Assembly (NCBI GenBank): GCA_963808235.1
Contig: CAWEEQ010000004.1
Coordinates: 320,001 to 384,000, forward strand
Direction of reading: 5' to 3'
DNA length: 64,000 nt
Source: an uncultured delta proteobacterium
GTDB lineage: Bacteria; Desulfobacterota; Binatia; Binatales; Binataceae
Part shown: positions 1 to 64,000 of the stretch, one piece after another
How positions within the stretch are numbered: position 1 is the stretch's first letter
Layout of the letters: each line of letters begins with the position of its first letter
Made by a program: the position numbers and the translations under genes
The notes under the pieces: model-generated
Told to the model about the DNA's origin: nothing
Seen by the model: the letters and a program-made list of their open reading frames with translations, nothing else
The model's database searches: none

Positions 1-703
1 CGGTCATCCGCTGCTCGTATACGGGCCCGTTGGCGTCGAGCAGGTGGTAGGCGGATTCGCGCAGGCTTACGGACTCGATGAAGGTTACCGCGTCGCGCAT
101 CATGGCGCCGCGCTACTGCCGCCCGCCGAGTGGGAGATGGTGCCGCGCACGGTGAAGATCGATACTCCACCCGGCCAGTCACCGTGTGTCCCGGGCGGTT
201 CCGCGACCGTACTCGAAGAGAATGGACTCAAGATCACCGCGTTCACCGTCAATCATGCGCCGGTCGCGCCCGCCTATGGTTATCGATTTGACTACAAGGG
301 ACGCTCGGTCGTGATCAGCGGCGATACTGTGAAGTGCGCCAATCTCGTCACGCAGGCCACTGGAGCCGACGTGCTGATTCATGAAGCGCAGTCGCCGAAT
401 CTCGTGAAGCTCATCCAGAGCGTGGCGGAGAGCAGAGGTAATGCGCGCATTGCCAAAATCATGTCCGACATCCGCCGCTACCACACGACGCCCGTCGAGG
501 CCGCATCCGAGGCAAACCAGGCCGGGGTTGCGATGCTCGTGTTGAGCCACCTCGGTCCGCCGACGCCCAATCTGCTCGCACGGATCGCGTTCATGCGCGG
601 CGTCGCGGAAGTCAGGCCGCGCGGTATCGTGATCGGCTACGACGGACTGCTGCTGACATTGCCCGCGGATTCGAAAACTATCGAGACCTCGTCGGTCCAG
701 TAG
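1..703 (+). CDS. MBL-fold metallo-hydrolase (RNase Z/ElaC-like), 5'-truncated by the window edge
   Basis: C-terminal MBL motifs VNH-P, SGDT, LIHEA, YHT and LSH; the HxHxDH motif would lie upstream of the window. Confidence 0.8.
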   Translation, partial: GHPLLVYGPVGVEQVVGGFAQAYGLDEGYRVAHHGAALLPPAEWEMVPRTVKIDTPPGQSPCVPGGSATVLEENGLKITAFTVNHAPVAPAYGYRFDYKGRSVVISGDTVKCANLVTQATGADVLIHEAQSPNLVKLIQSVAESRGNARIAKIMSDIRRYHTTPVEAASEANQAGVAMLVLSHLGPPTPNLLARIAFMRGVAEVRPRGIVIGYDGLLLTLPADSKTIETSSVQ

Positions 704-743
704 ACTCTTCAACTGGCGCAAAGATCGGGGACGCAAAATTTGT

Positions 744-1394
744 ATGACACTCGAATATGATCTGTTCTGGTCGTTCCGCTCGCCGTATTCCTATCTCGTT
801 ACACCGCGACTGATTGAGTTCGAGCGGGAGTACGATGTGAAAGCCAATGTCCGGCCGGTCTATCCTATCGCGGTTCGGATTCCCGGTTTCTTCAAGCAGG
901 TGAATCCGATGTGGCCGCCCTATCTGTTTCGCGATTGCTCGCGCATCGCGGAGATGCTGGGCATGCCGTTCGCCTGGCCCAGCCCCGATCCGATTGTCAT
1001 GAACATGAGCACCGGCGCAGTGGCGACCGAGCAGCCGTACATCCACCGACTGACAAGGTTAGGCATCGCGGCAGTCGCGGCCGGAATGGGACTGCCGTTC
1101 CTCGCGGCGGTCAGCGCCATCATTTTCGGCGGGGTGAGAGACTGGCATCTTGGCGACCATCTCGCCGGTGCGGCGCGACGCGCGGGACTGGATCTCGCCA
1201 AACTCGATTCGGAAATTGAGCGCGACCCGAGCCATTATGAAGCCGCGATCGCCGAAAATGAGTCGGCGCAAAAGAGCGCCGGACATTGGGGCGTCCCCCT
1301 GATGGTCTTCAACGGCGAGCCGTTCTTTGGTCAGGACCGCTTCGATCTGATGCGATGGCGCATGCAACGAAACGGACTCACCCGCCGCCGCTAA
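744..1394 (+). CDS. 2-hydroxychromene-2-carboxylate isomerase / DsbA-like (GST kappa) family protein
   Basis: N-terminal WSFRSPYSY and C-terminal WGVPLMVFNGEPFFGQDR. Confidence 0.85.
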   Translation: MTLEYDLFWSFRSPYSYLVTPRLIEFEREYDVKANVRPVYPIAVRIPGFFKQVNPMWPPYLFRDCSRIAEMLGMPFAWPSPDPIVMNMSTGAVATEQPYIHRLTRLGIAAVAAGMGLPFLAAVSAIIFGGVRDWHLGDHLAGAARRAGLDLAKLDSEIERDPSHYEAAIAENESAQKSAGHWGVPLMVFNGEPFFGQDRFDLMRWRMQRNGLTRRR

Positions 1395-2382
1395 GCCCGG
1401 CCAGACAGCCCGCACGATCGAGGACTGCGTCAATCGCTTTCCGGTCGGGAATTGCGCGGTATTTTTCGCGCATCGCGGCAAGAGATTTGACGTGGTACTT
1501 CTGCGGCTTCTGAGTCCACGTACGGCCGCCCAGCTCGACGCTGAATTCCTCGCGCCCCGCGCCGATTGCCGCCGCGTTCGCTACCGTCCACGGCATGAAG
1601 AGCCGGCCGACCTGGCGTTCCAGCAGCGGCATCAGGGTCGGTTCCAGGGTCGCCCACGTTTCGAACTCACCTTCCGCGCGCGGCCACGTCATGCGATGAA
1701 TCCACGCGAGAACATTCGGTGTGCGAGCCTCAATGATCGCGCCCGGCGTCGGATCGGTCCACGCGTTGTAGATTTGACCCCACATGCCGAAGTCTGCGAA
1801 GGCCGGCCGCGCGCCGAAAAGATAGGGCCGGCTCGCCAGATGCGTCTCGAGGATCGCAATCGTGTCGCAGAATGATTCTTCAATCTGCGCCGCAGTCGAT
1901 GCGTTCGAGCCAACGAACCATACCCGCCCGACCATCCTTTCACGCACCATCGCAATCGCGCCGGAAAGCTGCTTCTCGTCCGCCGCCGGCATCATCATGC
2001 GCGCGAGTCGTCCCGCCGAGCTCAACTGATCGACGTCTCGTGCCCACCGGTAGTGGAACATCCACTTGTTGCCCCACTCGTCGCCAAATTCCTCCAGCAG
2101 CACCGAAACGAAAGCCGCAACCTGATCCGACGGATGGATCGTCGGTTGCGGATACTCAGACTCGAGGCGATCGATTATCGGAGTCGAGTCCTGGATTCCT
2201 TCGTCCTTCGGCGTAACGACCAGCGGCACGATCGGAAGCCGGGCGTATTTCTGATATTCGGCCTGGCTGTCACCGTTGCGGATTATCCACTTGTGCGGGA
2301 TTCCCTTGTATCGGAAGTAAGAGCGAATCTTCACCGAATACGGAGACAGTTCGACGCCAAATATGCGGTAGTCTTGAGCCAT
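1378..2382 (-). CDS. Glutathione S-transferase family protein
   Basis: SPYSVKIRSY, cis-Pro IVP, DSTPII, YLFGARPAFADF; 3' end overlaps the convergent gene by 17 bp. Confidence 0.85.
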   Translation of the reverse strand: MAQDYRIFGVELSPYSVKIRSYFRYKGIPHKWIIRNGDSQAEYQKYARLPIVPLVVTPKDEGIQDSTPIIDRLESEYPQPTIHPSDQVAAFVSVLLEEFGDEWGNKWMFHYRWARDVDQLSSAGRLARMMMPAADEKQLSGAIAMVRERMVGRVWFVGSNASTAAQIEESFCDTIAILETHLASRPYLFGARPAFADFGMWGQIYNAWTDPTPGAIIEARTPNVLAWIHRMTWPRAEGEFETWATLEPTLMPLLERQVGRLFMPWTVANAAAIGAGREEFSVELGGRTWTQKPQKYHVKSLAAMREKYRAIPDRKAIDAVLDRAGCLAGLSGGG

Positions 2383-2484
2383 TGGATTATTCCCGGCCGG
2401 CTCCCGGCGGGCGAGGCGGCAGCGCTAAGCTCGCACATCGCCGCCCGGTGTTCCAACCGCTCGCGAAAAAAGTCTGGGGTCAAG

Positions 2485-2940
2485 TCAGGGTCGGCCAATC
2501 CGGGTAGGTCGCCGTTTGGGAGCGGTGCCGATCGACGCCACACGAGCCCGGGCCCTCGGCGAAGTTCCAGACCGGGCCTTTTTCGGCGCCGACATCTGAT
2601 ATCCATCCTTCAGGATCGCCGCCAACTCGTCCCATTCGACTTTGTAATCGATTCGCACGCCGACCCATCCCTGTTTGCCCATGTACGGCGGCACGAAAAA
2701 GCGCTTCGGGTCCGAGTTCACCAGGATTTCCTGAACCATCGCGGGCGCCTTGACCCAGACCGCGACGTGGCCGCTCTTGTGATGGTCGTTGTCGGTCATC
2801 GCGAACATGCTTCCGCCCGTGACCCGGAACGTGCACTCGCCCCACGCTTCCTTCTCGAAGACCTCGGGCAGCTTAAGACAGATCTGGCGCAACCTCTTTA
2901 TCGCGAGATTCGAGTCATCATACATGCGCGGATGTGCCAT
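2485..2940 (-). CDS. MmcQ/YjbR family protein
   Basis: LRQICLKLPE..E..AWGE..FRV, FFVPPYMGKQGWVGV. Confidence 0.8.
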   Translation of the reverse strand: MAHPRMYDDSNLAIKRLRQICLKLPEVFEKEAWGECTFRVTGGSMFAMTDNDHHKSGHVAVWVKAPAMVQEILVNSDPKRFFVPPYMGKQGWVGVRIDYKVEWDELAAILKDGYQMSAPKKARSGTSPRARARVASIGTAPKRRPTRIGRP

Positions 2941-2952
2941 AGGAAAATTTGC

Positions 2953-3339
2953 TCACTTCTTGTTGGTCGCAATCCACCACGTGTTGCCCGATCCATCCTT
3001 CACCCCTCCAACGCGATCGCCCCAGGTCATATCCGCAGGCTCTCTGATCGCAGTCGCGCCCAGCTTAAGCGCGCGCTTGTAGGTCGCATCCACATCGGGA
3101 ACATAGATATAGACCGCGGCCGCCATCGAGGGATCGGAAAAATAGCCGTTGCCGAAGAGCACATGAGCGCCGCCGATTTTGGCTTCTGCGTGGAATTGCC
3201 CCTTGGCGTCGGGCGTCGGCGCGTGTACCACCTCGGCGCCGAAAGCATTTTTGAGAAACTCCGCAAGTTCGGGCTTCGCATACAGATAGGGCGTGATTGT
3301 CGTGTAACCGGGCTGAATATGTTTGTTCGCGGCGCTCAT
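2953..3339 (-). CDS. VOC/glyoxalase (PhnB-like) protein
   Basis: TITPYL, HAEAKIG, YVPDVDATY, WGDRVGGVKD..GNTWWI; GGAGAG RBS upstream. Confidence 0.85.
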   Translation of the reverse strand: MSAANKHIQPGYTTITPYLYAKPELAEFLKNAFGAEVVHAPTPDAKGQFHAEAKIGGAHVLFGNGYFSDPSMAAAVYIYVPDVDATYKRALKLGATAIREPADMTWGDRVGGVKDGSGNTWWIATNKK

Positions 3340-3625
3340 GGACTCTCCTCCTTGCCGATCGAGTGGACGATGTTACGCCGGCATCGTGACTCTTAGAAAC
3401 TCCGCGTACACGCGTAAATCAATCAAGTCCGACTGTTCCTAGGAATCGCTTTAATCCGCCCTGATTTTTTTGAGAGATTATTCATAACTTAAATATACTT
3501 CTCTAGACTCAATCTGCTTTTCCGTTAAAATGTCAAAGATAGGGGAATCACCCAGCAAGATACGACTTTCGCTTAGTCTACGCATGCTAATGAAGGCATT
3601 AATTACACCTCAGGAGGAACCTACC

Positions 3626-4741
3626 TTGGAGCATCATCGATTCAACCTTCACGAGCGCAATGCTCTCCGAACAGTTCGTATTAGCTGCCTGATGACGGTT
3701 CTGCTTGGTTCATTCATAGCCGCGAGAACCGCCGAGGCCCAAAGTGCCGTCTACATCGCCAACGCAAATTCGACGACAGTGGCCGAGTACCAGGGGGGTA
3801 GCATCACCAGCGGACACACCAAGCCCCATCGATTGCTCAACGATTCAAATGATATCGACGGCCCCTCGACAGTCGCATTTCAGGGCGGAAACCTGTGGGT
3901 GACAAACTTCAACGTCAACACCATCAACGAGTTCTCGCAGGCAACGGTCCAATCGTTGAAACAGGTGCACGATCCAAGCGCTGCGGTGATCATCTCCGAT
4001 GACGGCAGCGGCGTGCTGAACGGCCCGGAGGGAATTGTTTTCGACTCATCCGGAAACATGTGGATAGGTGCGGAGGATGGAGGACGGGTCCTTCAGTACA
4101 TGCCCGGACAGTACGCCACCAGCGGCAATCCCACCCCCAACATAATCCTCAATGGTGCCTCCTTCGATTTCGACCGGCCCTCGCACCTGGCGTTCGATTC
4201 GGCCGCCAATTTGTGGGTGGTCAACGAGATCCTACCCAACGGCCAGGGCGGCACCGGTGAGATCTTCAGATACAACAAGTCCCAGATCGCCGGCCTGTCA
4301 CCGGGAAATCAAAACGTAGATCCAGCTTTTGGAATCGCCCTGCCCGACTTTCAGGAGCTTGAGACAATTGCATTCGACGGCAGCGGTAATCTCTGGGTAG
4401 CCGACCAGAATGCCAACAACGTTTTCCAGTTCCCCGCAAGCGAGCTGAACGAGACAGGGCTTTCGCAAAATCTCACACCGTCGGTCGTGTTGAGCGCGCA
4501 CAATATGCCCGGCGCGTGTAACACGAGCCTGGCCGGTCCCTACGGCCTGGCAGTCTCTAACGGCAGCCTGTTCGTGACCAACTCAAGTATCATCGGCGGT
4601 TGTAAGGGCAGCCTGGCGGTTTTTCCGGCCAATAAAATTGCATCGACCGGCAACCCCAAGCCGAAAGTATTCATCACCTCAAATGGGAGAGGCACCAATA
4701 TCAATTCTCCAAACGCGGTGACGGTCGGGCCACCTCTGTGA
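3626..4741 (+). CDS. Secreted NHL-repeat / beta-propeller protein
   Basis: Repeated P-G-[IL]-AFD-x-GNLWV units; signal peptide ending AEA-Q; TTG start chosen after AGGAGG (ORF track starts at 3530). Confidence 0.75.
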   Translation: MEHHRFNLHERNALRTVRISCLMTVLLGSFIAARTAEAQSAVYIANANSTTVAEYQGGSITSGHTKPHRLLNDSNDIDGPSTVAFQGGNLWVTNFNVNTINEFSQATVQSLKQVHDPSAAVIISDDGSGVLNGPEGIVFDSSGNMWIGAEDGGRVLQYMPGQYATSGNPTPNIILNGASFDFDRPSHLAFDSAANLWVVNEILPNGQGGTGEIFRYNKSQIAGLSPGNQNVDPAFGIALPDFQELETIAFDGSGNLWVADQNANNVFQFPASELNETGLSQNLTPSVVLSAHNMPGACNTSLAGPYGLAVSNGSLFVTNSSIIGGCKGSLAVFPANKIASTGNPKPKVFITSNGRGTNINSPNAVTVGPPL

Positions 4742-4754
4742 CCTCCGGTGCGCG

Positions 4755-5951
4755 CTAGCGCACTGCGAGTGGCAGGGCGCTCAAGCCTCTGAGAGCCATC
4801 GAGCCGCGATATTGGAGCTTGCGTTCAGGATCGGCCAGTCGGAGCCGCGGGAACTTGTTGAGCATCGACTCGATCGCGATTGCGCCCTCCAGGCGTGCTA
4901 GCGGTGCGCCGAGGCAGAAGTGGATTCCCTCGCCGAACGATACGTGCTCGTTGGGCTCGCGTGCCGCGTCGAATACCTCCGGGCGCGGGAATTGGGCGGG
5001 ATCGCGATTGGCGGCCGCGAGCAGGATGAAAGCGAGGCTGCCGGCGGGAATCTCGGTCCCTCCGACGTTGGTCGTCACAGTCGGTATCCGCACCGTCATC
5101 TGCACCGGAGGATCGTAGCGCAGCATCTCTTCGATCGCGCTGGGAACAAGCTCGCGGTTCTTGCGCAGGCGATCTTCCTGGTCGGGATTGCGGCAGAGCG
5201 CAAGCAGCCCGTTGCCGATAAGATTAGTGGTTGTTTCGTTTCCGGCCAGCAAAAGCAAAACCACGAATGCGAGCAGTTCATTCTCGCTGAGCGCGTCCGA
5301 TTCGTCGCGAGCGGTAATAAGCGCGCTTACCAGATCGTCGGCAGGATTTGCGGCGCGTCGCTTGATTGCTTCGGCCAGGTAAGCGCGCAGCTCATCCTTC
5401 GCCGCGAGTCCCGCCGGCGACGGCCCGGTCGCCATATCCTGGCCGAACGAGCTGATCAGATCGTTCGACCATTGCTTGAACTGGGCATGGTCGGCGGCCG
5501 AGACGCCCAGCATCTCCGCGATCACGATCACTGGCAACGGATTGGCCAGCGCGGCCATCACTTCGATTTCCGATGAATCCTTCGCGCGCGCCAGCAGGTC
5601 GTTGGTAATCTCCCGGATTCGCGGCTCGAGCTCGCGCACCCGCCGTGGCGTGAACGCCTTGCTCACCAGCTTCCGAAGCCGTGAATGCACCGGCGGATCG
5701 GCAGTAAGGATCGTTGGCGCACCGCCGAACGGATCGATTCGCTCGCGAAACGGGATCTCCGGCCGGCGAACGGTGAAGCGTTCGTGGTCGTGGAGCACGC
5801 TGACCACGTCGGCATAGCGCGCGACGATCGTGGTCGGCATGAACAGATTCAGCTGTCGCGGAGCGCCGTCGAGCAGCGCCGGAAAGTGCGGATATGGATT
5901 CGCGCGAAATTCCTGGTCGAACGGGTTGAAATAGAAATCTGACTGGGACAT
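4755..5951 (-). CDS. Cytochrome P450
   Basis: DPPxHxRLR, AGNETT, EEMLR, FGEGIHFCLG haem ligand. Confidence 0.95.
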   Translation of the reverse strand: MSQSDFYFNPFDQEFRANPYPHFPALLDGAPRQLNLFMPTTIVARYADVVSVLHDHERFTVRRPEIPFRERIDPFGGAPTILTADPPVHSRLRKLVSKAFTPRRVRELEPRIREITNDLLARAKDSSEIEVMAALANPLPVIVIAEMLGVSAADHAQFKQWSNDLISSFGQDMATGPSPAGLAAKDELRAYLAEAIKRRAANPADDLVSALITARDESDALSENELLAFVVLLLLAGNETTTNLIGNGLLALCRNPDQEDRLRKNRELVPSAIEEMLRYDPPVQMTVRIPTVTTNVGGTEIPAGSLAFILLAAANRDPAQFPRPEVFDAAREPNEHVSFGEGIHFCLGAPLARLEGAIAIESMLNKFPRLRLADPERKLQYRGSMALRGLSALPLAVR

Positions 5952-6103
5952 TTCGCGAGTATATGCGCTTGGAGGGTTGGATCGTAGAACCTCTACCTTC
6001 TAAACCCGCCAACCCTCATGGCGGCAGATCGAAGTTCCGGTTCATCGACATCGATCGCTTAATTGTTGTAAACGGATTCCAGCACTAATCAGGAGTTTTA
6101 CGC

Positions 6104-6757
6104 ATGGCACTTAAAGTCGTCGGCGCCGGCTTCGGTCGCACCGGCACGCTCTCGCTCAAGACCGCACTCGAGAAAATCGGCTTTGGCCCTTGCTATCACA
6201 TGGCAGAAGTTTTTTCGCGGCCCGATCACGTCGCGATGTGGCATCGGCTCGCATTCCAAAATTCGATCGACTGGGATCTGCTCTTTGGCGATTTTCGCGC
6301 GACGGTCGATTGGCCTTCCGCGCGATGGTGGCGCGAGATCGCCGCTCACTACCCCGATGCGAAAGTGCTGCTCTCGGTGCGCGATCCGGAAGCATGGTAC
6401 AAAAGCATGATCGAGACCATTTACCAGCCGATGAAATCGCCTGTGCCCGACGGCGTTCCCGAACTCGTCAGGCTTCAGAACGAGATGGTCCGTAAGTCGA
6501 TTCTGTCTGAGACGTTCGACAACCGCTTCGAGGACAAGGCTCACGCAATCGGAGTCTTCGAACGGCATACCGCGGAGGTCCGCGACGCGATCGAGCCCGC
6601 GCGCCTGCTGGTCTTCGACGTGCGTGAAGGATGGGCGCCGCTGTGCCGCTTCCTCGATGTGCCTGTCCCCGACGAACCGTTTCCACGCCTCAACGACACC
6701 GCCTCGACGCAAGCGATGATCCAGCTCATGCTCGAATCAATCCGCAAAGCAACATGA
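6104..6757 (+). CDS. Sulfotransferase family protein (Sulfotransfer_4-like)
   Basis: GAGFGRTGTLSLK PAPS loop, CYHM, RDPEAWYKS, EGWAPLCRFL..PFPRLN; AGGAG RBS. Confidence 0.9.
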   Translation: MALKVVGAGFGRTGTLSLKTALEKIGFGPCYHMAEVFSRPDHVAMWHRLAFQNSIDWDLLFGDFRATVDWPSARWWREIAAHYPDAKVLLSVRDPEAWYKSMIETIYQPMKSPVPDGVPELVRLQNEMVRKSILSETFDNRFEDKAHAIGVFERHTAEVRDAIEPARLLVFDVREGWAPLCRFLDVPVPDEPFPRLNDTASTQAMIQLMLESIRKAT

Positions 6758-7569
6758 GCGAGGATTCTCATCGCGAACGCCTGGTGCCGCATGCCGGGAC
6801 CTATCGGCGCGAACTGCCGGTGAGTATCGAGCGGCTCTACGAGAACGCGATCGACTGGGAGCACCTTCCATATCTGCATCGCAGCAGCTTCTCGCGAATC
6901 GAATGTATCGCGGCGGGCCAATGGGGCTTCCGCGCGCGCGCGTGGGAGCATCCCTACGACGAAAGACGCGCGTTCGTAATCGAGCTCAGGCTCGATCGCG
7001 ATCTCAGACGATGGATCACCACCACACTCGAGGGTGTGGGAGCGGGAACCGAGATCTGGACGCACGCGACCGAGCTCGGAGAACAGCGGACCGAAGTGAT
7101 CGTTGACTTCTTCGTGCCGCGACTCGATCCCGCGCGCCGAACGGAGATCAGCGCTTACTACTGCAATCTCTACGCGCGGCTCTACGACGAAGACGTCCAG
7201 ATGATGTCCGAGCGGCAGGCGCAACTCGACGCCGCTTCAAGTAGCGTCGTCGGCGATTCGTCGCCAATCGTGCTCGGAACGTTGGCCGAGGTGCGCGCGC
7301 GGCTTCCGATCGCGATCGAATACGCCGGGCGAACGTTCCGCATCGTCGAAGATGCCGGTGATCTGATCGCCTACTCGATCTTATGCCCGCATCGGCTCGG
7401 CCCGCTCGGCGAGTCCGAGGTGCGCGACGGGATCGTCGAATGTCCGTGGCACGGGCTCCGTTACGACATCCGCACTCGTCGATGCGTCAGCGGCGCGAAT
7501 ATCATCCTGGCGCCTGCGCCGCAGGTTATCGTAGGGGCAGACTCAAAGGTGATCCTCGAACTTCGCTGA
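6754..7569 (+). CDS. Rieske [2Fe-2S] protein with N-terminal mononuclear-iron (SRPBCC-type) domain
   Basis: ATGA overlap with the sulfotransferase stop; ENAIDWEHLPYLH near the N-terminus; CPH..CPWH at the C-terminus. Confidence 0.8.
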   Translation: MSEDSHRERLVPHAGTYRRELPVSIERLYENAIDWEHLPYLHRSSFSRIECIAAGQWGFRARAWEHPYDERRAFVIELRLDRDLRRWITTTLEGVGAGTEIWTHATELGEQRTEVIVDFFVPRLDPARRTEISAYYCNLYARLYDEDVQMMSERQAQLDAASSSVVGDSSPIVLGTLAEVRARLPIAIEYAGRTFRIVEDAGDLIAYSILCPHRLGPLGESEVRDGIVECPWHGLRYDIRTRRCVSGANIILAPAPQVIVGADSKVILELR

Positions 7570-7641
7570 CTCTTCATCCTAATCTGCCACAGTTTGCCGA
7601 TAGCTTGGCGACCTGCTTGAATCGGCTTCGAGGACGGCATC

Positions 7642-8517
7642 ATGAATTCAGAAATCGAATTGCGCGACCACGTATTCGTCGGCCCCTTGCGCCGCTCGGT
7701 CAACAACGCGAGCCATGTCGAGGGCAGCATTCATGACGATGCGACCGCGACCAAGCTCGGCTTTCGCGGCGGCACCGTGGCCGGATCGATCCATCTCGAA
7801 TTGTTTCCACCGCTGCTGTTGAAGGCGTTCGGCAAGCGATGGTTCGAGCGCGGAACTATCTCGATGTACTTCCTCAACGCGACCACCGACCGCGAAGCAG
7901 TCCGCGCTTCCCTCAAAGAGCCGCCCACCGATGCGACCGACGCGCAGGTCGATATCTGGATCGAGCGCGATGACGGGATGCGCGTCGCGGAAGGCACCGC
8001 GTCGGTTGGAGACTCGACGGAACCGACCGCGTTGCTGCGCCGTCCGCTGGATCGATTCGATGCGGGCCAGTTGCGAATTCTTGGCGGGCTCAAGGTTGGC
8101 GATCGCTTCGATGAGTGCGACGCACTTCTTACCCGGAATGCGATGACCGAGCGGATGAAAGTCATCACCGAACCGCTCGAGTGGTACACCAAACCCTCGC
8201 CATGGGGCGCGCCGATCGCCACGCCGGCGACGATGGTCCAGTTACTGTACGCGCAATCAATTGCGACTCTGCGCGCGAAGCTTGGCCGCGCAGTGGGGCT
8301 GTACGGCGCGATCGAACTGCGCAACATCAACGGCCCGGTCACGGTCGAACATCCTTATAGAGTGACGGGAAGCATCCTGGCGCTCGGCCAGAGTCCGAAG
8401 ACCGAATATATGTGGTTCGAGACCGCGCTGAACGAAGCGGACGGCAAGCGCGTCGCCGAGATGCGGATGTTGCTGCGCTTCATGAAGGCGTCGTCGCCGC
8501 TATATAAGGACGCGTAG
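7642..8517 (+). CDS. Hotdog-fold (MaoC-like) protein, probably double hotdog
   Basis: SIHDDATATKLGFRGGTVAG hydratase-like motif; second half PWGAPIATP..GAIELRNINGPV. Confidence 0.6.
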   Translation: MNSEIELRDHVFVGPLRRSVNNASHVEGSIHDDATATKLGFRGGTVAGSIHLELFPPLLLKAFGKRWFERGTISMYFLNATTDREAVRASLKEPPTDATDAQVDIWIERDDGMRVAEGTASVGDSTEPTALLRRPLDRFDAGQLRILGGLKVGDRFDECDALLTRNAMTERMKVITEPLEWYTKPSPWGAPIATPATMVQLLYAQSIATLRAKLGRAVGLYGAIELRNINGPVTVEHPYRVTGSILALGQSPKTEYMWFETALNEADGKRVAEMRMLLRFMKASSPLYKDA

Positions 8518-8537
8518 GCGCGCCGATCGCGCCCGGT

Positions 8538-9338
8538 TCAGTTCCGTCCGATCAGGATTCCCGCATCCTTGGTCAAATGAATCGCGCCGCGCGCTAAGAT
8601 CTCTTCCTGGACGAAACGGCCGAACGCGTCGATTTGCTCCGCGCGCGCCAGTTTTCCCATCCGGGTTGATTTTACATAATCGACCAGCGGTTGTGATTCC
8701 GTAACGACCAGCGAGTCGGGATACCGGACTAGCTCGACCTGCGCAAACGCCGCACGCATCATGTCGTAACCGTTTTCAAGGCCGAAGTGATCGGCTGGCT
8801 GGCCCTTCGCGACTCCAAAAAATCGCGTCGTGATCTCGCTCATCTCTTTCATGTTGTCGCGGCTGAATGTCGCCGCGCAGCACGCGCCGCCTGGCTTAAG
8901 AACGCGCCCGATCTCGCCGAGCGCACGCGGAACATCGGGAACGTGATAGAGCATGTGGTTCGCGATTACCAGGTCGAAGCCGCCGTCGCAAAACGCGATC
9001 GCCTGCGCGTCAAGTTGCAGCGCCGAAAATGATCTCCCGGCAGTTGCGAGATTCTCGCGCGCCTCGCGCAGTATCCCGCCCGACAGATCCGACATCACGA
9101 TTCGCCATCCGCTCGGAATCCGCGCCGCGTTCTGCCGCCACATCGCGCCCGTCCCCGTTCCGAGTTCCAGGATGACCGCGTCCGCCGGCAGTTCGAATCG
9201 ATCGAAGATCCAGCGGAACACCCCCTACCGATTGGTGCTGAAGCGTGTGTGCAACCGGATGCGCGCGCTCAGGTTCGAACCGTCCTGGTATTGCTCCTTC
9301 AGCAGGCGCCGTGCGCGATCGGTCGAAGCTTCAGTCAT
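8538..9338 (-). pseudogene. Class I SAM-dependent methyltransferase interrupted by an in-frame TAG at codon 38
   Basis: Reading upstream of the ORF-track start gives MTEAS..EQYQDGSNLSARIRLHTRFSTNR*GVFRWIF (TAG at 9225-9227); LELGTGTG and FDLVIANHMLYHV motifs. Confidence 0.75.
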
Positions 9339-9589
9339 GGCCGCGATATTAGCCCGAGCGGCGCGGCCGGTCACGCAGCGAAAGCGTCTTGACCTTTGCG
9401 CGTGGCACTACTAACGGTGGTCGAGCACGCCGAAGTCCGAGCCTAAAACCTTTTTTATGATCTGGTGGGGATCAAAGGAGAAGTCGAAAGCCGCGGGACA
9501 GTAGCTCTAATTGCGCAGCGTTCCTGAGCCGACGATCTCGAATCGTTAAACCGGACGCTGCGCCATTTATGGATCGGGAGGAAGCATCC

Positions 9590-11281
9590 ATGTCTGCGCA
9601 TCGCAACGAAAGTAAACTCTCGCGAAAAATTGTACGCTCAATCATTGTCGCCTTCGCGCTCGTGCTGGTCGGCGCAATCTCCACGCCGCGCGCGCAAGCC
9701 AACGCATCATTGTACGAACAGACGACCCGCGCCCACCGCAGGCATTCCAATGTCAATGGCAACGGCGCTACCAAGACGCCCGCGATCGTCACCGAGAGCG
9801 GGCCGCTCAAGGGCGTCGTCAACGGGAACATCACTGAGTTCCTCGGAATCCCCTACGCCGCACCGCCGGTCGGCAATCGGCGCTGGACGCCTCCGCAGCC
9901 GTTCGGCAGATGGCACGGCGTGCTCGACGCGTCGTCGTTCGGAAACGTATGCACGCAAGGCGGCAGGGGCAGCGAGGACTGTCTGTTCCTGAACATCTAT
10001 GTGCCCAACTTCAAGAAGAACGCCAACCAGCATGGCGGCGCGCTACCCGTGATGTTCTGGATTCACGGCGGCGGCCTCACCGGCGGCGCCGGCTCCGACT
10101 ATGATCCTACTCCGCTCGTCAACCAGGGTGTGATGGTCGTCACGATCAACTACCGCCTCGGATACCTCGGCTTCTTCGCGCAGACCGCAATCGACGGCGA
10201 GGGTCATGAGAACGGGAATTACGGCCTGATGGATCAGCAGTTCGCGATGCACTGGGTGCAGAACAACATCGCTGCCTTCGGCGGCGATCCCGGCAACGTC
10301 ACGATCTTCGGCGAATCCGCCGGCGGACACAGCGTCTATAGCCAGCTCGCCTCGCCGACCGCGGCCGGGCTATTCGCGCACGCGATCGCCGAAAGCGGCT
10401 CCTACATCATCTTCGAGAATTTTCTCCAGGCGATCATACCGATCTCCGAGGCCGAGACGACTGACGACGGCCTGGTACCCTCCGGTGCCGAAATCGCCGA
10501 CTCTGTGGGATGCACCAGTCAGACCGCTGCGTGCCTGCGCGCGGTTTCCAACACCGAGCTGGTCAACGTCGAGGCCGGCACTTTGTACGCTTTCGTCGAC
10601 GGCACGCTGCTTACCGAGACGCCCCAGGCCGCCTTCCAGACCGGCAACTTCAACCGGGTCCCTGTGATCGCGGGCACCAATCACGACGAATGGCGCATCT
10701 TCGTCGCCGACGAGTACGACCTCGTCGGTAATCCGATCCTCACCGAGGGTGAATATGACGACGCAGTCCTCGTGCTGTGGAAGAGTATGCTCGCGCCGTT
10801 CGTCGAGTTCCTCTATCCCTATGCAAGCTTTCCGAGCGGTGGCGTCGCCCTCGGCGCTTCCGGTACTGACGGGATCTTCGCTTGCGGGGCGCGCCAGGCG
10901 GACATATCGCTCTCGCAGTTCACAACCACCTATGCTTATGAGTTCAACGATGAGAACGCGCCGCCCCCGCAGTCGCAAATTCCCGGTTTGACCTTCCCTC
11001 TGGGCGCGTTCCACAGCGCCGAATTGCAGTACCTGTTCAACGTCGGGTTCTTCTTCGAGCTCGATGCCGAACAGCTGGAGCTGTCGGCTGCGATGGTCAG
11101 TTACTGGACGCACTTCGCGGCCACCGGCGATCCCAACAGCCCCTCCACGCCGACCTGGTCGCCCTACAATCCGGGTACCGACATGTTCCAGTCGTTGATT
11201 CCGCCGACTCCGACCGTCGAAGCCACCGACAGCTTCGACCTCGACCATATGTGCTCCGAATTCTGGGACATTATCCCTTGA
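9590..11281 (+). CDS. Secreted type-B carboxylesterase
   Basis: FLGIPYA, SEDCLFLNI, WIHGGG, GESAG nucleophile, HDE and FHSAEL; signal peptide; GGAGG RBS. Confidence 0.92.
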   Translation: MSAHRNESKLSRKIVRSIIVAFALVLVGAISTPRAQANASLYEQTTRAHRRHSNVNGNGATKTPAIVTESGPLKGVVNGNITEFLGIPYAAPPVGNRRWTPPQPFGRWHGVLDASSFGNVCTQGGRGSEDCLFLNIYVPNFKKNANQHGGALPVMFWIHGGGLTGGAGSDYDPTPLVNQGVMVVTINYRLGYLGFFAQTAIDGEGHENGNYGLMDQQFAMHWVQNNIAAFGGDPGNVTIFGESAGGHSVYSQLASPTAAGLFAHAIAESGSYIIFENFLQAIIPISEAETTDDGLVPSGAEIADSVGCTSQTAACLRAVSNTELVNVEAGTLYAFVDGTLLTETPQAAFQTGNFNRVPVIAGTNHDEWRIFVADEYDLVGNPILTEGEYDDAVLVLWKSMLAPFVEFLYPYASFPSGGVALGASGTDGIFACGARQADISLSQFTTTYAYEFNDENAPPPQSQIPGLTFPLGAFHSAELQYLFNVGFFFELDAEQLELSAAMVSYWTHFAATGDPNSPSTPTWSPYNPGTDMFQSLIPPTPTVEATDSFDLDHMCSEFWDIIP

Positions 11282-11298
11282 TCTGAATCTCCTGCCGA

Positions 11299-11325
11299 GG
11301 GGGGACGTTCTCGTCCCCCCAATTT
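11299..11325 (+). terminator. Probable intrinsic terminator after the esterase
   Basis: GGGGGGACG-TTCT-CGTCCCCCC hairpin followed by AATTT (weak U-tract). Confidence 0.55.
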
Positions 11326-11456
11326 CTCGAAAGATATACGGCGAGGCCGCAATGGCCCCGCCGTATGATTTTAGGCGCCGCCTTCAAACGCTTGCGCTCG
11401 GCGACAGACTCTCGCTATGCGTCGAAGTGAACTCGCATCCAAGGCAAGCCGCAGCT

Positions 11457-12275
11457 ATGAACCCCGAATCATCGAACGTCGAATACGAGCTTGAAGATTC
11501 AATCGCCACGATACGGCTGAATCGGCCCGAAAAGCTCAACGCGTTTACCTTCGCGATGATCGAACAAATTCGTGATGCGGTCGAGCGCGCCGCCGCGGAC
11601 GAAAGCGTGGTCGCCATCATTATTACCGGAACCGGTCGGGCGTTTTCCGCCGGCCTCGACGCCGCGGATCTCGCCCGCTCGACCTCAGTTGGTGTCATCT
11701 CGAGCGCTCGCGATTCAGATCCCGGCGAGATGCCCGCGCTGTTCAGCTATTTGCTGCACGTCCCCAAGCCAATCATCGCTGCCGTCAACGGTGTCGCCGC
11801 GGGAGGCGGATTCGTTCTCGCGATGATGTGCGATCTGCGCTTCGCATCGTCCGACGCAAGTTTCACCACCGTATTTTCGAAACGCGGGCTTATCGCCGAG
11901 CATGGCACCGCGTGGCTGTTGCCGCGCATCGTCGGCACCAGTCGCGCTCTCGATCTGCTCTGGAGCTCGCGACGTTTTGATGCTGCCGAGGCGTATCGAA
12001 TTGGATTGGTCGATCGCGTCACGCCGCGTGAAAATCTGCTCGACCAGACCCGCGCCTATCTGCGCGAACTCTCGGCGAACATCTCGCCCAACTCGCTCGC
12101 CGTGATCAAATCCGAGGTCTATCGCCACTGGTCGCTTGCGATGGAACCCGCGTTCCGTGACGCGCACGATCTGATGACCGCCGCGCTCAAGCATCCCGAC
12201 GCCGCAGAGGGCGTCGCCTCGTTCGTCGAGCATCGCCCGCCGCGCTTCAAGCGCATCAAAGGAGAAAAGCCGTGA
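11457..12275 (+). CDS. Enoyl-CoA hydratase/isomerase (crotonase)
   Basis: LNRPEKLNA, FSAGLD, KPIIAAVNG.AAGGG, CDLRF. Confidence 0.92.
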   Translation: MNPESSNVEYELEDSIATIRLNRPEKLNAFTFAMIEQIRDAVERAAADESVVAIIITGTGRAFSAGLDAADLARSTSVGVISSARDSDPGEMPALFSYLLHVPKPIIAAVNGVAAGGGFVLAMMCDLRFASSDASFTTVFSKRGLIAEHGTAWLLPRIVGTSRALDLLWSSRRFDAAEAYRIGLVDRVTPRENLLDQTRAYLRELSANISPNSLAVIKSEVYRHWSLAMEPAFRDAHDLMTAALKHPDAAEGVASFVEHRPPRFKRIKGEKP

Positions 12276-13054
12276 GCAGCGCCCGCTTCGAAACGATCAT
12301 CTATGAGAAATCGGGACCGGTCGCGCGGCTCACGATGAATCGTCCCGACCGGCTCAATGGAATGACCAATCGGATGCTTATCGAGACGCGAAAAGCTCTC
12401 GAGGCCGCCGCCGAAGACCGCGAGCTTAGAGTGCTGGTCCTGACCGGCGCGGGCAAAGGCTTCTGCCCCGGCGCGGATATCGGCCAGGTCGCGTCGGGTG
12501 CTCCCGACGCTCCTCTCACCGCGGACGATTTCCGCGTCCCGGTGCTTCTCCACCAGATGCCTGCGGTCACGATTGCTGCCGTCAACGGCGCTTGCGCGGG
12601 CGCGGGCCTCGGATGGGCGCTCGGGTGCGACTTCAGATTTGCCGCAGAGTCGGCGCGCTTCAACGTCGCGTTTCTGGACGTCGGCGTTGCCGGCGACATG
12701 GGCGGACCGTGGAGCCTCGCGCGAATCGTCGGTCCAGCGCGGGCTCGCGAACTATATTTTCTTCAAGGCAAGTTCGACGCCGCCGAGGCGCTTAAGATTG
12801 GACTGGTCAGCCGCGTCTTTCCCGATGATCGATTTCGCGATGAGGTCGATGCGCTCGTCAATCGCCTTGCCGATTCAGCGCCGATCGCGCTGCGCACGAT
12901 GAAGGCCAACTTCGTTGACTCGGAGCGCCTGGACTTCGCCGCTTACGTCGCGCTCGAAACCGAGCGCCATATCAAAATGTTCGAGACTGAAGACACCCGC
13001 GAGGCATTCGCCGCCAAAGCGCAAAAGCGCAAGCCTCAATTCAGAGGTCGATAA
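12272..13054 (+). CDS. Enoyl-CoA hydratase/isomerase (crotonase)
   Basis: GTGA overlap with the previous gene; NRPDRLN, FCPGAD, AAVNGACAGAG. Confidence 0.92.
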   Translation: MSSARFETIIYEKSGPVARLTMNRPDRLNGMTNRMLIETRKALEAAAEDRELRVLVLTGAGKGFCPGADIGQVASGAPDAPLTADDFRVPVLLHQMPAVTIAAVNGACAGAGLGWALGCDFRFAAESARFNVAFLDVGVAGDMGGPWSLARIVGPARARELYFLQGKFDAAEALKIGLVSRVFPDDRFRDEVDALVNRLADSAPIALRTMKANFVDSERLDFAAYVALETERHIKMFETEDTREAFAAKAQKRKPQFRGR

Positions 13055-13089
13055 CTGTTAATCGTTAGCCGCTAACAGGAGAGTTGCCC

Positions 13090-13860
13090 ATGTGGCTAAG
13101 ACTTAGACAAATCGCACTCGTCGCCCACAAACTCGGCGAGATCACCCAGGACCTCCACGACGTATTCGGCCTCGAGGTTGGCTTTCGCGATCCGGGCGTA
13201 AAAGTCTTCGGACTCGAGAACGCTCTCTTCCCGGTCGGCAATCAGTTCATCGAGGTCGTTTCGCCGATTCAGGAGAATACCGCCGGCGGACGCTATCTCG
13301 ATCGCCGCGGCGGCGACGGCGGCTACATGGTCATCTGCCAGTGCGACGATCACGCGCCGCGCAAGCGCCGGGTCGCCGAACTCGGCATCCGCAAGGTGGC
13401 GGAGACCAACGGCCATGAGTACTCGGTGATGCAATTGCATCCGCGCGACACCGGCGGCAGCTTCCTCGAAATCGATTTTCAGAAGGGCGGCGACGATATC
13501 AACGGACCATGGGAGCCGGCCGGCAAGGACTTCCATAAAGCGATTCGCACCGGCGTCATCAACGCAATCGCCGCCGCCGAAATCCAGTCGCCAAATCCAA
13601 AAGACCTGGCCGAGCGATGGAGCAAAATAATCGAGATCCCCGTAAAGCCCGACAATTCAGGCAACCCGAGCCTGCGCCTGGAAAATGCGACTATTCGCTT
13701 CGTCAAGGACACCGACAGCCGCGGCGAAGGCCTGGCCGGCCTCGATCTCGTCGCCGCCAACCGCACCCGCGCGATAGAAGCCGCCACCCGCCTGGGCAAG
13801 CTCAGTCCCGAGGGCACAATCCAAATCTGCGGCATGCGCATGAACCTGGTCGACGCCTAG
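13090..13860 (+). CDS. VOC / glyoxalase-like domain protein
   Basis: RLRQIALVA, FGLENA, FIEVVSP, RYLDRRGGDGGYMVI, QLHPRD; AGGAG RBS. Confidence 0.75.
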   Translation: MWLRLRQIALVAHKLGEITQDLHDVFGLEVGFRDPGVKVFGLENALFPVGNQFIEVVSPIQENTAGGRYLDRRGGDGGYMVICQCDDHAPRKRRVAELGIRKVAETNGHEYSVMQLHPRDTGGSFLEIDFQKGGDDINGPWEPAGKDFHKAIRTGVINAIAAAEIQSPNPKDLAERWSKIIEIPVKPDNSGNPSLRLENATIRFVKDTDSRGEGLAGLDLVAANRTRAIEAATRLGKLSPEGTIQICGMRMNLVDA

Positions 13861-13873
13861 CTCGATCCGAATA

Positions 13874-13932
13874 CCTCGCCCGTTATTTTTACGGGAGAGG
13901 AAGCCGGCCGCCCGGCGGCCGGCAGGTGAGGG
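13874..13932 (+). repeat. REP-like family A copy (CCTC.CCC..GGGAGAGG-hairpin-GGTGAGGG)
   Basis: CCTCGCCCGT..ACGGGAGAGG-A-AGCCGGCCGCCCGGCGGCCGGCA-GGTGAGGG; same layout as copies at 27193, 59010, 59390, 59522, 60565 and 60938. Confidence 0.75.
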
Positions 13933-14080
13933 TGCAGGGGACCACGCGCGACGTGCTCGCTTCGCGCATTCCTTCGCGCACCCTTGCCTCGTTTTGGAAT
14001 CGACAATACATTTGGACGCAAATCGCGCCTGTCTTAGAGGCGACGGATATCACTGGCACTTGGCAACGGGGGAGTTTGCG

Positions 14081-14218
14081 ATGCGCCAAAAGAATATTCG
14101 CTCTATAGCTTTCTGGCTTCTGGTCATCAGTTCTTTATTGTCGCTCTACACACTTCGCTCGCGCGCCGACCAGGGCATGAAGACTACTCACGCGATAGGG
14201 ATGAACCGTTCAGCCTGA
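14081..14218 (+). CDS. Putative 45-aa membrane or secreted peptide
   Basis: GGGGGAG RBS, basic N-terminus and one hydrophobic helix (IAFWLLVISSLLSLY). Confidence 0.4.
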   Translation: MRQKNIRSIAFWLLVISSLLSLYTLRSRADQGMKTTHAIGMNRSA

Positions 14219-14278
14219 ACGCGGCATTGTTGACCTGCTATTCCTACAGCATAGACAACAGTCACGCTCTTAACTCTT

Positions 14279-14304
14279 TAGTGGCACGGGCGTCCCTGCC
14301 CGTG
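14279..14304 (+). repeat. REP-like family B (GTGG + hairpin)
   Basis: TAGTGGCACGGGCGTCCCTGCCCGTG, identical 26-mer at 59141-59166. Confidence 0.8.
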
Positions 14305-14420
14305 ATAAACGCTGCAAGCTTCTCCGCCAAAAATAATTTGACGGAACGAAGCTACACATAGAGAGCGGCAGTCCTAAAACCACAACAGGTGGGTAGAAGT
14401 CCAACAAAGGGGAATGCGAG

Positions 14421-14699
14421 ATGTATGAAATCAAATCAGTTGATATTTTCCAGACAGCATGGGTGATGGCGCTGCTTTATGCGATCTTTGCGGAAATCTT
14501 CGGTCTGTTCGTTGGCTTTGTCGCGCTCGTGGATGGAGATCCAGGACGCGCGATGTTTGCAATTTTCTTACTCCCACTCATTTGCGGCTTCATTAGTTTG
14601 ATAAGTAACGCGCTCCTCTGTCGGCTCTACAACGAGATTGCTGGCCGCATTGGCGGCATCGCATTTGAATTTGCTCCCAAAACACCGGGATCAAACTGA
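14421..14699 (+). CDS. Small two-helix membrane protein (DUF3566-like)
   Basis: EIKSVD at the N-terminus, two TM segments, LYNxIAxRIGGI at the C-terminus. Confidence 0.6.
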   Translation: MYEIKSVDIFQTAWVMALLYAIFAEIFGLFVGFVALVDGDPGRAMFAIFLLPLICGFISLISNALLCRLYNEIAGRIGGIAFEFAPKTPGSN

Positions 14700-14800
14700 A
14701 CCAGTGCCAACAAGTGGTATAAATCGCTCGTTTTAGAAGGAAAATTAAAGATCAGAAAAAGTACAAATGAAACGCTTTTGGAACCACCTCGCGAGCGCCG

Positions 14801-15445
14801 CTAACTCAATTTCATCCCCGTGGCGGCCTCGAGTTCCGCGATCGCCTGCGCACCGCTCTCCACCTTGATCGTCGTCATACCCATCGCGCGCGCCGGCTTC
14901 AGATTGCCGCCCAGGTCGTCTACGTAGATGCACGCGCCGGGCGCTACGCCGAGCAGTTCGCACATCATCGTGTAGATGCGCGGATCGGGTTTGCGGATAC
15001 CAGCCTTCGACGACTCGATCACCGCTTCGAACAGTTCCATGATCTCGCGCGCATAGATCGAGCGACTCGTCGCCGCGATGCCCGCCGCGTCCGACGGCAT
15101 GTTGTTCGTGATGCATCCGGTCTTGAACCGGCTCTTTATCCGCCGCAGCGCCTCAATCATCTCGGGCCGAAACTCGCCCGCCAGCAGCGGCAGAACCTCG
15201 CGCCCCGGTATCTCGTAGCCGAGCAGTCTGGCCTCTGCCGCGAACGCCTCGTCGAAGCCGGCAAAGTCCAGCGCCGAGCGCTCGAACCTCGCCCACGCAT
15301 TGTTCTCATGATTGGTCGAATTGATCTTGCGGATCACTCCGACCGGGATACCCCTCTCGCGCTCGTAACGCGCGAACGCCTCGAACGGCGAGGTCGTGAA
15401 CACTCCGCCGAAATCCCATATCACCGCCTCGATCATGGCACTCAT
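14801..15445 (-). CDS. HAD-superfamily hydrolase (subfamily IA)
   Basis: WDFGGV, ITNN, RKPDPRIY, YVDD..N. Confidence 0.9.
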   Translation of the reverse strand: MSAMIEAVIWDFGGVFTTSPFEAFARYERERGIPVGVIRKINSTNHENNAWARFERSALDFAGFDEAFAAEARLLGYEIPGREVLPLLAGEFRPEMIEALRRIKSRFKTGCITNNMPSDAAGIAATSRSIYAREIMELFEAVIESSKAGIRKPDPRIYTMMCELLGVAPGACIYVDDLGGNLKPARAMGMTTIKVESGAQAIAELEAATGMKLS

Positions 15446-15570
15446 AATTCGGAACGAATCGAACTTTGGCAACAGTGTCAACGCCGGTTGGGCAACAGGA
15501 AATATCGCAATCTCGAACGCTGGCGTTTGTCGGGATGCAGAGTCAGAATCCGGCGCAACGGAGGTCTGCT

Positions 15571-16596
15571 ATGTCCAGCCAAAGTTCCGATCCCTCGGCC
15601 AGCGCGCTCCTGGATTTGATCGCAGGGCATCGCGTTACAGCCGTCATCCACGTGGCTGCCAGGCTGGGCATCGCCGATCTCCTCCTCGAAGGTCCTAAGA
15701 CCGCCGTAGAGTTGTCGCGCTTGACCGACACCCACAATCGATCGCTGCTCCGGTTGATGCGCGCGTTGGTCGCACTGGCGATCTGCACGGAAGGCGCGGA
15801 CGGCAGCTTCAACCTCACGAAAGTGGGAACCTATCTGGCTGCCAAATCGGAGCGCTCTCTGAAGGCATGGGTGCTGCTGGAGGGCGAGATGCTGCAGCCC
15901 GGATGGACCGGGCTGATCGAGTCGATTCGCACCGGAAAGACAACAGGTGAGCTTGCAGGGCTTGGCCAGGAACAGTTTGAGGTAATCGCTAAGACTAAGA
16001 ACGCCGGATTGTTCAACGAAGCGATGGTCTCGATGACGCGGATGGAGGTTCCGGCGGTGCTAGCAGCTTACGACTTCTCGGGGATCTCGACGCTGATGGA
16101 TGTCGGCGGCGGACTGGGCCAGTTGATGAGCGCGATCTTGACGAAGTATCCAACCATGTGCGGCATGGTTTTCGATTTGCCCCACTGCGCGGACGGGGCG
16201 CGGAAGAACCTTTCTCACGCCGGTGTGATCGATCGATGCGAATTCATCGCAGGAAGTTTCTTCGAATCGGTGCCAACCGGTGCCGACGCAATCATCATGA
16301 AGAGCATAATCCACGACTGGAACGATGAACGCTGCGTGCGCATTCTTGAGAACTGCCATCGCGTGCTGACGCCCGGAGCGCGCTTGATGCTGATCGATCG
16401 AGTCATGCCTGAGAAGCTCGATCCTGGCGCCGGCGATCGCTTCGTCGTTTTGGACGATCTGAACATGTTGCGCGGACCCGGTGGATGCGAACGGACTCCG
16501 GGCGAGTTCCGCGCCCTACTGGCGCAAGGCGGCTTCACCATGCGACGGATAGTTCCCACTGGCCGCTACAGCGTGATCGAATCAGCCGCCGCGTGA
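15571..16596 (+). CDS. O-methyltransferase (Methyltransf_2 with dimerisation domain)
   Basis: MDVGGGLG, FDLP, AGSFF, IIHDWND, ERT; GGAGG RBS. Confidence 0.9.
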   Translation: MSSQSSDPSASALLDLIAGHRVTAVIHVAARLGIADLLLEGPKTAVELSRLTDTHNRSLLRLMRALVALAICTEGADGSFNLTKVGTYLAAKSERSLKAWVLLEGEMLQPGWTGLIESIRTGKTTGELAGLGQEQFEVIAKTKNAGLFNEAMVSMTRMEVPAVLAAYDFSGISTLMDVGGGLGQLMSAILTKYPTMCGMVFDLPHCADGARKNLSHAGVIDRCEFIAGSFFESVPTGADAIIMKSIIHDWNDERCVRILENCHRVLTPGARLMLIDRVMPEKLDPGAGDRFVVLDDLNMLRGPGGCERTPGEFRALLAQGGFTMRRIVPTGRYSVIESAAA

Positions 16597-16679
16597 TCTC
16601 CATCGGTTTGAGAATCGCCGGACATTGGTGCTTAAATCGAATCGTCTCCGAACGTCGCTCAGCCAATAGAGGAACCCTC

Positions 16680-17858
16680 ATGGCATACGCACCCGCCAAC
16701 CGCCCGTTCTACGACGCCGACAGCCACATCATGGAGCTTCCGGATTTCCTGCAGAAGTTCGCCGATCCGGATCTGCGCAAAGACATCCCGGCGGTAAGCT
16801 ACAGCGCCTCGCTCGTCACCGATGAGGAAGTCGCGGAGATCATGGCGCGCGGTGGACGGCACAGCGACGAGCATCTGGCCGAGCTTCGTGGAATGGGCGA
16901 TCGTTTGATCGAACTCTCCAAAGAGATCCAGGCGCTGGGTGCATTCGACGGCCGCGAACGCAAGGATGCGCTCGACATGCTGGGCTTCAAGAAGCAGCTC
17001 GTGTTCGCGACTCACAGTGTCGCGATGCCGTTCTCAGCGAGCTCGAAAATCGAGCCGCGGCTGCGCTACGGCGCGACGCGCGCGCACAATCGTCACATCG
17101 CGGATTTCTGCTCCCACGACGATCGCCTGATGGGCGTCGCGATCGTGCCGCTCGACGAGCCCGAATTTGCGATGCAGGAGTTGGACTTCGCGCTCAAGAA
17201 CGATCTGGAGGCCATCTGGATTCCCCATCGCCCGTGCGGCGATAGATCGCCCGGACATATCGAGTTCGATCCCTTCTGGGCAAGGCTCGTCGAGGCGAAT
17301 ACCGCATTTGTTTTGCATGTAGGCGGTTCGCCGTTGCAGCTCGCCAAGGCGTGGACGAACAATGGCAGGCCGCCCGCGAAAGATTGGATGGGCGGAGGCG
17401 AGAACCTTCGCACCAAGGATGCCGCCGTGCTCCACGGAGGTCCGGAGACGTTCCTCTCGATGATGCTGATCGACGGCGTCTTCGAGCGCTTCCCGAAATT
17501 GCGCGGCGCCTGCGTCGAGTTGGGCGCCGGATGGGTACCCTCGATGCTGGTGCGCCTGGACTGGGTTGCGCGGATTTGGGGCAGAACCGACGCCAGCCTG
17601 GCCCGTTTCACACGCAAGCCCTCCCAGCAACTCACCCAGCAGATGGCGTTCACGCCGTTTGTCTTCGAGGACGTCGGCGCACTGATCGATCAGTCGAATC
17701 CCGATTTGTATCTTTTCTCGACCGACTATCCTCATACCGAAGGTGGCCGAAACCCGATCGCACGCTTCGAGACGACCCTCGGGAATCGTTCCGAGGCGAT
17801 TCGCGACCGTTTCTATTCGGAGAACTTTCTGCGGATATTCCCCGACGCCCGCTCTTAG
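16680..17858 (+). CDS. Amidohydrolase family 2 protein
   Basis: DADSH, LHVG, GVFERFPKLR..ELGAGW, FSTDYPHTEG. Confidence 0.9.
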   Translation: MAYAPANRPFYDADSHIMELPDFLQKFADPDLRKDIPAVSYSASLVTDEEVAEIMARGGRHSDEHLAELRGMGDRLIELSKEIQALGAFDGRERKDALDMLGFKKQLVFATHSVAMPFSASSKIEPRLRYGATRAHNRHIADFCSHDDRLMGVAIVPLDEPEFAMQELDFALKNDLEAIWIPHRPCGDRSPGHIEFDPFWARLVEANTAFVLHVGGSPLQLAKAWTNNGRPPAKDWMGGGENLRTKDAAVLHGGPETFLSMMLIDGVFERFPKLRGACVELGAGWVPSMLVRLDWVARIWGRTDASLARFTRKPSQQLTQQMAFTPFVFEDVGALIDQSNPDLYLFSTDYPHTEGGRNPIARFETTLGNRSEAIRDRFYSENFLRIFPDARS

Positions 17859-18100
17859 CCGCCCGCGGCGAAACGTCAACACATCCGCACGACCGGCAAA
17901 TTTTTCCGCCCTTGGTGTTACGTCGAAGCCGGAAACGTCAGGAGCCCAGTCGGGGGCAAAGAGTTTCGCAATGAATCCGCGCAAATTGTGACCGGCTAAT
18001 AACGTTAACTCTCGTTGACTTTGGCGTATTTCTTGCTACATCCATGACGTATTGTGCGGTCGGCAGCCCACGTTTCGGGAGAGGATAGTCGGTAACCCTC

Positions 18101-18799
18101 ATGAGCAATTTTGGCGATCAGACTCAAAGGCTTCTCCTGGTTGTTCGCAGCGGGAAATTCGCGGCGCTCGCCAATGAACTCGCCAAGCGGGTGTTTTCAA
18201 ATAGTGAATCGTATCTGCTCCGCCGCGATTTGAGCGTCCCGTTTCACGCTGTTCCGGCAAAACAGCCGATCGAAGTCAGGCCGATCACCGACGCCGACGT
18301 GCCCGAGATTCTCAAAGCTCGTCCGGGTCGCCTCGCAATCCTGCGTGCCAAAATCCCAACCTGCTATGTGGCCGTCACCGCGAGCGGCGAGCTTGCCTAC
18401 ATGCAATGGCTGGTCGCGCACGGTGATATCGAGCGATTCAAGCAGTTCTTCGATGGTGAATTGCGAGACCTGAACAAAGACGAAGTCCTACTTGAATTCG
18501 CCTACACCTTCGAGCGATTTCGTGGACAGAAAATAATGCCGGCGGCGATGGCCGCGATTGCTGAGAAGGGTTTGCTGACTGGCGCCCGCTATGCCGTTAC
18601 CTACGTACAGAAGACCAATGTTGCGGCCCTGAAGGGATGCGCTGCGGCTGGCTTCTCTCCCTACATGACCCGCGAAGAAAAATGGAGGGCCTTCTCGTTC
18701 AAGGAGTCCTTCAAGAGTCTCCCCGACGGCGCGCGTTATCCGTTCGAGAAAGCGGACCCGCAACCGGCCGATGGAATCGGAGTGCCGTCGAAGACCTGA
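18101..18799 (+). CDS. GNAT-family N-acetyltransferase
   Basis: AYTFERFRGQK acetyl-CoA motif A; N.AAL....AAGF. Confidence 0.7.
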   Translation: MSNFGDQTQRLLLVVRSGKFAALANELAKRVFSNSESYLLRRDLSVPFHAVPAKQPIEVRPITDADVPEILKARPGRLAILRAKIPTCYVAVTASGELAYMQWLVAHGDIERFKQFFDGELRDLNKDEVLLEFAYTFERFRGQKIMPAAMAAIAEKGLLTGARYAVTYVQKTNVAALKGCAAAGFSPYMTREEKWRAFSFKESFKSLPDGARYPFEKADPQPADGIGVPSKT

Positions 18800-18831
18800 G
18801 CGCAACGGCATTTGCGCCGGCGTTGGTAAGA

Positions 18832-19971
18832 CTACGAAAGATACTCGCCCAGCACGTCGACGCTCTCCTTCGCCAGCAGTTTGAGTTTGGCAACCGGCTC
18901 ACCATCCATTGACGGACGCGGCTGCTTCCAGACCTCGTCGACAGCGCCAATGATCGCGCCGGTATTCAGATCGCGCCAATCAAACACACGATCGCCAAAG
19001 CCCGCGCGCTGCATGTGATCCAGCATCCTGGTTTCGTATGCGATCGCGACTATCGGAGTTCCGGCGGCGGTCGCCGAAACCGCCGAGCCCAGCCGGCACG
19101 CGAGCATCAGATTGCAATGCGCCACCATGCCGTTCACTTCGCGCGCCGAATAGCGCCGGCTCAGAAGCTTCACGCGGCCGGGCTGGTGCGCATAGCGCCT
19201 GACGCTCGCGAACGTCGTCAAGTCTTCCTGGTAGGTCGGATGCATCGGGATCACGGCCACTTGGGCCAGCTTTTCCAGATGCGCGACTACCCGGGCCAGG
19301 GCCTCGTTCGACTTAACGGCGATCTGGTCGTCGTAGTAGTGAGTCCGCCTGACCCACGCCGGCATCTCGGAATGGACATAGCGGGTGCTGAGTCCGATCA
19401 GCGGTTCATGCGGATCGATTCCTTCGTTCTCCAAAAGGCGATCGACTTCGCCCGGAGAACATGGCTCCAAAGTCAGGCGCGAATCCGCGAACACCCTGAT
19501 CGGTCGCGTGACGCCAAGTCGCGCGAGGACTTCCGCCGCGACCGGCTCTCTCACGCAGATGCGATCCATCTGAGCGAAGATGTTTTTGAAAACGAGCTCG
19601 CCCCATCGAGTCGTATAAGGAAAAACTGAAACCTGCCAGGCGATCATCGGGCGTCGATAAGCCTTGGCCATCGCGACCAGCGTCGCGCAGATCAAGGCCT
19701 GCTTCGGGCTCTCGAAGAAGATCCCGCCGAAGATCAAAAACAAGTCGGCCTTCTTCATCGCCTCCGCTACACGGCCAGGATGCGATTGGGTTACGACTTC
19801 TACCTCCAGGCCCTCCTTCGCGAGTACCTCGACAAGCTGCTGTCCGTATTGTGAAAAGAACGTGAGCCGGGCTGAAGGCGACAGTTTTCTTAATAGGCCG
19901 GTGATGGCGACGACCTGCGCTTCGTCATCGACCTTGTTCAGTGAAGCTCCCCAAATGCATATTCGACTCAT
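18832..19971 (-). CDS. Polysaccharide pyruvyl transferase family protein
   Basis: ADLFLIFGG.FF, ICVRE, FAD, ACRL.S, PIVAIAYE; ATGA overlap with the upstream GT4 gene. Confidence 0.75.
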   Translation of the reverse strand: MSRICIWGASLNKVDDEAQVVAITGLLRKLSPSARLTFFSQYGQQLVEVLAKEGLEVEVVTQSHPGRVAEAMKKADLFLIFGGIFFESPKQALICATLVAMAKAYRRPMIAWQVSVFPYTTRWGELVFKNIFAQMDRICVREPVAAEVLARLGVTRPIRVFADSRLTLEPCSPGEVDRLLENEGIDPHEPLIGLSTRYVHSEMPAWVRRTHYYDDQIAVKSNEALARVVAHLEKLAQVAVIPMHPTYQEDLTTFASVRRYAHQPGRVKLLSRRYSAREVNGMVAHCNLMLACRLGSAVSATAAGTPIVAIAYETRMLDHMQRAGFGDRVFDWRDLNTGAIIGAVDEVWKQPRPSMDGEPVAKLKLLAKESVDVLGEYLS

Positions 19972-21116
19972 GCCAACTTGCTAATGCTCTCTTCAGTGTA
20001 ATGCCTATAGACTCTGATGTGTTCGCGGAGCGCTCGCGAATGCTCATGCCTGCTACTCTTCATATACTCATAAGCCGCGCGGCCCTTGTCGATTGGCGAC
20101 CCCGCCATCAGGGCGAGCAATGCCGATTCGAAATCATCGTCGCGCACCGGCTGGCCGAAACGGCTGACCAATTGCTCAGCATCGACGGCGCTCAGCAGCG
20201 CGCAGCCGTGAGCTGATGCTTCGAGAAATGTCAGCGGCAAGCTTTCGCGAGCCGCAGTGTTGACCAGCGCCCACGCTCCGGAGAGAGTCTTGTTGAATCG
20301 TTCGGGATCCTCGAACTGGTTCAGCACCCCAGGCATCTCAAGATTTGGCAGGTTCTCATAACGACGCCGGAGCCTCGCGCCGTATCCGGATTCTCCCAGC
20401 GCGCTGCTCTCACCGGCGGCGATGAATCGATACTGCGGAAATTGTTTGGCGAGGTCCAGAAAAAGCCAGGGCCGTTTGCGCTTGTCCCATCGCGCGACGA
20501 ATAGAAAGGTTGGAATTTCGTTCTTGCGCGGGAGCGCTTTCGGCACCGAGATCAGGTTGGGCAAAATTCCGGGCAATTCGCGTAACCTGAATATGTGGCG
20601 GACCTTTTCGCGGATAAATTCCGCGGTGCAAAAAACCCCGTCAGCATCGCGCACCGCTTGCCGAACCAGGAAGCTCGCCTCACTCGCGTAGTTGAGTGCG
20701 AGCAGCAAGCGGCGGCGGACAGTCGCGTATCGAAATTCAATGAGCCAATCCCGCCGGTAGTGTGGATCGCGGCAGGTCACGAGATGGATGCAGTCGGGGC
20801 GCAGCTTTTGCGCCAGGTAGGTGAGCAGGCTCGGATTCTGTGAATGGAAAATGCGCGCCTCGCTCGCTTTGATGAGCCGGCATGCCTCGCCGACATTCAG
20901 CCCGCCGTAACTATAGAGCGGCACGCCCCCGATTCGCTCGAGCGGACGTTGTCCGCGCCGTCGTTGCGTGATCACCGTTACGGGAAAGTTATCCGCGGCC
21001 AGGCTTTGCGCAAGCCGACGCGGCATGCTCCCGAAGCCACTGTACGCGCCCCATCCGAAATACTGGCTGGCCAGTATGCAAATCGACGGTGTTACAGTAC
21101 CGATGTCACGGCTCAC
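19968..21116 (-). CDS. Glycosyltransferase family 4 (GT-B)
   Basis: FVARWDKRKR, E.LPLTFLEA motif; GTGA overlap with the radical SAM stop. Confidence 0.85.
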   Translation of the reverse strand: MSRDIGTVTPSICILASQYFGWGAYSGFGSMPRRLAQSLAADNFPVTVITQRRRGQRPLERIGGVPLYSYGGLNVGEACRLIKASEARIFHSQNPSLLTYLAQKLRPDCIHLVTCRDPHYRRDWLIEFRYATVRRRLLLALNYASEASFLVRQAVRDADGVFCTAEFIREKVRHIFRLRELPGILPNLISVPKALPRKNEIPTFLFVARWDKRKRPWLFLDLAKQFPQYRFIAAGESSALGESGYGARLRRRYENLPNLEMPGVLNQFEDPERFNKTLSGAWALVNTAARESLPLTFLEASAHGCALLSAVDAEQLVSRFGQPVRDDDFESALLALMAGSPIDKGRAAYEYMKSSRHEHSRALREHIRVYRHYTEESISKLA

Positions 21117-22885
21117 GAAGCAGCCAGCGATTGTTTCGCATCCAGATCGTGAGACTGCGCACGATCTTCTTCGGCGCCGCCAATCGCGAGGTCGGTATAG
21201 TGCCGCGTGGCGGGATCCTTTTTCAGGCGATGACGCAATCGGGTCAGCTTCCACAGGAACATCAGCGCCGGAACATATGTTGTTACGATCTCCCGGGCAC
21301 GGCGCGGATAGAAGAGCAGGGCCGCCTCGCGCTTCATCCCGGGGCGGCGCTGGCTGCGGCGCTTGCGCCGGAAAACTCCACTTTGCAACGGATGCACCTT
21401 TTCAAAGACCTGGCTGGTATAGAAGGTGAAGATCATCGAGGTCAGGCGCGCGGGACTGATTCCATTGGCGATCGCCCGCTTGATCAACGTCTCGATATGT
21501 TCCGGCGAATAGTACAGCCGCCACACATCCTCATATGCAGACTGCCACTGCGCCCGGGTCATCAACGCGTGGCCGGTCGTGACATGTTCGGTGTCGAATC
21601 GATTCATGTCGGAATCCATCTCGACGCCGTTGAGGTACAGATCGCGATGATCGCGAGAGCCGGGCAAAGGCGTCAAAACGAAAAATTCCAGAATGTCGAC
21701 GGGTAGTTCGCGCTGAATGGTTTCGATGTCGCGCGCGAGGCTTTCAGGCGTATCGTTTGGAAACCCGATTATGTAACCGGCGTACGTCATCACTCCGACT
21801 TCGCGCCATGCCCGCAGCATCGTGCGGTATTCGGAAAATTTATTCTGCCGCTTCGCCGCCGACTTGAGGTTCTCCGCGTTGACACTCTCGAGTCCGATGA
21901 AAACGCGTTTGCATCCCGCCCGCGCCGCCTTCTGGATGAAGCGCGGAATCTTATGACACTGAGTGTCGACCTGGATCGTCAGATGTATTTTGTAGCCTTC
22001 GTTTTCGCGCAGTTCGATGATGCGATCGAGGATCGGCTCCCAGTTTTTGTTACGGACAAAATCGTCGTCGGTGATGAAATAGGTTCTCACCCGTCCGCGT
22101 GGATGCGCCCGGATCAGATTCTCAACGTCAGCGGCGCTCCGATAGCGCGACTTGCGCCCCTGCACGTTGATGATCGTGCAGAAACTGCAGTTGAACGGGC
22201 ATCCGCGACCGGCGTCGAAGCAACTGATATTTCCGAGATTGCGCGCGAGGTGATGCGACTCGAGATAAGGCAGCGGCTGCCCTTCCAGACCGGGAAGATC
22301 CTGCACAAAATTGTACAGCGGCTTGAGCTTGCGCGCGTACGCGTCGCGCAGCAGCTCGTCCATCCGGTTTTCCGCTTCCCCGGCGAACAAACTGATTCCG
22401 AGCGCGCTCGCCTCCTTCAACTCCGGCGGCATCTCGGGGAGCATCGAAATGCATCCGCTGACATGGAACCCGCCAATCACCACTTGAATGCCGTGACGCC
22501 GCATCATTGCGCCAATGTCGACCGCGCGCGGGAACTGATTGCTCTGCACACCGACCAGGCAGACCAGGCCGCTGAGTCCGTTGCGGCGAAATCGCCGGAT
22601 AAGACTCCTGAGCGGCAGGACGGTGTTGATCTCGTCGTAGACCTCGAGCTCGAGATCGACTCCCGGACCGAGGACCTGGCGTTGCCGCGCGTCAAGCGCG
22701 AGTCCGTAAAGAGCGGCGGGCGAGTTCGCCGGAATCCAGCCGCGCCACCATTGAATGACGTAACCGTCGTCGTCGTAGTGCGAAGGCTTGATCATCGCGA
22801 CCAGGAATTTCTCGGCGCGAGCCGGCCTGGATGCCGGCGCAGTTCGCTCGCCCGGCGGATTTGAGATCTGGTCCGGAATTTCCAT
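21113..22885 (-). CDS. Radical SAM protein with N-terminal B12-binding-like domain
   Basis: RGCPFNCSFC, VIGGFH, FIGLES, YIIGFP.DT, LTPLPGS. Confidence 0.9.
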   Translation of the reverse strand: MEIPDQISNPPGERTAPASRPARAEKFLVAMIKPSHYDDDGYVIQWWRGWIPANSPAALYGLALDARQRQVLGPGVDLELEVYDEINTVLPLRSLIRRFRRNGLSGLVCLVGVQSNQFPRAVDIGAMMRRHGIQVVIGGFHVSGCISMLPEMPPELKEASALGISLFAGEAENRMDELLRDAYARKLKPLYNFVQDLPGLEGQPLPYLESHHLARNLGNISCFDAGRGCPFNCSFCTIINVQGRKSRYRSAADVENLIRAHPRGRVRTYFITDDDFVRNKNWEPILDRIIELRENEGYKIHLTIQVDTQCHKIPRFIQKAARAGCKRVFIGLESVNAENLKSAAKRQNKFSEYRTMLRAWREVGVMTYAGYIIGFPNDTPESLARDIETIQRELPVDILEFFVLTPLPGSRDHRDLYLNGVEMDSDMNRFDTEHVTTGHALMTRAQWQSAYEDVWRLYYSPEHIETLIKRAIANGISPARLTSMIFTFYTSQVFEKVHPLQSGVFRRKRRSQRRPGMKREAALLFYPRRAREIVTTYVPALMFLWKLTRLRHRLKKDPATRHYTDLAIGGAEEDRAQSHDLDAKQSLAAS

Positions 22886-23008
22886 TTTTGAATCGTGATT
22901 CAGCGTCCGAGCGCTGTTACGCTTTTCCCCACCCGTGACACTCTACGTGACGCGCACGCGAAACGCAGCATCAAGGCGGGCTGGCCGAAGTCGCGCGCGC
23001 CGGACCGG

Positions 23009-23437
23009 CTATCGGGTCTTGAGGCTGAGCTGGACGCGCTGGGCGTTGAGCTCCAGCACGTAACCGTCAGGATCGGTCATGTAGGCGTGTCGCTCGCGGA
23101 TTCCATTGTATTCGTACTCTTCGCGCTTCAGCAGCTTGCCGCCCAGCTGTTCGATCTCCGCGATCGCGTCGTCGACGTCTTCATCGCGCTGAAGATTGAA
23201 ACCAAAATGGCTCAAGCCTCCCGGTCCGATCGGCGCTCCATCGACTTGCGATAGCGAAAATACATCGACGGCGCCCGGCGTGGTCATTATGACTTGGCGC
23301 CCATCAGGATGAGGCCCCATCGGGCCGCGATAATCGGTCAGAACCTCCAATCCGAACGCCTCTCGGTAGAAGCGCACCGAGCGCTCGATGTCCGACACGT
23401 TCAGGTTAATGTGCGTCAAGCCTCGAGTCTTGATCAT
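23009..23437 (-). CDS. VOC/glyoxalase family protein
   Basis: LTHINLNVSD..RS..FY, SHFGF, DPDGYVLEL. Confidence 0.88.
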   Translation of the reverse strand: MIKTRGLTHINLNVSDIERSVRFYREAFGLEVLTDYRGPMGPHPDGRQVIMTTPGAVDVFSLSQVDGAPIGPGGLSHFGFNLQRDEDVDDAIAEIEQLGGKLLKREEYEYNGIRERHAYMTDPDGYVLELNAQRVQLSLKTR

Positions 23438-23488
23438 AAATCATCCTGTTGAAGAACAGTTGGCTCCGGAGCGCGCCAGGATTTCATC

Positions 23489-24040
23489 TCAGACCATCCG
23501 CAACGCGAACCATCCGACCGCGCCGCCGGCCAGGATCAGCAGCGCCATGTTGACGTGGCGGATGAGCAGGATCCCGGTCACTGCCGCTGTGATCGAAATC
23601 GTGATCAGGTTGTGACGCATCGAATGGTCCAGGTTAATCGTCGCGGTCCGCCCGATTGCATACACGCCTGACGCCATCAGCCCGATCGTGATCGGCGCCA
23701 TCCCGCGCTGCACCGCGTCGCGCCACGGCGACCCCTCGAAGTGGTCCCACACCTTGCCGACCGCGAACACCAGCGTGCACGACGGCAGGTAGAAAGCCAG
23801 CAACACCAGGATCGCTCCCGCCACTCCCGAGACGTGATAGCCAATTACCGTCACCATGTTCATGTTGGGCCCCGGCGCCAGTTGTCCGAGACTGTAGATG
23901 TCGATGAATTGATCCGCGCTTAGCCATTTATGTACCGCGACGGTCTCATGCTTCATCTGCGGAAGCACGGCGGTTCCGCCGCCGACTGCGAGAAGCGACA
24001 ACAACGCGAACACGTTCACCAGGGTGACCAGCTTGTTCAT
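23489..24040 (-). CDS. chrA: Short-chain chromate transporter subunit
   Basis: AVGGG, WLS..QF, GQLAPGP; ATGA overlap with its partner. Confidence 0.85.
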   Translation of the reverse strand: MNKLVTLVNVFALLSLLAVGGGTAVLPQMKHETVAVHKWLSADQFIDIYSLGQLAPGPNMNMVTVIGYHVSGVAGAILVLLAFYLPSCTLVFAVGKVWDHFEGSPWRDAVQRGMAPITIGLMASGVYAIGRTATINLDHSMRHNLITISITAAVTGILLIRHVNMALLILAGGAVGWFALRMV

Positions 24041-24729
24041 GACGATGACTCCGTGGATACATCCGCGCCGTGACGAGCGGCGACTTCTTCGTGATGCTCG
24101 GCCAGTTGCGCGTGATAAGTGGCTTGCTGCGCATGGTACGCGGCGAGTTCCTTCGCTTGCGGCCGGTTGAACTGGATCGCGATTGGTACCAGCACCGCCA
24201 GCACCGGCACCAGCGAGATATGAAAAATTCCGACCACTACGAACGCAGGGACAAGAATGATCCAGTCCTGCCACTTCTTGATCTCGCGCGCCCCCATTTG
24301 CAGCGTCACCGCCAGGATCAGTCCGACCGCCGCCGCGCCCACGCCGCTCAGCACCGCGCCCACCTCGGGATTGTTTTTGAACCTCGCGTACAGCAACCCG
24401 AGGATGAATACGAAGATCGCGCCCGGCAAAGTCATCCCGACCGCCGCCGCAATAGCTCCCACCACTCCGCGCAAACGGCTGCCGACGATCACGGCGACGT
24501 TGGTTGAGATCAGGCCCGGCACGGTCTGCCCGATCTCGAGCGACGCCAGGAAGTGATCTTCGTCGAGCCACCCTTGACGGTCGACCATATGCTCGCGCAG
24601 GTACGCGATCACACCCCCGCCGAAACTGGTCGCACCTATATAAGAGAAAACCAGGAACAACTTCGCCAGGCTGACCTTAGCGGCGCCGGCAGGCGCATCT
24701 TTCATAGCGGTCTCTGTTTTCTCCGGCAT
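24037..24729 (-). CDS. chrA: Short-chain chromate transporter subunit with His-rich tail
   Basis: SFGGG, WLDEDHF, GQTVPG. Confidence 0.85.
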   Translation of the reverse strand: MPEKTETAMKDAPAGAAKVSLAKLFLVFSYIGATSFGGGVIAYLREHMVDRQGWLDEDHFLASLEIGQTVPGLISTNVAVIVGSRLRGVVGAIAAAVGMTLPGAIFVFILGLLYARFKNNPEVGAVLSGVGAAAVGLILAVTLQMGAREIKKWQDWIILVPAFVVVGIFHISLVPVLAVLVPIAIQFNRPQAKELAAYHAQQATYHAQLAEHHEEVAARHGADVSTESSS

Positions 24730-24762
24730 GATAAATTGGCACGCTATCCTAACTTTGCGGCG

Positions 24763-24804
24763 CAAAAAAGAAAGCGGGACGGCCCGCATGGGGACGTCCC
24801 GCTT
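24763..24804 (-). terminator. Intrinsic terminator of the DUF1329 gene
   Basis: AAGCGGGACG..CGTCCCGCTT stem preceded on + by an A-run (U-tract on -). Confidence 0.75.
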
Positions 24805-24826
24805 ATCTTGAAACCGAACGAGTTAT

Positions 24827-26137
24827 CTAGCGGCCTTGCTGCGCCGCCTCCTGCATCGAGTTGGCGGTGAAGAAGGTCCTGTCCACCGCACCCATGTTGA
24901 TGTACCAGCACTCGCGCTCCGGCGTATCGCGCGCGGGCAGGTAGCACATGCTGGATTGCAGCGACTGGCAATCGAGCGATGACGCTCCCACGACGAACGA
25001 GCGTTTGAACGGGTAAATTGCGATGCGGGCATCCGGCACCGGACGATCGCGCTGGGTCAGCAGGTACATGAAGTTCTGAAACAACTCGCCTTTCTGATCG
25101 TAGGTGTCGACGTAGGGCTCGAACCAAACCTCCGAGTCCATGTACAGCATGTTTCTACCCTGCAGCGTATTGATTACGCCGTACCGGGGTAGCGCCTCGA
25201 GGATGTACATGTGTCGATATTCCCACGCCTCGGGGCAGGCACTCGCCTGGCCGTCCGTCGGGCATGCTACTTCCGGCGAGTGCTCCGCATGCACGCACGC
25301 AAGCATTTCCTTCTCGCCAAGGAACTTGTAGTCGTACGCTTCCGTCTTCGGATTGAAGCCGGAGTAGTGGTCCGGGTTCCATGCCGATATTCCGGTAGCG
25401 TCGCTCAGAACCCCTTCGTTGAGCCGCCGCACGCGTCGCGCGCCGGGGGTGTACGACCAGGAATCGTCGCCTCTCTTGGCATCGGAGTATCGGAACCGTA
25501 TCAGGCCCGAGCCGCGCTGCGTGGCAGGCGCGAGAACCGGATATAGCGCAAACAACCACAGCCGCCCGGTCAGCTTGAAGTCGGGATCCACCGGCATCGG
25601 TTCGACTTCGGTACGTCCGACCTCGCTGTATCCGGCGTAGTGGCCGACTTCGGTGTCATCGAGTTCGAGGCTGTTTGCCTTGCCCTTGGAAATGTAATGG
25701 GCGTTGCAGTCGAAGAAGCGCAGATCGTAATCGTCCGAAGTGATCGGGCGGAACACGTTGTTCCAGGCGATCTTGATCGCTACATCCGGATCGTTCGGAT
25801 CGATCAGCGGAAACGGCTGTCCCGCAACATAACCTACTGCCGAGCGATGATCTCTCGACAGCCGCACCTGCGCCGAATACTTTTCGGTCGCATCCTTATA
25901 AGGCGGCGGCCAGTCCACGCGCTGGGTCGGCACGATTTTCATTTCCATGCCACCCTGCACGCGCAGGAAGATTCCAGGCGATACCGCGTCCTTCACCTTT
26001 GCGGCATTCTCGGGGGTGATCATCTCCCCGGGTTTGACCGCCGCGTTGCCCGGCGCATACCAGATAGCCAGCGTCAGCACGATAGCGGCCGCGCTCAGAA
26101 GAGCGCGCTGAGTTTTGACTCGCACATCCATTCTCAT
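24827..26137 (-). CDS. DUF1329 domain exported protein
   Basis: Signal peptide, ITPEN, ATEKY, GQPFP.IDPNDP, W.YTP..RRVRR; GAGGAGG RBS. Confidence 0.85.
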   Translation of the reverse strand: MRMDVRVKTQRALLSAAAIVLTLAIWYAPGNAAVKPGEMITPENAAKVKDAVSPGIFLRVQGGMEMKIVPTQRVDWPPPYKDATEKYSAQVRLSRDHRSAVGYVAGQPFPLIDPNDPDVAIKIAWNNVFRPITSDDYDLRFFDCNAHYISKGKANSLELDDTEVGHYAGYSEVGRTEVEPMPVDPDFKLTGRLWLFALYPVLAPATQRGSGLIRFRYSDAKRGDDSWSYTPGARRVRRLNEGVLSDATGISAWNPDHYSGFNPKTEAYDYKFLGEKEMLACVHAEHSPEVACPTDGQASACPEAWEYRHMYILEALPRYGVINTLQGRNMLYMDSEVWFEPYVDTYDQKGELFQNFMYLLTQRDRPVPDARIAIYPFKRSFVVGASSLDCQSLQSSMCYLPARDTPERECWYINMGAVDRTFFTANSMQEAAQQGR

Positions 26138-26399
26138 CGGGGGGCCTCCTCGTTGCAGTCCGGGACTCGCCGCACCATTAGAAGCGGCTTCACCGATCAT
26201 TAGTCGGATTTCGCTTGAGACTCTAGACACATTTTTTGATTTGTGATCCTGACTCTGAGAGTCCCAAAAGTACCTCCCGATTTGCAAACGGAATGTGGCT
26301 CGCGGAAAAGTAAAATTAAAACTCTTTGTAGTTAAAACCATGCCGACGATTCGTTTGAATTTCTTCTCTTGTTCACGCAAAACTTGAACTCAGGACGCG

Positions 26400-26855
26400 A
26401 TGGAAACCCTGGATAACTCAACGCAACTCGAGCGAGGCCGTCGCGGCTGCTATCCGGTCTTCGCACTCGCGATCCTCTCGCTCCTGCTCATTTCGACCCT
26501 GACCGAAGCCCAGTGGACCGGCCGCGACGGATGGGTCGAGGAGCCCGCCGCCAAATCGCTCAACGTCGTAGGAGGCTCGGATCATGCCTACCTCGACCCC
26601 GCTTCGGTGCATCGCGGCGATGACGGCCTGGTCTATTTCAACGAAAGCTCCAACGTGTCGCGGCCCGAGGAAATCGGCAAGGTCGGCTTCATGAAGGACG
26701 CCTACGATTGCGCGAGGAACATCAAGTACATGTGCGTTGAGGTCGGCGACTGGCGCAACGATCCGAAAAGCACCGTCAAAGCTGCGAAAGATCCCGCACT
26801 GCCGATCTATCGCAAGTACCTTTGCGGCGATTCCGATCCGGCCCCCGGAAAATAG
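26400..26855 (+). CDS. Hypothetical exported protein
   Basis: Hydrophobic N-terminal segment, YLDPASV..DDGLVYF, YDC, C-terminal YLC. Confidence 0.6.
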   Translation: METLDNSTQLERGRRGCYPVFALAILSLLLISTLTEAQWTGRDGWVEEPAAKSLNVVGGSDHAYLDPASVHRGDDGLVYFNESSNVSRPEEIGKVGFMKDAYDCARNIKYMCVEVGDWRNDPKSTVKAAKDPALPIYRKYLCGDSDPAPGK

Positions 26856-26887
26856 TGCGTCTCCCGATGCGCCCTACGCGGCGCGAT

Positions 26888-27139
26888 TCATGACAGAGTA
26901 AACCTGTTCATGCGCATCGAGACTTCGTCGAGCGTCGGGAAACCGTTCGTATGCGTTCGGCGGTCGCCGAGCAGATGCTCCTTGCGATCGAGAAATTCGA
27001 CCAGCGCCCGCTTGACGTAATAATTCCTCTTGTGCCCCCTCTCGAGCGCAAGGTTTTCAAGCCGCCGTTTCGCTTCCTTCTTCGTCATCGAGCGGCGAAT
27101 ATAGATCACGAACCATCGTGTGCGAAGTTCCGACGCCAT
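26888..27139 (-). CDS. Ribbon-helix-helix (CopG/antitoxin-like) protein
   Basis: RRLENLA..G....YYVKRAL.EFL..PTLDEV pattern. Confidence 0.55.
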   Translation of the reverse strand: MASELRTRWFVIYIRRSMTKKEAKRRLENLALERGHKRNYYVKRALVEFLDRKEHLLGDRRTHTNGFPTLDEVSMRMNRFTLS

Positions 27140-27192
27140 CTTTTCGCGAAAAAAATCACCAACCTGTGGATAAACGTCTCTCTTGTCTCTTA

Positions 27193-27305
27193 CCTCGCCC
27201 GTAATTCACGGGAGAGGAGGGCCGACCGCTCTGGCGGTCGGTAGGTAAGGATTTCGCGACTCACTTGAGCGCAGCGAAGGACCCCGGATCTTTCTCGGCG
27301 CCAAC
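27193..27305 (+). repeat. REP-like family A copy followed by a family C copy
   Basis: CCTCGCCCGT..ACGGGAGAGG-hairpin-GGTAAGG (27193-27250); TGAGCGCAGCGAAG..ATCTTTCTCGGCGC similar to 59246-59281. Confidence 0.7.
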
Positions 27306-27481
27306 AACATCACCATCCACTCACCGATCGATCACCGAACAGACGCGATTGCCAAAAGCTTCCACCACCCATGAAGGTCAACCATGACCCCTTTCTAAGT
27401 CCGCCTTTGGTAATTGCGAAATGGGATGACAAGTGCAATTGTAAGCGCTAACTCTTTTCTGATACCTGCAAGATCAAAGTC

Positions 27482-27733
27482 GTGGCAAAGGAGCGAACAT
27501 TGGAAATAGACAGAATCGTGGCAGACTTGAGGCGTGAGGCTGAGCGCATAGGCAAAGCTATCTCTGCGCTGTTGGGTTCGGCTGGCGCATCTGCAAAGCG
27601 CGGCCCCGGCGGAGCGGCCAAGGGCCCCAAGAAAAGGAAGCGGCGCGGCCGCCTCACTCCTGAAGGCAGAAGGCGGTTGTCGGAAGCTATGAAGAAGCGA
27701 TGGGCCGAGCGTAGGAAGATGAAGAAGGGTTAG
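27482..27733 (+). CDS. Small basic, putative nucleoid-associated protein
   Basis: N-terminal coiled coil, KRGPG, RRGRLTPEGRRRLSEAMKKRWAERRK. Confidence 0.65.
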   Translation: MAKERTLEIDRIVADLRREAERIGKAISALLGSAGASAKRGPGGAAKGPKKRKRRGRLTPEGRRRLSEAMKKRWAERRKMKKG

Positions 27734-27796
27734 CTAACCCCAAAATCGCGAAGGTCCTGATCTCCGCACCCTGCGGTCGCTGCTAGTACGATTGTG

Positions 27797-27828
27797 CCCC
27801 TTCCCCACTGGGGAAGGGGTCAGGGGTT
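27797..27828 (+). repeat. REP-like palindrome related to family A
   Basis: CCCCTTCCCC-ACT-GGGGAAGGGG-TCAGGGGTT. Confidence 0.55.
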
Positions 27829-27972
27829 CGCCTAGAAGGTCGACGCACCCGGACTCGCGCTCGATCAGCGGACCAGCTACCCGTTTAGTGTCGGCGTTAG
27901 CTGTGCTGCCTCGCGCGAGTATTTTCCATAGCTGCGAGTCCTGTATCCAAGCCAACCGTCGGAGTAACCCCG

Positions 27973-28728
27973 GTGATCGAGCTATATCACGCCCACATTT
28001 CGACCTGCAGCCAGAAGGTCCGGCTGTGTCTTGCTGAAAAGGAGATAGCGTGGACCAGTCATCCGCTGGATTTCGCGAAGGCTGAGCATCTGAGTCCCGC
28101 CTATCTCGCGCTCAATCCGAACGGAGTCGTTCCGACCCTGGTCCATGACGGCCGTCCCGTGATCGATTCTTCGGTTATCTGCGAATATCTCGAAGAGATT
28201 GCTCCTAACCAGGGAACCGCGCTGATGCCCGCCACTGCTTACGACCGCGCGCGAGTCCGCGCGTGGTTGCGCTATATCGAAGAAGTGCCCACCGCCGCCA
28301 TTCGCGTACCGTCCTTCAACGGGCTCTTCCTGGGCGGCTGGAAGCGGATGAGCGACGCCGCTCGCGCCCGCTACATCGAAGCGACTCCGCTGCGCAAAGG
28401 ACACTACCGGCGCTTCGGTACCGATGGCTTTTCCACGGACCAGGTTGACGAGTCTGTTGAGCGGCTGCGCCAGACCGTTGAGAGAATCGACGTGGCAGTC
28501 GCGACAGAGTCGTCATGGATTGCGGGCGATTCTATCTCGCTTGCCGATCTGTGCGTCCTCCCAACCATCGTGCGGATGTCGGACATCGGCGTTGAAAACA
28601 TTTGGGCGGGCCTTTCCCAGTTCACGCTATGGTTCGATCGCATCAGATCCCGGCCATCATTCGAAAAAGCATTTTACAAAGGATCGCGCGTTGCTATCCC
28701 CGAACACGATCGATCCGCAAGCGCGTGA
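27973..28728 (+). CDS. Glutathione S-transferase
   Basis: STCSQKVR, LNPNGVVPTL, DSSVICEYL, SLAD. Confidence 0.9.
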   Translation: MIELYHAHISTCSQKVRLCLAEKEIAWTSHPLDFAKAEHLSPAYLALNPNGVVPTLVHDGRPVIDSSVICEYLEEIAPNQGTALMPATAYDRARVRAWLRYIEEVPTAAIRVPSFNGLFLGGWKRMSDAARARYIEATPLRKGHYRRFGTDGFSTDQVDESVERLRQTVERIDVAVATESSWIAGDSISLADLCVLPTIVRMSDIGVENIWAGLSQFTLWFDRIRSRPSFEKAFYKGSRVAIPEHDRSASA

Positions 28729-28745
28729 CCCCAGCGCCCAATCCA

Positions 28746-29177
28746 ATGAAAGCAGGCACACTCATACTCGGTTCAATCCTCGTCCTGTTGTTCAACCTCG
28801 GAGTAACTACCGCCGAGGCTTCCGATCAGGCCGCAGTCGACAAGGCAACGATTGCCGCGGACACATGGCTGAAGCTCATCGACAACGGTGATTACAAGCA
28901 GAGCTGGCAACAGGCCAGCTCCGCCTTCCGGAACGCCGTCAGTGAAGATCAATGGACCCAAATGGTGGGCGCTGTCCGGCAGCCGTTGGGCGCACTCGTC
29001 TCAAGGAAGCTCAAGGGCGCGCAGTATTCCACCAGCCTCCCCGGCGCTCCTGAAGGACAGTACGTAGTGATCCAGTATGACGCCTCCTACCAGAATAAGA
29101 GTTCGGCGGTCGAAACCGTGACCCCGATGCTCGACAAAGACGGCCACTGGCGCGTCTCCGGCTACTACATCAAGTAG
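28746..29177 (+). CDS. DUF4019 domain exported protein
   Basis: WLKLID.G.Y..SW, R.PLG...SR, LPGAP.G.YVVIQY, WRVSGYYIK. Confidence 0.85.
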   Translation: MKAGTLILGSILVLLFNLGVTTAEASDQAAVDKATIAADTWLKLIDNGDYKQSWQQASSAFRNAVSEDQWTQMVGAVRQPLGALVSRKLKGAQYSTSLPGAPEGQYVVIQYDASYQNKSSAVETVTPMLDKDGHWRVSGYYIK

Positions 29178-29209
29178 GCCCTCCCCGGGGGCAATGTGCG
29201 CGGAACTGC

Positions 29210-29263
29210 TTGACAGGCGCGTGGTTGCTGGTGTAAATCCGAACCTGAATTCGTATTCGGATT
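29210..29263 (+). promoter_or_regulatory. Sigma70-like promoter overlapped by a palindromic operator (probable TetR site)
   Basis: TTGACA-17-GTAAAT; AATCCGAA-cct-GAATTC-gta-TTCGGATT at 29236-29263, directly upstream of an operon containing tetR. Confidence 0.65.
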
Positions 29264-29275
29264 CAAGGAGATCCC

Positions 29276-29641
29276 ATGCGCCGTTGTTTGATCACCGCCT
29301 TTGTCATCTGGCTCGTCGCAACCATCGTGCTGCGCTTCACGGGCCAGTACCTCCTGTATCCCGAGAGCCTGGTCGCTATCGCGGCATTGCTCCTTGTAAG
29401 TTTTCCGCTGATGGCCTTTATCGCGCGGCGGATCTGCGCCGACGCCGCACTGCCGCGCGAGCAATGGCCCGCCGCTGGAATTTTTCTCGTGATGCCTACC
29501 CTGGTGCTCGATACCTTCAGCACCGTTTTCTTTCCACTCGTCTATCCGAACATCCCGGAGCAGGCCGCCGGATTGTTCGGAGGATGGATGCTCTGTTGCT
29601 GCGCGGGCGCATTGCTCGGAGTGAACCTCGCGCGGCGATGA
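29276..29641 (+). CDS. Membrane protein (DUF5367-like)
   Basis: Four hydrophobic segments, IWLVATIVLR.GQ, P.LVLD, FGGWML; AAGGAG RBS. Confidence 0.7.
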   Translation: MRRCLITAFVIWLVATIVLRFTGQYLLYPESLVAIAALLLVSFPLMAFIARRICADAALPREQWPAAGIFLVMPTLVLDTFSTVFFPLVYPNIPEQAAGLFGGWMLCCCAGALLGVNLARR

Positions 29642-30324
29642 AGCGGCACCCGAAACGCAAGCGACCGCGTCGGAGAACCGCTACGCCGCGCCCGAGGCTC
29701 GCGCGGCCGGACCTGCTTGCGGGCGAGGAACTGGCGCGAGTGCCGTCGCAGCAGCGCAGCCGTATCAAGCGCGAAGCGATCCTCCATGCGGCAGTGGAAC
29801 TGTTCGCGCGCAGCGGCTACGAGGCGACTGCGATCGGCGACATAGTCACGCATGCGCGAACGTCGGTCGGCGGCTTCTACCAGTACTTCCGCTCCAAACG
29901 CCAGCTCTTGCTGGTGCTGATGAGCGAGCTCATGCAGAAACTGGAACAGATCGAGATGCAGCCAAGCGCGCAGGGCGATCTGAAGAGTGCGATCGAAAGC
30001 GTGCTGCGAGCTGGACTGGCTACCGACCTTGCCTACGCGGGCGCGTACCGAGCGTGGCGAGAGGCGATGCTGTCCGATCGGCAGCTCGCTGCTCTCGACG
30101 ACCAGATGCGAGCGTGGACGACGGGACGGCTGCGCGCTGTTTTCGAAATGTTGGCGCGTCTTCCCGGCGCTCGGCGCGCAGTCGACGTTTCTCTGCTGGC
30201 CGCGATGATGGATCGTCTCTTCTGGGATCTTCTCGCCAGCACTCTGAGATCCGACTCGCGCCTGATCGGTACGCTCGGCCACATCATCTACCACTCGCTC
30301 TTCGACGATCCGCCTCAAGTCTGA
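29638..30324 (+). CDS. TetR/AcrR family regulator
   Basis: PSQQRS..KREAIL.AA..LF..GYEAT.I.DI..A..SVG.FYQYFRSK. Confidence 0.9.
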   Translation: MKRHPKRKRPRRRTATPRPRLARPDLLAGEELARVPSQQRSRIKREAILHAAVELFARSGYEATAIGDIVTHARTSVGGFYQYFRSKRQLLLVLMSELMQKLEQIEMQPSAQGDLKSAIESVLRAGLATDLAYAGAYRAWREAMLSDRQLAALDDQMRAWTTGRLRAVFEMLARLPGARRAVDVSLLAAMMDRLFWDLLASTLRSDSRLIGTLGHIIYHSLFDDPPQV

Positions 30325-31052
30325 TGATCGTTGGCGGAAATAAATCGCAGCATCAAGTTCTGCAACTCCGTCCCATGCGGACCGAACAGGATCGCGGTGC
30401 CGTGAGCGCGGCCGGAGAAAACCTGGAACGACTTCGGCGCCTCGGCCAGCCGATAGAGAATCTCCGGCTGCCCCGCGACCAGAGGATCGTCCGCCGAAGT
30501 AACGAACAATATTGGCGCGCGAACCTGGCGCACCGCATCCTGCATGTTGAGACCGCCGAAGCTGACCGGCGTCGATATACATATGATGCCCGCGACCGGC
30601 TCGCGAGCCGCAACCAAAATCGCCGCTTCGGCCCCGAGGCTCGCGCCGGCGATGAAAATCCGCGACACGCGTGGACGGATGAACTGGTAGGCGGCTAGCA
30701 AATCGCCGTCGGCGAACTGGGTACCCACCGGTCCCTCCGATTCGGTGAAGCCGCGGAAATCGAAGGTCAGCGCCGTGTAGCCGTGCGCCGCCAGGACTTG
30801 TGCGAAGTCAGTCCAATCGGACTGATCGGCGGGAAACATATGCGCCAGGATGACGCCCGTCGCGCCGCTGCCATACAAATGCCCCCGCAGCACGATGCCA
30901 TCGGACGTCGTGAACGAGACGTGCTCTCCGCCGAGATCCTCAGGCTTTCGCTGAACGCTCTGCGCGGAACATCCCGCCGCTGCGATCGCGACTATTGCAG
31001 CCGCAGCGATCGCAGGTAAATTTCGCGATAGCCATCTGGCGCGACTACGCAG
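30315..31052 (-). CDS. Alpha/beta hydrolase, probable lipoprotein (start uncertain)
   Basis: FDFRG, GASLG, HGT; the frame stays open upstream through VSFTTSDG and lipobox IAAAGC, with no ATG/GTG/TTG before it. Confidence 0.7.
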   Translation of the reverse strand: MRSRARWLSRNLPAIAAAAIVAIAAAGCSAQSVQRKPEDLGGEHVSFTTSDGIVLRGHLYGSGATGVILAHMFPADQSDWTDFAQVLAAHGYTALTFDFRGFTESEGPVGTQFADGDLLAAYQFIRPRVSRIFIAGASLGAEAAILVAAREPVAGIICISTPVSFGGLNMQDAVRQVRAPILFVTSADDPLVAGQPEILYRLAEAPKSFQVFSGRAHGTAILFGPHGTELQNLMLRFISANDHQT

Positions 31053-32169
31053 GATGAGCGTGAACGCCGGGCGCCAAACGTTCGGCCGGTTCCAACAGTG
31101 GTTCGGTGTTCCACTTCTTCAATTCCGGCAATACGTACTTGGCAAAGCACTTGATACTGCGCTCGGCATCGACGTACGGCATCCCGGCGAAACTGAAGTT
31201 GAACATGACTGCGCTGGTATCGATCGTGTCCTTGATAAATTTAACCTTCTCGAGCACCTGGTCGGGAGTCCCCCACGGCATCAGGAGCGCGAAGTCACGC
31301 GCCGCGCCTTCCGCGCCATGCTTTTGAATGAACTTGCCGACGTGACTGTAGAATTCGTAGCTCTTCTTGGTGCCGAACTCAGGCGAGGCCATCTCGTAGT
31401 GCTTCATGACGGTTTGGTAGTTGGCCGTGATCCATTTCATTGCCATCTCTTCGGCGCGATCTTTGTTCTCATCGACAAAGCAGAAGCCGCCTGAGATTGG
31501 CTTCGGTGGCGGGACTGAGCCGTTAACCTCGCGCCAGACCTTGTGGTAAACCTCGAAATCGCTCTTCACCGCCTCCCACGGTTTCTGCGGAATCACCAGC
31601 AGGCCGACGCCGAGTTTTGCCATTATCGGCATCGACTCCGGCGAGACCGCTGCGGCGTAGGTTCGTCCCTTGAACGAGCGCGCCGGAAACGGCCGAATCT
31701 CGCGGCGCGGCTGGCGGGTATGCTTGCCGCCTTCCATGTATCCGTTCTCGAGCGCGTTCAATACCAACTCCGCATACTCGACGAACAGGTTGCGCCCTTC
31801 GTTCTGGTCGAGCCGGAAACCCTCATACTCAATTCTCGCAAGTCCGCGCCCGAGGCCGAGGATGACGCGCCCGTTCGAAACGTGATCGAGTAGTGAGACT
31901 TGCTCGGCGACGCGAATCGGATCGTGCCAAGGCAGCACCACGACGCCCGAACCCAGTTTCACATGCGAGGTTCTTCCCGCCATGTAAGACAGGAACTGCA
32001 ATACATCGGGGCACATCGTGTAATCGTCGAAGTGATGCTCGACGCACCATATCGAGTCGAATCCGAGCGGCTCCGCCATCTCGGCGAGCCTGAGTTCGTT
32101 GCGATAAACGTCGGCGTCGGAAAGGGCGTTGTTCGGATTCTGTAATACTGCTCCATATCCCACATGCAT
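31045..32169 (-). CDS. LLM-class flavin-dependent oxidoreductase
   Basis: AE.LGFDSIW..EHHF, VLPWHDPIRVAE, LD..SNGR..LGLGRG. Confidence 0.92.
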   Translation of the reverse strand: MHVGYGAVLQNPNNALSDADVYRNELRLAEMAEPLGFDSIWCVEHHFDDYTMCPDVLQFLSYMAGRTSHVKLGSGVVVLPWHDPIRVAEQVSLLDHVSNGRVILGLGRGLARIEYEGFRLDQNEGRNLFVEYAELVLNALENGYMEGGKHTRQPRREIRPFPARSFKGRTYAAAVSPESMPIMAKLGVGLLVIPQKPWEAVKSDFEVYHKVWREVNGSVPPPKPISGGFCFVDENKDRAEEMAMKWITANYQTVMKHYEMASPEFGTKKSYEFYSHVGKFIQKHGAEGAARDFALLMPWGTPDQVLEKVKFIKDTIDTSAVMFNFSFAGMPYVDAERSIKCFAKYVLPELKKWNTEPLLEPAERLAPGVHAHPA

Positions 32170-32337
32170 GATTTCGTCTCCTTCGGAGTCGTTGCGCCGA
32201 GTCGCGGCGAATTCGGGTCCGCTATTTTCTAATAGATCGATGATGGTTGAAGGCGCAAGGCAGTTCGCAGTTCTCTTTTGCCAAAATCGCAAGCGCGTCA
32301 TACAGTGGAGCGACTTTCAGTTTCGGAGGACCGCGCC

Positions 32338-33567
32338 GTGGAATTGAGCGAGATCGATCTTCTCGATCCAAAACGCTTCGAGGATAGCGTGCCGCACGAA
32401 TGGTTCACTTATCTTCGTCACCACGCGCCGATCTTCAGGCACGCGGAGCCGGGCGGCCCCGGGTTCTGGGTAATCACCCGCTACGACGACGTGGTCGAAG
32501 TTAATCGCGACGGCCAGACTTATTCATCGGAGCAAAGCCGCGGTGGAGTAGTCGCGCTCGAGGACGCGGACGCCGCCGCTGACATCTCGGCGCAGGGCCG
32601 CATGATGCTCACGATGGACGCGCCCGATCACACCCGCTATCGCTCGCTGGTCAACCGCGGTTTCACCCCGCGCATGATCGGCGCGCTGGGAAGTCACATC
32701 CGGGAGATGGTGATCAAGATTCTCGAACCCGCGATTGCGAAACGCGACTGCGATTTCGTGGTGGATGTCGCCTCCGAACTTCCGCTGCAGGTGATTGCCG
32801 AGATGCTGGGCGTGCCATTCGAGGATCGGCACAAGCTCTTCGAATGGAGCAACCGCATGATCGGCAGCAAGGATCCCGAGTACGCAGTCAGCCAGCAGCT
32901 GGTCCAGAACGCGGCGATCGAGATGTACATGTACTCGAACGAGCTCGCGAAGAAACGGCGCGAGCAGCCGCGCGACGATATCGTTACCGCGCTCCTCAAA
33001 GAAGACAGTCAACGGCGACCAGCTTTCCGAGATGGACTTCAACGTGTTTTTTCTGCTCCTGGCGGTGGCGGGAAATGAAACCACTCGCAACGCGCTGTCG
33101 CACGGCATGCACACTCTGATCGATCATCCCGAGCAGTATCGAATGCTGGTCGAAGATCCGTCGATTGTGCCGTCGGCGACCGAGGAGATCCTGCGCTGGG
33201 CGTCTCCGGTAATGTTCTTTCGCCGCAACGTGACCCGCGACACCGAGCTTCGCGGCCAGAAGCTCAAGCCGGCGACAAGGTCAGCATCTGGTATATCTCG
33301 GCCAATCGCGACGAGGATATTTTTCCGAATCCATTCGCCTTTGACATCAAGCGGTCGCCAAATGAGCACGTCGCATTCGGCGGCGGCGGTCCACACTTCT
33401 GCCTGGGCGCGAGCCTCGCGCGGATGGAAATCAACATCCTGCTCGAAGAGCTGGTGAAGCGAGTTTCGTCGGTTAAACGTACCGGCGAGGTGAAGCGGCT
33501 CAGATCCAACTTCATCAACGGGATCAAACATCTGCCGGTGCATCTGACACCAGCCGCGAAGAGCTAG
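32338..33567 (+). pseudogene. Cytochrome P450 (CYP125/142-like) with two compensating frameshifts, possibly sequencing errors
   Basis: Frame 1 to ~33006, frame 2 (AGNETT, EEILR) to ~33269, back to frame 1 (SANRDE, FGGGGPHFCLG), stop TAG 33565-33567. Confidence 0.85.
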
Positions 33568-33591
33568 AAGCGAGCCGCTCAGGAAGTTTTC

Positions 33592-35070
33592 TCAGCTGGG
33601 CAGCAGTCGCTCGAACACCATTGGCGCCAGTTCCTTGATATGAACCGGCGGCGCTTCGGTGCCGTGCTCGAATCCCGGGCCCATCGTGATCAGGAAGCCG
33701 TCGGAACGATGGTTGCCGCGGCGGCCGGTGGCCAGCTTGCCACTCAGACTCCCGAGCAAAGGAGATTCGATTTGCGACGGAGGTGCGCTCGCGGCCCAGG
33801 TCACGATCGCGTCGGGCAGCAGCGCGCTTCGAGCGCCCGGCGATTGCTCATTCGTAAAATGGATTTCGTTGACCAGCGGTTCGCCGCTTGCTGCGTCGCG
33901 AAGACTCAGGAAGCATTGCCGCAGCCAATCCTCGTAACGGATGCGCGAATCGTCGTCGAGCATCCCCTCGCGCTCGCGGCCGCGAAGGTTGTAGCGAATG
34001 TAGGCGCTCCAGTCGGCCAGGACTCCAATCGCCGGCGTGTGCGCCCAATCGTGTCCCGCGGTATAGGAGCGATCGACCACGGCGTCTCTTACCTCGGGCG
34101 GCGCCCAACTCGCGATCAGATTTTGAACTGGCGAAGCTAAGACCTCGCGCAAGCCGCGAACCAGGCTCCTTTGTTTCGGCCGCGTCGAACCGAACAACCG
34201 AGGCTCGCGCTCCGCGAATCCCCGGTTTATGCGGTCCATCAGATCCTGAACGAAGTGGTTCTTGGTGTTGTTCACGCCCATCCCATGGAGCGAGAAGATC
34301 ATCGCCGTGGTCTCGGAAAGATCGATTGCGTCCACGATGAGACCGATCGATTCATCCACCGCCCGGTAAACGTCCAGCGCGGCGTGTGCGGGCGGGAGCG
34401 CCTGCGACCGCAAGCCCTCGGGCCACAGGATGTGTCCGCCGCGATGGCATTCGCCGAACACCGTGATGAAAAAATCGGAGCGGCGCGCAGTCAGCAGCCA
34501 GCGCGATACTTCGCCCTTGAGCTTCGCGCCGGCGATCAGGTCGTCGCGGATTCGGCGCAGCGCACCCGCGCTCTTGTCGACCGGTATTTCGCAGCCCATC
34601 GGATGTGTTCCGAAGCGCTGAATAATTTCGCGCGCCATATCCGGCCGGTTCGATTCCGGTTCGCCCAGGGAATCGTGACAGGCGAAGTTGGTTACTTCGA
34701 TCCCCTGGTCAAGGTACCTTCGCAAACTCACCGGTACGTCGAGCGCGCTAACGTTCAGACCGCTGCGCTCGAGCTTCACGTAAAACGGCTCGACGGGCAG
34801 CCAGTCCGCAGTGACGCGCCGCAACTTCATCAGTTGCGGATCCCACTGAAGGTGATGGTAGATGCCGTGATCTTGCGGATTGCTGGCGGTGTAAAACGTC
34901 GGCCATACCGAGCCGTTCAGCAACGCACTGGTCGATCTGAGCCGGCGCGCGACGCCGCGTCCAAGAGCACGGCTGAAACTAGGAAGTTCCGCGAGATTAG
35001 CTTTGATAAAACTGAACTCGGCGGCATCGACGCCGATCATCACAAGCTTTGCGTTCCTGGTCTTGTCCAT
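33592..35070 (-). CDS. Alkaline phosphatase superfamily (type I phosphodiesterase-like) protein
   Basis: IGVDAA, SVWPTFYT..HGI, HRGGH, SLHGM, LPD, GNHRSDG; paralogue of 44855-46366. Confidence 0.8.
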   Translation of the reverse strand: MDKTRNAKLVMIGVDAAEFSFIKANLAELPSFSRALGRGVARRLRSTSALLNGSVWPTFYTASNPQDHGIYHHLQWDPQLMKLRRVTADWLPVEPFYVKLERSGLNVSALDVPVSLRRYLDQGIEVTNFACHDSLGEPESNRPDMAREIIQRFGTHPMGCEIPVDKSAGALRRIRDDLIAGAKLKGEVSRWLLTARRSDFFITVFGECHRGGHILWPEGLRSQALPPAHAALDVYRAVDESIGLIVDAIDLSETTAMIFSLHGMGVNNTKNHFVQDLMDRINRGFAEREPRLFGSTRPKQRSLVRGLREVLASPVQNLIASWAPPEVRDAVVDRSYTAGHDWAHTPAIGVLADWSAYIRYNLRGREREGMLDDDSRIRYEDWLRQCFLSLRDAASGEPLVNEIHFTNEQSPGARSALLPDAIVTWAASAPPSQIESPLLGSLSGKLATGRRGNHRSDGFLITMGPGFEHGTEAPPVHIKELAPMVFERLLPS

Positions 35071-35129
35071 CGGGCTCTCTGCGAAGGGAAACGCAGGCAC
35101 CCTGAACTAGTCGGATTTGCGGCGCATTG

Positions 35130-36311
35130 CTAGATCGCACTCCCGGCGCACCAGCCGCTCGACCACGCCCACTGGAAGTTGTAGCCGCCGAGCCAGCCGG
35201 TGACGTCGACGGCCTCTCCGATCGCATAGAGGCCGGGGACAGCGCGCGCTTCCATCGATTTCGACGAGAGCGCCGCGGTGTCGATACCGCCAACGGTCAC
35301 TTCCGCCTTGGCCCATCCTTCGGATTCCGTCGGATGAACATTCCAGTGGCTGAGACGTTCGGCGATCACTGTCAGGCTGCGGTCCGGCAAGTTCGCCATC
35401 GATTGTCCGATTGCGACGCCATCGGCAAGAGCAATCGCGAGGCGGGCCGGCACGATCTCCGCGAGAACGGTTTTGAGCTCGGCTTTGGGACGCGTGCGCC
35501 TTCGATCTCTGAGAAAGCTCTCAGGCCTAAGCTCAGGCGCAAGATTTATGGAGATCGGATCGCCTTGCCGCCAATACGATGAAATTTGAAGTATTGCCGG
35601 ACCCGAGAGTCCGCGATGAGTGAACAGAATATTTTCGCGGAAACTCTGCTTTCGGCACGAGACGATTGCATCTGCCGAAACGCCCGAGTGTGATTGGCAC
35701 AGCTCAAGTGTCTCACCTGCTACCTTGAGCGGAACCAGTCCCGGCGCGGTCTCAATCACCTTGAGGCCGAACCGGCGCGCGGTGTCATAGGCGAAATCGG
35801 TGGCGCCCAATTTTGGAATCGACAGGCCGCCCGTCGCGAGCACCAGCGCGGGTGCAACAAAGCTGCCCCGGTCAGTCTCGATACGAAAGCGCTGAACGGC
35901 GTCGCGCACGACTTCGGTGACGCTATGCGCAACCCGCAAATCGACTCTGGCCGCCGCGCATTCCTCGAGCAGCATCGCGAGGACTTCGCGAGACGACCGA
36001 TCGCAGAACAGCTGGCCAAGGGTTTTCTCGTGATACGGGATTCGATGACGCTCGACCAGCGCGATAAAGTCGCGCTCGGTATAGCGGCTGAGTGCCGACT
36101 TGCAGAAGTGAGGATTGGCGGAGATGAAGCGCTCCGGCGTCACCTCGAGATTGGTGAAGTTGCAGCGGCCGCCACCGGAGATCAGGATCTTTGCACCGGC
36201 GCGATCGTTGCGCTCGAGCAGCAGGACGCGTCTGCCGCGCTGCCCGGCGGTCATCGCGCACATCAATCCGGCGGCGCCGGCGCCAAGGATGACTACATCG
36301 AACGCTTGCAT
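35130..36311 (-). CDS. HI0933/YhiN/BaiN family flavoprotein
   Basis: GAGAAG, KILISGGGRCNFTN, ATGGLSIP, LFTHRGLSGP, GE.VDV.G.LGGYNFQWA. Confidence 0.95.
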   Translation of the reverse strand: MQAFDVVILGAGAAGLMCAMTAGQRGRRVLLLERNDRAGAKILISGGGRCNFTNLEVTPERFISANPHFCKSALSRYTERDFIALVERHRIPYHEKTLGQLFCDRSSREVLAMLLEECAAARVDLRVAHSVTEVVRDAVQRFRIETDRGSFVAPALVLATGGLSIPKLGATDFAYDTARRFGLKVIETAPGLVPLKVAGETLELCQSHSGVSADAIVSCRKQSFRENILFTHRGLSGPAILQISSYWRQGDPISINLAPELRPESFLRDRRRTRPKAELKTVLAEIVPARLAIALADGVAIGQSMANLPDRSLTVIAERLSHWNVHPTESEGWAKAEVTVGGIDTAALSSKSMEARAVPGLYAIGEAVDVTGWLGGYNFQWAWSSGWCAGSAI

Positions 36312-36372
36312 CGCCGCTGCAACCGGCCGTTATCGACTCGCCTCCACCCTTGCTATTGCGCTCCGCGCATCA

Positions 36373-37431
36373 TCAGTGGATGCAGCTCTGACTAGCCGAT
36401 CCCGTATTGTTGTACCAGATGTTGGTCGAGCAGTGAGGATTGAGATCGACCATGTCGTGCTGATCGGGATTTCCGTCGTTATGGGTAACCGTGACGATAT
36501 TGTCCTTGTCGTTTTTTTCGATCACGATTCCGTTATTGGTATTGCCGGGTGCGCCGGAATTTGTGATGCGGTTGTCGTCGCTCTTGGCGCCGCCGCATTT
36601 CACGGTTCCACAGCCGAGTAATATTCCGGTATCGCCGTTGCCCGAGGTGCCGTTGCAGTTGGAAATCAGGTTGCGCGAAGAGCCCAACAGCCAAAATCCG
36701 TACTTGCCGTTGGAGGAAGCTGACGCCGTGCCGATCGAGTTGTCGGTCGAGCCATCGAGCAAGACGCCCGCCGTGGTGTTGCTGATCGTGCTGAAATTGG
36801 ACATGCGGATTCCCGAACTGTTTTTGAGCATCACGCCGTCGGCACCGTTGTAGCTAGCAAGAAAATCCACCGCGACGCTTCCTTTCGCTCCGTTGAAGAA
36901 GATGCCCGCGGTCGTGTTGCCGAACGTCTGCTGGAAGATGTTGCCGCCGATGTTTTTGAACAGCGCGATGACCGCGTTGTCGCCGTCGTCCTCGATTCCG
37001 ACGTTCCATTGCGTCACGACCGCCTGCGCGTTCGGAAATTCCATACCGTCGATGCCCGCGTCGTCGGCCGGAGCGGTGCTGCCCTCGATTCCGCCTTCGA
37101 CCAGCACATGGGTCGCATTCTTGTCGATAAGGATGCCGATTCCGCTGCCGTTGCCGCTCCCGATGACCGCATTGCCTTGCAAGTTGAGGATCGAATCGCT
37201 GGCGGAGATCTCGATACAGATGGGCTGGCTCGTGTCGCTGGCGCTCAAGTCGTTCTGTACCAGGTAGGTATTCGGTTTCGTGACCACGCATCCGCATGCA
37301 GTGATCGAGGTTGGGCATGAGCCCGGCGGCGCAGCGTTGGCGGCATCAACCATGAGCAGAGAAATCGCCGCAATAGCAAAAGTGAGTTTGCAGGCCGATC
37401 GTAACAGAGCCGACTTGTAGGCTCGTCGCAT
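36373..37431 (-). CDS. Secreted right-handed parallel beta-helix (NosD/pectin-lyase-like) protein
   Basis: Signal peptide; repeated N..GI.L..S..N units rich in Asn/Gly/Ser. Confidence 0.75.
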   Translation of the reverse strand: MRRAYKSALLRSACKLTFAIAAISLLMVDAANAAPPGSCPTSITACGCVVTKPNTYLVQNDLSASDTSQPICIEISASDSILNLQGNAVIGSGNGSGIGILIDKNATHVLVEGGIEGSTAPADDAGIDGMEFPNAQAVVTQWNVGIEDDGDNAVIALFKNIGGNIFQQTFGNTTAGIFFNGAKGSVAVDFLASYNGADGVMLKNSSGIRMSNFSTISNTTAGVLLDGSTDNSIGTASASSNGKYGFWLLGSSRNLISNCNGTSGNGDTGILLGCGTVKCGGAKSDDNRITNSGAPGNTNNGIVIEKNDKDNIVTVTHNDGNPDQHDMVDLNPHCSTNIWYNNTGSASQSCIH

Positions 37432-37602
37432 AGAAAGGTTCCCCCGTGATCACAGCGCGCGACGCGCAAATCAGAATGTCTCGTTGTCCACGACGCGGCC
37501 CGAACAGGCCGCGTTCCCCCTGGTCCCTGCCGAGAGACTATATGCGCTTGGCGCGCGAACCAAATGCGCGAAGCGCTCGGCAGAACATGCGGCGCGCGAT
37601 GT

Positions 37603-38160
37603 TTACGAAGCCTTCTTTGCTCCGGGCAGATAATCGTCGAGCGGCACGCCCAGGCTGTTGAGCGCCCACGAGACAAGGTTGTACTGACCGATCGTAAAGA
37701 CCGCATCCATCATCTGTTCAGTGTTGTAGCGCTCCGCCAGCGTCTTCCAGGTCTCATCCGAGACCACTGAATTCTCGAACAAGTCGTCGGCCGCCTGAAC
37801 CAGCGCCGCGTCGTGGCGGTCCCATCCTTGTTTCGGACCTTTTGAGATGCGGTCGATCTCATCGTCGCTCAAACCTGCGCTCTTACCAATCCGCACGTGC
37901 TGCGCCCATTCATATTCCGCCTGGTTCAGCCATCCGATCCGCAGTATCAGGATTTCCCGATCTCGCGCCGGTAGCGTCTGCTGCGACAGAATGTATCCGG
38001 CGAATCGCGACCAGCTCCGCGCCAGCTTCGGATGCTGCATCAGCACCCTGAAAATATTTACGACCGTGCCATTGACCTTGTTCCGTTCGCCCATCTCGCG
38101 GTCCTCGGCGCTCAGCGTCGAAAAATCGCGGAAGGGAACTCGCTGCTTCCTGGAAATCAT
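37603..38160 (-). CDS. Carboxymuconolactone decarboxylase (AhpD-like) family protein
   Basis: NIFRVLMQHP, REILILR, YEWAQH, GLSDDEI; GGAGG RBS. Confidence 0.88.
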   Translation of the reverse strand: MISRKQRVPFRDFSTLSAEDREMGERNKVNGTVVNIFRVLMQHPKLARSWSRFAGYILSQQTLPARDREILILRIGWLNQAEYEWAQHVRIGKSAGLSDDEIDRISKGPKQGWDRHDAALVQAADDLFENSVVSDETWKTLAERYNTEQMMDAVFTIGQYNLVSWALNSLGVPLDDYLPGAKKAS

Positions 38161-38193
38161 CTGATCGCCTCCGTCATATTGCCTTCCGATTCT

Positions 38194-39072
38194 TTAGATC
38201 GTATCCGACACGCCTGGGATGAACAGCGGCGCCATTTCGTAACGCGCGACGTCGCGCTCCAGCTCGCTGCGCGCGGGCGCTTTGACGGCTTCGCTCGCCG
38301 CGTCGAGGATGCCGCGCAGCAGGCCGGCGTCGCTCGATGAATTAAGGAACAACCCGGGCCGGCTCAGAACGAAGTGCACCGCGCGGCGAATCGCATCCTT
38401 GTCGCGCAGCGGCTCGTACCAGCTGAATTTGCGCTCCGTGCCGTTTTGCCAGCGCCGCCGTGCGACTGACTTGATTGTCTGAGTTGCCACCGAGCGCTGA
38501 TTGCAAAGTTTGAGCAGCGCCTCCGCGTCCTCGGCATACTGACCGATCCCCAACATCGTGAAGTTGTACGGAAATAGCACCGAGTCGAAGGCGAAACGCC
38601 CCAGGCTCTTGAGATGCATCGCGGCAACGCGAGTGCCGTGACCGGTGACTCCGATAAACTTGACCAGCCCCTGCGAGCGCGCTTCGACCAGCGCTTCCAG
38701 CGCCCCATGCGCGCCCGTCGCGGTCTCCCACTCCTTCTCGTCGACCAGGTTGTGCATCTGGATCATGTCAACCTGATCGACGCGCAGCCGTTCGAGCGAT
38801 CGATGCAAACTCGCGCGCGCGCCCTCGTAGCTGCGCTCTCCGGTCTTGGTGGCGACGAAGAAACGTTTGCGATGCTCCCGCATCCACGGACCGATCCTCA
38901 ACTCCGAATCGCCGTACGACGCCGCAGTATCGATATGGTTGATGCCGTATTCGAGCAGCACCTCGAGCACCTGGTCGGCTTTCTCCTGCTTCATCCCGCC
39001 GAGCGCGGCGGCGCCGAAAATCACTCGCGTGCTCTGATGACCGGTTTTTCCAAACGGAGCTGATTCGATCAT
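38194..39072 (-). CDS. Aldo/keto reductase
   Basis: IDTAASYG.SE, ATK, SLERL, QMH, IGVTGH. Confidence 0.9.
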   Translation of the reverse strand: MIESAPFGKTGHQSTRVIFGAAALGGMKQEKADQVLEVLLEYGINHIDTAASYGDSELRIGPWMREHRKRFFVATKTGERSYEGARASLHRSLERLRVDQVDMIQMHNLVDEKEWETATGAHGALEALVEARSQGLVKFIGVTGHGTRVAAMHLKSLGRFAFDSVLFPYNFTMLGIGQYAEDAEALLKLCNQRSVATQTIKSVARRRWQNGTERKFSWYEPLRDKDAIRRAVHFVLSRPGLFLNSSSDAGLLRGILDAASEAVKAPARSELERDVARYEMAPLFIPGVSDTI

Positions 39073-39190
39073 GTTGTCACCTCGGGCGAGAATCACCGTC
39101 AGATCTAATTAGCGCAATTTTGATGGAACGAGAAAGTGCGCGTCGCGATCGGCGTGATCGGAAATCGCCTGGCGGAAGACTTCCGCGACG

Positions 39191-40360
39191 CTAGCTCTTG
39201 TCGTCGCGCTTCAGGGGCCGCGGTATTTGCACGATGAACTCCGAGCCCGTGCCCGCGCCTTCGCTATGCGCCTCGATCGTAGCGCCGTGCATCTCAACCA
39301 GATTTTTCACGACGGTCAGGCCGAGACCGAGCCCCGTACGGCGCGCCCCCGAAGGAACCTCGCCCTGGTAAAAGGTATCGAAGATTTGCGCGAGCTCCTC
39401 AGCTTTGATTCCTGATCCGGTGTCGCGAACGCTCATGACGATGCTGTCCGGCTCCTCAAAGATCCGCCAGACGATGTTGCCGCCTTCGGGCGTGAACTTG
39501 ACCGCGTTGGCCATGAGATTGGTTGCCACCTGGCAGAGTCTCTCCCGATCGACGCGGACGTTAACCGGGTCCGGCGGAAAATTCATTTCCACATTCAACG
39601 CCTTCGCGTTCAGCTCCGGCAGGTTCGACTCGACCCCATGCCGCACGCAGTCTCGCAGATCGACCGTCGAAGGTTTAAGCGTGACCTTGCCAAATCGGAT
39701 CGAATTCAGGTCGAGCAGCTCTTCGATAAGAAAACTCTGCTGGCGGGTCTGACGCTCGATCATCTGCAGTGCCCGCAGTTGCTGATCGTTGGGATTGGTC
39801 GCGTGCAGGCGTTGCAGGCCGAACAGGATCGGCTGGATCTGATTGCGAAGCTCATGCGACAGCATCCCCAGGAATCGCTCGCGCTGAACTTCCATGCTTG
39901 CTACTTTGACGGCCGACTCGTCCCGCTCCTTCTCGGTTTCCTGAACAAGTTGTTCGACCGAACATCTGGCGCAAAGATCCAGAACGTCCATAATAATTTT
40001 CTGTCCCTCGGCCTGCACGGCTTCTTCGACGCCCTTGGACGCGTCGCGCAACACCCCCAGGAATACGCGCCGGAAGATCGTCAACTCCCACATCACGTCC
40101 ATCACGGTGTAGCCGTCAATTCGCCGCTGATGGCCATGGCGGCGGCATGCCTCTGAGATTCGCGATGAATCTTCGCCCCGCAAAACCGCGATCATTGCCT
40201 CGGTAATGGCGGGTATATGATCGGTCAGCTCCCGGTCATTGAGCGCGGCCAGACGTTTTGCTTGTTCGGATTCCCGCTTGGCGGCAGTGCGCCATCGTTT
40301 CAGGATTTGGTTTTCGTGCTTTTCGAGATAATCAGCGACATACGCAGTTTTTGAGGGCAT
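39191..40360 (-). CDS. Cytoplasmic histidine kinase with RsbRD_N-like (globin-like) N-terminal domain
   Basis: HG.QR..GY....V..E input motif; SHELRN H-box, NLMANAVKFT, DTGSGI, GLGLGL. Confidence 0.88.
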   Translation of the reverse strand: MPSKTAYVADYLEKHENQILKRWRTAAKRESEQAKRLAALNDRELTDHIPAITEAMIAVLRGEDSSRISEACRRHGHQRRIDGYTVMDVMWELTIFRRVFLGVLRDASKGVEEAVQAEGQKIIMDVLDLCARCSVEQLVQETEKERDESAVKVASMEVQRERFLGMLSHELRNQIQPILFGLQRLHATNPNDQQLRALQMIERQTRQQSFLIEELLDLNSIRFGKVTLKPSTVDLRDCVRHGVESNLPELNAKALNVEMNFPPDPVNVRVDRERLCQVATNLMANAVKFTPEGGNIVWRIFEEPDSIVMSVRDTGSGIKAEELAQIFDTFYQGEVPSGARRTGLGLGLTVVKNLVEMHGATIEAHSEGAGTGSEFIVQIPRPLKRDDKS

Positions 40361-40458
40361 TATGCACGTTCTGAGTCATGGGACTTCGCGGTATGAAAAA
40401 AACCCTCCCCGGGCGAAATTCGACTGGCAGCTCCCTGTTTTTCCACCAGCGGTAATCG

Positions 40459-40830
40459 CTAGCGGTAGTGGTCGATGATCTCCATCAATCGGTCAATTTT
40501 CACCGGCTTGCGCAGATATTCGTCGATTCCTTCCAGCGGCTCGGCCGGTTGATTGCTCCCCGATACCACCACGACTGGAATGTCGCGAAGGATCGGATCC
40601 GAGGCACGACGTCTCAAAAACTCCCGACCGTCCAGCACCGGCATAGACAGATCCAGCACCACCACGCACGGGAATCGCGGCGTCTTCTTCAAAACGTCAA
40701 GCGCGATCTGGCCGTTCTCGGCCTCCAGCACTTGATAGCCGTTCGCATCGAGCAACTCGGACAATGTCTCGCGGATATCCTCGTCGTCGTCGACGAGGAG
40801 CACCGCTTCTTGCTCGATTGCGTGCTCCAT
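40459..40830 (-). CDS. Stand-alone response regulator receiver
   Basis: LLVDDD, LDLSMPVLDG, VVSG, KP. Confidence 0.92.
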   Translation of the reverse strand: MEHAIEQEAVLLVDDDEDIRETLSELLDANGYQVLEAENGQIALDVLKKTPRFPCVVVLDLSMPVLDGREFLRRRASDPILRDIPVVVVSGSNQPAEPLEGIDEYLRKPVKIDRLMEIIDHYR

Positions 40831-41196
40831 TTCGCAAAGCCTCCAAGGTGATGATTAAGCAATTATCAAGCCGGAAAATTCGCGTGCCTTTTACTAGGTG
40901 TTCGCTGATTTTCACACGGATAATTACCCTCTCCGATACAGACCAGCGCAGGTGGGCGAGGAAAAATCGAATTGAGTCGAACCGTCCTCATTTACGCGAA
41001 GTTCTTGTTAATCAGTGACCCGAACGCGCGATTTGATTTGCAATATCAATCTCAACCGCGCTATTCGTTCTACCTCAAGAATTCGTCATCAATTCAATAG
41101 AGGGGTCATAGTTCCATGCGACGTTATTTAGCTAGTCGACGGCGCCTCATGCAGTGCGGTTCGTCTCGAGTTCGTTAAACGAGACTGTTTAAGCTT

Positions 41197-42729
41197 TTGG
41201 ACACAGAATCTCAATTTGATGCGGTCATTGTCGGGGCGGGACCTGCTGGTCTTACCGCCGGCTACGAACTCGCACGCAACGGGCATCGTGTGGTCGTCCT
41301 GGAGCAGGACGCTCAATACGTCGGCGGGCTCGCGCGCACGATCCAATATCAAGGCTTCCGATTCGACATCGGCGGTCATCGCTTCTTCTCCAAGAATCAG
41401 GAGATCGATTCCTTGTGGACCGAGTGGATGGGCGAGCGGATGCGCCTTCGCTCGCGGCTTTCGCGAATCCACTATCGAAACAAATTTTTCAAATATCCGC
41501 TCGAGCCGTTCAACGCATTTCGAAAGCTCGGTCCGCTCGAAGCGATCTCTTGCATGGTCAGCTATCTCCGCGCGAATCGCAGCGGGGCGGAGCCGCGAAG
41601 CTTCGAAGACTGGGTGGTTCGCGCATTCGGGCGCCGCCTATACGAAACCTTCTTCCGCAGCTACACGGAAAAAGTCTGGGGAGTTCCCTGTTCCGAGATT
41701 AGCGCTGATTGGGCTGCGCAGCGGATCAGAGGATTATCGCTCCTCTCGCTGATGCGAACTCTGCTGCCCGCCAGGGCGCGCGGCAAAGCGGTGGTGAAGA
41801 CTCTGACCGAGCATTTCCGCTATCCGCCCCACGGCCCAGGCGAAGTATGGGAAAGGGTCGCCGGCATCATCAAGGGCAAACGCGGCGAAGTGCGCATGGG
41901 CGAGCGGGTGATCTCTATAGCCTGCAATGCGGGGCGCACAACTTCGATCACCACCGAGAGCCTTTGCGGCCGTCGCACTTACGTGGCGGATCATTTCATC
42001 TCCACGATGCCACTCGCGCAATTGGTATCCGCGCTCGATCCTGCTCCGCCCGATAGCATTGTCGCGAGCGCGTCGGGTCTCCGTTATCGGGCTTTCATAA
42101 CTGTCGCGTTGATCCTCGACCAGGCGGACGTCTTCCCCGACAACTGGATCTACATTCACGATCCTGACGTGAAGGTCGCGCGTATCCAGAACTTCAAGAA
42201 CTGGAGCGCCGAGATGGTTCCCGATCCGCGCTTGACGATGCTTGGTCTCGAATATTTCTGCTCGGAGCGTGACGCGCTGTGGTCGGCCTCTGATGAACAG
42301 CTAATCGCAATCGCCCGCAAGGAAGTCGCGTCGCTTGGGCTTGCAGAGAGTTCCAAAGTGATCGATGGGACGGTTGTTCGCCAGGGCAAGGCGTATCCGA
42401 TGTACGATCACGAGTATCGCGCCAACGTGGCCCGAGTGCGTGCCTTCCTCAAGCCGGCCGCCGGCAACCTGCACGTCGCGGGCCGGAACGGGATGCATAA
42501 GTACAACAATCAGGATCATGCGATGCTCACCGGGCTCATGGCGGCGCGAAATATAATGGGCGGCTGCTTCGATCCATGGCGGGTCAATTCGGACGCAGAG
42601 TACCTCGAAGAAGAAGAGGGGAATGAGGAGTCGAACGGCCGCATGCTGCCGACTCCAATCGACGCGACGCCGCTGGAGGCTCCCGATCTTTCAGCGCTCG
42701 ATCTGACGCCTTCCGCGCGCGACTCCTGA
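41197..42729 (+). CDS. FAD-dependent oxidoreductase (amine oxidase/HemY/UDP-galactopyranose mutase-like)
   Basis: GAGPAG, FDIGGHRFFSK, YTEKVWG, WAAQRI, KAYP.Y, GRNGMHKYNNQDH. Confidence 0.85.
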   Translation: MDTESQFDAVIVGAGPAGLTAGYELARNGHRVVVLEQDAQYVGGLARTIQYQGFRFDIGGHRFFSKNQEIDSLWTEWMGERMRLRSRLSRIHYRNKFFKYPLEPFNAFRKLGPLEAISCMVSYLRANRSGAEPRSFEDWVVRAFGRRLYETFFRSYTEKVWGVPCSEISADWAAQRIRGLSLLSLMRTLLPARARGKAVVKTLTEHFRYPPHGPGEVWERVAGIIKGKRGEVRMGERVISIACNAGRTTSITTESLCGRRTYVADHFISTMPLAQLVSALDPAPPDSIVASASGLRYRAFITVALILDQADVFPDNWIYIHDPDVKVARIQNFKNWSAEMVPDPRLTMLGLEYFCSERDALWSASDEQLIAIARKEVASLGLAESSKVIDGTVVRQGKAYPMYDHEYRANVARVRAFLKPAAGNLHVAGRNGMHKYNNQDHAMLTGLMAARNIMGGCFDPWRVNSDAEYLEEEEGNEESNGRMLPTPIDATPLEAPDLSALDLTPSARDS

Positions 42730-42749
42730 GCGAGTAGCGCTCCTATTCG

Positions 42750-43802
42750 ATGTCCTTGGCTAGCAGCATGGCTGAACCCCGCGCCACGCCGGATGAACTG
42801 AGCGTCGCTATCGTCATTCCAGCTCGTAACGCCGGGGCGACGCTTCCTCGGAGCCTGGAAGCCTTGCTGGCGCAGATTTCCGGCGATGACGAAGTTATCG
42901 TCGTGGATGATTATTCCACCGACGATACCAGCGAAGTCGCCGCCCGATTCAACGTGAAGGTGCTCAAGCTGCCTCGGCACATGGGAACCTCGGCCGCGCG
43001 CAACCGCGGCGCCGAAGAGACCCGCGCTCCGCTGCTGTTCTTCTACGACGCCGATGTTGTACTTGCGCCCGGAGCGCTCGCCTACGCGAAGGCGACCATG
43101 GGGCGGCGTCCGGAAGTGGGTGCGATGTTCGGTTCCTATGACGACGATCCGGACGCGCTGACCACGGTTAGCCGTTTCAAAAATCTCGCCCATCATCACT
43201 TTCACCAGCGTTCGAACGTGGAAGCGAGCACGTTCTGGGGTGGATGCGGCCTCGTCCGGCGCGATCTGTTCGTAGCGGCAGGCGGCTTTGACGATGAACG
43301 GCGCGAGATGGAAGACGTCGAACTCGGCTATCGATTGATCGGGCGTGGGGTCCGAATCGTCCTCGATCCGGAGCTCCAGGTAAAACATTTGAAGAAATGG
43401 ACGCTGAGATCTCTCGTCACGACGGACGTATTCATCCGCGCAATCCCGTGGACGTTGCTATGGTTGGAGCGCGGGACGATGCCCAACGATCTGAACCTCG
43501 CAACCGATCAGCGACTGGCCGCGATGATCGCATGTGCACTGGCTATAGCCATTCCCACCGCCATATTTTTGCACCAGGTCTTGTTAGTAGTCGCGCTATT
43601 ACTCATCGCAGCCTTCTGGCTCAATCGGGATCTGTATGGTTTATTTTTCAGAAGGGCAGGGCTCTGGTTCGCCGTCAAGGGATTCTTACTACAGCAGCTA
43701 TACTACTTGTATTCTACTTTCAGCCTCGCCACCGGCATCGCCATATACTACTCACGGTCGTTCAGGCGGCGTCTTGAAGCTGCACCAAAGCGAACCGAGT
43801 GA
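42750..43802 (+). CDS. Glycosyltransferase family 2 with C-terminal TM helices
   Basis: IVIPARN, VVDD.STD, ARNRG, YDAD, EDVELGYR. Confidence 0.92.
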   Translation: MSLASSMAEPRATPDELSVAIVIPARNAGATLPRSLEALLAQISGDDEVIVVDDYSTDDTSEVAARFNVKVLKLPRHMGTSAARNRGAEETRAPLLFFYDADVVLAPGALAYAKATMGRRPEVGAMFGSYDDDPDALTTVSRFKNLAHHHFHQRSNVEASTFWGGCGLVRRDLFVAAGGFDDERREMEDVELGYRLIGRGVRIVLDPELQVKHLKKWTLRSLVTTDVFIRAIPWTLLWLERGTMPNDLNLATDQRLAAMIACALAIAIPTAIFLHQVLLVVALLLIAAFWLNRDLYGLFFRRAGLWFAVKGFLLQQLYYLYSTFSLATGIAIYYSRSFRRRLEAAPKRTE

Positions 43803-43803
43803 C

Positions 43804-44877
43804 TTGGCGCCTGCCGCGCACAAAATAGCGATCATAGGATTCGGCCGGCTCGCGCAAGGTTACTACGCGTTCGCACTTCGGAGCCTTTCCACCGCCGAGG
43901 TAGTCGCGGTCGCCGATTCGTTGCCTGCCTCCAGCGCCGCCGCTGCGGCCGCCTTTCCAGACGCGCGCACCTATCCCGATTATCATGACCTCTTCGAACG
44001 GGAGCGCGATCGCCTCGATGCGATACTGGTGGCCTCGCCGCCGTCGACTCATCTCGCCATCTGGAACGAAGCCGCACGGCGCCGATTGCCGGTCTTCATG
44101 GAAAAACCGTTCATCGTGCCCGGCGAATTGGAGCGAGTCGAAACTTCACCCGCGTCGCGTTCGCTATTGATGCTGAACTTGAACCGGCGATTTTGGCCCG
44201 CCTATCGAAGCTTGCGCGAGCTCTGCTCGAGCGGACGAATCGGAATCGTGGAGCGAGCCGACTTCACCCTCCAGACTAATATCCAACCGTGGATCTCGGT
44301 CACCCGGCATCGGCTCTCTCCCGGTGAGGGCGGAGCGCTTTACGATCTCGGCAGCTCGGAGCTCGATCTCATCGAGTACGTGTTTGCGCAGAAAATCGCG
44401 GGTGTGCGCGCGCAATCCGAAACCATCGTATGGCCCGGCGATCGCCTTCGCCTCAGCGTCGAGCTCGAGCGCGGGCTTCGCGTGAGTTGCGAACTCGGCT
44501 ATGCTCGCGGCAATCGCGAAAGAATCGAGATCGTCGGGAGCAAAGCCACTGCGCGAATCGAGAATCCGAACGCAGCGGTGCATATCGAATCGCGCGGCTC
44601 GCGTAAGAGACCGGTCTCCGACTGGTTCAGCGATACGCTCGCATTTGGCTTGAAAGCGTTGAGCCCCGGACGCACAGTGCTTCGTTATACGATTCGAGCT
44701 TCGCTCGCTGCATTTTTCGACGCGCTCTCCGGCCGACAACCGTTTTCACCCGGCTTTGACGATGCGATCGCGAATGCAAACTGCCTCGAAGCCGCGGTCC
44801 GATCGATCCGCGAAGACAAATTCGTTGAGGTGAGCGCGCCTGGAAACTCAAAGTATGTCCGCCAACAACCAGCCTAA
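43804..44877 (+). CDS. Gfo/Idh/MocA family oxidoreductase (start approximate)
   Basis: IIGFG, ASPP..H, FMEKP, NRRF, GGALYDLG. Confidence 0.88.
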   Translation: MAPAAHKIAIIGFGRLAQGYYAFALRSLSTAEVVAVADSLPASSAAAAAAFPDARTYPDYHDLFERERDRLDAILVASPPSTHLAIWNEAARRRLPVFMEKPFIVPGELERVETSPASRSLLMLNLNRRFWPAYRSLRELCSSGRIGIVERADFTLQTNIQPWISVTRHRLSPGEGGALYDLGSSELDLIEYVFAQKIAGVRAQSETIVWPGDRLRLSVELERGLRVSCELGYARGNRERIEIVGSKATARIENPNAAVHIESRGSRKRPVSDWFSDTLAFGLKALSPGRTVLRYTIRASLAAFFDALSGRQPFSPGFDDAIANANCLEAAVRSIREDKFVEVSAPGNSKYVRQQPA

Positions 44878-46366
44878 AGTCGCGATGATCGGCTTCGATG
44901 CCGCCGAGTTCAGCTACATCCAGCAGTTCCTGCCGATGCTGCCGAACTTCAAACGCGCAATCAGTTGTGGACGGACGCGCAGACTCTCCTCTACCGCCGG
45001 CATGTTCCCCGGTTCCGTATGGCCGACATTTTACACCGCAAGTCTTCCCGGTGAGCACGGCATCCACCACTTGATGCAGTGGGATGCCGATGCGATGCGG
45101 CTGCGCAGAGTTTCAGACGCATGGCTCTACTGCGAACCGTTCTGGCGCGAACTCGAACGGCGCGGACTTCGCGTGATCGCTCTCAACGTCCCGATGACCT
45201 TCCCGCCGAGTGAGTGCGCCGGCGTCGAAGTCAGCAGTTGGGGCGCGCACGACCAGCTGAGTCTTTTTACCGCTTACCCCCGCGAACTTGGCCCCGAGAT
45301 CATGCGTCGATTCGGCGCGCATCCGATGGGAATCGAAGTCCCGGTCGAAAAGTCGCTAGGCGAACGAATGCGCGTCCGTGCCAATCTCGTCAACGGGGTG
45401 CGAATCAAGAGCGAGCTCACGCGCTGGTTGCTCACCTCTCGCCCATGGGATTTCTTCATCGCCGCCTTCGGCGAGTCTCATCGCGGGGGACACATACTCT
45501 GGCCCGACGGTCCCGATGGCGAGTCGAGCATTCCCGCAAGCGCCCTGCTCGACGTGTACCGCGCCCTCGACAACGCTCTCGGCGAAGTACTTGCCGCGCT
45601 CAACCTTGAGGAAACTACGGTGATCATCTTTGCATTGCACGGAATGGGCGCCAATCTTTCGCAGGAACATTTCGTGACTCCGTTGATGGACCGGGTGAAT
45701 GCGAAGTTCAGCCAACTGGAACCGGGCCTCTATCCGTCGGGCCGCTCGCCGCGCCAACTGAGCGTGATGCGTCTCCTGCGCGAGAACGTTCCGCCGTGGG
45801 TTCAAAGCAGAATCGCCAACCTGGTTCCCCAGCACGTCAGAGACGCCGTCGTCGACCGCTCATTCACCTCCGGCCGCGACTGGTCGCATACTCCCGGGCT
45901 GGCTCTCAGAGCGGACAACAACGGCTACCTCAGGTTTAATCTTGCCGGCCGCGAGCGGCTGGGGATGCTTGAGCCCGGCAGCGCGATCTTTGCGCGATAC
46001 TCCGATTTGGTGCGCGAGTCTTTCACCAGCCTGCGCACTCCCGACGGCAGACCGATGGTCAGGGACGTGTGCGTTTCGTCCGAGCATTTTCCAGGCCGGC
46101 GGGCGCCTCGCCTGCCCGACCTGATCGTGACCTGGACCGGTCTCGAGCCGGCATCGCGGGTCGATTCCGTGCTCGGCCCCATCGTCGCTGAACTCGACAC
46201 CGGGCGCGGCGGAAACCATCGTTCCGATGGATTTCAGATCGTGCTGAAGCCTGGAGTCGAACAGGCGGGCGAGGACCGGCCGCTCGCGATCGGGGAATTG
46301 GCGCCGATGATTCTCCGCAGCTTCAGCGAATCTCGATCAGGAGCCGGCAGCGTCGTTAGCGACTGA
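44855..46366 (+). CDS. Alkaline phosphatase superfamily (type I phosphodiesterase-like) protein
   Basis: IGFDAA, SVWPTFYT..HGI, HRGGH, ALHGM, LPD, GNHRSDG. Confidence 0.8.
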   Translation: MSANNQPKVAMIGFDAAEFSYIQQFLPMLPNFKRAISCGRTRRLSSTAGMFPGSVWPTFYTASLPGEHGIHHLMQWDADAMRLRRVSDAWLYCEPFWRELERRGLRVIALNVPMTFPPSECAGVEVSSWGAHDQLSLFTAYPRELGPEIMRRFGAHPMGIEVPVEKSLGERMRVRANLVNGVRIKSELTRWLLTSRPWDFFIAAFGESHRGGHILWPDGPDGESSIPASALLDVYRALDNALGEVLAALNLEETTVIIFALHGMGANLSQEHFVTPLMDRVNAKFSQLEPGLYPSGRSPRQLSVMRLLRENVPPWVQSRIANLVPQHVRDAVVDRSFTSGRDWSHTPGLALRADNNGYLRFNLAGRERLGMLEPGSAIFARYSDLVRESFTSLRTPDGRPMVRDVCVSSEHFPGRRAPRLPDLIVTWTGLEPASRVDSVLGPIVAELDTGRGGNHRSDGFQIVLKPGVEQAGEDRPLAIGELAPMILRSFSESRSGAGSVVSD

Positions 46367-47034
46367 CCGCTCTGGCGGAGGCGGAAAACATGGCAGCGTG
46401 CGAGTTACCGCATAATGATAATCGCGCCCGCTCCAGTTGAAGGTTCCCGTGGTCTTTCCGAAATTGGTGGTCAGGTTGGCGAGTTTGTCGGCTTCCGCTT
46501 CAGAAATGGATTGCGCGGGCGCATACGCCAGGAAGTTGCTGTCCGACTCGGGGATCGCGCCGGCCAGCGGCGGCGAAAAATTCATCTGCAGAAAATTGAC
46601 CGCTGGATGCCATCCACTGGCGGCATTGTTGTCGGTGGTTACCGGCGCCCACTGCGCATCATCGCTCGAATCGACCAGCGCCAGTTCGCGATACTCCGGC
46701 GCGCCTGAGGTGTCCTTGCGAAGCTCGATCACCCCAGGTGCATCGGCCGCGAGTTGATCGCAGCTGTCTCCGCTCTCCATTAAACTTTCTCTCTCACGAG
46801 CCTCGGCGCGCGCGAGGTCCTCGTCTTTGTGGGTCTCCATCGCCACGGCTTCCGCCGCCCCAACCGTGACCTGGGCGACACCCGAGCCGACATCCTCCGC
46901 GGCGCTGATCGCATACGGCGCCAACTGCGCCGCCAGCATCCAGCATCCGGTAGTGAAAGTCGCAACCGCACCCGCAAACAGCACGAGCAGCGCCGACGCG
47001 AAATTTAACCTGCGGTAATGGATATAGCCCCCAC
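46337..47034 (-). CDS. Hypothetical lipoprotein (start probably obscured by a G-run indel)
   Basis: The frame extends upstream of 46984 as YIHYRRLNFASALLVLFAGAVATFTTG-C (lipobox); GAGG followed by an out-of-frame GTG in GTGGGGGC at ~47027-47034. Confidence 0.6.
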
Positions 47035-47175
47035 AACGATCCTCGCAACTTCCGATATTGTTCGGCTGCGCGGTAACGCGTTCCCTCGGCCATCAATAGC
47101 CTACCAGAAAGTCCGAAAGATAACTGCAAGGAGACGAGCCCGCTTTGGCCTTGTCTGACATGGCAGCGTCGGGAC

Positions 47176-47291
47176 AAAAAATGGCCGGGCTACGAGTGGG
47201 GACCGCGGGTGGGGGACCAACGGTTCATGTAGCCCGGCCTGGCTTGGGGACAGGCGCTGTTGGTCTCGGGGGAGGAGATTGTCAGCGCTGA
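47176..47291 (-). ncRNA. Candidate sigma54-dependent small RNA with C-rich motifs
   Basis: Sigma54 motif 12 nt upstream; stem-loop with a CUCCCCC loop; GGCCGGGCTAC/GTAGCCCGGCC stem followed by AU6. Confidence 0.65.
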
Positions 47292-47301
47292 GACTAAGAT
47301 G

Positions 47302-47318
47302 AGCAAACAATGTGCCGA
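47302..47318 (-). promoter_or_regulatory. Sigma54 (-24/-12) promoter
   Basis: TCGGCACATTGTTTGCT, exact GG-N10-GC spacing. Confidence 0.7.
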
Positions 47319-47438
47319 CAAAAATGGCCACCAAAGCAAGCATTTGTCGATCCGGTATTTTTCTCGTTTTGCAATCAGAGCAGTCCGCACGCCTCCGAAC
47401 TGTGCTTCTTTCCACGAGAACATGATGATTTTGCAAGT

Positions 47439-47477
47439 TGCGAGACAAGTCGCACTCGCGCCTCATTCGTGAGACGC
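47439..47477. promoter_or_regulatory. Paired palindromes, candidate enhancer-binding-protein sites
   Basis: TGCGA-gacaag-TCGCA (47439-47454) and GCGcCTCA-ttcg-TGAGaCGC (47458-47477), about 150-185 nt upstream of the predicted start. Confidence 0.45.
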
Positions 47478-47762
47478 ATGCCCCCGGATGCATCCAACCG
47501 ACTGCGGCCAACGGCAGCTCTCGTGATGCGTCGTCATATAATGTCCGCGAGGCACATCTCACTGACTCGCGATCGCACCGCGTCTTCAACCCGACCACCC
47601 GCGCGAAACGAATCGCAAATCATTCGTCGTCGCGAAATTCGACTCGACCGATTCAGTTCATCTGATGCGGTTCGTCGCGAATCGTCTGACGACGCGAGAC
47701 TTTCACGCCGATTTTTCGCTTCGGTTGAGAGCCCAGCGTCCCTGTGTTAATTCCTATGGGCT

Positions 47763-47836
47763 CGGGGCGTAGCGCAGCTTGGTAGCGCACCTGCCTTGGG
47801 AGCAGGGGGTCGGCCGTTCAAATCGGCTCGCCCCGA
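47763..47836 (+). tRNA. tRNA-Pro(TGG)
   Basis: Acceptor CGGGGCG/CGCCCCG, anticodon arm CCTGC-CTTGGGA-GCAGG, TTCAAAT T-loop; CCA not encoded. Confidence 0.95.
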
Positions 47837-47838
47837 TC

Positions 47839-47915
<77 letters not shown>

Positions 47916-47976
47916 CGGTACCGACGGCTTTAAGATTGAAGACTGGCCGATCCCGAATTGGAATAGAGCGATGGGT

Positions 47977-48053
47977 GGTGAGTGTAGCTCAGTTGGCAGA
48001 GCATCGGATTGTGGCTCCGGCGGTCGAGGGTTCAAATCCCTTCACTCACCCCA
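47977..48053 (+). tRNA. tRNA-His(GTG)
   Basis: G-1, GTGAGTG/CACTCAC, TCGGA-TTGTGGC-TCCGG, C discriminator, CCA. Confidence 0.95.
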
Positions 48054-48089
48054 AAACATCCTGCTACGTAAGGTTGGCATTGACACGGT

Positions 48090-48165
<76 letters not shown>

Positions 48166-48214
48166 AATCCCCGATCGGCGCGCGCTTCACTAGCACCTGG
48201 CGAATCGAAAAGGT

Positions 48215-48640
48215 TCAAGCGCTCCAGCGCCATTGTGCGAGGAGAGCCCCGATCGCGACGGCGCACCCAATGGAGCCGGCCGAAATCAACGTCCGAGCAG
48301 TATTCTCCTGCCATTGCTTCGCGACCACACCGGCGCCGGCGATCGGCAATGATTTGCCCGTCCCATAAACCGCGCCGAACACCAGGCCGAGCCACAGTAC
48401 GTACAGCGAAATCCACATCGTATGCGCTATTACCGTCGCCCATCCGATGGAAATCTTCAGATGTAGCAACAACAGGCCAAACGCGATAAGCCCAAGGCCG
48501 CTCTCGATCGCCGCAAGATGCGCGGACAGGCCGATTCGGGGGCTGCGGAATCCGGGAATGCCAAATCCGGTCAGCAGGCCGAGCAGGAACAGCAGCGCGC
48601 CCATGAAACTCAGAGTCGATGAGACCTCTTCCATTTGCAT
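48215..48640 (-). CDS. Hydroxylaminobenzene mutase HabB-like membrane protein
   Basis: G..LFLLGLLTGF..P....PRIGLSAHL and G.G..LPIA..G....WQE resemble HabB as I recall it; four TM helices. Confidence 0.65.
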   Translation of the reverse strand: MQMEEVSSTLSFMGALLFLLGLLTGFGIPGFRSPRIGLSAHLAAIESGLGLIAFGLLLLHLKISIGWATVIAHTMWISLYVLWLGLVFGAVYGTGKSLPIAGAGVVAKQWQENTARTLISAGSIGCAVAIGALLAQWRWSA

Positions 48641-48651
48641 CCTCCGATGTT

Positions 48652-48703
48652 ACAGACTTACGGTCGGTATATGTCATACTTATCGACCAAGAGTCGGTTT
48701 GTC
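48652..48703. promoter_or_regulatory. Paired operator-like sites between the divergent habB-like and tetR genes
   Basis: AGAC-ttacg-GTCG and CGAC-caaga-GTCG, arranged as an imperfect inverted repeat. Confidence 0.5.
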
Positions 48704-48722
48704 AAGCGCAGAATGAAAAACG

Positions 48723-49313
48723 ATGGCTACCCAGGCTGAACGACGTTCCACAACCATTCGCGCCATCCTCGATGCCGCCAGGAAGTTGTTCGTTTCGCGC
48801 GGTTTCGAGCAGACCAGCGTCGACGAGATTGCCGCTCTGGCACAGGTCGCCAAGGGCGCGGTTTACCATCATTTCGCTTCCAAGGAATTAATTTTTGCGA
48901 AGATCTTCGAGGATATGACGGCTGAGCTCGCCACACTCGTGCCACCGGCTGCCCGGGCGGGCAAGGACGTACTCGATAGTATCCGGCGCGGCACGCTCAA
49001 GTATCTCACCTCGATCGCGGGCGATGAATTTCGCCAGGTGCTCCTGATCGACGGCCCGAAAGTACTTGGATGGGAACATTGGCGCGCGATCGATGCGCGT
49101 TACTTCGGCGGAACGATGAACACGCCGCTTGGTGCGACGCTGAAGCGGCGCGCCTCAGCTCGCGAGATCGAAGCGCTGAGCCATCTGATCGCCGGCGCGA
49201 TCAGCGAGGCAGCCCTGGTTTGCGCAGCCTCCGACCATCGCGTCCGGGCCGCGAAAGACCTGAGCGCCGCTTTGCAAAAAATGCTCGCGCCGTTCTTCAG
49301 TCGACAGTCCTAA
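48723..49313 (+). CDS. TetR/AcrR family regulator
   Basis: QAERR..T..AILDAARKLF..GF..TSVDEIA..A.VAKGAVYHHF.SK. Confidence 0.92.
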   Translation: MATQAERRSTTIRAILDAARKLFVSRGFEQTSVDEIAALAQVAKGAVYHHFASKELIFAKIFEDMTAELATLVPPAARAGKDVLDSIRRGTLKYLTSIAGDEFRQVLLIDGPKVLGWEHWRAIDARYFGGTMNTPLGATLKRRASAREIEALSHLIAGAISEAALVCAASDHRVRAAKDLSAALQKMLAPFFSRQS

Positions 49314-49326
49314 GGAGCCATCGCCT

Positions 49327-49926
49327 TTGTTCCGTTTGACTCAGCCACCAGACGACGAGGTTCGTCGCTTCATCGCGAAGCAGGAGCACGCTGAACTTAC
49401 CTATCCGGAAGTGGGCGCGTCGGCGGACTCTGTGCCGGGCGGATATACCGTTGATCGCAATCGCATTGAACTCGGCCTCGGCGAGCGCGTATGGGAGCGC
49501 GCGGTCGCTGCAGTTCGCGCGTGGCAAATGTTCAATATTCCGTGGCTACGTCTCTACTGGCCTGACACTCCGATCCAGGTAGGAGCTGTTGTCGCCGTTT
49601 CTGTCCGCCATTTCGGTTTCTATTCATTAAACGCATGCCGGATCGTGTATGTCGTCGACGAAGATTGCGCTGTGACAAACCCGCCGGTGAGCCGCTTCGG
49701 GTTCGCCTATGGCACGCTTGGGGAGCACGCCGAGAGCGGCGAAGAGCGCTTCACAGTCGAATGGGACCGCGCGAGCGATAAAGTCTTCTACGACATCCTC
49801 GCTTTCTCGCGTCCACGGCACCCGCTGTCGAAACTCGCGTACCCCCTATCACGTTCGCTGCAGAAGGCATTCGCCGACTGTTCAAAAGTGGCAATGTCTA
49901 CCGCCGTAACCGAACGCGTCCGATGA
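49327..49926 (+). CDS. DUF1990 family protein
   Basis: LTYPEVGAS, LG.G, ACRIVYV, GFAYGTL..H.ESGEERF, AFSRP. Confidence 0.9.
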   Translation: MFRLTQPPDDEVRRFIAKQEHAELTYPEVGASADSVPGGYTVDRNRIELGLGERVWERAVAAVRAWQMFNIPWLRLYWPDTPIQVGAVVAVSVRHFGFYSLNACRIVYVVDEDCAVTNPPVSRFGFAYGTLGEHAESGEERFTVEWDRASDKVFYDILAFSRPRHPLSKLAYPLSRSLQKAFADCSKVAMSTAVTERVR

Positions 49927-49936
49927 AACTTCATGA

Positions 49937-51322
49937 CTACGGCGCTGGCTTGATGTTCTGGTTCACGCGGAAGAAGTTATCCGGATCGTACTTCCGCTTG
50001 ATCTGAGTCAGCCGCTCGTACTTGTCTCCGTAGGCTGCCCTGACTCGAGCGTCTCCCTCATCTTCGAGATCGTTCACGTAGACCGCGCCGGTCGAGAGCG
50101 GGCGCATCGCGGCGTAGAAATCCTCGACCCACGCGGATGCTTTTTTGCGCTCGCCGGATTTTTTCCAATACGAATGCACCCAGTACTCGTATCCGACACG
50201 TCGAAAGCCGAAAGCGTCGTCGCGAGGCGTCGAGCACCACGGCCCGTGCCAATACATCATTGTGATCCCGCTCGCTTCCGTGGGCGCGCTGGAAGCGTAT
50301 TCGGCGATCGCCTCGATCGTCTCGTCAGTAAGGCGCTCAAAATGCCCACCCCTCCGATGACTCGAGCGGTCGCCCTTCGCAGGCTTATCTGAATCCCGCC
50401 GCTGCTCGTCCAGGTAATCTCTGGTTTTGACGGTGTCCTCGAACGGTTTAAGAAATCTGCGCAGCGGCCTGAGCACGCGCTCGCCCTCTCGTTCCTCGCC
50501 CGGCCAGAGTACCGCAAGGTCGATCATGCGGTCCCGCCGATGCGGCAGCACCGCTACGAGTATGAACAGGTCATTCGGGATCGATAGCGCGTAGTCGTCG
50601 ATAAAGCGCAAAACTTTTTTTGCCTGGCGAATCGGGTATCTCAGATGTCCGGAAAGAACCGTCTCCACAGGATGCAGCCGAAGCTCGAGCGAAGTTGCAA
50701 CGCCGAAGTTGGCGCCCGCACCGCGCATCGCCCAGAACAGGTCGTCGTTCTCGCCCTCGCGCGCAGTAAGGACCCGTCCATCCGCAGTAACCACTTCGAT
50801 CCGCCGGATGCTGTCGCATCCATATCCGAACTTCGGGGTAAGCGAACCTTCGCCGCCGCCCAGCGCATAACCCGAGACACCGACCGCCGCGCACATACCG
50901 AGCGGTGTCGCGAGCTTGAACGCCTGCGCGATGCAATCCAGCTCCCCGCTCACCACGCCGCCTTCGATCGTGACGAGCTGGCGGTGCGGGTCGATTGCCG
51001 CATGCTTCATCGCCGATAGATCGATCACCATCCCACCATCGCACACGCCGTGGCCGGCGAAGCTGTGACCGCCCGCCCGCACCGCGGTCAGCATCTGATT
51101 GTGGCGAGCAAATTCGATCGCACGCCGCACATCGTCGACGTTTGCACATCGCGCAATTATCGCGGGATGCTTATCGACCGCCCGATTACAGACACGTCGC
51201 GCGTTTCGGTAGCGCCTGTCGCCGGGCAGGATAATTTCACCGGCGATGGAATCGGCGAATTTGCGAATTGATTCCGGACTCAGGTCTGCGATGGATTCAT
51301 CGGCTGTCAATCGAGGTATCAT
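49937..51322 (-). CDS. FAD-binding oxidoreductase (berberine bridge enzyme-like)
   Basis: RAGGHS (His) plus G.C..VG (Cys), the residues of bicovalent FAD attachment; DLFWAMRGAG.NFGV, YVN, KRKYDP.NFF..NQN. Confidence 0.92.
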   Translation of the reverse strand: MIPRLTADESIADLSPESIRKFADSIAGEIILPGDRRYRNARRVCNRAVDKHPAIIARCANVDDVRRAIEFARHNQMLTAVRAGGHSFAGHGVCDGGMVIDLSAMKHAAIDPHRQLVTIEGGVVSGELDCIAQAFKLATPLGMCAAVGVSGYALGGGEGSLTPKFGYGCDSIRRIEVVTADGRVLTAREGENDDLFWAMRGAGANFGVATSLELRLHPVETVLSGHLRYPIRQAKKVLRFIDDYALSIPNDLFILVAVLPHRRDRMIDLAVLWPGEEREGERVLRPLRRFLKPFEDTVKTRDYLDEQRRDSDKPAKGDRSSHRRGGHFERLTDETIEAIAEYASSAPTEASGITMMYWHGPWCSTPRDDAFGFRRVGYEYWVHSYWKKSGERKKASAWVEDFYAAMRPLSTGAVYVNDLEDEGDARVRAAYGDKYERLTQIKRKYDPDNFFRVNQNIKPAP

Positions 51323-51345
51323 CAAGATGGCCCGCGAATGCTCGC

Positions 51346-51361
51346 AGCAAGCCGGGTGCCA
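51346..51361 (-). promoter_or_regulatory. Sigma54 (-24/-12) promoter
   Basis: TGGCACCCGGCTTGCT, full consensus, about 25 nt upstream of the FAD oxidase start. Confidence 0.65.
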
Positions 51362-51539
51362 GTTCAGGTAAAGTTCAAGGCGAGGGAAAATTCAACGCCG
51401 CAGGAGCAGTCCGAATTTGATTTCCATGAACCAGGAACTAGTTTCCGCCGATTTCGCCGGTCGGCTGAAGTTTTGCTTCGCTTCCAAAACTGTCTGATCA
51501 TCAAATCAGCTTCGACGTTCCGACAGATGGGGTAGTCAC

Positions 51540-52781
51540 ATGGCCAAGATCTCCTACCGCGTAAGGCCGGAAACCGCTGTCCTGACGCGCGGATTCGATC
51601 CCGCATTGTCGGTCGGGTCCGCCCGTCCGCCGGTATATCGCAGTTCCACTTTTGTGTTTCCCAGTCCCGAAGCCGCGGAACGCGCGTTCGGTATCGTGCT
51701 CGGGAAAGTCAATCCGCTCGGCGACGATCGCCCCGATTTGATTTACGCTCGGCTGAATCATCCCAATGCCGAGATCCTCGAAGAGCAATTGGTGCCGCTT
51801 GAGAAAGGCGCCGCGTCTGCCGCGGTTTTCAATTCCGGGATGGCCGCGATCTTCACGACCCTGCTCACCTTCCTGGAACGGGGCAGCGCGCTCGTCTATA
51901 CGCAGCCTCTCTACGGCGGAAGTCAGCATCTGATTCATCAGATCATCGAGCCGCTCGGTTTCGAGGCGATCGCGGTCGAGGCCGGCAATACCGAAATGCT
52001 CACCCGGACGATCGAGCAGACAAAAAATCTGAAACTCGTTCTGATCGAAACTCCCGCCAATCCAACCCTCATGATGACTGATATCGAGCGAGCCGCCGCC
52101 TCGGTCCATGCGCATCCTGCGCATCCGCGGCTCGCGGTCGACAACACCTTGCTCGGACCGACGTTTCAGCATCCGCTGGTTCATGGCGCGGACCTCTCCA
52201 TATATTCCGCAACCAAGTTCCTCGGCGGGTTCAGCGATCTGCTCGCAGGAGCGGTGCTGGCCGCCGATCCCGAGCTCATCCAGAACCTGACCGGGATACG
52301 TGCATTGCTCGGCAATATTCTGCAAGCGGACGAATGCTGGATTCTCGATTCGCGGCTCTCGACCGTTGGCTTGCGGATGAATCGTCAAAGCAAAAACGCG
52401 CAGCGGATCGCCGAGGAGCTCGCGAAGCATCCTCGCGTCAAGCTGGTTTACTATCCTTCGCTGTTCCGCGATCCCGAACAGGTAAGGATTCGCGACGCCC
52501 AGACCGACTATCCAGGTTCTCTGCTCTCCTTAAATGTGGAAGGCGGAAAAACCGGCGCTTTCGAATTTCTGCGCCGGCTCAGAATCGCGAAAAACGCGGT
52601 AAGTCTTGGCGGAGTGGAGACCCTCGTCTGTCATCCGATGACCACGACCCACAGCGAGCTCTCGCCCGAAGAACTCGCGGCGGCCGGCATCGGCGACGCG
52701 CTGGTCCGCATCTCAATCGGCACCGAACACTGGCGCGATCTCCTCGACGAATTCACCCGCGCCCTGAGCGGCATCAGCTAG
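51540..52781 (+). CDS. PLP-dependent cystathionine gamma-synthase / methionine gamma-lyase family enzyme
   Basis: YARLNHPN, SGMAAI, YGG, ETPANP, VDNT, SATKF.GG.SD, SLGG.E, RISIG.E. Confidence 0.92.
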   Translation: MAKISYRVRPETAVLTRGFDPALSVGSARPPVYRSSTFVFPSPEAAERAFGIVLGKVNPLGDDRPDLIYARLNHPNAEILEEQLVPLEKGAASAAVFNSGMAAIFTTLLTFLERGSALVYTQPLYGGSQHLIHQIIEPLGFEAIAVEAGNTEMLTRTIEQTKNLKLVLIETPANPTLMMTDIERAAASVHAHPAHPRLAVDNTLLGPTFQHPLVHGADLSIYSATKFLGGFSDLLAGAVLAADPELIQNLTGIRALLGNILQADECWILDSRLSTVGLRMNRQSKNAQRIAEELAKHPRVKLVYYPSLFRDPEQVRIRDAQTDYPGSLLSLNVEGGKTGAFEFLRRLRIAKNAVSLGGVETLVCHPMTTTHSELSPEELAAAGIGDALVRISIGTEHWRDLLDEFTRALSGIS

Positions 52782-52886
52782 GAGATACTCGATGAAGGCG
52801 TGCCGATGAGTCCGCGCAGTGCTACTCTCAATCGGCGCTCCGGAGTTCGAGTCTCCAACGGCTCGAGAAGCGAAGCCAAGACTGAC

Positions 52887-53267
52887 ATGGGGATTCCACT
52901 CATCAAGGTGAGAATTTCGAATCCGCGCAATCCACGCCGAGGCGTCGAGCTTGAATTTCTGATCGACACCGGCGCGATCTTCAGCGTCGTCTCCGGATCG
53001 ACAGCGCGCAAGCTCGCACTCGCGAAACTCGAACGCAAAGAGTTCACCCTGGCCGACGGAACTCACCGCGCTTATGACGTCGGCGAAGCATTCTTCGAAC
53101 TTGGCGACTTGCGCGGCACCTCAAAGGTCGTCTTCGGCCCCCCGAACGTAACTCCTCTGCTCGGAGCCCTGACCCTGGAAAGCCTCGGCTTGATGGTGAA
53201 TCCCGTCACCCGCGAAGTCTCCCCGATGCGCCTATTCCTGGCCTCGTCCCGCCGCCGCGGCCGCTGA
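52887..53267 (+). CDS. Clan AA (retroviral-like) aspartyl protease
   Basis: LIDTGA, TLADG, LLGALTLESLGL.VNP. Confidence 0.85.
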   Translation: MGIPLIKVRISNPRNPRRGVELEFLIDTGAIFSVVSGSTARKLALAKLERKEFTLADGTHRAYDVGEAFFELGDLRGTSKVVFGPPNVTPLLGALTLESLGLMVNPVTREVSPMRLFLASSRRRGR

Positions 53268-53438
53268 ATGCTTTGGAGGGGGTTGCAATGCAGACTTGAT
53301 GTTTCCCCCTCAAGTCTAGGACCCCTTTGCTGGCTTCTTGGCCCTTACAATAGTTCTCAAGTCCGCGGTTTGACAGGAAACACTGGCCTTGTGATCTTGC
53401 AAAGGCGTCAATACATGCGCGTGCGAGGACTATAAGCA

Positions 53439-54224
53439 ATGGATCTTCGACTCCAGGAAAAAACGGCACTCATTCTTGGCGGTAGCAAAGGCCTCGGACG
53501 CGGCGTCGCCAACGCGCTCGCGGCCGAAGGCGTCGCGGTCGCACTGCTCGCGCGAACTCAGGCTGCGCTCGACAATGCGGTATCTGAAATCAAAGCGCGT
53601 GGCGGACGAGCCATCGGCCTCGCCGCCGATCTCGCCGATTGGCCGAGCGTCGAGGATGCTGTCGAAGCCGCCCGAAAGGATCTCGGCGCGATCGACATCC
53701 TGCTCAACAACAGTGGCGGCCCGCCGCCGTCGGGCGTCGCCGGCGTATCTCCCGCGGTTTGGGAGGCGCAGTTCAATGCGATGGTGATGCCGCTGTTTCG
53801 AATCACCGATCTTCTGCTCCCCGATATGCGCTCACGCAAATTTGGCCGAATCCTCAACGTCGCATCGACCAGCGTTGTCGAGCCGATCGCCGCAATCGGG
53901 GTGTCGAACACACTGCGCAGTGCGATCGTCGGATGGGCCAAGACCCTCGCGGGCGAAACCGCTCGCGACGGAATCACCGTCAACACTCTCCTGCCCGGCG
54001 CGATTGCGACCGACCGCTCGATCGGACTGAGCCGCGCCGCCGCGGAACGTCAGAAAATTTCCGTCGAAGAAGCGATGAAACGAACTGCGCAGGCGATCCC
54101 CATCGGCCGGATGGGCACCCCGGAGGAGTTCGGCGCGGTCGCCGCATTTCTCGCAAGCCCGCTGGCCGCGTATGTGACCGGCTCCCTGATCCGGATCGAC
54201 GGAGGGTTGATACGATCAGTCTGA
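53439..54224 (+). CDS. SDR family oxidoreductase
   Basis: GGSKGLG, NNSGGP, SNTLR, GITVN..LPG, IPIGRMG.PEE, IDGG; TTGACA box at 53370. Confidence 0.92.
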   Translation: MDLRLQEKTALILGGSKGLGRGVANALAAEGVAVALLARTQAALDNAVSEIKARGGRAIGLAADLADWPSVEDAVEAARKDLGAIDILLNNSGGPPPSGVAGVSPAVWEAQFNAMVMPLFRITDLLLPDMRSRKFGRILNVASTSVVEPIAAIGVSNTLRSAIVGWAKTLAGETARDGITVNTLLPGAIATDRSIGLSRAAAERQKISVEEAMKRTAQAIPIGRMGTPEEFGAVAAFLASPLAAYVTGSLIRIDGGLIRSV

Positions 54225-54296
54225 TACGCGATTTGAAGTGTCGAATGAATATGCTTCACGTAACGACAACCGATCAGCGCAAGGAAGGTGAATCCT

Positions 54297-54686
54297 ATGG
54301 GCGCGAATGAGAACAAGGAATTGATACGCACGATCTTTGCCTCGAGCAACCCCGCGGCGTTTCTCGATGCCATGTCGGACGACGTTAAATTCAACCTCAC
54401 CGGTACCACCAGGTTTTCGGGTGCCTTCAACGGCAAGCAGGAACTGATGGCCAAACTGCTCGGACCGCTTTTCGCCGCACTTGAGAACGGCATCACGCTC
54501 ACGCCGAATAATCTGATGGCTGATGGCGAGTTCGTCGTGATGCAATCGCGCGGTAGGGCATCCGCCAAGAATGGTCTGCCCTACAACAACAACTATTGCC
54601 ACGTCTTCCGCATCACAAACGGAAAGATTCGCGAGATAACCGAGTACCTCGATACCGAACTGGTTACCAGCGTCTTCGGCAAGTAG
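54297..54686 (+). CDS. NTF2/SnoaL-like protein
   Basis: ENKELIR, DDV, G.FNGK, YNNNYCHVF..GKI..ITEYLDT. Confidence 0.88.
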   Translation: MGANENKELIRTIFASSNPAAFLDAMSDDVKFNLTGTTRFSGAFNGKQELMAKLLGPLFAALENGITLTPNNLMADGEFVVMQSRGRASAKNGLPYNNNYCHVFRITNGKIREITEYLDTELVTSVFGK

Positions 54687-54721
54687 GCGCGAACGCCCCC
54701 ATCGCGGCCGAGCGCGATTGC

Positions 54722-55978
54722 TCAGGCCGAGAGAAGTTGATGCGCCGGCCCGAGCAGCACGTCCGTCGCGATACCATGCGGACACGCACCCGCGCACGGT
54801 TTCGCGTCGCAACTTAGACACGCCTGTGCGCTCCCCGCGAGCATCGCGTATTCTGCGCGCGCCATCCGCAGGTCGCCGTAGTCGTGCGCATACATGCGCG
54901 TGCGCATCACTTCGGAAATCGGCACGCCGTAAGGGCACGCATCCGCGCATTCGTTGCATCCGTGCCGGCAATACGACTTGCCGTTAAGAGTGGCGTAGCG
55001 ATTCAGAATCTGGAGATCTCTCGCCGCAGTCACCCGCGCGCCCGACGCTCCCAGGTACTCGTCGATTATCTCGCGGCTGGTCATCGAGACTATCAGCGCG
55101 TCAACGTTCGAATTGGACAGCACCCATCTGAACGCCGCCTGCGAAAATGTCGCGCCCCCGGATTCGTACGGACGCATGTCGTTCAAACGCGCGCCCATCA
55201 GGGTCTTCATCACCACCACTCCGACTCCATGCTGCTTCGCTTTCTCCATGATGCGCGGGAGGTCGGGCTGCACCGCGACGAAATCGAATTGCCGCAGGAA
55301 GCGCTGGTAGAAGCGCGGATCCTGGCCGAAGTTGTGCGCGCACAGGATTACATCGAAGTGCCCGCTGTCGATCGCGTAGTCGAGGCACTCGGCCAGATTC
55401 CCCGCATGTCCCGACATTCCCGTGAAGCGAATCTTGCCCGCAGTGCGCGCCCGCTCGACGAACTGGTACCACTCTGGATTTTTCAGCCGCTCGACATTGT
55501 TGACCGCGTGATTGAAGTAGACGTCAACGTGATCGGTCTGCAGACGCCGCAGGCTCCCTTCCAGCGCGCGCATCATCGCATCGCTCTTGTCGTCCGGCTG
55601 CGCGATTATCTTCGAGGTCAGGAATACCTTGTCGCGCTTGCCCTTCAGCGCATTGCCGATGGTCGTTTCGGATTCACCGTCGGTATAGGTTTCCGCCGTG
55701 TCGAAATAGTTGATTCCCAAATCGAAAGCGTGCCGGACCAGGTCTTCCTCTCCCGACGTCAGCCGGCTCGCGCCAAATGAGATGTCGGAAATCTTGAGCC
55801 CCGTGCGACCGAGCTTCGAGTAGCGCCGCACTTGCGGAGTCGTATCGATCGAGGCGCTCGCGCTGGCTCCGAGCGGCATCAGCGATACCCCGACGCCCGC
55901 CATCACTCCGCGCTTGAGGAATTCGCGTCGACCCATCTCCGACGCCGTCGAGTTCGAGCCATCGCGTGATCTTTTCAT
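54722..55978 (-). CDS. Tat-signal aldo/keto reductase with C-terminal 4Fe-4S domain
   Basis: GRREFLK twin-arginine motif; FDTAETY, SL.RLQTD; CRHGCNECADACP and CLSC...C...CP. Confidence 0.88.
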   Translation of the reverse strand: MKRSRDGSNSTASEMGRREFLKRGVMAGVGVSLMPLGASASASIDTTPQVRRYSKLGRTGLKISDISFGASRLTSGEEDLVRHAFDLGINYFDTAETYTDGESETTIGNALKGKRDKVFLTSKIIAQPDDKSDAMMRALEGSLRRLQTDHVDVYFNHAVNNVERLKNPEWYQFVERARTAGKIRFTGMSGHAGNLAECLDYAIDSGHFDVILCAHNFGQDPRFYQRFLRQFDFVAVQPDLPRIMEKAKQHGVGVVVMKTLMGARLNDMRPYESGGATFSQAAFRWVLSNSNVDALIVSMTSREIIDEYLGASGARVTAARDLQILNRYATLNGKSYCRHGCNECADACPYGVPISEVMRTRMYAHDYGDLRMARAEYAMLAGSAQACLSCDAKPCAGACPHGIATDVLLGPAHQLLSA

Positions 55979-56072
55979 CGAGCACCTCACCGACTTGGGC
56001 GCGCGTACCGATCGTAACCGGGTCACCGCAATTCTAACCCGATCGAGTGCCGACGCGCGAGATCGAGAAAGC

Positions 56073-56483
56073 TCAGCGCAGGTCGGCTTTGCGCCGCGTC
56101 AGCAGCAGCGCCGCTCCCGACGAAACGCCGATCGCGACGAAAGGGTAGGGGAGCAGGTACGCCCACGAATGCTCCTGCATAACCGCAGTGCCGCGGTACT
56201 TTGCGACGAACAGGATCATGTTGATGATCACGTACGCGGCGTAGAAGAGTCCGATCGGCAGCGCAAACTTGCGCATCGCAAGTATTCCGTACGCGTATAG
56301 CGCGAGCATGATTCCGAAGATCGGCGCGACGATCGTATTCGCCGTGCCCGAAAGCCGCGTCCCAAAAAACACGAAGCCGACGCCGGAATGATGTGAGAAC
56401 GGTTTGCCGAAATCCGAAATCGCCATCAGCGCGAATAGTATCGCGAAGATCGTCAACGTCACGCCGCGTGATTTATCAGGCAT
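56073..56483 (-). CDS. Hypothetical 4-TM membrane protein (tandem paralogue 1)
   Basis: RGVTLTIFAILF, FVFFGT, YAYGI..MRK. Confidence 0.75.
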   Translation of the reverse strand: MPDKSRGVTLTIFAILFALMAISDFGKPFSHHSGVGFVFFGTRLSGTANTIVAPIFGIMLALYAYGILAMRKFALPIGLFYAAYVIINMILFVAKYRGTAVMQEHSWAYLLPYPFVAIGVSSGAALLLTRRKADLR

Positions 56484-56501
56484 TGCGGATTCTCCCGTCC
56501 G

Positions 56502-56909
56502 TCAATCTAGTTCAGCGCGGCGTCCGTGCAGAATCATGATCGTCGCCAACGGAACGCCAATTCCAACTACGACGGAAGCAACCGAAACCAGGAGAGCCGG
56601 TGGCGGAGCGTCGGGGTTTTTCGCGGTGTATAGAATCATGTTGACCACCACCCACGGGAAGTAAAGGTACGCGATCACCAGCGCAATTTTGCGCATCGTC
56701 CAGATGCCGTAGCCATAGACCGCGAGCAGAATTCCAAACAGGATCGACAGCGTCGTGTTCGCAGTGCCGGTCATCTTGGTGCCCAGAAACACGAAGGCGG
56801 CATCGGGATCGAGATGAAGTGGTTTGAGGAAATTCGATATCGCGAGCAGACCAAACAAAATCGCGAAGATCGAGAGAGTCACACCGCGCTGCGCTTGCTC
56901 TTCCGCCAA
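56502..56909 (-). CDS. Hypothetical 4-TM membrane protein (tandem paralogue 2)
   Basis: RGVTLSIFAILF, FVFLGT, YGYGI..MRK. Confidence 0.75.
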   Translation of the reverse strand: MAEEQAQRGVTLSIFAILFGLLAISNFLKPLHLDPDAAFVFLGTKMTGTANTTLSILFGILLAVYGYGIWTMRKIALVIAYLYFPWVVVNMILYTAKNPDAPPPALLVSVASVVVGIGVPLATIMILHGRRAELD

Positions 56910-57094
56910 GCCTGCATTTCCCCCTGCCGGCTAATTGGTGGAAACACTAGTCAACGAACACGTGTAACGCATCACCCCTTTTTGCATCTTTCCACCGCCC
57001 ACCTGGCGAGCCGGATGCTCACTTGGATGCACTCCCTTTGCTTCCCAGGCACTTGCATCCGCGCGATGAGACTTGATTGGATGCGCATGCATCT

Positions 57095-59055
57095 ATGCGT
57101 CGGCTAGTCGAAGCCATCATTCTGTTGATCTGCGTAGCGTGGCTCTGCGGGCCAACGTGCGCGTCCGCGCAGACCAACCTCGCCAGGAACGGTGACCTCG
57201 CGAGCGGCATCGCCAATGCTCCCGACGATTGGTACGCACTCTCTTCAGACAAAAAGCTGGGCACCTTCTCATGGACCAAAACTCCCGGCGACGGCGGCGT
57301 CCTCGGAATCAATAACCTGAATCAGAATCTCGCGAGCTGGCATCAGGCGCTGATGCTCCCGCCCGGCACCTACGAAGTAAGTGCCGAGGTCCGCGTCGAA
57401 GGCGCCCAGCTAAGCGGTGGCGGCGCAAATATATGTGTGGAGACCTACGATGGTATCCCTCTCATATCGGATCGTCTCCACGGCACCACCGACTGGAAAA
57501 AAATTTCGTTCCTGTTGAAGGAAGATCGATGGGGCGATACCACCGAGCTACTCTGCCAACTCGGAGTCGCCGGTCATCCCGACAATGGCCGCGCGTCGTT
57601 TCGAAATATCAAAGTGATCGCGCTTGCGAGTCCGCCGCATACCCACGCGCTCACCTACGACCTTCGCGCGATTCGCGAGCAGTACCAGTCGCCGGCTAGT
57701 GCCCGTCGGACGGCGATGGGTACCTTCGTGCGCTCGGCATCCTGTCCGGGCTCGCGCTGATAGCTATCCTTGGATGCGCCCTGTTCGCAATCTGGCAGCC
57801 GGCTCTCGCGGCCGGACGTTCCGCATGGATGCTCGCCGCGGCTGCGATGCTCGCGATCACGGTCATCAAATTCGCCGCCCTGTTTCATTTCACCGGCTTC
57901 TACTGGGACATCTGGGCCAAGACCAACCGCGCGCTGCTCGCCGTCGCGCTCGGCCCCGGGCGAATTTACGATCCCGGCCTGCCCGTCGACGCTTATCCGC
58001 CCGGCTCGCTCTACCTTCTCTGGTTATCAGGATGGATCGGCCGCGTGCTCGAGCCGAGCGCCAACGGCTTCCGCGTGATCGTCGAGACCCCACCGCTCGT
58101 CGCCGACTTACTGATCGGTCTCACTCTATACTTCGCTGCATGGCGCGACGGCCGCACGATACGCGCGATCGTCGTGATGCTTCTGTTCGCAGCCAACCCG
58201 GCATTGATTTTCGACACCGTGATCTGGGGCCAGAGCGATTCGGTAGTCGCACTCCCGATGCTGGCGGCAGCCCTGTTGATACTGGCAGGCCGCAATCGCC
58301 TGGGATGGTCCGCGGCCGCGATCGCGATTCTCGCCAAGCCGCAAGCGCTAACCATCGCGGTGCCGCTCGGACTGTGGACTCTATTGGATGCGGGAATAGT
58401 GGAATGCGGATGGAGCGCGGCGGCATTCGCTGGCACCCTTACACTTGGAATCCTCCCATATCAGGTCGGCCACTCATGGGACTGGATAATCAACGTCTAC
58501 AAGGATCTGGGCACCCGCTTCAGCGAAGCTTCGGTAGGCGCGTTCAACTTCATGGGACTGATCGGCGGGATGAACACGCCCGACACCGACAAAATCTTTG
58601 GCGTGTCGTATCGAGCACTCGGATTCTCTCTGACCGCCGTGGTCTACCTGATCTCCTCCTACCTGGTATGGCGCGCGAAATCCGCCGGCTCTGCGATGCT
58701 CGCGACGTTCATCGCGCTATTCGGCTTCTTCCTGTTCGCCCCGCGCATCCACGAGCGCTACTTGTACTACCCGGTAGTCCTACTGATCCCCATCGCACTA
58801 GAAAGCCCCTTCCTAACCACAATCTTCGCCGGATTAAGTGCCACGTTCCTATTCAACCTGATCTACATAAAACACCTGACCGACACGTCGACATATTTCC
58901 CCACTCACCCAAACCCAGCTCTTATAACAGCCGCGATGATCAACTTGACTATATTCATCGCCACAACCACCTACGCCCTACTAGGCAACCCACCGGTCTT
59001 TTCTTCACGCCTCTCCCTTCGGGAGAGGTCGTCGCGCGTAGAGCGCGACGGGTGA
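57095..59055 (+). pseudogene. Carbohydrate-binding-like domain fused to a GT-C (PIG-M/Alg6/GT87-like) membrane glycosyltransferase; one frameshift at ~57702
   Basis: Signal peptide, NLARNGD, GTTDW; adding one C to GCCCG joins it to YLRALGIL..; YPPG.LY, NPA..D..WGQSDS, KPQ, HERY. Confidence 0.75.
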
Positions 59056-59575
59056 GGGCGCCCGCCCGTTCTCACCGCTCGCCACAAATCATGACGCCCC
59101 GGCCGCGCGTCCGCGCGCCGGCCCCACCTCCTGAAAAGACTAGTGGCACGGGCGTCCCTGCCCGTGGATGAAGGCGACTCAGTCGCCCTCCGCCTCCAGG
59201 ACGTAGCGTTCTTCCGATGAAGCGCGTTCTTTTTTTGTGTCATTCTGAGCGCAGCGAAGAAACCCGAATCTTTCTCGGCGCAAACGACTTCGACTTCACT
59301 TGGGGCACGCGAAGCCGAACTGCTCCGAATTCACATCTCCTGGTCGCAGAGAACTGTGCGCAACCAGACCGACCCGACGCCCCTAATAGCCTCTCCCTAA
59401 CAGGGAGAGGCCGACGCTCGTCTTCGAGCGGCGGGTGAGGGTCCGCATCCCAAATTCCGCACACAACCCAAGCCGAGACTCCATGTTCAAGGAGCGGGAA
59501 TCGGCGCCCGCCGCGCTCATGCCTCTCCCTTCGGGAGAGGTCGCGCGCGACACGCTTGTCGCGCGCGGGTGAGGG
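59010..59575 (+). repeat. Cluster of REP-like palindromes
   Basis: Family A at 59010-59058, 59390-59441 and 59522-59575; family B at 59141-59166; family C (GTCATTCTGAGCGCAGCGAAGAA) at ~59239-59285. Confidence 0.8.
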
Positions 59576-59628
59576 CGCCTGCGTCGAGCGGAATGTGCGC
59601 GTAGGCTAAGTCTGACTCACTCAAAAAA

Positions 59629-60507
59629 TCACCCCTTCAAAAACTTCAAGATCATCTCATTCACCAACTCCGCCCGCTCCCGATGCACAAAATGCCCGGC
59701 CCCCTTCACCACCTCGATCCTCAACCCCTTAGGAAACAACTTCTCCATCCCCTCGAGCGTCTCCGCCCCGATACATCCGTCATCGCGCCCATGAATCATC
59801 ATCGCAGGCACATTGATCGGCGGCGACGCCATCGATGCCATCTGCTTCGCATCAACCGGCATCTTGAATGCGGCTCCGAGCGTCGCCCGATAATATCCGA
59901 GCGCCGCTTCGAGCGTGCCCTTGGCGCGAAAACATTTCTTCAACTCTTCCATATCCTCGGATGCCCACTTCCACCCGGGCGACCAGTCGGCCCACAACTT
60001 CTCGAGAAACGCGAAGTCGTTGGATGCGACCGCGGCGTCGGCGATCGCAGTCTGAAAAAAGAACATGTACCAGGAGCGCCGCTGCTGCGCGTAGTTGATT
60101 ACCAGCGCCTCGAAAAATTTCGCCCCATACGGAACCGCAGCGGTGACCAGCTTGATGACCCGATCCGGCGCCGCCGCCGCGCCGTAAGCCGCGACCGCCC
60201 CCCAATCATGTCCAAACAAGATCGCGTCCTTGTATCCGAGTGCCGCAATCAGCCCGAGCGCATCCTCGGACAACACTGCGGAATCATACCGCCCGTCCGG
60301 CGCCCCCTCAGTCGGCGCGTACCCCCGCATGAACGGCGCCACCACATGATATCCCGCCCCTGCAAGCGCCGGCATCTGATACCGAAACGAATGCGCCGTA
60401 TCCGGAAACCCATGCAGGCACAAAACCAACGGCCCCTCCCCCATCTCCAGCACCGTGAAGTTGAGATTAGATGCCCGCACCACCCGACTAGTCACTTGTG
60501 ATCCCAT
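59629..60507 (-). CDS. Alpha/beta hydrolase (epoxide hydrolase-like)
   Basis: LHGFP, MRGY, GHDWG nucleophile Asp, SWY, YYRA, AGHFVH.E. Confidence 0.92.
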   Translation of the reverse strand: MGSQVTSRVVRASNLNFTVLEMGEGPLVLCLHGFPDTAHSFRYQMPALAGAGYHVVAPFMRGYAPTEGAPDGRYDSAVLSEDALGLIAALGYKDAILFGHDWGAVAAYGAAAAPDRVIKLVTAAVPYGAKFFEALVINYAQQRRSWYMFFFQTAIADAAVASNDFAFLEKLWADWSPGWKWASEDMEELKKCFRAKGTLEAALGYYRATLGAAFKMPVDAKQMASMASPPINVPAMMIHGRDDGCIGAETLEGMEKLFPKGLRIEVVKGAGHFVHRERAELVNEMILKFLKG

Positions 60508-60564
60508 AATGCCCAACGCATACCCCACCCCCCGCCCAATCACAAAGCCCGAATTCCGAATTTG

Positions 60565-60983
60565 CCTCGCCCTGACAGGGAGAGGCCGACGCGCAGCGTC
60601 GGGTGAGGGTCCAACTTCCAAATTCCGCGCAGCTCCATTCTTTGTGTCGTCCCGAGCGCAGTAAAATGCTCGGAGCCTGCCCTGAGTATTCCCGAAGGGC
60701 GAAGCGATGTTCCTTTGGTTTCTATCTGTCATCCCGACCGAAGTGGAGCGACCCGGAACCGTCCCCTCTGAACCTCGAACTCTTAATCTTTTAAGGGAGC
60801 GAAACCCACCATGGATTTCGCGCTTCCCCGGTGAATGCGATGCGGGCGGCCTCTACCATGAACTTGCGCTTCGAACGATTCAGCGCGCGCGCCTTTTTTT
60901 CGTGTCTCCCTGAGCGAAGCCAGGAATCCCGGATTCGCCTCTACCGCTTTGTTGCGGGAGAGGCGCCGCGCCACCGGTGAGGG
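60565..60983 (+). repeat. Second cluster of REP-like palindromes
   Basis: Family A at 60565-60609 and 60938-60983; family C-like TGTCGTCCCGAGCGCAG (~60645), TGTCATCCCGACCGAAGTGGAG (~60727), CTGAGCGAAGC (~60910). Confidence 0.7.
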
Positions 60984-61054
60984 TGTTCTTCCATGGGAGA
61001 GGATGCCGGCCGCTTGGCGTCCGTAGCTGAAGGTGCAGCCGGCATTCTCTCAGG

Positions 61055-61525
61055 TTAGGCCTTCGGTCGACTTAGGTCCTCTGTCCAGACCTGACACATA
61101 GAATCCACCGCAGGTCGAAAGAAAAGCTTAACGATTAGGACCGCGACTACCGCAGCGATTGCAGGTGCAAGTCCGAGGTAGGCGACCAATAAAGCAGCAA
61201 TCGCGGAACCTACGTCTTCCTTACCGAGTTTGAACGCGGCGACTACTTTCTGCCGTTCAGCGGTATTTTTAGTGTCGTCGCCGCAGACAAGATCGTGGCA
61301 TTGCTTGTTGATGCGGCCGAAGAAGAGCTTACCAAAGCGGCGTAAATCGTCCATAGGACCCATCAATGGTGCGTCGTAGAGAAGGTCCGGGGCAAATGAA
61401 CCCGCAATCATCGGGTCCGCAGAGATTCCTCTGCTCCTAATCCCCAACTGCTCGTAAAGCTGATCAGCGTCCGATTGAAAAAGAGAAGTGACGGCAGGTC
61501 TGGCCAATTCGTGTAGTTCCGCCAT
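61055..61525 (-). CDS. Hypothetical protein with C-terminal hydrophobic hairpin
   Basis: AGGAGG RBS at the CHAT stop; VGSAIAALLVAYLGLAPAIAAVVAVLIVKLFF. Confidence 0.8.
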   Translation of the reverse strand: MAELHELARPAVTSLFQSDADQLYEQLGIRSRGISADPMIAGSFAPDLLYDAPLMGPMDDLRRFGKLFFGRINKQCHDLVCGDDTKNTAERQKVVAAFKLGKEDVGSAIAALLVAYLGLAPAIAAVVAVLIVKLFFRPAVDSMCQVWTEDLSRPKA

Positions 61526-61538
61526 GGTGAATTTCCTC

Positions 61539-64000
61539 CTAGAGATCAGTATCGGATCGCATCTTTTCCAAAATCTCTTCTGATTTAATCGGAGCTGGAT
61601 TCAACCGAGTGGTAGACGAACCAAATAGAGTATACGCTAGGCCCAGCGCATTGCCCTTTTTCATGAAATCCAGCCTGGTCTCCAGAATCGCTTCGCCGGC
61701 TTCCGCCCCGAGAGTCCACTTCCAGAGAAACTCTTTCGCGAAATGATGACCAAACAGAGAACGGGTGGAACATTCTGTTCCAACTACAGTGGACGCGCCG
61801 CGATTGATAAAAAAATGAATAAAGCTCTCGGCGAGAGATGGCGTTACCTGAGCTGATTCACACATGTTCAGGAACACCAACGGCTTATTGTGCAACTCGA
61901 TACTGTCGCCTAAGCGATAGAGCTCCCCTAGCAGCAGCATTCCGTTGGTCAGTTTGATCCATGAGTCATCGGAAACGTACTGCTTCTTGGAAATTTCCTC
62001 GACAGTATCGCTCCAACTTTTCTTCAGAAGCGAATCTGCTGGCAGATCTTGGAAAAGCTTGACAAAGTCTTCCTCAGTGACACCGAAGCGCGCAGCATTT
62101 GGTACCTTTGTGTGGCCGTGCGCGAAAAAATGAATCAAATGCCCGTTTCCTGACTGCAGGTATTTGAACGCGTCGGTTTTGTCATTGATCACGTTAGGCT
62201 GTGCTATCGAATCCGGACATAACTCAGCCAGACGTTGCAGTAGGTGCCTTTGCTTTCCGGACTCAGAAAACTGCCATAGTAGCAGCGTGGCTTGAAAGGG
62301 TTCGTCCTTATTCAGCGGCTCATCGACGGCGGTCGCTCTATTGCCCGGAATGCGCTGCTCAACGACATATCGTAGTCCCCAAAGTCGGCTGTAGTCAGGC
62401 TCAGAAGGATCTCCGTCATAGAGGAAATTCCAGGGAAGTACAAATTCAGGAGCGGATCCATGCGTGAGAGACTTGAATAATCGCACCGTGTGCGAGCGGA
62501 TGTTTTTTGAGCCATTCGCCAATTTTGTACAAGGATCCGGTAACGTCGTAATTGAAAATTTTGGTCCACAGATCGCTGCCTAGTTTGATAAGTTCTTGCG
62601 TACCTTGTGTAAATTTGTAGAAATCCGAACATTCCACACCGCTGTCGTAGCAAGGCCACAACGTAATCTCGAGCAACGTCTTACGTACCGCCAGGAGTCT
62701 GTCTTCCAAGTCATCTTTAGGAATCTGGACAAAACCAGTCAACGCCAGAAGGCGACCCTCTTCATTCGCATCACCGCTTTTGTCTTTCCGCAGAGTGAAG
62801 GTCAGTCTGTAACCTTGGTCGGTATGCGTTATGTCAACGTGCATGCTCGTGGCTTCACAACTTCGAGATCCTCAAAGGACTGTTCGACGCGCCCCTGCGA
62901 AAGATGCACGGCATCTGGCAGGTTGAGGTGTGAACGCTCGTCGGATTCATAAGGTCCTACGGCTTCAGCCCTGATCTCCATCACTTCGAGCAGGTTGAAC
63001 TCGTAGTAGAGCCGTACTCGCATTGACAGAAGATCTTGTGCCGCGAAAGTCGACCTCATTGGCTCAATATCAGCGAAGACGGCGTTTTGCTTCGGACTTG
63101 TACCTCCAGAAACCGGCAGGACCAGCTTCTGCACAGGATTGAGGATTTTGAAATCGCCAGGGTGTGCTTCTATTGTAACCAGGATGTCAACAGGGCCGGC
63201 TTGCTTCGGTTCGCGGATGGGTCTGTGCTTCTCTTCCGTCTTCAAGCCTTCGGGCCTGTGGCCTACAGAAACCTCCAGTTGGTACTTCTTGCTGACACGT
63301 AAAGGATTCTTTTGGTTGAGTTCCTTTCCGCGAACCCCCATGTCGCTCTGCAAGTAAAAGATAAAGTTTGCGTAGCGCGAAGGAGGAGGCTCTTTAGGTG
63401 GTTGAAAATCGGTCGCCGCCTGGTCGTCGGCATCCGACTGACTGCGCGTTTCTGACGAGGTGGCCCCAGGTGCCGCTTCCGCGGCTTCGTCGCCGAACTT
63501 AGCCGCCACTTCCGAGCCGCCTTCCTCGCCAATCTCAGCTGCCCTCACGCCGCCCACGCCGGCAACCGATACGTATTCCAGTTTGTCCTTCATTTGGCGG
63601 AAGCGAGTGTACAACTTCGAAGCGGAAGCTTTGTCGTTTTCAAGTAGCGGCGATTCCGCGCGAGCACCCTCTATCCCAATTTCTGGGAAGAGGCGCTGAT
63701 GCCATTGAAAAGTGTTCCCAAGTATTCGTTCCGTGTGCTCTGGAGCAAAGTCGTGGAACTCCACGAAAATCTCATTCCCCAAGGAAATGAAGTCGAACGT
63801 ATTCCTTGCGGTCTCAAGCCTATTGAGCAAATTGAGAGTCTCGACGAATTGCTCCCAATTCCGCCGGGTCGTGGACCGCTGAATCTGCTCAATGTTCTCG
63901 GAAAGTTTATCTAGTCCGGAATAAACAGTCTGAATGATCAGGCGATCGCGCAAGCGTCGAGAAGGACGCCGAGATAGCCAATCAATCGCTGTGTAACCAA
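61539..64000 (-). CDS. CHAT (caspase-like) domain protein, 5'-truncated, with two frameshifts (~62845 and ~62465)
   Basis: Three consecutive overlapping ORFs; LPW..LYD, WGLRY.VE, HFFAHG (His), VFLNMCES (Cys), GASTVVGT, NALGLAY; frame open to the window edge. Confidence 0.8.

Follow-up and report, generated by a model that had tools for sequence, protein, structure and literature searches.

A predicted sigma-54-dependent small RNA with exposed C-rich motifs represents an uncatalogued RNA family of the Binataceae

Layout of the locus and predicted architecture of the RNA

The DNA analysed here (the window) is a stretch of 64,000 nucleotides from a Binataceae genome. On its plus strand, the tRNA cluster Pro(tgg)-Arg(tct)-His(gtg)-Lys(ctt) occupies positions 47762..48165 and provides a divergent syntenic landmark that is not part of the RNA described below. 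The minus strand carries a predicted sRNA of ~116 nt (47291-47176), whose 5' end was placed by the geometry of the promoter and whose 3' end was placed by the terminator, and, ~190 nt past that terminator, a 215-aa ORF whose N-terminus resembles that of a lipoprotein (46984-46337). Upstream of the predicted start, on the same strand, lie a sigma-54 -24/-12 promoter, TCGGCACATTGTTTGCT (47318-47302; GG at 47316-47315, GC at 47304-47303), and a dyad-like element, TTGCAAAACGAGAAA (47374-47360), which is a candidate site for an enhancer-binding protein and is centred at about -76 from the predicted start. A sequence-only reading had placed a sigma-54-driven sRNA here, and direct inspection of the minus strand recovered its promoter, hairpins, C-runs and terminator, all at the positions it had given.

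The RNA is predicted to comprise a 5' hairpin with a CUCCUCCCCC loop, a single-stranded UCCCCAAGC linker and a long terminator hairpin that encloses a small hairpin with a CCCCC loop. All of its parts are on the minus strand. Stem-loop 1 (47251..47290) has an outer stem GCGCUG/CAGCGC and an inner stem UCUC/GAGA; in DNA letters it runs CAGCGCTG.../...CAGCGCCTG, with TCTC/GAGA enclosing the CTCCCCC loop as previously described. C-rich motif 1, CUCCUCCCCC (47277-47268), forms the loop of this hairpin. The linker UCCCCAAGCCA (47240..47250) harbours C-rich motif 2 (CCCC, 47249-47246). In stem-loop 2 (47183..47239), an 11-bp basal stem, GGCCGGGCUAC/GUAGCCCGGCC, which is also the terminator stem, encloses the inner hairpin CCGUUGG...CCGCGG, whose loop is C-rich motif 3 (CCCCC, 47211..47215); the lineage-specific C-rich motif 4 (CCCC, 47201-47198) lies in the 3' internal loop. 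The three GTCCCC copies reported earlier (CTGTCCCCAA, GGTCCCCCAC and GGTCCCCACT) are present on the minus strand; the C-run of the third copy, motif 4, is kept in only 38 of the 83 aligned family copies. The same reading had passed over the first hairpin loop, CUCCUCCCCC, as the strongest C-rich motif.

The minimum free energy of the 120-nt RNA is -48.2 kcal/mol, compared with -28.5 +/- 3.1 kcal/mol for 200 shuffled sequences, none of which folds as well (z -6.5). The claimed intrinsic terminator is present in the window as a G+C-rich 11-bp stem (GGCCGGGCTAC/GTAGCCCGGCC in DNA letters) followed by ATTTTTT, that is, an AUUUUUU tail at 47176..47182, and ends at 47176; a simple terminator scan passed over it, since that scan allows loops of at most 8 nt and this one is longer. 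A tail T-run of at least 4 occurs in 56 of the 83 copies and is absent in 27, some genera having a C/U-rich tail.

Matches to the locus in sequencing libraries came from five runs, each containing 2 of 10 sampled words. At 85% likeness all contigs of these runs stem from relatives, and they cover only 47173-47290. The sole RNA-library contig (X1, from a relative) measures 262 nt at a depth of 2.2 and extends from 47280 to 155 nt past the terminator; libraries of this kind may contain DNA.

Distribution and structural conservation of the family

By blastn, 23 of 24 genomes of the same genus match, and they do so over query 177-332 alone, which corresponds to window positions 47324-47169 and thus to promoter plus RNA; none of 16 genomes from other genera of the class does. 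With the covariance model R1, copies were detected in 20 of 30 genera, namely in 110 of the 150 Binataceae genomes that were sampled. A draw across the class returned it in 14 of 17 Binataceae genomes versus 0 of 133 elsewhere, and a draw across the phylum in 0 of 150. Among the genomes searched the RNA was seen only in Binataceae, and not in Rhodobacterales or Rhizobiales; one genome carries three tandem copies. The RNA had been taken as unannotated and an Rfam scan proposed as a check: Rfam 15 gave no match at gathering score and nothing above noise at E<=10. We regard as noise a flg-Rhizobiales match, which is on the wrong strand and reaches 14.8 bits against a gathering score of 55, and two eukaryotic lncRNA models at E<=10, far below their gathering scores.

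A pattern scan over 185,579 species produced 102 stretches, of which 80 are listed. Among the matches listed, MAGs labelled Trebonia, Desulfovibrio, Tepidiformaceae and Solirubrobacterales score only 7-10 bits under the model; for MAGs that bear the labels Streptomyces, Kribbella and other Actinomycetota, no model match was obtained at E<=1, and both groups were attributed to chance. A further match among those listed, L110 with a Pseudolabrys label, has no model match. Two genomes outside the family (G025 and G297) reach 28-29 bits with model R2 (E ~0.005 per genome), and G331 reaches 23.6 bits at a site that lies directly after a tRNA and has no GG-N10-GC in front; all three were taken as chance. 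This is a previously uncatalogued RNA family that, as far as genome searches tell, is specific to the Binataceae (Candidatus Binatus and related genera).

A covariance model built from relatives, a further check proposed earlier, demonstrates that promoter and stems are conserved across the 83 copies. In the alignment, compensatory (double) changes affect 17 of 26 base pairs; there are 101 double-change cells, compared with 16.4 +/- 3.3 in shuffles, and 0 of 500 shuffles reach 101. Pairing is retained in 98.3% of alignment cells, and sliding the partners by 1-3 columns lowers this value to 28-50%. In stem-loop 1, compensatory changes are found at 6/6 outer and 3/3 inner pairs; in stem-loop 2, they are found at 5/6 pairs of the inner hairpin and 3/11 basal pairs, the terminator stem being the most invariant part of the RNA. 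Since compensatory changes occur in four helices, we conclude that selection acts on the RNA structure.

These changes also speak against the view that the locus encodes no functional RNA and that the conserved block either codes for a small protein or serves the neighbouring tRNA operon as an element at the DNA level. Such a view could draw on the tRNA neighbourhood, which, in accord with the divergent arrangement noted before, is fixed in 69 of the 83 copies, and on long spurious ORFs of 77 and 165 aa that overlap the region. However, the distance between RNA and tRNA varies from 240 to 1280 nt, and 13 copies remote from any tRNA still keep promoter and structure. Furthermore, no conserved ORF exists inside the RNA: lengths and frames differ among the 83 copies and six of them lack any ORF, as anticipated by the earlier statement that no credible ORF fits the ~116 nt. 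We therefore regard the absence of a functional RNA as highly improbable.

Sequence conservation spans the region from promoter to terminator and then stops, as would be expected of the discrete structured RNA first proposed; together with the RNA's own promoter and terminator, these boundaries appear to fit a discrete transcript outside any mRNA. Were the element instead a cis-acting 5' leader, its attenuator or terminator would control the 215-aa ORF (46984-46337), which has the same orientation, follows at short distance and is syntenic within the genus. By tblastn, however, this ORF adjoins the RNA only in genus-level loci; outside the genus the downstream gene differs while RNA and promoter persist. 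In addition, conservation ends at the terminator, neither the minimum free energy fold nor the consensus structure shows an alternative anti-terminator, and no part of the RNA varies less than the terminator stem, all of which makes a cis-acting leader very unlikely.

The promoter and its upstream element

GG-N10-GC is kept at a fixed distance upstream of the RNA in 83/83 copies. The match is GG[CT]A[CT]-N5-T[TG]GC in 80 copies and GGCGC-N5-TTGC in the other three, and the motif is located 19-23 nt before model position 1, with a spacer sequence that varies freely. In the window the extended GGCAC/TTGC form spans 47316-47303 with GG and GC exactly 10 nt apart, and the family alignment upholds its original assignment as a sigma-54 promoter. 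The window contains GGCAC-N5-TTGC three times, where 0.83 occurrences would be expected, and 5 of 100 shuffles reach this count; the pattern by itself is not beyond chance there, and we judge the promoter to be real because it is conserved across the family copies. No sigma-70-like site was found on the minus strand near the start. The genome contains one Sigma54_DBD match, that is, one rpoN, a gene present in 59 of 61 family genomes, as well as 19 strong Sigma54_activat matches. The locus is very probably a genuine sigma-54-driven RNA gene.

Sigma-54 initiation requires an ATP-dependent enhancer-binding protein, and transcription that starts at this promoter would share this need. The protein most likely binds the dyad-like element ~76 nt upstream of the start. 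In the family this element takes the form TYGCA-N5-xGAA, with a clear TTCGC-N5-GCGAA dyad in several genera, and scores at least 13 of 15 in 82/83 copies versus 81/1660 control windows. It begins 55-60 nt before the -24 GG in 70 copies, 69-71 nt in six, 90-92 nt in six and 66 nt in one, a spacing that would suit an activator bound to a fixed face of the helix. When sequences before sigma-54-like motifs in the genome were scanned with the consensus, 15/15 was attained at the sRNA promoter only, which hints at a dedicated activator; eight further sites score 13/15, about chance level. A hemerythrin-like gene with similar spacing, retrieved by a looser regular expression, has a consensus score below 13. 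The 1.5 kb around each copy contain no Sigma54_activat-like gene. The activator may be any one of the ~19 candidate enhancer-binding proteins in the genome.

The sequence-only reading had assigned the enhancer sites to two palindromes farther upstream (47439..47477, minus strand), an assignment that did not hold. On visual inspection neither is perfect (7 of 8; arms of 5-6 nt), a repeat search at seed 6 does not contain them and blastn aligns the region in only 1 of 23 relatives; the conserved element is that at 47374-47360 instead. The palindromes are weak, not conserved and probably outside the system.

Exposed C-runs, candidate targets and related RNAs

The predicted unpaired probability is 1.00 for motif 1, 0.99 for motifs 2 and 3, and 0.78 for motif 4. 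A C-run of at least four is kept at motif 1 in 79/83, at motif 2 in 75/83 and at motif 3 in 83/83 copies; three C-runs are thus family-wide and predicted to be unpaired. At its 3' end the 16S of this organism has GGATCACCTCCTTTCT, with the tail CACCTCCTTTCT; CCUCC, which forms the core of this anti-Shine-Dalgarno sequence, recurs in loop 1, and CCTCC is found in 44 of the 83 copies. The linker is the most sequence-conserved unpaired stretch, its CCCAAGC being invariant in 24 genus copies. Hfq scored above the Pfam cut-off in none of 61 family genomes, while all five positive control genomes were detected; this genome, which is 93% complete, has none over the cut-off.

Contiguous complements of loop 1 of at least 9 nt are present at 37 of 8159 ORF starts, compared with 9.1 +/- 5.8 (maximum 32) for 200 shuffled loops, in a coarse ORF set that has 8159 candidates where roughly 4000 genes are expected and takes the start with the best Shine-Dalgarno sequence; complements of at least 10 nt occur at 11 starts versus 2.3 +/- 2.3. 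This enrichment is partly trivial because loop 1 contains an anti-Shine-Dalgarno core. The other seeds are not enriched, with 10 matches for the linker, 10 for loop 3 and 8 for segment 4, against 15.4, 20.6 and 11.3 when shuffled.

The best duplex in the genome involves GUCUCGGAGGGAGGAGAU, which immediately precedes the GUG start codon for a BBP2 (OmpL-like) porin of 485 aa, and consists of 17 bp with one bulge. Complements of at least 7 nt are kept in 17 and of at least 9 nt in 5 of 30 porin orthologues, which are related sequences and not independent trials, against a background among ORF starts of 4.7% and 0.45%, respectively. Genera with a differing loop, such as g124, have no matching change in the porin site, and porin orthologues also occur in genera in which the RNA was not found (g180, g183 and g187). 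Of the candidate targets in this genome the porin mRNA is the strongest; we consider it doubtful that the porin is a true target. Strong Shine-Dalgarno sequences are expected in porin genes anyway. A site in a transglycosylase gene is kept in G017 and G350 and weak in G328, G214 and G335. As a set, the candidate targets lean toward envelope proteins. A naive ranking of duplexes is dominated by GC-rich stem sequences. Two of the top candidates, L241 and L242, lack orthologues in five other genomes, and for a further candidate, L243, orthologues occur only within the genus.

The mode of action that we favour is base pairing of the exposed C-runs with mRNAs at their G-rich ribosome-binding regions, which would block translation initiation; such pairing would be independent of Hfq, which is undetectable in the family. 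This proposal, of which the sequence-only reading had already given the outline, fits the data because the C-runs are exposed and conserved, loop 1 carries an anti-Shine-Dalgarno core and is enriched at ORF starts, and Hfq was not found. Likewise, accessibility and conservation of the C-runs, the loop 1 enrichment and the porin site are what a conserved accessible seed would be predicted to display. We consider action by anti-Shine-Dalgarno-type pairing reasonably likely.

CsrB/RsmZ-type and CrcZ-type RNAs sequester protein partners, and a decoy reading, in which the sigma-54-driven RNA uses its C-runs to titrate a C-rich-RNA-binding protein or a G-rich RNA, would resemble these. In favour of this reading, a single short motif recurs at several exposed positions, as is typical of RNAs that sequester a partner, one genome holds three tandem copies, and ORF-start enrichment is seen for loop 1 only and not for the linker, the most conserved unpaired stretch. 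On the other hand, no protein partner for the CCCC motifs was identified here, nor do we know of one in bacteria, and the exact anti-Shine-Dalgarno core in loop 1 together with the 17-bp match at a start codon is more simply explained by mRNA pairing. In agreement, the known C-rich sRNAs cuckoo/NfeR1 and RsaE/RoxS act on ribosome-binding sites (PMC4615179; 10.1101/2025.11.14.688489). A decoy or sponge is hence improbable, and we favour, as the probable explanation of the whole, a stand-alone gene for a trans-acting sRNA of ~116 nt, specific to the Binataceae, driven by sigma-54 and acting by anti-Shine-Dalgarno-type pairing.

In a more far-reaching and rather unlikely version of this sRNA model, the RNA would be the sole output of a dedicated switch of enhancer-binding protein and promoter, comparable to LuxO-Qrr, and would serve as an anti-Shine-Dalgarno mimic in an Hfq-less lineage that throttles envelope and secreted proteins. 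On signal, 30S subunits would have to contend with the mimic for those ribosome-binding sites that are strongest and G-extended, so that porin, lytic transglycosylase and secreted proteins would be throttled together. If true, this would represent global, chaperone-free translational control in uncultured Binatia.

A full-text literature search on Binatota sRNAs and Binatia sigma-54 found no paper on Binataceae regulatory RNAs. Among the closest counterparts are the alpha-proteobacterial cuckoo RNAs (CcsR1-4/RSs0680a-d of Rhodobacter and alpha-r14/NfeR1 of Sinorhizobium), which carry the motif CCUCCUCCC in their loops (PMC4615179; 10.1101/2025.11.14.688489). PMC4615179 depicts them as two to four adjacent hairpins with the same loop motif in each, and reports that RSs0680a binds Hfq. 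Both groups expose an anti-Shine-Dalgarno-like C-rich motif, several per RNA, and the cuckoo RNAs act at ribosome-binding sites, as the RNA here may do; its loop 1, CUCCUCCCCC, is nearly identical to CCUCCUCCC. Here, however, the CCUCC form is confined to loop 1, the other C-runs being CCCC(C) in the linker and the nested hairpin, and the RNA is branched, whereas the cuckoo hairpins are serial. The groups also differ in promoters (RpoHI/HII for CcsR and LsrB/NtrC control for NfeR1, versus sigma-54 here), in taxa (Rhodobacterales and Rhizobiales versus Binataceae) and in Hfq, which RSs0680a binds and which was not found in Binataceae; no Rfam model matched.

Qrr1-5 of Vibrio are trans-acting sRNAs of ~100 nt with sigma-54 promoters and the dedicated enhancer-binding protein LuxO; they resemble the Binataceae RNA in promoter class, in length and in a copy number that varies between species. 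They show no sequence or structure match to it in Rfam, including at E<=10. Furthermore, Qrr RNAs are Hfq-dependent, whereas Hfq was detected in 0/61 Binataceae genomes, and they are not built around C-run loops; the Binataceae activator is not encoded nearby. A LuxO site consensus was not found in PMC2680268 or PMC11407668. In RsaE/RoxS of Firmicutes and other Staphylococcus sRNAs, unpaired C-rich motifs pair with G-rich Shine-Dalgarno sequences and Hfq is uninvolved (PMC6158497, PMC8216469 and PMC4615179). With these the RNA has in common several unpaired C-rich motifs and a lineage in which Hfq would play no role; phylum, fold and promoter type differ, and there is no Rfam match.

GlmY, CrcZ, NrsZ and Pxr are sigma-54-dependent sRNAs with upstream activator site logic, and GlmY and CrcZ act by sequestering proteins; the promoter class is common to them and the Binataceae RNA, but sequence, fold and mechanism are unrelated and no Rfam match was obtained. 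MicA, RybB and OmrA/B are enterobacterial, Hfq-dependent envelope regulators under sigma-E or OmpR. Should the porin and the transglycosylase prove to be true targets, both groups would have one output in common, repression of outer-membrane and envelope proteins at ribosome-binding sites, although these RNAs are unrelated in sequence to that of the Binataceae, whose target set is predicted.

The Binataceae are abundant in soil, and all that is known of them comes from metagenomes. For them, the present work provides a defined RNA family that is ready for curation and heterologous tests; it is documented by an alignment of 83 copies with covariation and by a promoter and a candidate activator site. 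Because the working principle is already known, its value lies in a solid new family and an entry into the regulation of an uncultured group. As a kind of RNA it is familiar and brings no conceptual surprise; as a family it is new, and it would extend sigma-54-gated sRNAs and C-rich anti-Shine-Dalgarno seeds to a new phylum-level lineage seemingly without Hfq.

Architecture and covariation of the RNA

On the minus strand of the window, the sigma-54 -24/-12 promoter TCGGCACATTGTTTGCT (47318-47302) is followed ten bases on by a first hairpin with outer stem CAGCGCUG/CAGCGCCUG, inner stem UCUC/GAGA and loop CUCCCCC. An unpaired linker, UCCCCAAGCCA, leads to an 11-bp stem (GGCCGGGCUAC/GUAGCCCGGCC) enclosing a smaller CCCCC-loop hairpin and another CCCC, and the terminator tail AUUUUUU ends at 47176. 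Promoter, hairpins, C-runs and terminator are all present where the sequence-only reading had placed them. The folding energy of the 120-nt stretch is -48.2 kcal/mol, compared with -28.5 ± 3.1 for shuffles (z -6.5), and the fold prediction leaves all four C-runs unpaired with probabilities of 0.78-1.00. At the locus, ARAGORN and Rfam detected only the tRNAs Pro, Arg, His and Lys on the opposite strand (47762-48165); Rfam 15 yielded no match to the RNA even at E<=10, in keeping with the novelty first proposed. tRNA-Pro and tRNA-Arg adjoin without a spacer at 47838/47839 (ARAGORN coordinates), as in several relatives; 1-3 nt separate them in others.

In the 83-copy alignment A2, which is fitted to the model and thereby biased towards the structure, 98.3% of cells pair, and in 17 of the 26 pairs both bases have changed. 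Double-sided changes occur in 101 cells versus 16.4 ± 3.3 in shuffles, the observed values being reached by none of 500, and pairing falls to 28-50% when the 3' partners are slid by 1-3 columns. The covariation comes from all four helices; in the basal terminator stem the lower seven pairs are near-invariant and the upper three covary. No ORF inside the RNA is conserved across copies, in agreement with the claim that none is credible. A relative's copy is represented in one soil RNA library by a contig of low depth, which extends past the terminator. Copies from genera g130 and g186 (loci L072-L074, L089-L092, L098 and L099) carry a C/U-rich tail (for example, AATCCCATCCT) and no U-run after the terminator stem; either these copies terminate differently or their tail is an additional C-rich motif.

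Distribution in the Binataceae

In a blastn search of 47150-47500 against 40 relatives, matches came from 23 of the 24 same-genus genomes and from none of the 16 representing other genera of the class. Alignments always covered query 177-332 (promoter and RNA) or 213-325 (RNA alone). In the genus alignment, the GGCAC and TTGC blocks are invariant, their 5-nt spacer is free to vary and the flanks are variable. R1, a covariance model built on 24 genus copies, located the RNA in 110 of 150 genomes and 20 of 30 genera of a family draw; among genomes at least 90% complete and at most 5% contaminated, 78 of 95 were positive (own genome counted). In a class draw, R1 was positive in 14 of 17 family genomes and in 0 of 133 from 18 other families, and in a phylum draw in 0 of 150. 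The broader model R2, from the 83 copies, changed the outcome little: in the class draw it again recovered 14 of 17 in the family, with two matches of 28-29 bits elsewhere that we take as chance, and on five genomes of five genera without the RNA it gave nothing convincing. All sets are sampled draws, so that a negative states that the searched genomes gave no hit, without implying absence. Seven unpublished genomes (G018, G023, G330, G349, G351, G364 and G375) are counted in these numbers, and no conclusion rests on them; two of them are contained in the 24-copy alignment and R1, none in A2 and R2. Promoter and stems are conserved in relatives, as the proposal of an sRNA locus implied.

The divergent tRNA cluster, described from the window, lies beside 69 of the 83 copies; of the remaining 14, 13 lack any tRNA within 1.5 kb and one has the cluster on its downstream side. 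The downstream 215-aa lipoprotein-like gene is a neighbour within the genus only. Genuine copies (L120, L155, L161, L125) also turned up in MAGs that carry the labels Nitrospiraceae, Acidiferrales, Thermodesulfobacteriota and Proteobacteria, probably because the labels are outdated or Binataceae contigs were mis-binned; the RNA could therefore be a lineage marker. G262, which belongs to a different genus of the family, has the RNA in triplicate, in tandem at ~220-nt intervals (L039:1501-2059). A GGCAT-N5-TTGC promoter precedes each of copies 1 and 3; none is obvious at the middle copy, whose loops CUCCCUCCUCC and CCCUCCUCCC come closer still to the cuckoo motif.

Promoter and upstream element

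Taken alone, the promoter pattern could arise by chance: the window has 3 matches, with 0.83 expected. Across the copies, GG-N10-GC is kept in 83 of 83, as GG[CT]A[CT]-N5-T[TG]GC in 80 and GGCGC-N5-TTGC in the other three. The motif lies 19-23 nt ahead of model position 1, which puts the predicted start ~12 nt past the GC, near 47291. The own genome (4.59 Mb, four contigs, 93% complete, ~60% G+C) encodes one rpoN and 19 strong enhancer-binding proteins; motif conservation and rpoN together uphold the proposed sigma-54 promoter. In none of the genomes examined does an enhancer-binding-protein gene lie closer than 1.5 kb to the RNA. Two further exact GGCAC-N5-TTGC matches lie on the minus strand of the window at 51347-51360 and 38624-38637; the former, ~22 nt upstream of the start of a 462-aa ORF (51325-49937, minus), may from its sequence be a further sigma-54 promoter.

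Every copy carries an upstream element, TYGCA-N5-xGAA, which in several genera is a clear dyad, TTCGC-N5-GCGAA; the window has it as TTGCAAAACGAGAAA (47374-47360, minus). A score of 13 or more out of 15 is reached by 82 of the 83 copies and by 81 of 1660 control windows. The distance from its start to the GG is 55-60 nt in 70 copies, 69-71 in six, 90-92 in six and 66 in one; the steps come to about one and three turns of the helix, which is what an activator facing the polymerase would require. The two palindromes originally singled out at 47439-47477 did not hold up, being imperfect, absent from the repeat search and not conserved. In the own genome, a sigma-54-like motif and a perfect copy of the element, whose consensus derives from these very sRNA promoters, occur together only at the sRNA promoter, which is no more than a hint of a dedicated activator. 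On the minus strand of contig 1, near 363591, a GGCAT-N5-TTGC motif with the element TCGCAGAAGCAGAA 59 nt upstream belongs to a hemerythrin-like gene (judged by eye as HHE-type). The spacing equals that of the sRNA locus, and the gene may be a second regulon member or the match may be due to chance. Many non-genus copies share another conserved motif, rich in A/T (such as AAATCAGGTAGTTAG and AAATCAATGTGTTAC), ~105-125 nt upstream of the -24 GG and ~50 nt upstream of the dyad element, in the window at roughly 47415-47430; we take it to resemble a candidate DNA-bending-protein site.

C-runs, candidate targets and known systems

Of the four C-runs, three are conserved family-wide: the inner loop of hairpin 2 retains its run in all 83 copies, loop 1 in 79 and the linker in 75. 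The fourth survives in 38 of them. Within loop 1, CUCCUCCCCC, lies CCUCC; the same five bases form the core of the anti-Shine-Dalgarno tail with which the organism's 16S rRNA ends (...GGAUCACCUCCUUUCU). Hfq was not found in the own, 93% complete genome, and 0 of 61 family genomes (46 of them at least 90% complete) had a match over the Pfam cut-off, with control genomes positive; the Binataceae may lack this chaperone altogether. In the simplest reading, the exposed C-runs would form G-C-rich pairs with ribosome-binding sites independently of a chaperone, and such an anti-Shine-Dalgarno-type mechanism is moderately supported. Pairing of this sort has been established for cuckoo/NfeR1 RNAs (PMC4615179; preprint 10.1101/2025.11.14.688489) and for RsaE/RoxS (PMC6158497, PMC8216469).

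Targets were sought in a crude gene set, 8159 ORFs of at least 90 aa with high GC3. Contiguous complements to loop 1 of at least 9 nt occur at 37 starts versus 9.1 ± 5.8 for 200 shuffled loops, none of which reaches 37, and complements of at least 10 nt at 11 starts versus 2.3 ± 2.3 (2 of 200 reach 11). The other three C-rich segments show no enrichment at the starts of this set; the enrichment for loop 1 would fit the proposed pairing with G-rich initiation regions. The best duplex in the genome is with GUCUCGGAGGGAGGAGAU (17 pairs, one bulged A), directly ahead of the GUG start of a 485-aa protein with a signal peptide and a BBP2 (OmpL-like porin) domain (E 5e-65). Orthologues occur in 36 of 60 family genomes; at the best 30 loci (own gene counted), a complement of at least 7, 8 and 9 nt is kept at 17, 7 and 5 starts, against backgrounds at ORF starts of 4.7%, 1.5% and 0.45%. 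This would support the porin as a target only weakly, because the orthologues are mutually related, the genes have strong Shine-Dalgarno sequences anyway, no co-variation with loop variants was seen and the porin is also present where the RNA was not found. In many orthologue leaders (L209-L238), a small hairpin of GC-rich sequence (GGCCG...CGGCC or GCGGC...GCCGC) stands just 5' of an extended GGGAGGAG ribosome-binding site, and a conserved GAGUGAA start context lies 3' of that site. The lytic transglycosylase leader UCUCGGGGGAG is kept in two of five other genera and weakened in three. By eye, ~10 of the 19 top candidates begin with a signal-peptide-like sequence, and the predicted targets are suggestive of an envelope theme.

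Gene, structure and promoter of the RNA are strongly supported. Our searches found no literature on sRNAs of Binatota or sigma-54 in Binatia (subscription journals lay outside their coverage). The predicted anti-Shine-Dalgarno mode is that of cuckoo-type or RsaE-type RNAs and the sigma-54 switch that of Qrr, but architecture, taxon, Hfq dependence and Rfam all speak against membership of the cuckoo, RsaE or Qrr families: the RNA is a genuine new family with a working principle of a known kind.
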